A DNA stretch of 59,078 bases, counting the filler, from Catajapyx aquilonaris (Eukaryota): NCBI GenBank assembly GCA_000934665.2. It is 2 parts of 2 records of this genome, joined end to end, with 100 filler letters (N's around TTAATTAATTAA, not from the genome) between each part and the next. Parts side by side here need not be neighbours in the genome. Positions count along the whole stretch, not along the records: positions 29,555 to 59,078 come from JYFJ02004802.1; 1 more part is not named here. One strand, written 5' to 3'. The position numbers and the translations under genes are program-made. The notes beneath the pieces are model-generated. The model did not search any database and was not told the DNA's origin. It saw only the letters and a list, made by a program, of their open reading frames with translations. Positions 1-59,078 of the stretch are shown here, piece by piece. The first letter of the stretch is position 1; each line of letters starts with the position of its first letter.

Positions 1-256
1 CTCAAACCCACAGCTCAAATTAGCCGTGGGAATGATACGTCACAGATGGTCCCACCTGTCGTCCCAAGCGCTGTTTTGAACGATACGTCACAGAGGGTAC
101 GTTCGGAAACTCCTCATCGCTACCGGCGACGTCACTGATTTCTGTAACCGGATGGATTAGGCGGAATACGGGCACCGCGCCGAAGGCGCGCAAGTGGGGC
201 GCAGCCCCACGGGGGGGGGTCAGGGGGGGCGGAGCCCCACCGGGTCGCAAAGCGAG
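1..256 (+). mobile_element. Helitron-like non-autonomous element, 3' part (copy H1)
   Basis: ~128-256 matches 48764-48912 (GATTTCTGTAACCGGATGGATTAGGCGGAA...GCGCCGAAGGCGCG...GGGGCGCAGCCCC...GGGGCGGAGCCCC...TCGCAAAGCGAG|T); 5' part probably runs off the window. Confidence 0.7.
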
Positions 257-1612
257 TAATTATCTATAGCAGCATAGGCCATTCGGTGACACTTTTTGGC
301 ACTCGGGTCGAAATATTACGTCAATTACTGCCGCGGGTAAGCAAGTGCCTGTCCCGCTCCCTATAGTAGCCTACTTTGTTATGGGAAGACGTATTAATTT
401 GTAAGTCCCATCAACCACTGAGCAGTTAATGAATGGTACGGCGTACGGGTCTTTCCCTCACAGGTCACAAGGTAGCCAGTCATAGCAGACGAGTTATAGC
501 TCACTGCCTGCTCGCTTCCTGCCTGATTGAAGTGAGATGATAATAATAAGCACGAAAAAAAGGACCGAAGTCAACTTCAACCTCTTCTCAGGGTTTCCGC
601 ACAGCAAATGGCTAAAATTATAATGGATACGCATCAGCGGCTGTAAATGAGGTGATGACAAAGTAAATAGTCTTGCTGTGTATTAGCATTTCCTCAATTT
701 CGAATTATCCTATAGTGCGGTTTATTCGCGGGATGCCCAAAACAACAGTGTCACGGGGAGGCCGTGGAAGTTACACAATACATCCATCATTTTCATCCGG
801 TCCACCACGTTCTTGAGTTAATGCAATATGTATATGGTTTTGCAGTATGGCTCATGCTCTCCACACATATTGTTATGTAACAGGCAGAACTCACCTCTAT
901 TTCCACTAGTAATTTGGATATTCGGGGCAGGTGTAGAGATGTTATTCAAAATAAAAGTGTGTGAAGCACAATACGGCACGACACCCTTGCGCACCGAATG
1001 TACCTCTGAACCGCACACGAAGGGATGGAGCATCCCTGGTACCATATACATATTGCATTAACTCAAAAACGTGGTGGACCGGATGAAAATGATGGATGTA
1101 TTGTGTAACTTCCACGGCCTCCCCGTGACACTGTTGTTTTGGGCATCCCACGAATAAACCGCACTATAGGATAATTCGAAATTGAGGAAATGCTAATACA
1201 CTGCAAGACTATTTACTTTGTCATCACCTCATTTACAGCCGCTGATGCGTATCCATTATAATTTTAGCCATTTGCAGTTCGGAAACCCTGAGAAGAGGTT
1301 GAAGTTGACTTCTGTCCTTTTATTCGTGCTTATTATTATCATCTCACTTCAATCAGGCAGGAACAGTGAGCTATAACTCGTCTGCTATGACTGGCTACCT
1401 TGTGACCTGTGAGGGAAATACCCGTACCCCGTACCATTCATTAACTGCTTGGTTGATGGGACTTACAAATTAATACGTCTTCCCATAACAAAGTAGGCTA
1501 CTATATAGGGAGCGGGACAGGCACTTGCTTACCCGCGGCAGTAATTGACGTAATATTTCGACCCGAGTGCCAAAAAGTGTCACCGAATGGCCTATGCTGC
1601 TATAAATAATTA
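257..1612. mobile_element. Long fold-back element, ~580-bp inverted arms (257-838 / 1041-1612), ~200-bp spacer
   Basis: Arms are near-perfect reverse complements (TATAGCAGCATAGGCCATTCGG... / ...CCGAATGGCCTATGCTGCTATA); superfamily not assignable. Confidence 0.85.
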
Positions 1613-1615
1613 TGT

Positions 1616-2089
1616 AGAGTGAGAAGGAAAAGAAAAATCGAACAAGTTTTCTGTCGGTTGTTTGCGAGAGTCAAGAAATTATACTTGGTAGACATAAGAA
1701 AGGGGGTAAAAAAGACAGACACGAATAAAAACACGAAAAAGACTAAAGAAAAGAAGGAGGGGGAAGAAAAAAAAAAACGAAAATGGAAACGGGTCTCCGA
1801 CGAGGCTCGAACCTGCGACCCTTTGATCTTCTAAGACCGTGCTTTGATCTGTAAACTGCAGCGTTACCAACTGGGCCACTCGACCTAGACTTGTTTATTA
1901 CGTTCCAATTCGCCAATTATCCCCGTAGTCTTGGTTACAGGGCCACTTTTAATTGCTAATTACTCGAAAATGCTTGAGTAGTGACGGTTGTCATTTTCAC
2001 ATATTCATACCTGGCCTACAATTGACCAGCCATTTAATTTTCGGTCAGATCGGTGACATGTTGGTGCGGATCATTCCCTTGTTAGTGTG
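1616..2089 (-). mobile_element. TIR-element arm carrying a tRNA-like Pol III cassette (about 1791-1886)
   Basis: Minus strand begins CACTAACAAGGGAA (same terminus as 6210); internal A-box TGGCCCAGTTGGTAA and B-box GGTTCGAGCC followed by T-runs. Confidence 0.55.
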
Positions 2090-2371
2090 GCACAGGGTGT
2101 AGAACCGAACCAAGTGGCTAGCACAGTTTGCAATGTAAGTAATACTTCAAATCGCTTCAAATGCAATGAAACAAGAAATGTGTAAATTCAGAATATACTC
2201 GAGACCTATCTGTATGCTTATACGTCTGACAATAAGTAGTGTACAGCTATGAGTGCATTAGAAACATGGTATGGATGGTCCAAAACATTCAAATCGGTTA
2301 TCAAAACCATGTCCTTGAACATCTGACCACGCCTAGGGGCACCTGTGGATGGGTAGTGTCCATAAATGTGA
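2084..2371 (+). repeat. Dispersed direct repeat, copy of 7040-7299
   Basis: AGTGTGGCA.AGGGTGT.GAACCG...GTAGTGTCCAT.AATGTGA near-identical at both places, with small indels. Confidence 0.9.
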
Positions 2372-2634
2372 ATCAGTTTATTACATGGACCACAATAATG
2401 CTTATTAGTAATATTATTGTCTCTTGTTTGTGTGTTTGAGATGGCCAGGTGGATTGTTACTGGTCATCGCTGGTATAACCCCATCTTGGGAATATGCTGT
2501 GAGTGTAATGAATGATTGAATGAATGAATTGTCTCTTGTTATTAAATGGACGACAGTATAGGGGACTTATGGGAGTGCGCGTAAACAGCATCACTCTCCT
2601 CTTATCATTTCACTGTTAAATTCAGGAGCTTTTA
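2369..2634 (+). repeat. Dispersed direct repeat, copy of 23279-23531
   Basis: CAGTTTATTACA.GGACCACAATAATGCTTATTAGTAATATTATTGTCTCTTG...TCATTTCACTGTTAAATT shared. Confidence 0.9.
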
Positions 2635-2755
2635 AGAAAAAAATTTGACATTTCCCAGCTGCATTCCAACATGACCAGTAGGTCTCTGTGTCAGATGCCA
2701 TTACTGCTCTTGCAATGCCCGCTGTGGACTGAATTTTGACCTACGACGTAGTTAA

Positions 2756-3169
2756 AGGGACACTCCACTCAAAAAACAAGTATGGCTATAAAAATCGGGC
2801 AAATAATCCTGAATCCGAAGGTGCAATCCGTTTTTCGCTACGCGGAACGGTAATCCCAGGGCGAGAGGTCAAAGTGGGTTAATTCAAATAGTGCGCAAGA
2901 AGCTGGCCGTCCGCCAGCGACGCCCTCGGGACCTTGGGAACTGGAGGGCTGCTCCCGCCTGCCCGCGCGCTTAGGCCCATCCCAGAGCGGTGCAGCCCTC
3001 CAGTTCCCCTGTTCCCCGCGTGGCGGCGCCGCTAATTAGCAGACGACGCACTTTGACACCTCGCCCTGGGATTACCATTCCGCGTAGCGAAAAACGAATT
3101 GCACCGTCGGATTCAGAATTTTTTGCCCGATTGTTAGAGCCAAACTTGTTTTTTGAGTGGAGTGTCTCT
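2756..3169. mobile_element. Kolobok-like MITE
   Basis: TTAA|AGGGACACTCCACTCAAAAAAC ... GTTTTTTGAGTGGAGTGTCTCT|ATAA; imperfect long IR; related half-copy at about 35109-35290. Confidence 0.65.
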
Positions 3170-3409
3170 ATAATGCCACGGACCACAGGTGTCACACCAT
3201 TATCATTTCTGTTATGTCATTTACACGGCCTATTTCTTAAAGAACCAAGGTGCAGTGGGCCATCACTGTACGGTTTACCCTACAATATAATGTAGCCTCC
3301 CTGAAGCGTGATAAAATTCAGAGGTAGGGTAAGTTAGGTAAGTTGGAGTAAGTGCAGCCCGATTTTGATTAGGTGCAGTTGAAAGGCATGCTACTTCCTC
3401 AGTAATTAG

Positions 3410-4030
3410 TAGAGAACGGATTAAAAAACCCTCAAATAGGTAGGCATTTAGGCCCTGAAAACAGTCAAAATAGGCTCTTAAATAGGCACTATAAATCAGG
3501 CTGGTTCTAATTTATTGTAATTTCTACACAATGGAATTTTGCAGCACAGTAACAAACTTGCAGTTATTCCATATTTTCGTTGGTTAATCGCAGCTTTTCG
3601 GTGACAGTTAAGATCCTCCCTCACGGGGAGCCAATATGGCCGATAGAAAAGCCGTCGGGCCGAATGTAGCAGCTTATTTAACGGCTATTAATAACAGTTA
3701 TTTCGACTCGCAATAACGGTTAACGGCTTATTACCCGGGATCTTACCCATCAACCGCTTCTTCGCTCGTCACAGGTTGAAGCGGGAGAGATTCCTTGAGC
3801 GGAAAACCTGCAGAACTCTCGAAAATCTTACCGAACGGCGTGAAAAAGGTCTAATAGGCACTAATAGGTGCTAATAGGCCATTTAGTCCCAACACCCGAA
3901 GTAGGCATTTTTAGGTTCTATAAAACTACGATTTTTGAGGTCCTTGTGTTATGAAACGGATAGATATTTTGGTTCCGGTGTTCTGCCTACAAAAGAAAAA
4001 GTAGGTAAAAACCTAGAAATCCGTTCTCTA
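3410..4030. mobile_element. hAT-type non-autonomous element
   Basis: TIR TAGAGAACGGATT/AATCCGTTCTCTA; perfect 8-bp TSD GTAATTAG (3402-3409, 4031-4038); internal repeated AATAGGCA motifs. Confidence 0.85.
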
Positions 4031-4770
4031 GTAATTAGCAAGTGAGAAAAAAGTAATGGACAATATACCTTACTTTTAGTGGCTTTCAAAGTGGACTATT
4101 GCATAACATTCATCTATGTGGGTGCTCCAAAAAAAGTTTTTGCACACCAGTGTTCGAACCTAGCCTGTCGCCAGTCGCAGAATATCCATTGGTGACCATA
4201 AAAAGATGTTTTGTCACCTCCTTTGGCGACAACTTGCTTTATATTACTACAAATATTGCATTTCTGTCAATATACGTGTATAACTATAGGTTATGCACGT
4301 GCCCATGACCATGTCTAGTTAGGAGCAAGTGCTGCCCCCTTTTAAAAAATCAGCCTGATTATGCCACTAAAACGGAACAATAACAGCGTGATAGTACACC
4401 TTAATCTCTTATGTACAGTGCTGATGTGGGGCACGAGATTCAAGACTCGCCAGAAATTCTTAAAAAGATACTTACATTACATACGCGGATGAAAAGTTAA
4501 AACACCACCTTCAGCTTGGCGACCCTTTTTTTGCCTATGTTACGAAAGGAAGATTATCGTGCTACTTGTAGCAGAGTGGGAAAAGGTCGTTGTGAACGTT
4601 TATGTGATTTTCGATAGCCCCTGCCACCTTGTGCTACATATTAGAAGCAATTCTGCACTTGCCCCATTCTCGCACTTACCCCACCTTACCCTAATCACTT
4701 TTGTTCGTGCAGTTTTAGTCCCAAAGCCTGATAAATAAATAAAAATTACCAACTGCCTAGAACATATTAC

Positions 4771-5584
4771 CTGGAAGACTACTGCAGCCATAAAATGTGG
4801 ATGGGGCTGCTGTGGGGCAATAAACTCGCCTATGACCTTGTTCAAGATCTCTGAGGGTGGGAAGAAGTCTGGAAGGAGCACCTGGAGAATGGCACTGGAA
4901 GCCTCCACTTCAAATGGATATCCTCTCTTCAAGCGCTCAAACAGAACCGAGACCCGTTCCATTGACTGGATCAACTCTTCGGGGTCCTCTCCAATAAATG
5001 TGCTGGAAGTTCCAGTAAACTTGCTAGCAGTCGTGGAGGATCCCACTGACATAATTGAAGTGTTGGAGCTTCCGGGTGGTGCACTGGTGCTCCCAGCAGT
5101 GCTTCCAGGAAATGTGCTTGAGGTTCCAGGAAGCATGCTGAGACCTGCAGCCAATGCGCTGGAGAATGTACCTCCAGAAAAAGCACTGGAACCACTCATA
5201 GTCGCAGGCCTCTCAGGTGTAGTGGAGACTGCAGTGAACCCCCCAGCATACATGCAGGCCAGAAGCAACCTTAGTGCTGGAAGGGCAACTGCTGGAGCTG
5301 GGCATCGAAGCCTCTCCAGTGCCAGTTTGGTAACTTGATCAGCCATCTTTCCTGTGACTGACTTGGAGGTAACTAGTCTTTCCAATCCCTTCAGCAGGGA
5401 TATATATATAGCACTGGAAGGTTGCTGGAGAGGCGTGGATGGAGACACTGACGCAAGCTGAAGCACTGTCTGCAGGATAGGTGGCGCAAATTCTGTCTCT
5501 GCCATCTCCTCTTCAAAATGCTCCAGGATGAAGAAGAGCAATGACCAAAGAGACAGTAAATGCCACTCACTCTGGCATGCAAGA
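4771..5584 (-). CDS. htt: Huntingtin orthologue exon (C-HEAT region)
   Basis: SMERVSVLFERLKRGYPFEV...LPDFFPPSEILNKVIGEFIAPQQPHPHFMAAVVFQ matches recalled HTT C-terminus (MERVSVLFDRIRKGFP...FFPPQDIMNKVIGEF); acceptor TTCTCCAG, donor GTAATA; phase 2 matches upstream exon. Confidence 0.93.
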
Positions 5585-5872
5585 CTGGAGAAGTAGAAAA
5601 GCAGAAATAATGTGATCATCAGGTATATGAAACCATTTCTCAATAACTTGTATCTGGGTCAATAGTGAAAAAAAGGTGCAATTTCATTTCCCCAAAAAAT
5701 AAAATTTAAAAATGTCCTTAAAAAATTTTTTTTTTTAAATAAAAATAGTTAGTACCTCTGGTGTTCCCACAAAAATTACAGCCGAGTTCATAAACTTATA
5801 TTTCACCTTTTTTAAAAATAAATTATAAAAATGCTGCATCTACAGCTGTATACACACAGTTAAGAATACATA

Positions 5873-7013
5873 AGGCGTATTCGGCAATTCAGATTATTCT
5901 GAGATGGGTCACGTGATATCTGAGTTGTTAGCCCTACCCCTCAGAAGATTATTGCCGAACGGCTGAACTGAGAGACCCCCCTACCCGCCTGTGCTGCATC
6001 CCAGTGATATGCCAATGTTCGGGTATTTTGGTACCGTATTTCGGACGCTTGCGGGTAATGGTGCGGGTAAAATGAAAATGCGGGTAAAATCGGGTATTTT
6101 CAGGTCCTCCCGCGCGGTTTTTGGTCATTTTGCATTGGCAACACTGCTGCATCCACAACAATAATTTGTTTGTTAATTGTTTCTCAGCAAGTAAGTCAGG
6201 TCAGGAGTACACTAACAAGGGAACGGTCAGGGTCGGGAACCTCCGATTTGGTTGAAACTGACGTGAGGGGTCATTCATGTGCGATAGACACAGTGGTGAA
6301 AGTGTTAGCTCGCAACGTCCAGCCGTTTCCGAGATATGAGCGACAGTAACATCCGAATTTTGGCCGCGCGCATTTGCCGGGAGCCGCTCTGCCAGCTCCA
6401 AATCCCTTCTACCTTGATTCCCCCCACTTTTTTCGATCCCACACAACCATCCCCCACTCCCCCACCAACATTTTCGTTTTCCATAGTTTCTTTTCTCCGG
6501 TATTTATTATGAGTTTTCCCCATTACCCAATTTTAGGTATAGAAGCTCTTTATTCGCAGTTGACAGAAGCGAAAGAAAGCAGCTTGATGGTCTCATAATA
6601 AATACCGGAGCAAAGAAACTATGGAAAACGAAAATGTTGGTGGGGGAGTGGGGGATGGTGGTGTGGGATCGAAAAAAGTGGGGGGAATCAAGGTAGAAGG
6701 GATTTGGAGCTGGCAGAGCGGCTCCCGGCAAATGCGCGCGGCCAAAATTCGGATGTTACTGTCGCTCATATCTCGGAAACGGCTGGACGTTGCGAGCTAA
6801 CACTTTCACCACTGTGTCTATCGCACATGAATGACCCCTCACGCCAGTTTCAACCAAATCGGAGGTTCCCGACCCTGACCGTTCCCTTGTAAGTTCCTGA
6901 GCTTGGGAAGTCAGGTAGGGCGCATGCGCACTTACTTCAGGGGGCGTGGCACCTGATTTGTCGAACATCCAAACAGCCCAGGAAGTCAGATTCCTGAATT
7001 GCCGAATACGCCT
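5873..7013. mobile_element. TIR element hosting a nested fold-back
   Basis: 20-bp TIR AGGCGTATTCGGCAATTCAG / CTGAATTGCCGAATACGCCT. Confidence 0.7.
6211..6894. mobile_element. Fold-back MITE, ~300-bp arms, nested in 5873-7013
   Basis: Arms 6211-6513 / 6592-6894 near-identical (produce mirrored ORFs on both strands). Confidence 0.85.
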
Positions 7014-9333
7014 ATAGTCTACTTGACCTTGACGAACTAAGTGTGGCATAGGGTGTCGAACCGTACGAAGTGGCTAGCACAGTTTGCAATGTAAGTAATA
7101 CTTCAAATCGCTTCAAATGCAATGAAACAAGAAATGTGTAAATTCAGAATATACATCTGACAATAAGTAAGCTTACTGTACAGCTATGAGTGCATTAGAA
7201 ACATGGTCCAAAACATTCAAATCGGTTATCAAAACCATGTCCTTGAACATCTGAACACGCCTAGGGGCACCTGTGGATGGGTAGTGTCCATTAATGTGAC
7301 AAACCGCCTGTTAATTCCACGTAAAACGTGGTAAGTTTCGGTTACAACCTTTTAGTTCAAATGAGTAAGCTCTTTGTACCTAATAGCAACAAGTACTTGA
7401 GCAAAAATTGAAATTTGAACTGCTTACCTACATTTACCAGGTGCCACCGACGTGACGCACTGATCTCGACACTTCACTGACGTTTCGAGCAGAATTACAC
7501 GCCTTCCAGCAACCAAACGAACAGGTTTTTGATTCAGCGTCTCAATATGACTGCATCAGCAAGCAAAGAGAGCACATTTCTGCTTTCTGGATGATTTTAT
7601 AACAGTTTTTGTTTTTGTCTACAGATGTGACTAGAAACCTTGGGACAAATATCCTCTTGCAATAAAATCGATGCAATTTGGAACTTCAGGACAAAGAATG
7701 CCTTTGGCCGGAATCGTGGTGGCTCGCGTAAGTCTGCAGGGGCATAAATTGTGACCTAAGTCCCATACGGACGACGGCCGCCACCGTGGTGAAAAGTTAC
7801 GGGAGGAGCGCGATTGAAATCATCCTGCAAATCCACGGGACGTCTCGAGATTCCATAGGACTTATGGGAGTGTTGGCCCTGGGCTTTTTCAGGCCCCCAG
7901 GGAGTTTTGGTGGGGCAGGGTTTGCTTCAGGTTGCGAGGGAGAGTGCCCGGGGGAGGCCCGCGGCTTGGGGCGGCCCGGGGCCTCTTTGGATGTGACTTC
8001 CGTCAGGTCGGATTTTTCATCGCCTCACCAACCAAATGCAATGAAATCGTGTGGAGTGAGGACAGGGACGGATCGTGGCTGTGGGCGGACCGCGGCTAGG
8101 GGCGGCCCCGGGGCGGCCCGGGGCCACTTTGAATGTGCGTTCTCAGTTCCGTAATCTCGGATTAATCATCACATCCTAACCGAATGCAATGCAATGGTGT
8201 GGTGTGACTGGTGTGCACCCAGGGGCAGCCCGAGGGCCAGTTTGGATGCTCATTGTATAGTCGGGAAGGATTTGCACCGCCCGCCGGCCACATGGTTCAC
8301 ATTGCGCACCTAAAGACCTCATGGAAAACAATTACTGCGCCTATCACCCTATGCAACATGATGGATTTTCAAAAGTAGTGGTGCAACAATCACAACTGCC
8401 CGCTGCTCATGATTATCCTAGGGCCCTTCGCCGATGATTGCCACTCAACCCCCCAACCTCACAGAGAAAACCCCACCCCTTGCCCCCACCTACACACACA
8501 CACACACACACACCCAACCCGCACGAGAAGCCTGTTCCGGGATTGGCTGTTAGAGCTCATTGCGTCACGGATACCAGGTTTTGTAAGTGATATCTGGGGG
8601 GTTAGTCCGGTCGATTAAAGAGACGCTAGAGGAGGTCACCACGATGGACTTCTTTAAATATACGGCCCCTTTATTGGCCGCCATGTTTACAGGCGTGACG
8701 TCACTTGCAGGAGCATACATGCGCGAGCCACCACGATTCCGGCCTTTACCTTCAGTCGGCCTATTAATTATTAATTTAATAATTAGCGCTCTACCTTATC
8801 CCCGTCGCCGTGGTTACGGAACTGGCAGTCGGCGCGGCGCTGCCAGATCGTCGCGTTCTTCCTGCGAGTTCTTATTGTTCATGGAGGGGGGTATTTTTCA
8901 TCCCAAAGTTTGGCCAAACCAAGACTGCCAGACTCGTGCCCTTTCACACACTTACGGTAATTCGGCGTAAAAACCTTGTCATGGGTTCGAATCTCACAGG
9001 TACCGACATGGAAAGGAGTGATTGCGGATCAAAATCAAAAACTGTACCTGGCCGCGGCGGCCGCAAGTATCGCCCCAGGAGAAAAATAAACGCACCATCT
9101 CAAAGTGCGACTCTTTCGCGTCCAGATACTCCAGTTTCATTCCGATACCTCCATATTTGCGACCGTGACAGCGAGAGGAAGAAGTGTCAAACCCACGGGC
9201 CGGGCCGCGACGGGCTCCCCGCAACAATGGATCGCGTAGCCTAGAGCGCGCTCTTAAACAGTAATAAAACTTGGCCATTGACTTATTTTTCTGATGTTAT
9301 TTAATTTGTGACAGAATTAAAATCTAAACTCAC

Positions 9334-9566
9334 ACAACTCCCTGACCGAGCTGCCTCTGAATGTAGTCAATGGCCAATGGAAGTAGTTGATGGGCAGTTG
9401 TGGCAGCCCCTTCCTCAGATGGGATTGCCATTTGACCACCTCGGGTTCCAGCCTGTAGCAACAAGAGCAGACTGTGGACTCCTGACAGGCGAATAGGAAC
9501 GTGTGAACTTCGAAGGGATGACTCTAGGAGTCGTCTCCATTGCTCACCACTTGAAGAGTCAACCTC
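9334..9566 (-). CDS. htt: Huntingtin exon (not in ORF track)
   Basis: Hand translation EVDSSSGEQWRRLLESSLRSSHVPIRLSGVHSLL...TAHQLLPLAIDYIQRQL resembles HTT [21 protein letters not shown]...TAKQLIPVISDYL; TTTTCAG acceptor (phase 0), GTGAGT donor (phase 2). Confidence 0.9.
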
Positions 9567-9692
9567 CTGAAAATGATTACATAAGGGTTAGTCAATAATG
9601 TCTTTTCTTCGAAAGGTTAGTTTCTGCGAAGGTAGAGGCATGGTAGTTATAATGACATTAAAATCCCTTCAAAAAAGGTTGAGCATACTCAC

Positions 9693-10687
9693 TGTCCCTA
9701 ATACAGCCACAGCTTTTCCAACTCCAGCCACCAAGTAAACACTGATCAAGTCATCCTCAGGTGGATGAGTCCTTCTAACCTCCAGTAGCGTGTCCAGTAG
9801 CCACTTGAACTGTGCCCTCTCAGTGAAAAGGTCAGACAGAGCTAGAGCAGACCTAGCACTCTCCAACACTAGAGCTAATGGAGTTGACTTTTGCTCTCCA
9901 AGCCATTGGGAGTAAAGATCAAGCAAAAAATGAAGGCAGGAATTGATGTCGAGGTTGCTTGAGACTTCTGCAGCATTACGCAGATGTTCCAATGAAAGTT
10001 GTCCCAGACCATATTTTCCTGGGCAACCTGTCCTTTCTAGATTTGCAGCAAAAAACATGGCCTCAATATCTGGAAGCATCATCTGAAGTGTCTGATTTGC
10101 CTTTTCCAGTCGATGTCCACGTTCAGTGTCTGAAAACTTAGGCCTCCTGTCCCGACTTACATGCTGAAATTGACCACTATTTGGGTCTCCAGGGCAAGGC
10201 ACAATTAATGTTTGGAGAAGAAGAGTGGTAAGTGCACGCACTGAGAGACAGCTGCTCTGCACAAACATGGCTTCCTCTTCTGGTGGGTGTTCATCAAGTG
10301 CCCTAGAAGCATTCAAAACGCCTAACAGCGCCATCCAGGTCTCCTCAAACTGATGCCTACTTGTCCAGCCTAGCAGTCCAACTCTGTACACAAACTGCTG
10401 GAGAATTTCCACCTCTTGAAGATGTTCCAATGGGACTGGAGGAATAGAAGTTCCATTTATTTCTGGACTCCAGCCCATTTTCCAGACAGCAGGAGGAGTG
10501 TAGACAAAGGAGTTGACCAACGGTGTTCTTGATATAGATACCATGAGATGTTGAAGTGGCTTGGAGAAGGAGAGAGGCACTTCTCTCCAGCACTGGTCTG
10601 ATTCGAGCCATGCAATCAAAGAGGCCATAGACAGGCAGGCATGGGCTAGGTGACGCTGGTCTGGCTTGTCCAGGAGGCTTGCTAACA
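9693..10687 (-). CDS. htt: Huntingtin exon
   Basis: SISRTPLVNSF..TPPAVWKMGWSP, LGWTSRHQFEETWMALLGVL, LSDLFTERAQF, HPPEDD are hallmark HTT motifs; GTCCAG acceptor (phase 1), GTGAGT donor (phase 0). Confidence 0.95.
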
Positions 10688-10869
10688 CTGGACAGAGTAG
10701 CATAAATGCAGCATGAAAAACTCAAGCGTGTACCACAATTACTAACTGAGATTAGCCCACATATTTCAAGTCTGCTTTATGTAATGCAAAAAGGACGTGC
10801 AAGTATTACAATAACTTATGGATGTTCATGATTGAGAATAAATGCAGAATATGTGTTAAAAACAAATTA

Positions 10870-11454
10870 CAGTAAAACTTCTATAAGTCGAATCTCCATG
10901 GGACAGGGAAAAACCTTCGAGTTGTAGAAGATTCGAGTTAGAGAAGTTTGGCTTTTTTTAAAAGCCCAGAACTCTATAAGGAAGCCTACCTTCATATCCC
11001 GAGACGAAAGGTGTTCAAAACTTAAAAATAACTGTCACTATCACATTGCAATGTTCCTCGTTGTTTTGTTGAAAAAAAATCTCCGTTATGGACGTTAGCC
11101 TACTCTTAGATTCAAGGATTCAATTGTCACAATCGAGTCAAACACTTCTTTCGGTGCGTCTGGTAGACGGGGACCAGGAAATTGAGCCTTCCTGTACATG
11201 TGGCCTACTCTCGACCCTTCGGCTGGGAAATGAGACAATTTTCCGTACTCGCCAACATGAACTTGGACTTAGGGAGACTGAAAATGCATTGACATCCCAT
11301 CGAAAAGCCCTGCCTGCACTTCGAGTTATGGAGAACTTCGAGTTATAGAAATTCGAGTTAGGGAAGTTTATTTCCTATTATTTTACATTGTGACCAACCA
11401 AGCTCGTCATTTTCTTAGACTTATTGAGAACTTCGACTTATAGAAGTTTTACTG
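10870..11454. mobile_element. pogo/Tigger-like MITE
   Basis: TA|CAGTAAAACTTCTATAAGTCGAA ... TTCGACTTATAGAAGTTTTACTG|TA; subterminal TTCGAGTTA repeats. Confidence 0.85.
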
Positions 11455-11719
11455 TATGCACCGAAGCGTAGTTGGGGCCAACACTGCATTCCAAGAATGA
11501 TTCACATCCTGCTTACCGGAGGGGGACCTGAGCTTATTGGCAGTGTTTCATGAACTTGCAGATATCTCAAGTTATATTCTAAAATGAAGCTAGCCTTCTG
11601 GCGACTTCGAAAAATAGACAAACAACGGCTGACAAGCTGCTATTGCGGGCTCTTGAAATGAAACCTTGGTGAAGCAAGCACAATTTAGCCGCAATTGCAC
11701 ATCGGTGCACACATATATA

Positions 11720-12041
11720 CAGGGTGTTTCAACTTTTTTGTGCGAACAGTTATCGGAAAATTGCACATAGCTTCTACTTTGTAAGCAGTGACTTGCAACC
11801 GGTGATTTGTCGGAGGAATGGGGAAACAGAGGATCACACATCCGATGGCATGTGTGACCCTCATTTTTGTAAGCTTGACCCTCAATTTTCAGTGGGCAGC
11901 ACTATGCCACTTCAACCTACGATTCGCAGGGAATGTTCCCCGTTCCTCCGAAAAATCACCGTTTGCAAGTCACTGCTTACAAAGTAGCAGCTACGTGCAA
12001 TTTTCCGATAGCTGTTCGGACAAAAAAGTTGAAACACCCTG
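11720..12041. mobile_element. mariner-like MITE
   Basis: TA|CAGGGTGTTTCAACTTTTTTGT ... ACAAAAAAGTTGAAACACCCTG|TA. Confidence 0.85.
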
Positions 12042-12103
12042 TATATTTAAGTGTAAAAAAATAAATGGATATTCGCCCTTCTTCCTAAATTGTTTTTAAT
12101 AGT

Positions 12104-13896
12104 CCGGATGCTAAGGGTTTTAAGTTTGCATTCTGTGATAAAAGTATGAAACTCGGTACACTTATTCTTTGGACACTTCTGAACATATCTGGATGTGGAG
12201 CCACAATGACCTACCTCGCTGGAGGTCACTATCGCCAGGCTGCCAAGTCCAACAGACTGTGCAACATGCATTATTTATATTTGAATAGTGAGCTCGAATT
12301 CGGTGATCAAGACATGTAACTCGCCAGGATTAGTCTTGGGACACTTCGGAACATATCTGGAAGTGGGGCCACGATCACTGACACTGCTGAAAACCACTTT
12401 CGCAGGGTTACCATATTTAACAAACTGTAAAACACGCGTTTAAATTTGAATAAGGAGCTCCAGCAGGGTCGGTCATCGTGGTCCCACGTCCAGATATGTT
12501 TATAAGGCTCGAAAGATCTAGTGTACCGAGTTTCATGTCTTTATCACCGAATGTAAGCTCACTATTCAAAAGAAACGCATGTTTCACAGTCTGTTAGATA
12601 ATTATGGCATAGTGACCTCCATCAGGGTCGGTAATCGTGGACTCTTGTCTGACATGTTCAGAAGTGTTCAAAGACCAATTGTGGCTAATTTCATGTTTTT
12701 ATCACTGAATGCAAGGAAGGAGCAAGGTCCTTATTCATGTAAAGGTATGCTGGACCTGTTCAATTTGGCAACCCTCCGAAAGTGACCTTCAGCTGGGTCA
12801 CCCAACGTGGCCCCACGTCCACATATGCTTGGTCAGAACTGTTCAAAGAACGAGAGTAAGGGAGATCGGGGTCGGTTGTAACACTTTTTAGTCTGGATTT
12901 TTTAATTCAGTTCCAGTCATATGCATTTAGGCAAAGGTTTATGACATGGTGGAAATAAGGCAACATTCCTCTATGTAAAATTAACATTATAAAATCGTAA
13001 GATTAAAAATGGATAGATTTATAAATATTTTTCCAAGGCAAGGCAGAGTGTTACAACCGACCCCATCTAAATGTAACAGACGGCGGGGTCGATTGTAACA
13101 CTGTGTATTAAATGGTAAATGTGATATGGAAGAACAATTTACACTCGGTACTCATCTTCTCGACAATTGTCTTATAGCCTACTTGATCCACCTAGATTAC
13201 TATTTATCTCTCGATGCACTGGAATTTATTCAGCAGAATAGTATTGCAAGAGAATGGATTTTTTATTCATATCAATTTTCGACAAACTGGTTAGAAGAGG
13301 CTTTATTGCACAAAATAATAACGATTTCTACTCTCAATATCCTGTGAGATATGTGAGATGTGTAGCTGTAACATCCGTACACAGACTTCACCTTTCTCCT
13401 ATGATTCTACCCTGTTACAACTGACCCCAAGGAAGCTGTTACAAGCGTCCCCATTGCATGTTGTCTTGTAGATATGCTTACTACTTTTTAACTGTGCACA
13501 TGATTTGGTCATCCATACCGTCAGTGTGACCCCACTAAAGGAACCTTTCTCATGATATACCAAGGGCAAAAAAAAAAAAAAATTCAATGTCACCTCTATC
13601 CTTCACATAATGACTTGATTACTGTCACTTACAAATGTTGGGAACACACGCCTTGATTTTGGTCTTTTGCATATAGAACAAAAAACCAAACAGGAGAAGC
13701 CTAAGTTTGGCGTGGCTGAGAGGCCATAGTGACACACGTGTTGTGTGAGTTTCAGCTTCAGGGCTTTCCAAAGGTATTTAGGCTATTATGGGCGATGTTA
13801 CAACAGGGTACCTGTTACAACCGACCCCGATCTCCATTACCGAGTCACACTTTTATCACAAAGTGCAAAGTTTGGGCCAAACTTTTCCCTTAGCAC
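12104..13896. mobile_element. Older internally repetitive IR element interrupted by 12859-13837
   Basis: TGCTAAGGG...TGTGATAAAAGT..AAACTCGGTAC mirrored at 13838-13896; reconstructed empty site matches internal unit at about 12513. Confidence 0.6.
12859..13837. mobile_element. TA-flanked pogo/Tc1-like non-autonomous element
   Basis: GGAGATCGGGGTCGGTTGTAACA / TGTTACAACCGACCCCGATCTCC with TA on both sides; repeated GTTACAAC motifs. Confidence 0.8.
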
Positions 13897-13901
13897 CTGC
13901 T

Positions 13902-15623
13902 GGGTAATTCCAGGACAGTTCAACCAAAAAAAATTCAAAATGTCACCCCTCATTTTTTTATTTAAATGAAAATTGGCGCAGAGTAACTTAATCACAATAG
14001 TAGCGTAAAACTAATTTTTGTTTCCCCCTACTCTGTCAAGGTCAAGCGTGAAGTCAAGGTCAAAAAATGTATGGAGTGGAAATAGGTCTCTGCATTTCTT
14101 GCCATATCTCAGGAACGACTGGATCTATCGCAACAATTTATATGTCAATCAAGAGAGGGTCGAGAGAGGGTGTCCACAAAATGCCTGAAAATATTTTCAA
14201 AAATCAAATTCGACGCATTTTTGTGAAAGTGAAACTTTGACCTTTGACCCAGCTAGTCAGACACAAGTCACGAGTTTTAAATTTTGAACAATGACTCTAT
14301 ACTCTATTGTTCGTCAGAGAAAAAAGTTTAAAAAAGTAAACTTTTTTGTATTCAAGATATTAATTGACAAAGGGATACGGGTGCAATCGTTCCTCTATAC
14401 ATGGACCTGGGAACGGGGACGCCCAGCTAGTCAGGTGCAAGTTAGGATTTTGAGATTTAGAGCAATGATTCAAAGGACTGTTACCTGCCATTGCTGAAAT
14501 TTTGAAAAATGTAAAGTCTTTTGTATTCAAAATATTAATTGATAACGTTGGCCGAGCGCAACGGTTCCTCTATTATACGTATAGGCTACAGTACATGGCC
14601 ATTAAGTACTGTGGATTCGATATGCCCGCTCCAAATGCTATCATAGCATGCATGCATAACATCAGTGGTGAGGATATGTGATATGGCTAGATTGTTACAA
14701 TAAGTAACCGTGGAAGAGCCGGGGATTTGGTAGTCAATTTTTACAAGTTTAAATTAAGGAACGCATGATCTCTCTCCGCGGTTAGCCTACATAATATGCC
14801 CCAACTGTGGAGACTGGGATAGCCCCCCAAAAAAGTGTCTCGTTGCATTCCAGTGATTTTCTGGGAGAGAAACAGCAGATGTTTATTTGTGGAGCGGGCA
14901 TATCGAATCCACAGTACTTCATGGCCATGTACTGTAGCCTATACGTATAATAGAGGAACCGTTGCGCTCGGCCAACGTTATCAATTAATATTTTGAATAC
15001 AAAAGACTTTACATTTTTCAAAATTTCAGCAGTGGCAGGTAACAGTCCTTTGAATCATTGCTCTAAATCTCAAAATCCTAACTTGCACCTGACTAGCTGG
15101 GCGTCCCCGTTCCCAGGTCCATGTATAGAGGAACGATTGCACCCGTATCCCTTTGTCAATTAATATCTTGAATACAAAATAGTTTACTTTTTTAAACTTT
15201 TTTCTCTGACGAACAGTAGAGTATAGAGTCATTGTTCAAAATTTAAAACTCGTGACTTGTGTCTGACTAGCTGGGTCAAAGGTCAAAGCTTCACTTTCAC
15301 AAAAATGCGTCGAATTTGATTTTTGAAAATATTTTCAGGCATTTTGTGGACACCCTCTCTCGACCCTCTCTTGATTGACATATAAATTGTTGCGATGGAT
15401 CCAGTCGTTCCTGAGATATGGCAAGAAATGCAGAGACCTATTTCCACTCCATACATTTTTTGACCTTGACTTCACGCTTGACCTTGACAGAGTAGGGGGA
15501 AACAAAAATTAGTTTTACGCTACTATTGTGATTAAGGTACTGTGCGCCAATTTTCATTTAAATAAAAAAAAATGAAGGGTGACATTTTGAATTTTTTTTG
15601 GTTGAACTGTCCTGGAATTACCC
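13902..15623. mobile_element. Long fold-back, ~730-bp nearly identical arms (13902-14633 / 14890-15623); Sola2-like termini
   Basis: GGGTAATTCCAGG...CCTGGAATTACCC; terminus resembles GGGCAATTCC element at 54962 that has a 4-bp TSD; TSD here imperfect. Confidence 0.85.
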
Positions 15624-16032
15624 ACCTGGGATATTCGCCCTTTCTCCTTACACTGTTTTTTGGATACTCGCCGGAACCACTTCCTCGTACAGGCACATTG
15701 TTCCACCTACACATCTGCTGTTTCACCAAAACATGTGGTGGATGATGCCAACTTAAGATACGCATTTTTGCAATTTTTTGAAAAATGGGATATTCGCCCT
15801 TTCTCCTTAATGCCGACGATATACTTGTACGTGCTATTTTTGCATGTCACATGGTGACATGCAAAAATAGCGCTTAGATGTTAACCCTAAAACGAGCCGT
15901 AATTGAAAACCTTTCTTTGTGGATCAAAACATGTGGAAATACCTAGTGAAATGTTGGAATCTTTAGTGACAGCCAAATCATATTTTCAAATTAAAATGGT
16001 CAAAAATATCAGAAACTATCCATTGCTGATTT

Positions 16033-16692
16033 CACTATGCAATCACGATATTTGTCCATGGAAATTTATTGATATTTAAATGTTTCTTAGGTCATTTGTA
16101 ACTCATAATGACCATTCATTTTGTTTCGATTTGATTTTGACCTCGGGGCAGTCAAAAAACCAAAATCCTCCAATGTAGCAGTTTTTTCCCAACCAAGTGG
16201 GCCTAAATGTTACTAGACCATCTCGGATTTTTCTGAAAATAATCACAGCTACACACCTATGCCGTAATACTGAATATAAAGTTTCAGCCAAATTGTGAAA
16301 TACCGTGGCGAAGGAAAAATTCGCGAAATTTTGGAAATGGGGCCTTTTTTGGATTTTTTTTTCGGTTATTGGAAGTGGTCAAAACCCAATCAACATATAC
16401 ATCAAATGAAACAGATACGCGAGTAGAATGCGCCTATAGAATTTGTTTTTCTGGAAAATGCACTCAGAAAAACATGTGTGGCATTTCATCAGTCATTCCA
16501 TTTAGGTCCACTTGATTGGGAAAAACTGCTATATTTGAGGATTTTGGTTTTTTGACTGCCCCGAGGTCAAAAACAAATCAAATACAAAATGAATGCCCAT
16601 TATGAGTTACTTGTGACCTAAGGAACACGAATATGACCATAAATTTTCATGGACAAAAAAAATAAATTAAATTTTGTTGCATAGCGGTAGTG
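16033..16692. mobile_element. IR element, ~160-bp arms (16052-16209 / 16499-16655)
   Basis: TTGACCTCGGGGCAGTCAAAAAACCAAAATCCTC mirrored; ends approximate. Confidence 0.65.
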
Positions 16693-16879
16693 TTTTCCGA
16701 AAATAAAGTGACAGACCACAATAATTGACACAAGTGACAAAAATAATTCTACTTTCTTTGACATCATTACTGATATCTCATCTCAAGAAATAAAAATAGG
16801 CATCCTTGCAGGGACACAAAATGTAATTCTGCAGCGAGTGCGGCATTTTCTCCTAACTCTAATGCAAATCCTCCATAAC

Positions 16880-17268
16880 ACCGAAGCAGTAGTGGCGGAG
16901 GGGATTTGGTATCCGACTGCTAATCGGGAGGTCCTGGGTTCGAGTCCCGGAGGCCGGCGGTCCTGACCTTGGTTTTCTGTGGTTTTCCAAGGTCGCCCCA
17001 CGAATAATTTCCGGGATCGTACCGTAAAATAGGCCACAGCCGCTTCCTTCCTCTCCCTGTCCTGGAGGAGGTGCGGGTTAGTCGGGGGTTTCTAACTCGC
17101 ATCTAGGGGATCATCTTGGCGAACGGGCCCCCTGAGGGACTGCACACGACCCCCAACTTGATGACATTGCACATGCACCAGTGTCCCCCCCCCTCCTATC
17201 CCCACCCTGTCCCTGCACATAGTGGTATTCCACTCCATGGCTCTAGCACGGGGTATATCTAAAAAAAA
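16880..17268 (+). mobile_element. tRNA-derived SINE
   Basis: B-box GGTTCGAGTCCC; central GGTTTTCTGTGGTTTTCC...AATAGGCCACAGCCGCTTCCTTCC body of the kind common in insect SINEs; poly-A; 14-bp TSD AAATCCTCCATAAC. Confidence 0.88.
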
Positions 17269-17484
17269 AAATCCTCCATAACTCTAAGGCACATACACAT
17301 TTTGTTAAAAGAATGTTAAAATCCTGATCATATAAAAGCCATGAAGTTGGGTTAGGGCTTAGGCACAGAGTCAACCTCACTCCCCTACAGGATTGACTCT
17401 ACCAGCCTTGGTTGAGTGCATGCTGAAGTGCCAGATGGAGTCATGAGGCTGAGGCATGTGGCTCTGTAGCCCTGTCATGAACTA

Positions 17485-18481
17485 ACAGGAGGGGGGGGGG
17501 GGGATTAAGTGGGCTCTGTCAGATTTGCATGAAACTTGCACAGTAGGTGTATCGCAGGCCTACAATTTCACTGGTATGAGCCATTTTCTGCTACGGCCAG
17601 CCGTTTTCGATCTATGAGGGACAATAGATGCGCATGGGTGCGTTCAGGAGAGTAAGGTGAGGGGACGGGAAGAGCTAGCAAAGCGGGCTGTTCAGTTTCC
17701 AGGGGCACCCGGCTAGTAAACAACAAGGTACCCAACAGCGCAATGCTCCAGGGAGGGTTCGAATCACATTAGAATCATCTTCAGTTGTTGTTCCACTAGA
17801 AAGCTGCTTTGCAAGTGATGCCTGGTTTAATTTTTGACTGGTTTTCCTCCAATCACTGATTTGTGATTGTGTGCCCGAAAGATTTTGAGGAAAATAAGCC
17901 CACAAGTGCATTAGACCAACTCATCGGAAGGAAAGGTTTCGAGTGGTTTCTGGCAGATGGTTTCGGATGATGTCTGCACGAAAGTGTGCAGCAGAGTCTC
18001 GAAGCAGCTACCCTCTCTGTTTTGTTCCTGATTTGCGTCGAAAGTTGTGGTTATTGCGTCATGTCGATAAGAGGCGTGCAACGTGGGTCCCATAAATGAA
18101 GGGAACCGTGCATTGTCTTATGGGTACAGGGTAAAGGTAATGCGGGACGGAAAAAAGCAAACATAAAATTAACCAATTATTATTACTGGTCCTGAATTTG
18201 ATTCGAACCCTCCCTGGAGCATTGCGTTGTTGGTTACCTTGTTATTTACTAGTCGGGTGCCCCTGGAAACTGAACAGCTCTCTTTCCAAGCTCTTTCCGT
18301 TCACTTACCTTACTCTCCTGAACGCACCCATGCAGATATATTGTCCCTCATAGATCCACAACGGCTGGCCGTAGCAGGGAATGGCCCATACCAGTGAAAT
18401 TGTAGGCCTGTGATACACCTACTGTGCAAGTTTCATGCAAATCTGACAGAGTCCACTTCATGCCCCCCCCCCCCCCCCTGT
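17485..18481. mobile_element. Fold-back element with G/C-run ends, ~290-bp arms
   Basis: Gn...AAGTGG.CTCTGTCAGATTTGCATGAAACTTGCACAG mirrored at 18199-18481. Confidence 0.8.
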
Positions 18482-18843
18482 AGGTGAGGTGCAGGTGGGG
18501 GACATGGACAACCCCATAGAGGTGTAAAATAACTTATCTTTCTGGAAACATTGTACAGGTTGTAGGGTTGAAGTCAAGTAACTATGCTAGTTTTTCATTA
18601 TCGCAAGGGGGGCTACTTTGTGGCAAATCAGTTTTTTAATTCTCGTCCCACTATTATTTTAAATTTTTGACTGAAACTATCCCCGGTAGATGGCTAAATA
18701 AATGGTGCTACCTATAGGCCAGCTGGGAGAGCTCCTAGACCTTGTGCACTGTTGGCATTCACATTCCAAGTTTCCACCGTGCGAGGATTGTCGCCATGTC
18801 GGCTCTTCTTTCGATTACTTTCCCTAATAACGATTGGCACAGG

Positions 18844-20198
18844 TGTAGTAGGAATCAGAACATGATGAACTTTTAAAAAAATGGTAGAGCTGTATGGTAA
18901 ATTGCAACAGTGCAAGGGTTTGGGCTGGTCATGGTAGGAGGGGGTCAGATAAGTGAGACCCTTCCTAATCTACCCTCCTTGGGCTTATAGCAGATGGGGT
19001 AGTGGACCTAAACTAATCCGATAACTTTTTAAAGACGCACCTTTTTGCAATGGGGAAGTAGCTTTCATTTTGGAAACTACATAATAAATTCGCCCATATT
19101 TTTTGGATTTTTTTGGCATATTCCGTTTTAAGATATCAGTTTCAGTTCCGGAGTAATTGGGGTTTTTATGTAGGCTAATGGTGACGTCACTGTTAGCCTA
19201 GAAAATGTTGTCGTCACGCGAAGTGAAATGAACGCAAAAATGGTGTTATAGAACGCGGCCCGTCATTGTTGTAACATGCTTCGCTGTTGTTAGCAACCGT
19301 CCCATTCCGTGAGCAAGATAGCGGCCGGGGCGCGTATTTATTCCAGGTCGCTCAAGCCGCTTTGTACATAGCAGTGATGCCACCAGGTCGGAATTATCTG
19401 TCACCCGAATTCGGCACATGAAGGCCCCTTTTCTTCACCTCGATGGCCTACAGCCGCCTTGCGAATGCTTTCCGTCGTGTCCGCGGTTAATTAAAAGTCA
19501 AATTCCTCATATCTCGCAGTCAACCAGGCATTTCAGTGTACCCTTTCGATTGGCACCACCCGGCCGGGGCATTTTTCCCGCCAATTTTGAAGGCACTTTT
19601 AAATGTGCCGTAATTTATCCAGTAATGTCATTTTGATGCAACAAAGTGATGGAATGTATGTTTACAGGCATGGGCTAGCTAGTTAAGAACAAAAATCCCA
19701 AATCCGAGATCAAGGCTACTTCCCCATTATGACAGCAAATATGAATTCTAAAGTGTCGAAAACCTATATTTTCATACCTGATTCATACCAGGCATGTCAA
19801 AAGTAGATAACTTCAACAAGTTTTCTTAATATATACATATGGGTTTCCGTGGACCTGTTTGTGACATGCCTGGTACGAATCGAGTATGAAAAGATAGGTT
19901 TTCGACACCTTAGAATTCATATTTGCCGTCAAAAAATGCAAAAAGGTGCGTCCTTAATAAAGTTATCGGATTATTTTAAAAGATCCACTTCCCCACCTGC
20001 TACAAGCGAGAAGGGTAGATTAGGAAGGGTCTCACTTATCTGACCCCCTCCTACTGTGGCCCACGGAACCATGAGTGAACGAAACTAAGCTGGATTTACT
20101 CAAGTCTCCGTGCTGTGGCCAGCCCAAACCCTGGCACTGTTGCCATTTACAGCTCTACCATTTTTTTTTAAGTTCATCATGTTCTGGTTCCTACTATA
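18844..20198. mobile_element. IR element (~200-bp arms) with small nested MITE at about 19730-19931
   Basis: GTAGGAA.CAGAACATGATGAACTT...GGGGTCAGATAAGTGAGACCCTTCCTAATCTACCC mirrored; nested TGAC.GCAAATATGAATTCTAA IR splits the right arm. Confidence 0.75.
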
Positions 20199-20992
20199 CT
20201 AAGGAAGTGCACAATACAACATATACATTTTAAAATATATAATAGGAAAACCCTCGCTTCGCTCGCATTTTTCAATGCCACAGGCAAAGAAAGCCACTCG
20301 CTTCACTCGCGTTTTTCTAGGCCTGCGGCCTGGGGTGCTGGGGGCCATATTGTTAACTGCTTCGGACTTCGGTGGCCACCATCTTATTACGTTGGAAAAA
20401 TTCACTGTTGAAATGCTATGCTACAGTCTTACTTAGGGGCTCCCGCCCTTAAAATAAGGTGTTACTTTAGTACTTTTGCAGGGTAACTTTGTGACAGCAT
20501 CAAGTTGTTTCAAAGTCAGTCCACGGATATTATTTAAGTTTTGATCTATATTCCGATCCTTTTAGGGTACCTTCCAACTGGGAATTATAGTGGATTTATA
20601 GTGGATTTATAGTAATCCACAGAAAAACTAAGAAAATCAGCCGCCGAGGACATAAAGTTAAGGACTTGAACTAAAAGACCACAAAAATGACCAGATGTTT
20701 TTCTTAATACCGTATCACAATATGAATGATCAATTTTATAAAATAATGCATCATTGTAAAGATGATAATTTTTCTATTAATAAAGAGTGCGTGGCTTTAC
20801 TTTGTTACAGTTTCTGTTTTTCAGGTTTAACCTTAAGGAAATGAGCATTGTCGCAAATGTAAATATTTTTGTAATGGATTCAGTTATCGATATGATCTGC
20901 ACACGAATATGTAGAGGAAGGATGAGGGTACAAAAATCAACGAGACATTTCTTGAGAAAACATTAAACCATTTCTGCTGATATGAAAAATAT

Positions 20993-21325
20993 GGTGAGGC
21001 GGAGTGGCGCTGCGGTAACGTATGCGCCCACGGATGTTAAGGTCCCAGGCTCGATCCCAACCCGGGGACACCCCCTTCATCTCGTGCAGCGTTCAGGGTC
21101 ACCTCTGGCTTCGTCTCGGGTGATATTTCCAACAGACTAAACCACCCGGGGGAGTTCACTAAAAATGGCCATGTTAAAGACATTGCGCTGCACCTTGCAC
21201 ATCCCCTCCTGTCATCCTGCCCGTGGGCCCGGGTGATTCATTCAAGGTTCCAGCATTGTACTGCAATATAATAAAAGTCCGTGCTCCACACCTGATACAG
21301 TCTAGCACTACCCGGATTATTATTA

Positions 21326-21372
<47 letters not shown>
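20993..21372 (+). mobile_element. tRNA-derived SINE with (ATT)n tail
   Basis: A-box TGGCGCTGCGGTAA, B-box-like GGCTCGATCCC, (ATT)n tail, TSD ATATGAAAA(A)TAT. Confidence 0.8.
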
Positions 21373-21376
<4 letters not shown>

Positions 21377-21695
21377 GAAAATATCAAAACTGTCACTTAC
21401 GGTATCTATGCTGTTTGCACTTGACCTGAATTCAACCCTGAACTGACACTGGTTCCTCAATCTCATGCTTTTTGTAGTGATTATGTCTTTTGGCCTAGGT
21501 TTTTTGACACTCCCTTGGAGATTTGAGATATAGTTCCACTGCATGTAAAAATATACCCGCATCTGGTACACTTCTCTACAAACTAGAAAGCCAATTACTA
21601 TGTGTATCATGTGAGGGCTACATTTTGTTTGCAAAAATGTTAGGCTACTCATGTTACTCCTCCTGTAAATCAGTGTAAAGCAAATACATACTGAC

Positions 21696-22261
21696 CATTG
21701 CATTGTATCTGTGGCAGGCGAATATTCGGTATTAGAAACCGAACAACTTGGAATATGGAACCAGCACTGGAAGCAACCCAAACTTGCTTCTCTGGAGCAC
21801 CTAGCACTGATTGACACTGCTCCTGACGCAGAACTACATCTGCAGTGGATAACAACAAGTGCAGATAGTCAGAAACTGGACTCTGAAGACTCCCAGAGGC
21901 AGTCTCCAGGCACAACACACCAACATGTGTCACTGCTGGAACCACCTCTGATGGCAAGTCCCGTTGTGATTCAACATAAGCTTTTAATGCTGGGAGTAAG
22001 TCCATCAGCAAATGCCACACTGTGTCATCCTGCAGAAACCTCTCCAAGCGGGTGGATCCTGGGACATCCCACTCAATCGGTGGGTTGAAGACCTTATTAG
22101 TATGGGGTGTAGATTGGACAAACTCTGATACTCGCTTCAAGAGGATGGCTGATGATGCCTTGTGAAGATCTACAAATTCTGATGATTGGACAAAATATTT
22201 AAGGAGGGAGAGGTCAAAGCCAGGTTCTTCCATGACATCTAGGGCCTCTTGTACATCCAGC
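21696..22261 (-). CDS. htt: Huntingtin exon (most 5' visible)
   Basis: Polypyrimidine Tn-CAG acceptor, open helical Leu-rich frame, GTCAGT donor leaving phase 1 that joins 10687 in frame (…IQCN-V-LASLL…), same strand and order as the confident HTT exons. Confidence 0.8.
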
Positions 22262-23761
22262 CTGAAAAAAAAAAGTCATTCATACTAATTGCATAATAAA
22301 ATGTTGGGAGCACTGTACGGTAGTTAGTGTACTACCAATTGAAATGACTTCATACCAAAAAGAACATGAAAATTCAATGAGAACCTCCTCATCCTCTAAG
22401 AATGTACGAGTATTTCAGGATTTATTTTGTCAAGTCGTGCATCGTAACTTTTAGTGGAGACTTGCACCTATGAATATCAGAAGCAAATGTAAAACTCAGT
22501 TTTGTCCTATCAGGTTTATGAGTTGTAGGAATTTGCAATTTTTATACTTTCAAATAGCCACAGAAAGAAATATATTATAAGGTGCAGGGACTTAAATTTT
22601 GATGATAGATCATATCAAATTTCATGATTCAAATTATTATTTTCTACAACTGACACTTAATGAAATTGATGATGAGGCAAAGCTGATTGGACCATGTGGC
22701 AACCCCCCACATTCATGTAGGTGACCTTTTTTCCAGCCCACACAGCACACAACTATACTGTACTCCCGATTATCCGTGCTAGTGAATTCACGGGTGTTGT
22801 TGAATAATCGGAAAACACAGACAACACTGTTCTACAAAATTACACTTTTATCTATTTTCTGAAGATGCGAATGGTGATTCCTATTTTAATTTCTGCGCTG
22901 AATCCGAATATCTGCTCAGGCGGTTTCTGTCAGGCACAGCTTCTGAGATGTATCGTTTTAAAGTTTGGAACGGTTTACTAGGGGTCTTTCCGAATCAAGT
23001 GGGCCTCATTGTTGCTAGACCTTCTCGGATCTTGGTGAAAATAATAGCACATGTACACTACCCTGCATTAATGGCTATGTACAGACATCGTCACCTGGCG
23101 GCCAGCAGCTTGACCAGCAGCTGCGTCCTAAATACTTGGACAGTTCAAGACTACTCACGAGACCGCTCAAGACATCGCGGTGAATTCAAACGCTTGCTAC
23201 AAAGCTGATAGATATATCATATGTATCGATGGGATGGATTATAAAACCATTTTGATTCCTCTCAATGCACTGAAGTTGTGAACCAGTTTATTACACGGAC
23301 CACAATAATGCTTATTAGTAATATTATTGTCTCTTGTTCATGTGTTTGAGATGGCCAGGTGGATTGTTCCTGGTCATCGCTGGTAACCCCATCTTGGGAA
23401 TATGCCGGGAGTGTAATGAATGATTGAAGGAATGAATTGTCTCTTGTTATTAAATGTGCAGCATGCTGTATAGGGGGCTTTTGGGAGTGCGGGTCTCTTA
23501 TCATTTCACTGTTAAATTGAGGAGTTTTTAATACACTGTAGTCAGTGATGGGCACTAAATACTTGAATGTAATTAAATGCTAAATACTAAATACTGCATA
23601 AGAAAGTAATTCATACTAAATACTAAATGCATACTTTTGTAAATTCATTTCAAATGCATGTTTTGTTAATGTGCAACTAATTTCTTACCATCATTCTTTG
23701 AATAAAAATAAGTAAACATAACAGATTTCTACTTTTATATCCAGTCTAAAATTAGCTATAT

Positions 23762-24106
23762 ATTTTTTCTCTCGAAATACCCTGTAATGTCCCTTACGGG
23801 ATCTATTGGGGGGTGGCATACCACCATCAGTTTCCTATATTTTTTCAACTTCATTCTCCGGTGCAAGAAACAGGGACATTGGGAAAGGATATGGATTTTT
23901 TGGGGAGGGAACATGGGTGCAAGTGCAATGTCGGTAAAGGGATCATGTGCTGTTCCCCAGGAGGTTAGGTTGCCAGACACCTCCTTGGTGCAGGTTAGAG
24001 ACCCTCCTGACACAGGCGAAAGGAAAACTCCCCAGGCGGGGATCGAACCTGGGGCCTTTCACTCAGCAAGCCAAGACGTTACCATCTCGGCCATCTACAC
24101 CTCCCC
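23762..24106 (-). mobile_element. tRNA-derived SINE
   Basis: A-box TGGCCGAGATGGTAA, B-box GGTTCGATCCC; 11-bp TSD ATTAGCTATAT (23751-23761, 24107-24117). Confidence 0.85.
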
Positions 24107-24263
24107 ATTAGCTATATGTTATCAAGACTTCAACATCAGGAAAAGGGTAAGTTAATAATAATAACAGAATGACAAATGAAAATCAAAAGTTAGTGATTCC
24201 AGTGAATTTTTTTAAATTGCTGCCCAATAAAAAAGCTATGGAAAGTATTTACGATATGTATTT

Positions 24264-25618
24264 GAACCTCGGAATCGGAAAACAGCCTAAGGGGATATCA
24301 AAATGACTTGGCACTTATGCACTTGTAGCTCTGAGCCTCGCTGTACGCCAAACGGAGCATCGCAGGTGCACCAAACTCGGGTGGTAGGTGCGCCTGGCGA
24401 ATCCATGACGACACAAGGTGTCAGGAATCCGATACGAGTAACGAGTGACGAATGGGAGCGGTGTCTTTGACCTCCCACCCTCTGGACACCCTCGTAAAGT
24501 TAGTCTGTTTTCCGACTCCCATGCGAGTTCGAGGCCACGCTGACCCCTCTGCAGGTCACAGTGATTGTCGCACTTGGGTTAAAAAATTTTGGTACTTTTC
24601 TTGCGGCGAATGCGTACCTATCCCCAGTATCACGGTACCGATAGCACAAACGAGTCAAATGCGGCACTGGTTTTTCTTACCCCCATCCCTTTTTTATTTC
24701 CGATTCCAATGCCTTCTTTTTAGTGTATAAATACATTTTAAAACAGATAAAGGAATATGGTCAATAAAAGTAACTGGAAACCTCAATATATGTCGTGTGG
24801 AGCCGCTTTTTATATCAAAGCCGCATCAGATATCGCATAATTGCGTAGGCTACAATGTACAACATGTGCTGCTGCATGTTGCTAATGGTGTCGCCAACCG
24901 GTTGTGTACAGTACATAGGCGTGCATGTTGTGTACACATCCCTACACCAAGTATAATCTACTGCACTATAGGCGACATCCCAGGAGGGGGATCAGATAAA
25001 CCAGTGCCGCATTTGACTCGTCTGTGCTGTCGGTTTCGTGACACCGGGGATAAGTTCGAATTCGCCGCTAGAAAAATGCTATTTTGGTTTGGTTCAGGTG
25101 CGACAATCACTGATCAGCAGAGGGGTCAACGTGGCCTCGAACTCGCATTGGAATCGGAAATAAAAAAGGGATGGGGGTAAGAAAAACCAGTGCCGCATTT
25201 GACTCGTTAGTGCTATCGGTACCGTGATACCGGGGATAGGTACGCATTCGCCGCAAGAAAAATACCAATTTTTTAAAACCCAAGTGCGACAATCACTGTG
25301 ACCTGCTGAGGGGTCAACGTGGCCTCGAACTCGCATGGGAGTCGGAAAACAGACTAACTTTACGGGGGTGTCCAGAGGGTGGGGGGACCCCTAAGACACC
25401 GCTCCCATTCGTCACTCGTTACTCGTATCGGATCCTGACACCTTGTATCGTCATGGATTCGCCAGGCAGGTGCACCAAACTCGGGTGGTAGGTGCTACCA
25501 CCCGAGTTTGGTGCACCTGCGATGCTCCGTTTGGCGTACAGCGAGGCTCAGAGCAACAAGTGCATAAGTGCCAAGTCATTTTGACGTCCACTTAGTCTGT
25601 TTTCCGATTCCGAGGTTC
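24264..25618. mobile_element. Sola-like fold-back, ~450-bp arms, extra ~187-bp tandem unit in right arm
   Basis: GAACCTCGGAATCGGAAAACAG / CTGTTTTCCGATTCCGAGGTTC with perfect 4-bp ATTT TSD (AWWT-type). Confidence 0.8.
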
Positions 25619-25698
25619 ATTTAAATACTGCCCATCTCTTGTGAAGTGCCCGCCCGGCTGTAGAGGGCACGACACATGGGAACTAGGCCCAGGTACCA

Positions 25699-26543
25699 CA
25701 AACGTCTCCAGACAGCCAACTCCACAACGACACCTCGCCTGCGCGCCATCGCGCGGGAGGGCCGGGAAGCTCAGAAGAGAGCTGCTACTCAGCAGCCGCT
25801 ACAGCTATTGCGCTATTCTGCGACTCGGTATCATTGCATTTTCGCCATAAAATGACGCGTGACTGACAATACTTCCTGCATGGTACTGTACGGTAATAAA
25901 TAAATTCCTGGATAAAAATAAGGAGGAACGGAGTGAAAAAAAAGACACAGAAGAAAAGACAACGAAAAAAAAAGGGGGGGGGGGNNNNNNNNNNNNNNGG
26001 GGGGGGGGGAAGCCTCCCTGGGACGCGAACCTGCACTCTGCAGCCTTCTGATCTATAGGCCAGCGCGCTGACCACTACACTACAGCAGGCATCGCTGGGA
26101 TGGCTCCTTCGGATAGGGGTTCTTATACTGTACAGCGCAGAGGTCAGGCCGCCGTTAAATGACCAATACGTGGAGGGGGCGAGCGTGTTGATATTTTCAG
26201 TGCTGGAATATTAATTTTCACTGCTTGATGTGGGCAGGGGGTAGGGGTACGATATACTAACCCAACCTAACCTAACCTTCACTCGTTGCGTATACAGCCC
26301 TATACTCAGCGTATGCAGCCCTATCTTGACGTATACAGCCCTATCGTCAGCGTATACAGCCCTATACGTACGGATGTGACTACAACCATATATGATAGCA
26401 GGAGAGCTGATAGCGGAATCGCAGTAGCTGCTACGGAGTAGCAGTTATCCGATGGAGTGATCGGATCGGCGATGAACGGAACAGCGTATGCGCGCAGGCG
26501 GGGTGTCGTTGTGTCGTTGTGGAGTGGCTGTCTGGAGACGTTT
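25699..26543. mobile_element. Nested IR elements; inner 25782-26444 contains a tRNA-like cassette (26012-26090, minus) and 4x ~21-bp repeats (26289-26367)
   Basis: Outer IR AAACGTCTCCAGACAGCCA / TGGCTGTCTGGAGACGTTT; inner CTACTC.G.AGC.GCTAC IR; GTAGTGTAGTGGT A-box and GGTTCG B-box-like motif. Confidence 0.65.
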
Positions 26544-26998
26544 TTTAGGTATTACCAACCAGGCCTAGCCCCGACCCCTTTCTCCCACTCACCGCAGACA
26601 AAGGAGTCACACAGTTCCGGTATAAAACTGTTTATTGCACACTCAAAATCATACCCAGCATACACACAGAGCACTTACGCACAGGGCATGGGGCCAACGG
26701 CCCCACAGACACAATACACCAGGAGATCACCTCCAACCCAACCACCCTGTTCCCTTGCCTTGCCTCGCCTCTCTCCACTACTCCTCCCTTCCCTGCCTCC
26801 CACCTCATCCTCACAACCTTCAGTAAGGTGCTGCCATCTGCTGGAGGCTGCCACCTGCGCAAGCCGCCACACCGTGACGTAGTAAAACGAAGCAAGTCAT
26901 ATAGGGTGGTGCAAAAGATAACTGGTAATAACTGGTTCACAACCTCAGTGCATTGATAGGAATCGGAATGGCCTTATAATCCATCCCACAGATATATC

Positions 26999-27671
26999 CC
27001 GAGGTGGGCACAGCTAACAGAAAAATTAGCTTCTCTAACAGCTAATCAGCTAACTAAAAAATTCGGCTTTGCTAAATAGCTAGAAAATTAGTGTAAGCTA
27101 ATGCTAACAGCTAACTTTTATTTTGGAATTGAACCTTTTTTGGCTCTATGACCCTTAAAAAACAGACCTAAGCTGATAGAGCCTAGAGAACATTGCTACA
27201 CATACGCCTTATTTAGTTACGTACTGTTCTGTACAAAAAGTAATAAACAAATCTAAAGAGCAAAAAGGGTTATTGGCTTATTGGTCACATACTGATATTC
27301 TTACATTTTTACTCCATCATTTGGGAGTGACGGTTGGCCATAGGGCCTTGAAGTCCCCCACATTTTTGGACATTGAAATGAAGAATGGTAGACCATGAGA
27401 TAGGGCCTTGAAGTCCCCCACCCATAAACAGGTCTATTTTAATCCCTAACTGGAGTGGAAACAATGCAACTTAAAAATAACAGACAGTGAGACAGGAACA
27501 GGAATGAATTTTGTTAGCTGAATGTATTTAGCTGCAGTGTGGCACTAATTTAGTGGGAGCTAATTAGTCAGCTAGCGGCCTTAAAAGTCAGAGAAAACAG
27601 CTAATCAGCTAACGAAAAGTTAGTTCAGCTATTAGCTGTTAGCTGATTGTCGGCACTAATGCCCACCGTTG
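26999..27671. mobile_element. hAT-like MITE
   Basis: GGTGGGCA/TGCCCACC termini, (T)AGCTA subterminal repeats, 6/8 TSD GATATATC/GATATAAT. Confidence 0.65.
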
Positions 27672-28450
27672 GATATAATTATTATCTATGATCCATTTTT
27701 GTTGCAAGCGTTTGAATCCGATGCGATGAATTGTCTCAGTATTTTGGACGCAGCCGCCGCCACACAGTGCTCCAGAATATTCATATACCCGGACATAATA
27801 GATTTTTAAACTTTGTAATGCAATGCCATTATTTGGTCCAATATATTCAACCAAAGTGACTTTTCTTACCCTCCTGAATTTTGAAATTTTTTGTATTTTC
27901 TAATTCTGCTTGGCCTATAGTGGTGAGACAACATAACCTCCGCTGCTAATTTCCACGTTAGGGGTCGTGCAAATACCACGCGACCGTTTCGGGGGGAGGG
28001 GGGGGGNTCTGCTGATATACCACAGTTGGTCACGGGGGGGGGGAGGGGAGGGGGGGGGATCGGCGAAAATTCATGTGGTATCTCTGAACACGGTGAATTG
28101 GCACATATGGGATATACCAGGGGAGCCCCCCCCCCCTGTAAAGGCAATAGCCTATCGGGGTATACACTAAAACTAAACTAAACTTGATTAAGTTAGTGAG
28201 TAAATGAATGTTCATAAAATATGCATATTCACTGAGGTAAGTCAGATATTATATATCAATGCTGCGGGTTCACGGGAGAGATGCCTTATTAGAACATGTG
28301 TTACATGAGTATGGCATCTGGTGGCCTGAATAAGGGGCTGCACCAGCCAGTATTTTTATGAATTTATGAAATTAGCAATTAGCAGTTGGCAATCGTTCAC
28401 ATTGTGTTGCTCTGAACACAGTGAATGAGCACATATGGGAGCTTTTACAG

Positions 28451-28560
28451 ATGTACTATATCGCCCAAAAAGATAGAGACGATTTTGCATTTGACTCAAG
28501 TGCAACTTGCACTTGAATCAAATGCCAATCGTCTCTATCTTTTTGAGCGATATAGTACAT
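28451..28560. mobile_element. 110-bp hairpin MITE
   Basis: ATGTACTATATCGC.CAAAAAGATAGAGACG ... CGTCTCTATCTTTTTG.GCGATATAGTACAT. Confidence 0.75.
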
Positions 28561-28703
28561 GCGGGGTTTTGTTTTATTTTAATGCAGAGCTCTACAGGGT
28601 GTATCAGAACTCTACCGTAAGCTATGTGCCAATGGCATAAGGGGCACCAGAGCATCATTATATGTAGAGGGGTCATCATGTCTAGGCAGCCTCATTACGG
28701 GGA

Positions 28704-29454
28704 CTCGCTTTGCGAGGCGGGGGGGCTCCGCCCCCCCACGCCCCCCCTTGGGGCTGCGCCCCAATTGGCGCGCCTTCGGCGCTAATACCAGGATCACCAC
28801 TACAGGGCTGGCAACAATAACCTGGAGTATGTCGTCAACGGAGTTACCAATGAAGCATGACAAATACCACACCTGCAACAGTCCACCAACCTACCAACCA
28901 GCCAATCAACCAACAACAATGAGCGCGCCCCACAAACAACGGTGCAAGTGCAGCCGGCCCCACACACTTCCTCCGACAGTCCGCAAAAATTGGTCGGAGC
29001 GAGGTGGCAATGTGGCATCTATGTTCACAGGACACCCGTGACGTCACCACTAAAGGTGCGAGTAAAAGGCAACATGACGCAATAACAGATGACGTAGTGG
29101 AGGCGTTGAGTAGGGGAGGAGGATTCGAGGGGCGGGGGAGGCCGCCGGGGGAAGCGGGAGGTTATTGTGGGTGGTGGAGGCAATGCGATAGTGGCTCTCG
29201 TCTGTTGGCCGCTCGGGGAACCGGGGGAGTTTGCGGATATTTAATTTCGCGATCTCGGGTTTGCGTCTACATTTAATTTGGCGATCTCGAAAACGGCTGG
29301 GATATTCGCTGTTTTGAGGATTTTTGAAAATAGGAAAGCGGGTGCAAGGAATACAACGGTGTAAGTCCGAGGTCTGTACGACCTCGGGAAGTGGAAGATC
29401 TTTTCCATCCTATATCCTATATCCTATATCCTCGGATTGGGGCTTTATATATAT
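28704..29454 (-). mobile_element. Helitron-like element (copy H2), 5' tip cut by assembly gap
   Basis: Hairpin-train CGAG end at 28704; ATATATATAAAGCCCC..GGATATAGG head at gap; 29186-29454 matches 46600-46874. Confidence 0.75.
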
Positions 29455-29554
29455 NNNNNNNNNNNNNNNNNNNNNNNNNNNNNNNNNNNNNNNNNNNNTT
29501 AATTAATTAANNNNNNNNNNNNNNNNNNNNNNNNNNNNNNNNNNNNNNNNNNNN
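29455..29554. other. Artificial contig-joining spacer
   Basis: Exactly 44 N + TTAATTAATTAA (stops in all six frames) + 44 N = 100 bp. Confidence 0.93.
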
Positions 29555-30881
29555 ACACGTTTAGAAGCAAAAGTGTAGTGATCTAGAGATCCTGAAGATC
29601 AATTAAGATCGTGCGACAATGAGCACGTTGGTTTCAAAGAGGCGAGGAGATCTTGGTGCATGCGGTTGCATGCGTGTCCGTAATTGTGGGACAGGTGCGA
29701 CGAAATAACAAGAATCACAGTGGTAAGTGATAGTACAGGTGCGTCTAAATTGTATGCACCCTAGGCTGTGGATATTCTTCATATCGCTTCATCAGTGAGA
29801 CACGAATTTTTGTAAGATGACAACTTTCGTCATTGTGCTACAATATGCACACTTCAAATAAATATTTTCTTGAAGAAGCCATTTTAAACTTTTTATTTAA
29901 ATCTTTTATTTTACAAGGACACACTTGTTATAAAATTACGCTGACATGAAACCCCCCACCACCTATATTGCAGGAATTGTACAACGTTCTTATCTCCAGC
30001 AGTAGAATTGGACACAACACTGAATTGTGTATTTCACTGACATTTTTACTGACAATAACTTGTCAACCGGTTGTCAACACTACCATGACAATGACGCTAC
30101 TGTAGAGCAGCAACCACATAACTGTTATGTTACTACAGCCACTAACCAGATAATTATAGATTTAAGTGAATTTGTGATTATTATTTTAGAGGGTGGGTTC
30201 ATTGGTAAAAAATATTTTGTTTTGGGGTTCCCGACCCACCTTTAAAATTTCTGCATGGGGTCTTATTGTGGGCAATTCCATTTCAGATTAGGCCAGATCC
30301 AGAAAAGTTGTCAGGGATTGGTCTCCGATTATTACGGATAAATTGCACGAAGTACCGCTGTCGAAATGAGGAAGAATGACACTGGCTATTTTTCAGTGTC
30401 ATCTTTTATTTGCCCTGAAAAAAATCATAACCGCAGGGGTACCAAATCTGCTATTTCTCGAAGTTCATTTTTTCTCAACTTTGGACGCGTGTACCAATTT
30501 TCCTATAAGTTACACAAAACCCAAATTTGGAATGGAGCAACTGCCTACGTAGGCCTGAATTTTCAACATAATATAATTGCGAATGTGTAATTAGCAACCG
30601 CGGAAAATTGGCAAAAATGCTTTTTTACGACATTTTTGCCATTTTCGCAATTTTTTGTTCGCAAAAAATATATTTGTAGGCAAATGAAACATATAGACTT
30701 TCAGTACAACTCATACCCTCTCTACTTATCAGCTTTGTTAAGCTTTGAAGTCAGTAAAGGTTAACAGTGGAGCCATATTATTGTTGAACATTGTGAACTT
30801 TGCAAAACATGGTTTTGAAGACAATAATTTTCTCAAAAAACCAACGGGATAATTGAACACTGATTTATTTCTGTGCGGCAG

Positions 30882-32031
30882 AGGAACATCTGAGCCACAC
30901 ACCAGTGCGAAAATTTCTCTCCTCCCGAGGTTTATGATCCCGACTCGCTTTGCGAGGCGGGGGAGCTCCGCCGTTATCCCCGTTATTATCCCCGTTGGAT
31001 GTTGAGTACTGGCTGGATAAAAAGGGGGTGAACACCGCTGGAGAGATGGACAAGATGGGACGGACCGGAATTCACTGGGCGGCTCGTATGGGCCATAAGG
31101 ACGTGGTTCAGCTTCTGCTTGATCGAGGCGCGGACCTGGATCTGGGAGGCGGAACAGACTGTCGTACACCGCTTCACTATGCTGCGATGTTCGGGTTTGA
31201 AGGGATAGCCCGGCTTCTCCTTCAGCGTGGGGCGGACGTGACCAAGAAGGACAGACGGGATAAGACACCGAGGCAACTAGTCGCAATGAACGGCAACAAC
31301 ACGCAGCTCCTCCTCATGCTTGAGAAGAAGGAAAAGGAGCTGCAGGCCGCAGCCGAATCATCCATGAATGCTGGAAAGGTAAGGCGCAATCAAGTCAACC
31401 AAACAGTGCACTAATATATTACTCTTTCAACAGCCCGACCCGAACGATTACATCAAGGCTTGTCGTAAGGGCAAGCTGTTCGAAGTAAAAGAGTGGATTG
31501 AAGTACGGCAATTGGATGCCAAGAGCACAATGGATCACAATGGGTGGACCGGAGTCCACTGGGCCGCTTACGAGTGCAACATGGACATTGTTAAGTTTCT
31601 GCTTAACTCAGGAGCAGATGTGGACCAAGCGGACGAGGTGAACAGTCGTACTCCGCTTCATTACGCAGCATTGTATGGCCAGAAGGCAATCGCCACTTTC
31701 CTTCTGGAGCGAGGGGCCAACCCGAAAGTGGAGGACAAGGATGGCAAGATTCCTCGACAGCTTGCCATCTTCAACGGGTACCACCCACTGGCCAACATGC
31801 TGAAGAAGGAGGAGGAGGAGATGGAGCGGGAGTCGGAAGCCTCAGAGGACAAAGTACGTACCTGTACATTTGAAACCAATTTTAATCCGAACTGTACTGT
31901 ACGTGTGTCTAAATTGCTGCTATTTTCAGAAGTACGGAAAGCGGAAATCTTCGACAAGCATCAACCGAAACCAGAAGAGGAAACCCTCTTGGAGATTCGA
32001 CGGCGAAGCGGAGAAGAAGAGTGATACGTGA
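30882..32031 (+). CDS. Ankyrin-repeat gene, two tandem ANK modules; exons ~30882-31378, 31434-31853, 31930-32031; 5' frame apparently broken at 30944-30995
   Basis: TGIHWAARMG, TPLHYAAMFG, TGVHWAAYEC, TPLHYAALYG motifs; GT-AG introns of 55 and 76 bp keep frame; 5' boundary inferred. Confidence 0.75.
30944..30972 (-). mobile_element. Isolated 29-bp Helitron-like 3' terminus (H3)
   Basis: CTCGCTTTGCGAGGCGGGGGAGCTCCGCC matches the H2/H4 ends. Confidence 0.7.
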
Positions 32032-33163
32032 ACGGGATCCGATGTTCGCACGTTTTCGCGTGTTGTACAAATCACGTACACCCGTTATTATCCAGATCTG
32101 ATCACTTTTTTTTGTCCGCCTAACATCGGATCCCTCGGACATTTACTGCCCAATTGTCTAGGCAATCACATGACTTTTTTTTTTCCGGGGAAGAACGCAT
32201 GCCGGAGAAATGTACATAGTTTCGCGCAACCAGTGTGTATGTTCAAAGTTGAGTGGAGTGGAGATATGTCACAAATTCCATGTTTCGGGCAAGCTTGGTC
32301 CGCTAATATTCTACCTGGGCAAAAATCGCAGCGGTAAAAAATATTTGATTACTTTTATATCAGAATGCGATAGCTTGTAATGTCTAGGATTCGCTCTATC
32401 GGGACTCTAAAAAAAAAAAGCTGGCCATGTACAGATGGTTTTACTGATCTTATAAAATTTTTTGGGGGGTTTTTAAAGAATTATTACAAGAGGCAAATTA
32501 TATGTATTTGAAAACCGGTTAATTAGTTTCGAGTGATGAGATACGATGCAATAATGTGCTGGTTACACGACAACAATTGCTCTGCCGGGCGAGCCTTTTT
32601 TTTTCTGGAAGGAAAAATGTTGTGACATTTGACCTTGGTTGACACTTCACCTCTTATTCAGTAGCTGCTGGTTTTTACTTGATTTTCCATTGTTTTTAAA
32701 TGGCGAATGATTTTGTAATTTGTGTCATTTTCCGTTAGTTGTAAGCGAGATTTTCTTCCCCGATTTTCAGGGCAAGCGAGAGAGAATATGGCGTACAAAT
32801 TACATGCGTAAAACGAGTTTTTAAAATACAACAACAACAGGATTTTAGCACTGTGTAACTTCCTGGTAAATTATATTTTACATGATGATTCCAACGTCCA
32901 TTGAGAGTCCAAAGCTTAGATGGCATACGCTACTTTCCGTACTTTCTGCAAAGCACTTGCATTTTCGTACGGGTTCGGATGGACGGCATTCTTCACATCC
33001 CGAGTGCACATGGAAATTTACGCCAGAATGTAACTATTTTCCTGCCAGAGAAAAGCGGCAGATTTCGACATTGGCCCCGAAGAATTTGCACGATGGAAAC
33101 GAAAGGAGCATGTGCCGTCTGAGCATGTGACTTATTATTTGCCTGCATCAATTTCAGCGTTAA

Positions 33164-33260
33164 GGCCCATTCACACAGGCCGTCAACGGTTTTGGTTTTC
33201 GGTCGCTTTGACGCCGCAGACCAAAGACCAAAACCGTAGACGGCCTGTGCGAATGGGCCG
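33164..33260. mobile_element. PIF/Harbinger-like MITE
   Basis: GGCCCATTCACACAGGCCGTC / GACGGCCTGTGCGAATGGGCC with TAA/TTA flanks. Confidence 0.7.
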
Positions 33261-33936
33261 TTAAGTGGAGACACTTTCACCAATAATAATAATTGATAGG
33301 AACAAATATTGTTTAATAAAATCTCCTGCGTTTATCAGTTTTATAAGGGGGGGCACTTCAACAACAAAAAAAAACAATGAATGCAACTTATGCGCATGAA
33401 TCAGGTCGTCGTACATGCTCCGTGCCCAATTACGTTCAAAAAAAAAATCAAATGTCTGCAGACCTCGTTACAGGTTAAGGAACAAATACCCCAGCAATCA
33501 GAACCAGTTATCATTATTCTTTCAGCAAATAGTGGTGATGTCACATGCCTTCAATATATTATTGGTTTAACGACTGACACATGTTGAGCAATTGCTGGCC
33601 GTTGTGACATCACCACTCTTTCTCCTGCTGGATAATGATTGCTGGTGGACCTGATTGCCTTAACAGAATTAGCCAACGAAGCCGCAGCATGACCGCAACT
33701 ACGGAGTTACAAACTTCAAACTGCAACTTCATGTAAAAAAAAACAAAATTGCAATCCCCCATCATAACGTTAAAAAGAAGGGGGGGAAAAAATGCAATCC
33801 CCAACTTGAAGTGAAAACTTCCTGCCTGAACTTGTGGGTCTTGCTCACTGCTGATGTGAACTGATGTCCTGCAAAGAGTAAGAGGGAAGCATCGTAATAA
33901 TTATGACCGAGACATTAATGCGTCTGTTCCTTTTTT

Positions 33937-34557
33937 TTAGGTTCGATGGTTGGCGGACAAGCTCACCTCCAGATAGCGGACCACCCGTGCCCTCCCCTGC
34001 ATCCTGGCTAGGTCGACGGCCGTCTGCCCTTCACCATCCTTGGCGGAGTGGTCAGCGCCTGCCTCCACCAGGAACCTGACAGTGTCTAGACAGCCGCCGT
34101 AGGCAGCATAGTGCAGTGGGGTGTAGTCGACGAGGCCAGGGTCATTCAGGGTGGCCCCTTCGTTCAGGAGGAAGTCGACCACCGCCACTTGGTTCTCACG
34201 AGCTGCGTAATGGATCGGCTGGTCCTCGTCCACATCCTTGGCCTTGACCTCCGCCCCTCCTCGGATCAGGTGGCCGCAAGTGGACGGATGCCCACTCATT
34301 GCGGCCAGGTGCAGCGGAGTGTCCTCCGCCAGCCCTTCCTGGTCGACTGGCCAGCCTTCACTCACCAGGTAAGAGACTACCTCATCCCGCCCCGACTTGG
34401 CCGCCACGTGCAGCCCGCTCCAGCCGTTGGTGTCGTCCACCAGGCCCACCAGTCCTCCGATCCCAGTGTACATCTCCACCATTCCTTGGACTTCCGTAAG
34501 ACGGCCATGTTCGCACGCCATCAGAAATTGGAGCCTCTGGGAGAAAATATTGGCCAC
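33937..34557 (-). CDS. Ankyrin-repeat protein (about 5 repeats); true start or upstream exon uncertain
   Basis: SGLHVAAKSG, TPLHLAAMSG, QPIHYAAREN, TPLHYAAYGG, TAVDLA; uninterrupted 206-codon frame. Confidence 0.88.
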   Translation of the reverse strand: MANIFSQRLQFLMACEHGRLTEVQGMVEMYTGIGGLVGLVDDTNGWSGLHVAAKSGRDEVVSYLVSEGWPVDQEGLAEDTPLHLAAMSGHPSTCGHLIRGGAEVKAKDVDEDQPIHYAARENQVAVVDFLLNEGATLNDPGLVDYTPLHYAAYGGCLDTVRFLVEAGADHSAKDGEGQTAVDLARMQGRARVVRYLEVSLSANHRT

Positions 34558-35661
34558 ATTAACACGTACTTATCAAACAAATAGCAGCGGAGCCTGTTCT
34601 TCCCACGGCCTGTTTCCTGCCGTAGACAGCAAACAAACAAACTTTCCCGTACGTGTAAGAAGTTCTTGCAAATGCATTAAAATAACCATTGTTTTGGTCT
34701 CACCTTAGTTTGGTTCGATATGAGCTCCATTTGTCGCACGGCAAATGTAAATATGGTAATCGGTGTCATGCCTAACCAGCTCCGACATATCATGTCTGGC
34801 GTTACCATTGCAACCTTTTCCCATGAGATACCTAATCTTTTCACCATACATGTATCTCCACAAAAATGTCCATCAGGGTAAGATCTGGGCTTCTGGGGGG
34901 CTAGGCACTGAAAAAATTCTCATTCATGACTTCGGTCACTGGGAGAGGTCTAGCCGGGCCCCAGGGACGACAAAGATTTGGGCCCCCTTCGCTCGAATAC
35001 AGACAGTGACAGTTTCAAATTTTAGTTCAAAGTTGCTGTCCGCAAGAAAAAGGCATTCGGATTATATGAAGTGAATCGATCTCTTCACAAAACCATCCCA
35101 ACTGTTAAAGGGACAACTCCACTCAAAATACAAGTTGGGCTCTAAAAATCTGGGAAGAAATCCTGATTCCGAGGGTATAAGCAGTTTTCCTGAGAGATGA
35201 ACGGTAAGGCCATGGCGAGCCGTCAAAGTTTGGCAATTCGAATCTGGCGCATAAGAGCTGCCCGCCCAGCCCCCTCCGCGCGCGCCGCCAACCGGGACTG
35301 GGCAGAAATTGTCATAATTCTCAGTCATCTTTGGTCCACGGCATCATTGGTTCCTACTGGTGTCGGGTCGTAGGTGGGGGTAGCCACCTCATCGTCGTAT
35401 GGCTCAAATTGGTATGGGAGGAGGCCGTGCGGACTTGGTCTGGGAAGCCCTGCTGGCAGGTCGCTCTCAGCAGCAGTCGCCGCACCACGGAGGAGTAGGA
35501 TGGAGAGGAAACCCGCCCCAGCCTCCTGGCATTTTTTGTGTCCGGGGCTTTTCAGCGGGGGGCCGCCAGTTGTCGCCAGGGCCTTTTTTGCTCCAGAATC
35601 TGGTGCTTTGTATATGGCGAAGCACTGGGTGAACCGCTGATTTTCGTGATTTAACGGAAAT

Positions 35662-36617
35662 GGCTCGTCCTGAGTTGGACATTTTCGATGTGGATGACAA
35701 CAGTAGTTATGCGAACATATTGCCCTGCCAGTCAAGTAGTGGTGACATTATGCACGGAGCATGACACTACTGGTCAAAAGTTAAGGATCACCCCCAAGCA
35801 GAGGTTTTTAATTTCTCAACCTTAAACTTACAGTACAAATTGAAAGTGTGAGGTACTGTTGAAAGCTTCGTGAATAACTCTAAGAAGACGAAAAGGAACG
35901 GTCAGTCTAGGTTCAACAGAGGCGCAGATAATACCTATTTTGTTTTAAAAAACATTCTCGAACACCTACAATTTAAACTATAAATATTAATTAATAAAGG
36001 TAATCATCACGAATTGATGCTTTATAATTTTTTTATTTATGGCAAGAAGCAAACGCCGAACATAAAAGAAATTACCACAAGAATTTTAAAAACTTATCAC
36101 TCGAACTGTAATTTTTTAAATTTTCGGTACCGTACATATAAAAAGAAATGCTGAAAATTTAAAAAATACAGTTCAAGTGATAATTTTTGTAAAAATTCTT
36201 GTGGTAATTTCTTTTATGTTCGGCGTTTGCTTCTTGCCATAAATAAAAAATTATAAAGCATCAATTCCTGATGATTACCTTTATTTATTAATATTTATAG
36301 TTTAAAATGTAGGTGTTCGAGAATGTTTTTTAAAACAAAACAGGTAACGTCTGCGCCTCTGTTGAACCTAGAGTGACCGTTCCTTTTCTGCTTTGTAGAG
36401 TTATTCACGAAGCTTTCAACGGTACCTCACAATTTCTATTTGTACTGTAAGTTTAAGCTTGAGAAATTTCAAAACCTCTGCTTGGAGGTGATGCTAAACT
36501 TTTGACCAGTAGTGTAATGCTCCGTGCGAAATGTCACCACTACTTGACCGGCAGGGCAATATGTTCGCATAACTGCTGTTGTCATCCACATCGAAAATGT
36601 CCAACTCAGGACGAGCC
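35662..36617. mobile_element. Compound fold-back: outer ~100-bp arms plus inner Tc1-like palindrome (35765-36514)
   Basis: Symmetric throughout with ~24-bp centre; inner termini CACTACTGGTCAAAAGTT / AACTTTTGACCAGTAGTG|TA. Confidence 0.85.
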
Positions 36618-37200
36618 TTTAAGGAACTAAATAGGCATTTGCCTAAAAATCCTATAATAATAATCAGTAATAGGCTGTTTTGACTGTCCGAGCAAATATA
36701 TTACAGATGGCTAGGCAGTGATAAGCCGGTAACTTTTGAAAATTTTGTAGTATTTGTACGTAAATTACGAAAAACTGGTCCCGGATGGCAAAAATGTTGA
36801 AATGCAGCACATGAAATACTTCAGTGACTTGATCTTCTCATATGATTCCCGTACGCACTGATGCACATGGGTAATTTTCAATTTTTTTTGCGCATTTGCT
36901 GCGTCAATGTAGAAAAAAATAATATAAATAACTGTGGCCAATCCTGCAAGTCATTTTACATTTACGTGAAAGATACATTCATTTATGTGCTCATTTGATA
37001 TCAAAAACATGGATTAGAATTCATTCAGTCATATGTAACTAAATAAAAAATGATGAAAAGTGTATGGAAATGAGGTGAAGCTGACCGCAAGATTAGCTCT
37101 TTGTGAATTTCATGCAGCTGTGTGTCAGTAGCCGGATTTTGGAACCAATTTTTTTTTTACACTTGTTATGATTGGATACCCCAAAGTTTAGACACACATC

Positions 37201-38364
37201 CAGGGTTGTGAACCGAACCGAACCCTTGCTCCGTGAACCCGATAACAGCGAACCCGCTCCGGAGCAGTAGAGTCGGAGTCCGGAGCGAGCGTCGGAACGG
37301 GGTTCGGGTTCAAGGCGGCTCTGGAGTTGAGTGGAGCGAAGGTCGGAGCTGGTTCGGAGCGAGAGTCGGAACGGGGTTCGGGTTCAAGCCGGTTCAGGAG
37401 AAGAGTGGAGCGAAGGTCGGAGCGGGTTCGGAGCGAACCGCTCCGGAGTTGAACCCGGTTCAGGAGCGGGGTTCGGAGCGTGTTTCGGATCGGGTTAGGA
37501 GCGGTTCAAAGCTTGGTTAGGTACAACATACCAACCCAACAGGGGGAAAGGCAGAAAAACCGCTGGATTTACTCCAGAGTATGCATCATGTTTTCATGGT
37601 GGGAGAATGACATATCCAAGCACCCGCGATACAGGGTGTACCGCAAATGTCACATTTTCATGTCATGCGCATTTTGGTATGTTACAATATGTCATGCGCA
37701 TTTTTGTATGCCACAATATGTCATACGCATTTTTGTGTGCCACGTGGCACACAAAAATGCGTATGACATATTGTGGCATACAAAAATGCGCATGACATAT
37801 TGTAGCATTAAAAATGCGTATGACATGAGAATGTGACATCCAAAAAATGGGTATGAGATATTGTGGCACACAAAAATGCGTATGACATATTGTAACATAC
37901 CAAAATGCGCATGACATGAAAATGTGACATTTGCGGTACACCCTGTATCGCGGGTGCTTGGAAATGTCATTCTCCCACCATGAAAACATGATGCATACTC
38001 TGGAGTAAATCCAGCGGTTTTGCTGCTTTTACCCCTGTTGGGTTGGTATGTTGTACCTAACCAAGCTTTCAACCGCTCCGAACCCGCTCCGAACCCCGCT
38101 CCTGAACCGGGTTCAACTCCGGAGCCGTTCGCTCCGAACCAGCTCCGACCTTCACTCCACTCTTCCCCTGAACCGGCTTGAACCCGAACCCCGTTCCGGC
38201 GCTCGCTCTGAACCAGCTCCGACCTTCGCTCCACTCAACTCCAGAGCCGCCTTGAACCCGAACCCTGTTCCGACGCTCGCTCCGGACTCCGACTCTACTG
38301 CTCCGGAGCGGGTTCGCTGTTATCGGGTTCACGGAGCAAGGGTTCGGTGCGGTTCACAACCCTG
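37201..38364. mobile_element. hAT-type compound fold-back with inner palindrome 37515-38062 built of ~32-bp repeats
   Basis: CAGGGTTGTGAACCG / CGGTTCACAACCCTG, 7/8 TSD CACACATC/CATACATC; GGTTCGG repeats; centre GTGTGCCACGTGGCACAC. Confidence 0.88.
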
Positions 38365-39020
38365 CATACATCACTGTCATGTAACATGTAACTAAATTTT
38401 ACAAATCATTTAAGGATGTGAAGCGAGGCACTGTCACACTCTCTGTTACCATCTGACTGGCACCCTTGCTGGAACTTCTGAAATCGCTCAGAATAGGCCA
38501 GCAAAATGCCCAAGCGTAGCATAGATTCAGTCTCGAGGGAATCCTTTGTCAGTTGGGGGTTGAGTGCTGGACAAGGAGGAGGCTGGCCATGTTTTCTCTC
38601 AAGGTTGCTGCGTATTTTTTCTACCTGCATGTAATATTGTCACAGGTGAATGGAGCTTGTTGCATACTAAGGTCCCAACTCGTCAGGTGCTAATAACTTT
38701 TCATGAAAACAAATAGTGTGCGAGGAAAAAATCACTACATTCAGTTTGTCACTGTCTGTTACTGTCACGTATGTTACGTACCATAGAGTAGAACATGTGC
38801 GACAGGCTTGGTAACAAATGCGAATGATGCTATATGGCAGAACAGCCTAACATCTGTTTGATTTCATCATCGCAGCCGTTGGGAATGCATATTCGTAAGC
38901 ACCCATGACCTATTATTGTCACCAACAATAAGCAACAAGTTATGGTTGTGATGGATGTTATGATGGTTAAGAATACGCCAAAGCCGTGGCCTGTGCATGT
39001 GCGCATTCACAGGCAACCTT

Positions 39021-39255
39021 GCAGCAGGACAGAGGCCACTTTCTTTTGCATCGACATCTGCCTGTCAAGACCATAGCCCACCAGCCATATGGGCACACAT
39101 GTCCCCTGTGATCCGCTACTTAAAAGAGATTGCACCAGAGGTGAACACACTACATTTTTTTTCCTGATGGACCTTCCACACAATACAGGCAGAAGAAAAA
39201 CTTCTTTCCCTTCAACAAGTTGCTTCTGGGAGAGGGATTTCAAAACGGAACAGCA
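39021..39255 (+). pseudogene. Sola2-like DDD transposase fragment (frameshifted)
   Basis: Hand translation SFASTSACQDHSPPAIWAHMSPVIRYLKEIAPEVNTLHFFS/DGPSTQYRQKKNF; SDGxxxQY(K/R) is the recalled Sola2 second-Asp motif; +1 shift at a T8 run. Confidence 0.65.
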
Positions 39256-41096
39256 CTATCTCCAGAATGATGTGATTGAGAGGGTTTGGCTGGAGACCGG
39301 AAACAGTCTTTTTTTTTATTTCTCGAGCCACAAATGAAGCTCATATCGAAACAAACTAAGGTGAGCCCAAAACTTTAAGACATTTCTTAACACTCCAAAA
39401 CTTAAATCATTCAGATATGGCCGCAAGTTTTCGAGTTGTAGGGTTTTTAAAATTGGGACTTTCTTTTTTGATATTTCTTTTTTTTTACTTTTTTCAAACT
39501 GTAATGCATATTGTGAGCCCCTTGAAAACGTTTACCATCAGTACTTAATCCTTTAATTACACAGTTGTAATACTGAAGTGACCACCGCCGCCTGGGAGGC
39601 TCATCTCGAAGGAATACACGGAACTCCAACCAACACACGTCTATTCTGCTCTCAAACGTATATACACACAGCTGGCAGGACCCACACTCGGGACACAGCC
39701 ACGACAGACGTCCGACCAGGACGACGTCTCACTCCGAACTCTCTATTCCAAACAAACCCCTGGACACCAAAATAACAAAAATAGTTCAGCGTCCAGGAAA
39801 CGATCAACGATCCTGTTTCCAGGACGCTACACTACCATAATTACGCATTAACACCATTCCAATCATGTTCTCAATACCTTTCACATGCTGTTGACATGAG
39901 AGGAAAAAAAATAACAATTATTAGGAATGTGGTCCACTGCTCATTAATTTTGTTAAACTGCAAAATAGGAGTAACAGTGAGAAAAACCCCTGCTTTTAAT
40001 TTTCAATTGACGGTTACGCACATTTTAAATAATACGGCACGTATAGATCTGGCATGTAACGATACTAGCCATGCTCTAATCATTTTTTTAAATTTACAAA
40101 CAATTTATTAAATTTTGTGGCGCATCACGTCGGGGCTCAAGAAACTCTATGTGATTTTTTTAAATTCAGGTCAAAGAATATTCTCAACCTGCAACAATAA
40201 TAAATTACAACAATTGGTCACCACGGTAATCAGTTGTTGACGGTGGACAGCGTTCTGCTCCAAATTTAAGTTCTGCTACTTGTTTATTTATTTTTCCAAG
40301 TTCTGTTCACGTAGCCTGCGAACGGTGGTGATATCCCACTGCCAATTGCTGACGGTCATTTGCCATGTATAAAATTTTGTAGTGATACACCGCAGGCTTT
40401 TTAATTGACGTTTTCATGGCCGTCACAATATGCTGAGAGTTTTCAGAACAATTAATTGCTCTTAATTTGTATAGTGTTCTGTATTCCAAAATGGCGGAAT
40501 TGAACCCAAAAAAAGAAAAAAAAATGTTGGCACTGACCACCCTGTCCTGCTCCTGCCTCAGGTGGTGTCCAGGGTAGTATCCCACTCCGGCCATGGTCTA
40601 GTATCCTCTTCTTCTTCTTTTAAGACTAAAGGTCTTTTTTCCAGGCCTCCTTTTTCTTTGGAGCTCAGAACAAAACCGGACTGGAACAAAACAGGCCCGT
40701 GGTCGAAAGAGGCCCAGGGTTGCCAGACGAACACCGTTGGCAAGGGACGATGACCAGATAGATAAACAACGCTCTAATTACACATTAAACAATCAGAATT
40801 GTTTTTTAATTAAAATGAACGGGTTTAATTAGTGTAGGATTAAAATCTTAAGTTGACGCGATTTGGGGGGGGGGGGGGNNNNNGGGGGGGGGGGGTGTCT
40901 GGTAACCTTTGCAACGGTTTTTTTTGGAACATGTTGCCAACACCAGATAATTTCAATTAAATCGTATACCATGAGGGGGAAATAGGAAAATTATCATGAA
41001 TATTTTTATGGGCTTGGATTCATTAGGAGGAAGCTGTGCAATATGTTACAAAATAATAATAATAACAAGATGAAATCAGGGAGCATTATACTACAT

Positions 41097-41410
41097 AAGA
41101 GGCGCAAACATTCGATTTCCGCGTCTCTCTGTTTATGGAGTTGCCAAGGCTGGCGGCCATTTTGAAGTGTGTGGAACGCCAACGAGGCCAACAGGCAAAA
41201 ATAGGGTCCGCCATGTTTGATTCGCGCGTGTTCTTGCCGTGTAGTTCCCATGGCCGCCAAAACCATCAAAGATGGCGGATCCTATTTTTGCATGTACCCT
41301 ATTTATACCTCGTTGGCGTTGCCCACACTTCAAGATGGCCGCCAGCCTAGACAACGCCATAAGCAGAGAGAGACGAACATCAAAGGCGCCGACAGAAGTT
41401 TGCGCCTCTT
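41097..41410. mobile_element. MITE family B, copy 1
   Basis: AAGAGGCGCAAAC / GTTTGCGCCTCTT; second copy 47495-47800. Confidence 0.8.
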
Positions 41411-42327
41411 CCGTAGTATATTCTCCCTGATGAAATGGTGTGACTTGAAACTCTAGAAACATGAGCCTTATTGTGTAAGGGTTCTGCTTCTGGTATAATG
41501 AATGACATTTTTAAGCCCAGCAGATGAGAAATATGTAATGTTATGCAAGTTATGAGGAGCCAGCCCCCTAGAATCTAGACCAGGGATGGGCAAACTACGG
41601 CCTGCGAGAAGACAATTTGTGCAGCCACGGCATGAAAATGTTGAAAAATTAAAGTTGCAATATGCTGTTACTATAATATTATGTCAGAGTACTTGTAAGT
41701 TGAACAGGAGGGAAAATGTAGGTGGAAATATGGCTACGGTGATCTAAGATGATCGTTTTGTTGAAGTGCCTCATTGAATTTATTCAAAATTATACATATT
41801 TTACAATCACAAATGAATTTGATTATGTATTTTAAATGGTACCACCCAAAAACATTTAACTGAGCCTCCTCCGCTTGGGTGTTGTCTGTGTCCGTTTCGC
41901 CTCATGCCCAATGGGACACCTCTACCTGGGTGGGGTCAGGACTGCCCTGCTCAACTTCCTATTGTCTAGGTCAAAAGTGGTGGATGGGTAGCACCAGAAG
42001 GGAGGAAGAGGGAGGTTTGTGTTGAGGCTGGAGGATACGGGCCAAGGGATGATGGTGCGCCAGGTCTCTTTACGGAGATCTGACCTGGTCGGGGATCCAG
42101 CCGGACGAGAGGCCGGAGCGGGGGGGACAGTACGGGCCGTACGTGCAGTCGGAGAGGCTGCACTTGTACAGGGAACACTTACGGAGTTGATTAGACATGT
42201 GAAGGTGGTTCCGAAGTGCATAAAATTTCATACCTGAAAAGTTGGCATTGCACAGAAACTTGCACGAAATTTAATGCAAATGCTCTGTCTGCAAGGAACA
42301 AGTCAGTTTAAGTGCAATAGTGTGTAA

Positions 42328-42514
42328 AGGTGTGTTTACATGTGGGTGATTTGACGAGCAAAGTCGTTGCAGAGACTGAGTAACCCAAGTAACCAATATT
42401 GAGGCGAAAATCGATTGTTACTTTCACCTCAAACACGGGTTACACAGGTTACTCAGCGATGATATCACTCGGCAAAGACTTCCCTCATCAAATTGCTCAC
42501 AGGTAAACGCACCT
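42328..42514. mobile_element. PIF/Harbinger-like MITE
   Basis: TAA|AGGTG.GTTTAC ... GTAAAC.CACCT|TAA. Confidence 0.7.
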
Positions 42515-44941
42515 TAAGTCATTGATTCATACAATTTGGAGGCAACCAGGATTAAGTAAGAATGAACTTCAGAAGTGACTTAGTGGCATTAAAACATATG
42601 TTCCAGCATCACAGTTAGGTGTGTGTTGTGAAAATAGCTACGTATTTTGTCACGAATGGTTTTAGAAGAAAATGTTAAACCAAGTTTTTGTGTAGTAATT
42701 TTTCTCAGGAGGTGGTTTCCCTACACTAACTGTACGTAAGTGATAATGGGAATGTGATTTTATTTTCACAAGTGATATTAATTTTTAACACTGTTCGAAG
42801 AGACACCTGGCAGTTTCATGCCCAGTTTCCATTCCTAGTTGTGACAATGGTTAATTAAGAAAAGGATGAGAGAAAAATACCCAGGTCGGTGCGCAGGGAT
42901 CTGTACTCATTTAAGCGGAAGTATGTTTTTAAATTTTTTTAAACCGGGATGTCTATATGATTGTAACGACAATAAGTGGCATAATTTGTATGTACAAGTG
43001 GCAATTATGTATGTATACTTATGCATTTATTGCAATTTATTTATTTTGGTTCACTTACTGCTGCTCCAACAGGTGGAACGTCGAGTCGTGCCAATGCATG
43101 TAGATGCGTGACGATGCACACTACCAAACAGAACAGCAAGGTCTGTGTTTATTTTCATAGTCAACGATGATACTTTTTGAAGCGAACAATATTTGGTACG
43201 ATATTTCTTATGCATTCAGAGGCGCTGGTTTTGCATATCAAGTCAGAAGTTTTCTATTGGCAACAATCTTCTTGAAACAAACCTCTCTTCTAGAAAGTAA
43301 CATGTATGGCTCAATATGGCCCTATTCGTATTTTAAAATAGTGCCTCAGAACTATCGAGCCTTTTTAGGCAGAATGCAATGCAGCAGGTTGAGAGTCTGC
43401 AAAGAGAATACGTACTAAAAGTAGAGTAATGGAAGACATCGTGTACATACACACTGAATGAGAATTGGGCGAATTGATCAAATCAGTTGTAGATGTGTAC
43501 GGCGAAGGTTCTACAGTCATGTCCTCAGATTCAAAGGGGCGTATGGATATTCAAAAATGCTCACTCTTATGTGAATCGGAGAGTAGATAATATTTTGGCA
43601 GCTACAATCAAGTGTTTTTTATTACTTTGATCTTGAAATGTTTGCATGTCTTGGTCAGTGTGTAGGTCACACACTTTGACAGCTTCGTGTCAAAATCAGA
43701 TATTTACTACATGATAATACCACGAAATTTTGTTTCCAAATTCTTGTTACCCAGGCTTCATAGATTTCATTTCAATGCTCCCTCCTGTGATTTTGTTTAG
43801 ATTTATATTAATATACCTATCGCTGAGATAAGGTCAAGCTTATTGCTTGGAATGTAAATGACCTGGATGAGCCTCACTTGACATCATGAACCATGGAGTT
43901 CTCTATTAATTGGACCTTTAATCGAGAGCTATTACACATCAAATAGACATTTTGGTAGACTCCACTTACGACAATGCAAAAAGATTAATCCTGGAGCACA
44001 ATGAAATCATAGGGAATTAATAACAGGGTGAGAATGAAGTACAAAGGATTTTCATGTTAAATTCATTGTTTTAAATAATTTGAGAAGTTACATGATAAAG
44101 GGCAGAATGTCAAAGCCAGTACATAATACTGTGAAGACATTAATTTAGTAACGACTGCTTTCAATGTACAAGTTAATTGTGTACAGAATACATTATTGAC
44201 ATTGGTTTACTGAACGTTTCATGACTTTTAGGTTTTGTCCATCTGACAAAGGCCTACTGCAAGTAAATGATTTTGATTGGCATGTAAAACTTCAAAATTA
44301 TTTGGATTGCACAGGGAATCCAACGATGACTGCAATTCCACCAAATACACTATTATATGTCCATGAACTTTGCAATAACATGATTCTTTCCTGTGTGAAT
44401 GAAGATCAACAACCTCTGTCATATGGCCAGTCTGTTCAATTTCCATCTGGAAACCTTTGTATGAAGGAATTCGTTTGACCATCATACTCCTGCTGTTTGT
44501 CCGAGCTGAGAGTACCGCTGATCCTCGCATGGCGTATAAGTGGCAGGAGTGTGCAGAAGGAGGCGTATGAGAGGGGTATGGTGCTATGTGAGCACTCAGG
44601 GTGCGGGTGGGGGAATTTTTCCAAGTGTTGGCAAGGGGTGGACAAGATACTAGTTTTGTGAGATTGTAGTGAACAGCATATACCCATATACTGTACTTAA
44701 CACTGACAGTAGAGGAGCAAAAGCAAATCTTATAACCAGGAAAGAGATGTTCAAATGAGCACTGCAATGATAGGCGTCTCCTCGCCGATGTGAATACAAA
44801 TCCCCATGTTGTTTAATAGTATCATAGAGACAGACCGTTTGAAGTCTGGCAAACATTGCATGCGCAGTACATGATTTTCAAAAACCATGTGCTTCTTTAA
44901 ACTAATAGCCATCTAAATCTCTGCTGACAAATGTTACAAGA

Positions 44942-45550
44942 TTATGGCTTGGATCTCATATGCATCTTGAAATGTGTCTTAAAATTGCCCGCCTGTGTAA
45001 ACCTCTTCTGGCAAACCTCACATGAAAATGGTTTCTCTCCTGTATGAATGAACATAATTATGTCTGTTAACATCGGCTTTACGTGCAAACCTCTTTTCGC
45101 ATACTTCACAAGAAAACGGTCTTTCTCCCGTATGAATTATCATATGTTTCTTCAAATAACTATGCTGTGAAAAGGGCCTTTCGCATACCTGACAAGAATA
45201 TGGCTTAGGGCCTATATCCAGAGTGAACAGTAAAATGGGCTTTCAAATGGCTTGGGCACATGAACAACTTCTGGCAAACATGGCATACGTGTTTCTTCTC
45301 ACCTGTGTGTGTCACCTTAATGTGCTTTTTCAAATAGCTGAGCAGGGTAAAGGTCTTCCTGCAAAGATAGCAAGCAAATGGAGGCACATCAGCAGTCTCA
45401 GTCATGTTTACCAATGGCGCCTTCTTTCAAACCATCATGTTCTGGACTAAGGATTTCCTGTCCCAGCATTTGACAACCACCTTTGGCACTTTCCTCTGCC
45501 CTGTGATTCCACTCCCCGATCCCTGATTCCTCGGGTTCATCTTGGGCTGC
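44942..45550 (-). pseudogene. C2H2 zinc-finger pseudogene exon (5 fingers)
   Basis: CYLC..HIKVTH, CHVC..HFTVH, CQVC..HMIIH, CEVC.., CEVC..HFKMH with TGE(K/R) linkers; TGA at 45427-45429 and frameshifts near 45205 and 45055; TTTCAG acceptor at 45551. Confidence 0.85.
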
Positions 45551-45639
45551 CTGAAAGGTGTATTGGATAGCTGAGTATTCAACTAATTGGACAAACTTGA
45601 CTGTGCTAGCTGCATCATACAAGATGGCTATACATGCAA

Positions 45640-46878
45640 GTGTACAACGGTGCAAGTGCAAGGAGGGATTGTGGTTGACTTCCCATACTCTTGCTTCTAT
45701 TAACATAACTGTCATAAGTACTGCAAATTTTAATAAGTAACAGAGCTACAACAATGAGTGCGGTCGTGGTGAAATGGACAAACAGCACCTGCAACAATCA
45801 ACCAACAAACCAACCAACCAGCCAACCATCAACTCAACCAACAATCAACCAACAACAATGAGTCCGGTCGTGGTGAAATTGACAAAAAACAACTGCAAGC
45901 ACCTGCAACAATCACCCTACCCACCAACCAACCAACTCACCAACAATCAACCATCAACTCAACCAACAATCAACCAACAACAATGAGTCCGGTCGTGATT
46001 GACAAAACGCAGCTGCAAGCACCTGCAACAATCAATCAACCAACCAACCAACCCACCCACCAACCAATGAACTCAGCCAAACAACAATGAGTGCGGTGGT
46101 GGTGAAATTGACAAAAAACACCTGCAAGCACCTGCAACAATCAACCAACCCACCCACCAACCAACCAACTCACCAACGAATCAACCAACAACAATGACAA
46201 ACCACCAGCAACAAACAAACCAACAACCAACAACAAAAAACCAACAACAAAAAGCACAGCTCTCTCCGACAACCACCATGCGAGAAATGAAGCACTGCCT
46301 AACAGTGAGGATGATGCAACAGACACTGAGGATGATGCAACAGACAGCGAGGATTGCGAGTGGGGGGGAAGTGGCGTAGGTGAGAGGTGGGGGGGGAGGT
46401 GGGGAGAGGGGGGCTAAGTGTGGGGCTGGGTGGTTGTGGGGAGGGAGGGAGGGAACAATAACTGCTCGGCTGATGATTGGCCGAGAGCTGCGTAGATGGG
46501 AGGTGGGGAGTGGGGCAGGAGGAAGGAGAGGGTGTTAGGGGGGAGCTGTGAGGCTCCCATAGGGCCCCCCGTGGGAGGGAGTGGGTGGTGCTGCTGCAGG
46601 CGATAGTGGTGCTCGTCTGTTGGCCGCCCGGGGAACCGGGGGAGTTGGCGGATATACATTAATTTCGCGATGTCGGGTTTGCGTCTACATTTAATTTGGC
46701 GATCTCGAAAACGGCTGGGATATTCGCGGTTTTGAGGATTTTTGAAAATAGGAAAGCGGGTGCAAGAAATACAACGGTGTAAGTCCGAGGTCTGTACGAC
46801 CTCGGGAAGTGGTCGATCTTTTCCATCCTATATCCTCCTCCTCCTATATCCTCGGATTGGGGCTTTATATATATTAGA
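45640..46878 (-). mobile_element. Helitron-like copy H5 with internal expanded minisatellite (45752-46200); 3' end not found
   Basis: Starts TCTAATATATATAAAG directly after the H4 end; shares CACCTGCAACA..CAACCAAC..ACAATGAG unit with H2. Confidence 0.65.
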
Positions 46879-47488
46879 CTCGCTTTGCGAGGCGGGGGGG
46901 CTCCGCCCCCCCCCACACCCCCCCTTGGGGCTGCGCCCCAATTGGCGCGCCTTCGGCGCTACGCGTTCCCGCCCGGGCGTACCCAGCACCGCTAGAGAGC
47001 TAGAAATAATAACCTGGAGTTCGTCGTCAACGGAGTGACCTATTTTCCGCCTAATCCATCCGGTTACAGAAATCCATCCGTTTACAGAACCCGTGACGTC
47101 ACGGTCCACAAAGGTATGACGGTATGAGAATGCGCCCCTAGATGACGGATGGTGAAAAACGGAAAAGTGGGGTGGGGGCCAGGAGGAGTGGGTGTAACCA
47201 TATGTGAGCTGAGAGGTCTCCGGAGATGAGGGTGAATGGGCCATTGTTCTTTCCCGGCTTAACGACAAACAGATGTTCCAGGTGGAGTGGGCAAAAGTCG
47301 ACTTTTGGCCATCTCGAAAACGGCTGGGAATTTTGGCATTTTGAGGATTTTTGGACAATGTATGTCGACCGCAAGGAATCCAACGGAATTTCGACCACAG
47401 CTCTACGACCTCGGGAAGTGGGAGATCTTTTCCATCCTATATCCTATATCCTCCTATATCCTCGGCGGGGGGCTTTATATATATTAGA
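46879..47488 (-). mobile_element. Complete Helitron-like copy H4 (610 bp)
   Basis: A|TCTAATATATATAAAG ... hairpins-CTCGCAAAGCGAG|T, no TIR, no TSD. Confidence 0.8.
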
Positions 47489-47494
47489 TTAGAT

Positions 47495-47800
47495 AAGAAG
47501 CGTAAACATTCGATTTTCGCATCTCTCTGTTTGGGGCGTTGCCGAGGCTGGCGGCCATTTTGAAGTGTGGGCAACGCCAACGAGGTATATAAATAGGCTA
47601 CAGGCAAAAATAGGGTCCGCCATCTTTGATTCGCGTGTGTTCTTGCCGTATATAGTTGCCATGGCCGCTAAAACCATCAAAGATGGCGGACCCTATTTTT
47701 GCCTGTACCCTTTTCACGCCTTGTTGGCCGCCAGCCTTGGCAACGGCCCCAAACAGAGAGACGCGGACATCAAAGGCGCCGACAGAAGTTTGCGCCTCTT
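47495..47800. mobile_element. MITE family B, copy 2
   Basis: Matches 41097-41410. Confidence 0.8.
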
Positions 47801-47817
47801 CTATCTATCTTCTATCT

Positions 47818-48912
47818 TCTAATATACAGGGTGTTTATTGTAACTCTGCAAAGACTTTCAGGAGTAATAGAGGGGACCAAGACAAGTATTTTTGACATAG
47901 GAACCCGTGTCCGGAAACGCCATCTAGAGGGGGTTCATAGACGAGGAACGGGTGCGCTCAGACGCGTCACGCGGGAGGTGCTAGGTGAGCGGACTGTTTT
48001 GTTGATAGATAGATTGCAGTTGTTGCCAGGTTATTGCGTATCGCGTCGTTGTTTGCTTACAACAACGCGATACGCCATAACCTGGCAACAACAAATCCGC
48101 TGTTGGCTATCCACGCATCTCCTAGGAGGCGTACTTTAGTTGCTAGATGGCTCTGCTGTTGCCAGGTTATGGCACATCGCATCGATGTTTACTATCCGAG
48201 CCCCATCTATCAACAAAACAGCCCGCTCGCCTAGCGCCTCCCGCATGAAGCGTCTGAGCGCACCCGTTCCTTGTCTATGAACCCCCTCTAGATGGCGTTT
48301 CCGGACACGGGTTCCTATGTCAAAAATACTTGTCTTGGTCCCCTCTATTACCCCTGAAAGTCTTTGCAGAGTTACAATAAACACCCTGTATATAAAGCCC
48401 CACGCCGAGGAGGATATAGGATATAGGATGGAAAAGATTTCGCACCTCCCGAGGTCGTACAGCTGTGGTCGAAATTCCGTTGGATTCCTTGCGGTCGATA
48501 TACATTGTCTAAAAATCCTCAAAATGCCAAAATTCCCAGCCCTTTTTCGAGATGGCAAAAAGTCGACTTTTGCCCACTCCACAAGGAACATCTGTTTGTC
48601 GTTAAGCCGGGAAAGAACAATGACCCATTCACCCTCATCTCCGGAGACCTCTCAGCTCACATATGGTTACACCCCCTCCCCCTGGCCCCCACCCCACTTT
48701 TCCTTTTTTCAGCATATACGTCAGCTAGGGCGCTTTCTCATACCGTCATACCTTTGTGGACCGTGACGTCACGGGTTCTGTAAACGGATGGATTTCTGTA
48801 ACCGGATGGATTAGGCGGAACATGGGCATAGCGCCGAAGGCGCGCCAATTGGGGCGCAGCCCCAAGGGGGGGTGTGGGGGGGGGGCGGAGCCCCCCCACT
48901 TCGCAAAGCGAG
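47818..48912 (+). mobile_element. Helitron-like copy H6, split by a mariner MITE
   Basis: Removing 47827-48388 plus one TA restores TCTAATATATATAAAGCCCC; ends TTCGCAAAGCGAG|T. Confidence 0.8.
47827..48388. mobile_element. mariner-like fold-back MITE
   Basis: TA|CAGGGTGTTTATTGTAACTCTGC ... GCAGAGTTACAATAAACACCCTG|TA. Confidence 0.88.
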
Positions 48913-49323
48913 TATGTAGTATAATGCTCCTTGCCCACAGTATGAGATGACGGACCAAAAGACCATTGATGTTTTATCAGCGAAGTGTTCCAAAAATTCG
49001 CCATGTAGGTTAATTTAAGAAGTAGTAGAGGTAACTGAAATGTCACAGTCATGATCTGATTCCACATCATTCTCTCTCATACAGTTACCTTCATAATCTC
49101 TATTTACATAAAGGGCAAAGTTTGTTTATATGTTTGTTTGTCTAGGTGACTGTTGATTACATTATTAGCCTATAAGCAAGGCGCCTGAAGAGCAGGTTCC
49201 ACTGCTAGTTAACTAATAGAGATCATCTACAAGCTTACCACACAGTCGTCATCTTCTTCCATGTAGTTTATTGTGGTAATGGTGTTTATGGAATGATGTA
49301 GTTTATTAGTTACATATTATGTA

Positions 49324-50287
49324 AGGTAAAGTGGGGGAAGTGCACAATCGGGGGAAGTGCATCTCTGGTTGCTAGCTGGGGATGTGTGAAAGGTATTGCT
49401 GCGCCATTTGTCGTCCTACTAGTGAATACTATGGTCTTGTAATCTGGCACAAGAGGGCACGTTTACCTGCCCTTTTTGTCCAGAAGCACATGCTGTTTCG
49501 CGAGTTCTGCACTGCCTACTCCTGATGTGAGATACCTGCCAGCAACATTTGAGCAATTTTTTCCGGTAAGTTTCCATCACCCAGTGTCCCTACTACACAG
49601 TTGTGGTGGCATTCAACAGTACTATATGTATGTACAGTATGAGTGATGGAAGTGGGTAATCATTGAATGTGGCGCTATGCACTTCCCCCCGGAAAATGTA
49701 CGGCTGGGGCAAGTGCACCTCTGCTGCTTGGGGTAAGAGCACTCATGATGTACCACATAATAATTGAGTTCATTTTCTGTGTGAATGTTACATTTTACAC
49801 TTACACTACATTTACTTTACATGTTACACTTACTGGCACTAGCTTACTCTGAGCCTTCTGTGTTCCAAAGCAGCAAATGTCAAAATGGGGAGGACTTACT
49901 TACTTACGCAGTTATACGCAATGAAGTTCGTATCTCCTGAACAAATTGAGATATCATCATTCTGCAAATGGCATGTTTTAGCTCTGATTTTGATTATGAC
50001 GCACTGCCCCCATCGCAGCAGAAATATAATTGCATGCAGGAATTGGATGGGGGGGATGCACTTACCCCGGGTGCCGGGGGAAGTGCACACCTCATGCATT
50101 GTTCCGCATGATTGTTGCTGCCTTGGAAGCACTTCGTTATGAACCATTCTCCTTCTAACAGTGTCTTAGTAATGGACAGGAGTAACTGCAGGCAAAATTT
50201 CATTCAGATACAAGGAACAGGTGGGATGCGATAGATGATTTAAAGTGATCTATTACAAAACAGGGGTGCACTTCCCCCCCTTTACCT
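49324..50287. mobile_element. TA-flanked pogo-like element inserted in a 28-bp minisatellite
   Basis: TA|AGGTAAAG.GGGGGAAGTGCAC / GTGCACTTCCCCCCTTTACCT|TA; internal GGGGAAGTGCA repeats. Confidence 0.8.
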
Positions 50288-50288
50288 T

Positions 50289-50428
50289 AATGAAGTTTAT
50301 TAGTTACATATTATATAATGAAGTTTATTAGTTACATATTATGTAATGAAGTTTATTAGTTACATATTATGTGATGAAGTTTATGAGTTACACATTATGT
50401 ATAGGTTATTAGTTACATATTATGTAAT
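50289..50428 (+). repeat. 28-bp minisatellite (about 5 copies, plus one at 49296-49323)
   Basis: ATGAAGTTTATTAGTTACATATTATGTA units. Confidence 0.9.
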
Positions 50429-50921
50429 ATCACCATATTTGTTGTTGTTATAGTGAAGATAATGTAACGAGAGTTTATCAGCCATAATTATGCTGCCATG
50501 CTTTTAATGTTTTCAAGGCCAATTTATTATTATAGTGGCTGCATACACAATCTAATTAATTAAATGTCGCACAGGTATAGTCGTTAAAAACACCAGCTGT
50601 AAAAATAATGAGGTTTTAAAATTTGGAAAAGAGTTGAGGAAAATGTATTTTTTGAAATTTCCAATAGCACATACAAAAAAATAAAATAAATTGTATCTCA
50701 TAATACATTTTTCCTTGGTAACATTTCCTCAAATGGCAGCCCAAATACATTCGATTTTAATAGAAATCGAAGCATGTTTTTTCTTTCTTCTGAGAAGTTA
50801 CTATGTCTCTCAAAATCCTTGCCACGACAATGCTATATGGGAATGGTCGCACATAATAATTAAACACTAATAAGCGACAGTTTGATCCTGGGTGAATATA
50901 GAGACTCGCAACACACGTTCC

Positions 50922-52349
50922 TCATTTCTTGTAATTGGGTGGCTTTTCCTTACCATGAACTACCTTGACATGCTCTCTGATATTATCTCTGCCTGCAAAT
51001 CTTTTCCCGCATATGTCACAAGCGTAAGGCCTCTCCCCAGTGTGCCTCTGCCGAATGTGGGCCTCTGCTCTGCTCTTCCTCTGGAAAGACTTAGAACAAT
51101 GGGGGCATTTGACCAGTTTTGGTGGAATCTTGTGCCTCCTCGTGTGAAGAGAGAAAGCACATTTGGACTTGAAGCATCTCCCACATTCTCCACAAACATG
51201 AGGTTCATCTTCCATGTGTAGCAACTTGTGCTCTTTCAAATTACTTGCCCAACGAAAAGCCTTACCACACACGTCACATTCAAAGGGCCTTTCCCCAGTG
51301 TGAGTAGAACCATGCCTTACCAAACTACTCTTAGTAGTGAATGTCTTTCCACAAACAGTGCACTTGAACCTTCTCTCTGAGCCTGCCTCTGTATGCCTCT
51401 TCAAGTGACGCTTGAGGTATTCCTCATTCTTGCTGAAGGACTTGTTGCAAACATGACACACGAGTTCCCCACAAGCATCATGGCAGGAGGAAGCGTGAAC
51501 CAGCAGCCTGAGCTCTGAGAAGGACTTGTCGCATCTGGTGCACTTGTGGGGCTTCTCTCCCGGATGGTCTTCCTTGTGTCTGATCATAGCTCCCAAAGTC
51601 TTGCATATCTTGCCACAAACATCGCACGGGAAAGTACTGTGGGCACTTCTGTGGGCTCTGGCCTTCTTTTCCTCATCAAAAACCATTCCACAGACTGGGC
51701 AAGGGAAAAAAGCCTGCGCCTTCATGCTCCCTTGATTTGCGCTTGCCTACAAATAAATAATAGCGTAACATTTTTTAACAATACAATTCTGCTTTCAATG
51801 CTATGTGACCCACCTTTCCTTTCTCCAGATTCTCCTTGAGATTCCCATCTGAATGGCTCTTCTTTTCCATCCTGAAACTCTTCAGAATTTCCGTTGTGGA
51901 AGAACCTTGCGCTGTCTGTGGCTCCGGTTTGACACTGATGGTCAAGATCAAACCACTGTCCGCAACTGTCTTTTCAGCCGAACCGGCTTCCTCCTGGTCA
52001 TGTCCTGCTGATGGCTGAAATTAAATGCATACGGATAAGTTAATCGTCATATTAGGGACTGGCCTCTGGGCAGTCCTCTGATATCGTGGTTATGATCTGA
52101 TCCCACATGATGCTCTCTCATACACCTTACTGATCAACAAAGAAAGATAATCCACATCATGCTTACCACCCTGCCGTCATCTTCCTTCCCTTCAACACCT
52201 CCAGCCCCTGCAGCATATCGTTCAAAGAAGCCAGTGTCCTCCTCCAGGCAGGAAGGCGTCTCCTCCTTGATCCTCAGGAGCCAAGTCTCCTCCGTCGTCA
52301 TCTCCTCGTCCTCCTCTTCCTTCTTGATGGTCTTCGGCATGGACGACAT
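50922..52349 (-). CDS. C2H2 zinc-finger protein, 9 fingers; exons 52167-52349, 51814-52014, 50922-51746
   Basis: Both introns GT-AG and phase 0, spliced frame open; acidic IKEE-type N-terminus; HTGERP linkers. Confidence 0.88.
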
Positions 52350-53869
52350 GGTCCTGGCTGCGGTCAACAATAATCAGTCGCTAGCAACAGAGTCATATGT
52401 CGTCATGGCCATTTCACACCCATTCAATACCAATAAATTTGTAAGCAGACCTGCTGTAGGCCAAAGCTTGTTTGTTTGTCCAGAGGTTATACTTCACCAA
52501 GTCAACTGGTTGCTGCAGGTCGTTGCCTTCCCGTCTTCCCACGCCTTCCTATTCGACTTCCGCCCACGAAATGATGGGCTAATGGCACGGGCTAATCGGC
52601 ATCCAATTAACAAGAACAATGATTAATTATACCTGAAGCACGTTGATGCGGAACAAAAAATAGCACGCTCGTCGCCACTCACTTGTCCTGTCAAGTAGCG
52701 TTGGGACATAAATCGCCTAGCAGTTGGAAATAGCTGCTACTATAACTGAAGCGAAAGGGCCGGCCTTTCGTCCCATATGCAACTAGCAGCGGACTAATGT
52801 TGCTTCTGAAAAAGAGCAGCTAACCCCATCGTTATAAGCAACGGGCCGCATTCGGATGGCTGCAATAGCAGGTACACTTAAGCGCTATTGAAGGTAACGG
52901 CTACTATAACCGCTACTGGCTATTGAGCTATTCATCAATCTTATTTTTTCTTTTTCACACGCAAATTCGGTTAATTATTCATTTAATAGGGATATAATTA
53001 TTATTTAATTATACATACATATGCACGTACACTTCACGGCATACAGAGGTAGCCAGAGGAGTCCAGGTTACATCTGGCCACCTCATTATATCAATTATTT
53101 AATTATGAACTATACAATTATTGTCATTACAGCGTGGAATGGCCCTCAAACTGTTCCATTCACGTATTACGCCAATAGTACTGTACAATGCGTTTATTTG
53201 GGGAATGGACTGCTTTGATTTGTTTGAACAGGTACAGACCTTCTTTATCAAGAAATTTTTGTTCCTGCCAAAAAATTCAGCTGGCTATTTTGTTCGACTG
53301 GAATCGGGCCGCAGACCATTAGCGGTCCGAATATTGAAGAATTTAATAAAATGGACACTGAAAATTTAACAAAAAAACTTAAAACCCAAATCGTTGACCA
53401 AACGTTGTCTAAATTTCGCATTAGTTAACCAAGTGCAACCAAATGCTACGAACTGGATAGAATCAGTGAACAGAGAGTTCATGAAAGTGGGGATTTCGGG
53501 GCACTGTTGGTTGCGTGACGACAGTGAATATTCAATATCACAACTTATCACGACTTATATCGATAATATGATACAGAACGATTATATATCGCTTAACAGA
53601 TCTAGGAAATATGCCAATATATTTTGCCCTAATCAAAGACACTCCATATCTGGAATCATATTTGAGTACAAATTTACCAGTACATCTGACCCGACTTTTG
53701 GCCAATCTCCGAAACAATTCCATGTGGTTCTACATAAATATAAAATTCAATTCAATGAGGATACAGAGTGCACTCTCTGCAACGCTAAGGAACCTTTCAC
53801 TTTGTGCCATATGATATATGACTGCACATTCTTTTTGACCCCGAGAAAGTTACAGCTGATACCCTGGCC

Positions 53870-54798
53870 CAAAGAGCTTATACTAGGAAGAGTGGAAAAA
53901 ACAGCTGGTAGCATAGCAACCGTGTCGCCAATCGACTGACCTGCCACCTGGCGAGTCGACAGCGAAACTCGATACTGTATTGTACAATACGGTAGATCGA
54001 GGCAGTGCCGGAAATAATGCAATAAAAGCCCCAGAGGTTGGAAATAAGATATTAGCACTCGTATACTCTCGTTGGTGTAAAAATTGACGACAAAACACGA
54101 TGTAGAAGACCTGTGAATAAAATACCACCACGAAAAGCAAATTGTTTGCCAGAAGTTTATTGCCACTACTATAATCCCACACTGCGCTATACAATACACA
54201 CCACGGTAGGCTACTGTACACACTGGTCATGATGCTGAACATGGTCATGACAGGAAGATCTACCCCCCGCTGCTATGTCCATCTTGTGGCGGGACGGGCT
54301 TGTTCTTCTATACCGTGAACTCGAGAGCCGTGGAGGGTCCTTTGGTAATGAAAAGAATGCGATCCGAGACCCCATGCGCGAACAGCAGTAGTAGCACTCG
54401 GCACCCAACCCCCGATCGTCTACACCCCACTATGCTGGCCTTGGAACTGGTTCCATTTCAAAATTCGAACGTGATTTCTAAGCAACGAGGTGATTATTAT
54501 TTGTATTGTTAGGTGCAGGGTGGCCAGCTGCGCAGAATATCAGTTTCGGGTCCAAAATTAGTTCCTTAACCCCATACGACCTCATATTGGTCAGTTTTTA
54601 GATTTATAACTCTTAATTATGTGCCTCTTGATATTAAATCAACACAGTTTATTGAAATTCCTCTCGACAGCACTCGACGGTGCCGCCTAGTGGCGCCGCG
54701 TAGTGAGCCAACAGCAAAACACGTTGGCCAAACAACTGGCCAAAAAGTGGCGACGCTTGGAAACCGTTTTTTCCACTCTTCCTAGTATAAGCTCTTTG
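53870..54798. mobile_element. Non-autonomous P-superfamily element with THAP-like remnant
   Basis: 31-bp TIR CAAAGAGCTTATACTAGGAAGAGTGGAAAAA; perfect 8-bp TSD CCCTGGCC; minus-strand CYYCCSRMGSRIAFFSLPKDPPR. Confidence 0.8.
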
Positions 54799-54961
54799 CC
54801 CTGGCCCTCACTTCCACCTGATAAATACTATTATTTGTTCGTAGACATGCCAACTGTTCAAATATACAAACTCTACTCTTTTTTTAAAGCAGCCACTTCA
54901 CTACTCCAGTTCGCCGACATTGTTCTGTAATTGCCCCATGTTCCACGCCTGGAATGCAAAC

Positions 54962-55172
54962 GGGCAATTCCATGGCGCAGCCGTCCGTACGTAACGCAAG
55001 TGTTGCCTACGTGCACAAGAGTATTTTATTATAACAATGCCAGGATGCATGCACTGCAGGCTTAATCCATTTCATGTAATGTGTGGGTATTGGTACAATA
55101 AAATACGCTAGTACATGTCTGCAAAACCTGCGTTACGTACGGACAATATGGCCGCCTTTCGTGGAATTGCCC
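54962..55172. mobile_element. Sola2-like MITE
   Basis: GGGCAATTCCA / TGGAATTGCCC with perfect 4-bp TSD AAAC. Confidence 0.75.
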
Positions 55173-55397
55173 AAACCTGTGCATCGATTCTCAATTACAC
55201 CCAATGCCATTTTTATCTCCTTGTTTTGTACTAATTGACAGTAGTTTAAAAGGGGTGTCAACACCTTAGCAGGACTGATGTGTCACCAAGGCTGTCCGAG
55301 TGTTTGAATACCAATGTAGAGTGTTCCTTTTGCCTCCTTTCTTTTTCATTGACACACACTGTATCATATTACACAGCCCTCTCCATCCAAAGGGATA

Positions 55398-55753
<356 letters not shown>

Positions 55754-55775
55754 TCAGGCTCTGCATTGAGGTAGG

Positions 55776-56156
55776 ATATCGCCGGTTCATTACTACATAG
55801 TTCTAACTCCACTTTTGATGAAGCGGAGATATTTGAAGTCAAAGTTTGCACAGTACAACAATTAGACCATGAACATTGAAACGTAATGAGTTAATTTTTG
55901 CAATACTGTGGCTTACCTATACCCTACTCATATTTTGTGTTTAACAGTGCCAATGCCATTGTCGTTGTCTGTAACAGCAGCAACAATGGTGGAGTTAGAA
56001 CCTTTTAAATCACCTAATTTGAATTTTTTCAGAATCACATAAGTCTAACTCCAGAGTTAGAACTTCATAACACTAACGAAAAGTGGCAATGTGGAGTTGC
56101 ACCTCTTAAGTCACTACTTGGAGTTAGAACTATGTATAGTAATAAACCGTCGATAT
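55776..56156. mobile_element. Small IR element
   Basis: ATATCG.CGGTT.ATTACTA(TA)CATAGTTCTAACTCCA mirrored. Confidence 0.65.
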
Positions 56157-56349
56157 GTGTTTTGTTTCAGTAGCGACATAGGCGGAGAACCCTTGGGAGA
56201 ACCCTGATTCACATGAGTACCGCGGCGAATCAAAAAGTAATTCACAACTTTTTAAATATTGCATCTTCACTGCCGAAACTGAAACTGGCGTACAGTGTAC
56301 TTATGAAAGGGCAAGTATTTCTCTACTTTCAGACATAGTCATAGTTATA

Positions 56350-58802
56350 GGGGTGGTCGTTGCAGCCATGGAATTGTCTAATTATTCCAAATAAATTCTC
56401 AAGTTTGTCTTGATTGAGACGGGAGGTGAGAAGATATGTGTAATTTACTTCACTTGACAAATAGTCCAACAGAGAGAGAGAGTGCTCTTTATTGTTACTC
56501 GCAATCCAAGGGCAGTAGTTGAACTGATAAAACCTCCATTTTCAGCAACACAGTGATTCTCCCACTCATCCAAATAGGTCAGGAAATTCTGCAGGAAGAG
56601 GTACTCAGTGGAGTTTTTGCGCAGAGCTTCTCGGGGGACATGGGAAGCCATGATCACTATTAGCGGTCTGATTTTATTGACGAAGTTGTATGTTGCCTTA
56701 GAAGAACCATACTGCCGCTGCACGTCTCTGTCATAGAGGAATAGGCCCTTCAGTACTTCTGAACTGAAAAGTTGAAATGCCAAGTTTACTCTCATTTTGT
56801 CGAAGTTATTTGGCTTTATGTGGGCTTTCGTGATCCTCGGCATGGCTTTTAAGGATACATTGTCCTTCGTATCACTCTTCCAAGCAGCCTCAACATGTTC
56901 TATCCGCACTTCCCCTTCCGGGACCCTTGCACCTGTAGTGACAATGGTGTTTCTCACACATTTTATCAAGTGTGGAAAGTCAGACGCAAAATAGATCGTT
57001 CTTGTAGGATCTACAGGATGTTTTACTTCTGGAACTTGAGCGTTGACTCCAAATTGTTTCCACATATTACGATTCCAACTTGCCCCATCACAGGTGATAA
57101 AATCTACGAACAGTCCTGCCTTTTCACTTAAGATAATACCTTCAACTAGCACTTTTGCTAATAGGTTTCCCTTCAAATTGCCCCTTGTTCCAAATACACC
57201 GAGAATTTGAAGCCAGTCTCCAACCAATGGCTGAAACAGGAGTACCAAGCCATGGTCAGCAGATTCATGCTTCATGGCATCTGCTGTGAATGATCCTAAA
57301 TCTACAAATCCTACTGCTTGTCCTTCTGAATTTATTTCGATGGCTTCAGACAATTTCATCTCATCCACCAATATGCCTCCATGACGTTTAAAGACATCCA
57401 TCTCTTGGATTTTGGCAGCTACAGCATTAAATGTTCTTTCATTAAATCCAAATCCCCCCTTGTAGTATCTCAGATATGACCGAAGGCAAGAAGGACTTGG
57501 TACTACCATGATTTGTTGCTTTCGGATGTGCCTATATAACTTAGGACTTCTCATTTTCATGAGGATGCACTCAAGAATCTATTCCCTGCTATACTTCATT
57601 CCTTTTGTGCTGGTTCGTTTGCTTGCTTCAAAGCAGTGCTTAACTAGTAGCTGCTGCTTCACTGGCAACATGGCTATCCTTTTTTGAAACATGCTACTCC
57701 CTATACTTCTGTTTTCATCAAGCATGGTTTTCACTTTATTTCTCAAGTCAGCAATTCTGCTTTTCAGTGTCTTCACTAAACGATTCTTGGTCTTCAACTT
57801 AGAATGCAATGTAACCATTGGCTTCTTTGGTTTGGCCCTTTGTTTTAGAGTAAGCAACACCTTTCGCAAACATTTGCAGTGTATGCATGCCTTACCAGAT
57901 TAAGGTGCAAATCCCATGCATTTTCCATGAAGCAACATGTTTTCTCCGTGATACACCTGTGCAGACTTTGGCAACTTGTTAAACTCAGACAAGTGACCTG
58001 ATCCTGCACATAGAGGCATGCCTTCTGTTTTCAGAATAAGTTCTTGAAAACTTTTAGTTGAATGTACTATGACATCCTCGATGAAAATTCCTCGAAGGTA
58101 TATCCGGCACGACACTGCGTCAACCAACTGAGTGATGCACACCATTTTTGCGGCAAATACCTTTGAAACACCCACATGTTGTTGCATCTGCGGATATTCA
58201 ACTGTGCTCGATGTACTATTTGGGCATGGATTTTGGTTATTAAATAAATATGTAGCAAATACAACAGTGCTATCGTCACTCTGCAGATAGTGTTTTGCCC
58301 AGAACCTATTAGGTGGATCAACTGAGTAGATATCTTCCAACGTCACAGACTGAGTGACATCCAATTGCAAAACAGTGGTAAGAGACGGGTCTCCCGCTGT
58401 ACTTTCATCCGAATTTTTGAACTTTTTATTTTTTGGCCCTCCATCACTCATCACTACTGATCGTGATCGTCTCTTAAGAGGGGGTTTCTTTGTGAAATAC
58501 TTGGGCAGGTTGGGAAAGATGGTAGGGACTGCATCGTCAGAAAGCACAGGGCGACCTCTAGGAATTAAGACTGTTTTCCCACCAACAATGTGCGAATAGT
58601 TCCTGATGATACACTCCTGACTAAAATGAAGTTCACATACTTTGCATGAAGCATTCAGTTCCTTGTCTTTACGGGGAATGAGCTTCTTCCAAACTTCCAG
58701 TCGTGACGGATCTGTAGGAGCGCCAAACAGGCTCACCTTATTCCTGTTTGTCTTGTAGCCACTCGAACATCCTGGTACAAAGCAATGTGAAGGTCCAGGC
58801 AT
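56350..58802 (-). pseudogene. THAP-domain P-element transposase (THAP9/P-like), disrupted
   Basis: THAP (CFVPGC...P...W...CELHF...AVPTIF); catalytic-region motifs DEM, CDG, DFPHLIK, QDKLENLFG, NDHP; in-frame TAA at 57900 and TAG at 57579, frameshift in a (CT)n run near 56470. Confidence 0.92.
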
Positions 58803-59078
58803 GATGGTATATTGGTCAGGGGTCACAGCTCACAGCCCAGACCGGACAGTTGAGCGACAGTACTATAACAGCTGCTATAACAGTACGTTGTCAGCGCACC
58901 AAAGATGAGATAAGCCTACGGCCAATTCACTGTTCCTTCTTCCTTGAAACCTGACAGCCAGCCATCCAACCAACTCACTGTAATAGTCCAGTGCAATTAG
59001 GTTTTTACATGGAACAAATTAATAACAAAGCGCCCTTTTGGGGATATGTTCAGGACATGTCCTTGAACCTGTGGACAA

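Follow-up and report, generated by a model that had tools for sequence, protein, structure and literature searches.

We propose that a repeat family in the genome of Catajapyx aquilonaris is probably a non-autonomous Helitron-like (rolling-circle) element with a HINE-like layout, in which a head is followed by tandem repeats and a tail. It looks like an odd member of the Helitron type, with an end studded with mini-hairpins, rather than a new class of element. The family is non-coding and mobile, and has a sharp 5′ head and a sharp, hairpin-bearing 3′ tail. It was studied within a single window, by which we mean the whole stretch of 59,078 nucleotides that was analysed, and which provides three heads, five tails and one empty site. 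Both the classification of Helitron-like elements and their detection rely on the ends, which either run from TC to CTRR with insertion at A|T, or carry short terminal inverted repeats (TIRs) with insertion at T|T. Since this family has neither end signature, it would escape structure-based finders.

Copies, modules and abundance

Six pieces of the family, here called copies A to F, lie in the window. They had been recognised as related in an earlier note on this DNA, and a BLAST search of the window with the complete copy E (46879..47488, minus strand; 610 bp, from the head TCTAAT... to ...CGCAAAGCGAG) bears this out. Copies E and F are 92.8% identical over 446 nt, a figure that rises to 95.4% within the 87-nt tail; the stretch of A that matches E is 81 nt long (88.9%) and that of C 29 nt (96.6%). 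Identity falls to 80% over 165 nt for the tail of B, and to 79% over 184–188 nt for the heads of B and D. Copies D and B are 92.2% identical to each other over 295 nt, and thus form a second subfamily. Profile searches started from four tails and four heads recovered no additional copy in the window.

The copies are built from three modules: a head, a variable middle and a conserved tail. The head spans about 200–300 nt and contains GGATATA repeats, as seen in the profile alignment. The middle module is best developed in D, where a CAAC-rich tandem array (45795..46197, minus strand) has a period of 109–120 bp and about 3.3 copies; a single unit of the same array is found in B (28851–28923). 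Copy B (28704..29454, minus strand) accordingly consists of a head, a C-rich stretch, one satellite unit and a tail, with the head meeting an N gap at 29455 and the tail ending at 28704, followed by T. Copy A (1..256, plus strand) is of the E/F type; the window edge removes all but its 3′ part, and its tail ends at 256, again followed by T. Copy C (30944..30972, minus strand) is a 5′-truncated fragment comprising the last 29 nt of the tail, then T. Copy D (45648..46878, minus strand) has a head (46581–46878, 92% identical to that of B), a G/C-rich stretch and the tandem array. The earlier note was right to include D, which is related and has a head, but D lacks a tail, and the position given for its 3′ limit is approximate, having been placed where depth climbs from about 16–36 to about 9,400. 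The adjoining stretch, 45579–45647, is without contig cover.

Over the tail, summed contig depth reaches about 57,000; for the heads it amounts to 22,000–149,000, set against about 35 in unique flank. These values derive from contigs of four runs from one sample and are a rough sign of abundance, not a copy number. Such depth indicates that the family is a very abundant repeat in this animal genome, and suggests that it ranks among the commoner repeats there. One contig joins a variant tail to the head-like AATATATATAAAG; it is strongly divergent.

The termini

Both ends of the element are sharply defined. The string CGCAAAGCGAG occurs five times in the window, each time exactly, where 0.39 occurrences would be expected with up to one mismatch allowed, and none of 100 shuffles reached five. 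The following base is T in all five cases, just as the earlier note had described, and the five flanks are different. The 3′ end of the family is therefore CGAG, not CTRR, in 5/5 copies. At the other end, the head string TCTAATATATATAAAG is exact in D and E (two matches, 0.04 expected), is split by a nested MITE in F, and runs into the N gap in B. Homology between heads ends exactly at TCTAAT, at the point where D meets the tail of E. The heads of D, E and F all begin with TCTAAT at this limit of homology, giving a TC start, and their 5′ flanks are A, G and T.

The last base of E and the first of the D head abut directly at 46879/46878, creating a tail-to-head junction, GCGAG-TCTAAT. Comparison of head with tail in E and B revealed no TIRs, as the earlier note had claimed, and no subterminal inverted repeats; the only inverted matches between head and tail were G/C runs that are not common to D, B and F. 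Nor was any direct repeat beyond AAAGC common to head and tail.

The insertion site

The insertion that has an empty site for comparison is that of copy F (47818..48912, plus strand), which begins with nine nucleotides of head (47818–47826) and resumes at 48389–48912 after a nested foldback MITE of 562 bp (47827..48388). The nested MITE, which is not a family member, has 189-nt arms that are 96% complementary, and inserted into a TA run of the F head with duplication of TA. The earlier note had correctly taken F as a genuine copy, but had overlooked this nested element within its head.

The 329 bp between the heads of E and F are the inner body of a second foldback MITE, 'MITE-S' (47489..47800). 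The head of E adjoins its left arm, and the extended head of F adjoins its right arm at the mirror position. An uninterrupted MITE-S at 41077..41429, flanked by a 7-bp target-site duplication (TSD), ATGAAAT, at 41070–41076 and 41430–41436, serves as a paralogous empty site for F. The end of this copy reads ...GCGCCTCTT|ATGTAGTATAATGCTCCCTG. Contigs of other genomic copies likewise leave the reference after 47800 and continue ATGTAGTATAT...; three of the four runs each have at least 41–52 such contigs among the matches listed. At F, the order is ...GCGCCTCTT, 17 TCTA-rich bases, F, one T, then ATGTAGTATAATGCTCCTTG, which is the right terminus of the host MITE-S (48914..48933, plus strand) resuming after the tail and so defining the occupied site. 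Insertion at this one site was precise, with neither duplication nor deletion. This agrees with the absence of TSDs proposed in the earlier note, at the one site where it can be judged.

The inserted DNA at F supplies exactly one T. Consequently, the element either starts T(C...) at a T|T target or ends GCGAGT at a T|A target, and the end of F may equally be CGAG in the first arrangement or CGAGT in the second. Under the T|T reading, the inserted DNA at F also starts with TC. The canonical A|T rule, to which the earlier note had likened the insertions, fails here because the 5′ flank is T. The note's head start also needs qualification: the head is sharp, but relative to the empty site F carries the 17 additional TCTA-rich bases (47801..47817, plus strand), which lie between the MITE-S breakpoint and its canonical head, and E carries a counterpart of six bases (47489–47494). 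Because E and F differ in these extra bases, the exact 5′ terminus of the E/F subfamily is uncertain.

The arrangement of E and F could in principle be read differently, as two long inverted arms of one foldback TIR transposon whose outer ends are CTCGCTTTGCGAG... and whose 'head' is internal. The two copies are indeed inverted (E on the minus strand, F on the plus strand), 92–97% complementary and separated by a palindromic spacer. Comparison with the MITE-S paralogous empty site contradicts this reading, which we consider most improbable. What separates E and F is a MITE in its own right, of which another copy, flanked by a TSD, lies at 41077–41429, and F is a discrete insertion, since the MITE-S terminus resumes right after its tail. 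Further, the tails of A, B and C lie in flanks that are unrelated, none of the three has a partner arm, and the head of D abuts the tail of E.

Occupation of both MITE-S arms could reflect a preference for a site or structure, or one arm having been copied from its partner. The MITE-S left terminus was not recognised beside the 3′ end of D, where the best match had 6 errors in 20, a score equalled by 114 of 300 random stretches. The shared position of E and F in the two arms, with its hint of sequence or structure targeting, is among the points that would suit a different ssDNA-acting or site-specific element outside the Helitrons, inserting 3′ of T and using the hairpin train as its end signal. 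Candidates include a Replitron-like, an IS200/IS605-like HUH or a tyrosine-recombinase (Crypton-like) element, possibly of an undescribed kind. Such an element would account for the failure of the family in the CTRR and subterminal-repeat tests; the single T gained at the empty site is equally compatible with a GCGAGT end at T|A; and hairpins at one or both ends are described as general to Rep-type transposons (PMC10288648). Against this stand the TC start, the 3′ hairpins, the lack of a TSD, the tandem abutment and the HINE-like modules, all typical of Helitron-like elements. Replitrons in particular are described from plants, algae and protists, and have direct terminal repeats that are absent here (PMC10288648). 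Their protein is a Y1 Rep that lacks a helicase. We therefore regard an origin outside the Helitrons as unlikely, and favour a Helitron-like element.

The hairpin train

The most distinctive feature of the family is its tail. Its last 85 nt or so comprise four triloop hairpins in succession, GCGCC-GAA-GGCGC, TTGGGGC-GCA-GCCCCAA, G(n)C-GGA-GC(n) and CTCGC-AAA-GCGAG. In E (minus strand) the train occupies 46879..46959, with hairpins, in plus-strand coordinates, at 46879–46891 (AAA, which holds the terminus), 46894–46912 (GGA), 46925–46941 (GCA) and 46947–46959 (GAA). The corresponding hairpins of A lie on the plus strand at 176–190 (GAA), 194–210 (GCA), 226–238 (GGA) and 243–256 (AAA), and those of F, also on the plus strand, at 48831–48843 (GAA), 48849–48865 (GCA), 48879–48897 (GGA) and 48900–48912 (AAA).

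Folding into four triloop hairpins, as predicted in the earlier note, holds across the copies. Among the 108 cells of the four helices in five aligned tails, 98.1% are paired, compared with 44–67% when the 3′ partners are slid. DNA folding of four 92-nt tails gave z scores of −2.1 to −2.9, and the four hairpins are present in the minimum free energy or centroid structures of the four long tails. The earlier note's equation of the CGAG end with the last stem holds fully in 3/5 copies, where the outermost pair is C-G, but not in F (T.G) or A (G.G). Stem covariation, which the note had put forward as a check, is limited to a single compensatory change (T-A to G-C, in copy A) and is not significant: 126 of 500 shuffles equal it, and evolution thus adds little support to the stems.

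Abundance and orientation of the hairpins provide a stronger signal. The loops GAA, GCA and GGA are closed by C-G, forming the cores CCGAAGG, GCGCAGC and GCGGAGC, while the fourth loop is AAA. The window contains 105 triloop hairpins with stems of at least 5 bp, 14 of them of the C-GNA-G type. Twelve of these 14 are hairpins 1–3 of the four long tails, and all lie on the head-to-tail (top) strand. Local shuffles yielded a mean of 1.27 C-GNA-G hairpins and a maximum of five, so that chance falls far short of explaining either the structure or its strand bias. The unusual stability of C-GNA-G triloops in ssDNA, which the earlier note had invoked, is backed by published work (PMC3201870, PMC13037366). 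Specifically, GCGNAGC and CCGAAGG mini-hairpins are described as extraordinarily stable, nuclease-resistant, poorly bound by single-stranded DNA-binding protein (SSB) and located at primase start sites (PMC13037366).

A LINE that recognises structured 3′ ends might instead have copied the family, which would then be a SINE-like retroposon; truncation on the 5′ side and the addition of untemplated bases at 5′ junctions would go with such copying. Copy C, as a 29-nt fragment of the 3′ end, the extra bases at the 5′ junctions of E and F, and the constancy of the 3′ ends beside variable upstream parts would all be in keeping with this. Yet the one empty site has no target-site duplication or deletion, the family has no A-rich or microsatellite tail, and Rfam returned no match, including to tRNA, 7SL, 5S and ribozymes. 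The head, moreover, is a sharp terminus common to D, E and F; direct tail-to-head abutment better fits circle or tandem formation; and the loops are of a type described for its special stability in DNA (PMC13037366). Retroposition of this kind seems to us quite improbable beside the Helitron-like reading.

Coding capacity and a proposed mechanism

The window, which has a GC content of 44% and contains assembly gaps, also carries huntingtin exons, ankyrin-repeat ORFs, a C2H2 zinc-finger ORF and a THAP9/P-element-like transposase. A Pfam scan of 51 of the 52 window ORFs of at least 110 aa, including 12 that overlap or adjoin copies (the omitted ORF spans an N gap), found no Rep, helicase or family-related transposase. 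The only transposase among the ORFs scanned was the THAP9/P-like gene, which is unrelated to the family. The top strand of E contains a 202-codon open frame that has no Pfam match and appears fortuitous: compared with the frame in F it shows many amino-acid changes, and the translations diverge before the F stop.

No Rfam family reached its gathering score anywhere in the window; near the elements, only sub-threshold miRNA-like matches were seen, in the nested MITE hairpin. A Penelope or retrozyme origin was dropped because no hammerhead was present in the Rfam search. Scanning metagenomes with hairpin 1 plus the terminus gave five loci, all of them chance matches in GC-rich bacteria. The tail end gave no locus in a viral collection, and 10 loci in prokaryote genomes, again all chance matches in GC-rich bacteria. 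A literature search on the head, tail and hairpin strings, with Repbase and Dfam outside its scope, returned nothing relevant; it yielded no paper pairing 'Helitron' with 'triloop', and none containing, on either strand, a 17-mer from the tail that the earlier note had singled out.

We propose the following mechanism. A Rep-helicase transposase encoded elsewhere would nick the top strand at the head and unwind it in the 5′ to 3′ direction. As the top strand is displaced, its tail would snap into four small hairpins, three of them of the C-GNA-G mini-hairpin type. These could halt the helicase and present a putative ...GCGAG|T site for a second cut. The ends would then be joined as GCGAG-TCTAAT, an arrangement found at the E-to-D junction, and the strand pasted beside a T in AT-rich DNA without target duplication. 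The transferred strand would carry the mini-hairpins at its 3′ end, which they may protect by keeping it free of ssDNA-binding protein or nuclease; they may also mark the point at which the complementary strand is primed. Autonomous Helitron-like elements encode a HUH (Y2) Rep fused to a PIF1-type helicase; for this family the enzyme is one that we infer, as the window ORFs scanned include no Rep/Hel or HUH protein. The earlier note's proposal of a Helitron-like lineage with a HUH Rep is supported in part: such a lineage is the most probable reading of the family, but no such protein was found among the window ORFs scanned.

Resemblance to small ssDNA viruses

The same 17-mer is found in 70 IMG/VR loci, 37 of them on contigs of up to 6 kb. 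Fourteen loci lie on contigs of 3.6–3.9 kb with one common context, which, in its sequence and in the size of the contigs, resembles the anellovirus GC-rich region. The earlier note had placed the 17-mer in just such regions: its occurrence in the viral collection is borne out by these loci, but the anellovirus identity of the 14 contigs is putative. With the seed oriented to read GGA, other C-GNA-G hairpins within 150 nt number 46 on the same strand and 7 on the opposite strand. For example, one locus (L010) has a trio of GAA, GCA and GGA hairpins; another (L081) has a hairpin identical to the first of the element, GCGCC-GAA-GGCGC; and two small unclassified contigs (L038/L077 and L053/L078) have five C-GNA-G hairpins in a row. 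ORFs beside five-hairpin trains (L076 and L077) had no Pfam match. These hairpin trains, with their same-strand bias, make the resemblance real at the level of the motif, although motifs of G-runs and C-runs are of low complexity.

In betatorqueviruses, the GC-rich region is described as containing two to five highly conserved hairpins beside an AT-rich stretch at the mapped origin (PMC12772153, 2025). In that study, a betatorquevirus initiated replication without the hairpins, and no HUH protein was found (PMC12772153). Anellovirus-like hairpin trains are conserved but functionally unexplained. The likeness to our family lies in an identical G6-C-GGA-G-C6 hairpin and in trains of two to five hairpins next to an AT-rich stretch; the difference lies in the lack of a HUH Rep in anelloviruses, as described, and in the finding that a betatorquevirus did not need its hairpins for initiation (PMC12772153).

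The convergent ssDNA-replicon signal suggested in the earlier note is retained here as a hypothesis. In its fullest form, it gives the tail a role in the ssDNA form of the element: the extra-stable C-GNA-G mini-hairpins, as a strand-specific array, would hold the 3′ end protein-free and nuclease-resistant, stop the helicase and recruit priming of the complementary strand. Small ssDNA viruses such as anelloviruses would have come by the same device independently, making it a general signature of eukaryotic ssDNA replicons. We consider this full form doubtful. If the anellovirus parallel is more than coincidence, it would point to a common function in an ssDNA stage. If it is coincidental, the family is one more lineage-specific, non-autonomous Helitron-like family.

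Comparison with known systems

MITEs and foldback TIR elements differ from the family, which lacks TIRs and shows no TSD at its one empty site; its host MITE-S has both. Replitrons are described from plants, algae and protists, with short direct terminal repeats (PMC10288648), and the family has no such repeats. The cores of the tail, CCGAAGG, GCGCAGC and GCGGAGC, are the same as those described at priming sites of ssDNA phages and plasmids, namely the G4 origin and ssiA (PMC13037366). Those are prokaryotic replicons with single hairpins, whereas the tail here has four, the fourth with an AAA loop, and no experiment is known that ties mini-hairpins to eukaryotic transposons.

The closest parallels are found among the Helitron groups. 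HLE1 elements are described as having a TC start, a CTRR end about 11 nt after one palindrome of 16–20 nt, and A|T insertion without a TSD (PMC4067079, PMC11417382, PMC7492417). Like HLE1 elements such as Helibat and Helraiser, as described, the family has a TC start, no TIRs, no TSD, a 3′ hairpin signal and a T after its 3′ end, and its non-autonomous copies have only head and tail in common (PMC4778049, PMC5876387, PMC11417382). It differs in ending with CGAG in all five copies, in having four hairpins instead of one, the last of which contains the terminus rather than lying about 11 nt upstream, and in having T, not A, as the 5′ flank at the one empty site. In the accounts of Helraiser, the hairpin acts as a terminator and the top strand alone takes part (PMC4778049, PMC5876387), and circles carry a precise RTS-LTS junction (PMC4778049). 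The GCGAG-TCTAAT abutment of E and D matches such a circle junction, and truncation and end-bypass, both described for Helraiser, would suit the 5′-truncated C and the tail-less D (PMC4778049).

HLE2 elements (Helentron/Helitron2, HINE/DINE-1) are described as having terminal or subterminal inverted repeats of 11–18 nt, a 3′ stem-loop and a T|T target, and their derivatives often have central tandem repeats (PMC4067079, PMC11417382, PMC7492417). The non-autonomous members (HINEs, DINE-1, Cg_HINE) resemble the family in the short repeat of their left flank, the satellite-like array at their centre and the palindromes of their right flank; in a T at each flank of the insertion, if the family is read as starting with TC, and no TSD; and in their very high copy number and occurrence in arthropods (PMC4067079, PMC7492417). 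At its one empty site, the family fits T|T if it starts with TC, and equally T|A if it ends with GCGAGT. Unlike HLE2, it has no pair of 11–18-nt (sub)terminal inverted repeats, and its train of four hairpins reaches the very end, in place of one 5–10-bp palindrome 8–35 bp from the terminus.

Proto-Helentron and HLE2-reverse elements provide a precedent for end structures intermediate between the Helitron groups, although, compared by description only, they come from oomycetes and Fusarium and have the stem-loop on the 5′ side (PMC11417382). The family suggests that the end rules of Helitron-like elements are looser than the two-group scheme implies. Its tail, with three textbook mini-hairpin cores on what would be the transferred strand and at the putative cleavage site, would be a clean natural test case for the role of 3′ hairpins.

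Host and nested MITEs of the probably Helitron-like copies

Two copies of the non-coding, probably Helitron-like family, E and F, lie within a single copy of MITE-S, a foldback MITE of roughly 350 bp with termini CAGGGAGCATTATACTAC..., and occupy mirror-image positions in its two arms (46879-48912). Parts of this host copy are found at 47489-47800 and 48914-48933, and both E and F interrupt it after ...CT(T/C)CTT. The TCTA-rich 5' extensions of the two copies differ, with 6 nt in E and 17 nt in F. Their mirrored placement could reflect either a target preference for the MITE-S arm or the copying of one arm onto the other. The MITE-S copy at 41 kb (41070-41436 with its target site duplications) is flanked by the 7-bp duplication ATGAAAT. 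Across contigs of four runs from one sample, the summed depth of MITE-S reaches ~60,000-115,000, compared with ~35 in unique DNA, these values being contig depth rather than copy number. Another element, at 35753-36526, is bounded by termini related to those of MITE-S.

F has itself been invaded. A 562-bp foldback MITE (47827-48388), with termini CAGGGTGTTTATTGTAAC... and 189-nt arms that are 96% complementary, sits within the TA run of F's head, where TA was duplicated upon its entry. Summed depth for the region peaks in this MITE, at up to ~290,000 (again contig depth and not copy number), and its inner hairpin gives miRNA-like Rfam matches, all of them sub-threshold.

Motifs within the family and surroundings of other copies

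ACGTCA-type (CRE-like) palindromes are present in all long copies of the family: at 47091-47104 in E and 48761-48774 in F, where the sequence is CCGTGACGTCACGG, at 29035-29048 in B, and within 30-140 in A, which carries the motif ACGTCAC three times. In E and F, an 18-nt sequence (TTCTGTAAACGGATGGAT) is additionally present twice in direct orientation, ~100-140 nt before the 3' end. The palindromes and repeats might serve as protein-binding iterons, or they might be promoter sites that the element has captured. Between the second and third of the four tail hairpins, the top strand (reading head to tail) bears G7-TGT-G9/10 runs (46913-46931 in E; 48866-48884 in F). These compete with hairpin 2 in predicted DNA folds of the tails and might, in principle, adopt a G-quadruplex structure.

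The head of B stops a few bases before its 5' end at an assembly break (29455-29554) that consists of two 44-N gaps around TTAATTAATTAA. A frame running from stop to stop (30938-31414) contains copy C, a 29-nt tail fragment, in its 5' portion and encodes ankyrin repeats further downstream. Two further ORFs (56445-58826, minus strand), which between them encode a THAP domain and TNP-like RNase H and GTP-binding insertion domains, represent a P-element/THAP9-like transposase gene that is unrelated to the Helitron-like family.

Comparable hairpins in viral contigs

Some small unclassified IMG/VR contigs (loci L077/L078, L076 and L096; those of L077/L078 are 3.2 and 5.4 kb) bear three to five G-run hairpins in a row, with GCA, GGA and GAA loops all on one strand. 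Just downstream of these trains lie ORFs that overlap one another, one of them beginning with an arginine-rich stretch, and a Pfam search of the adjacent ORFs returned no match. On a 403-kb IMG/VR contig, the same G6-C-TCC-G-C6 hairpin is present at seven scattered places (L031, L033, L044, L057, L058, L070 and L075), several of which are followed by GAAGACCCCC, suggesting that this viral contig carries a dispersed hairpin repeat.
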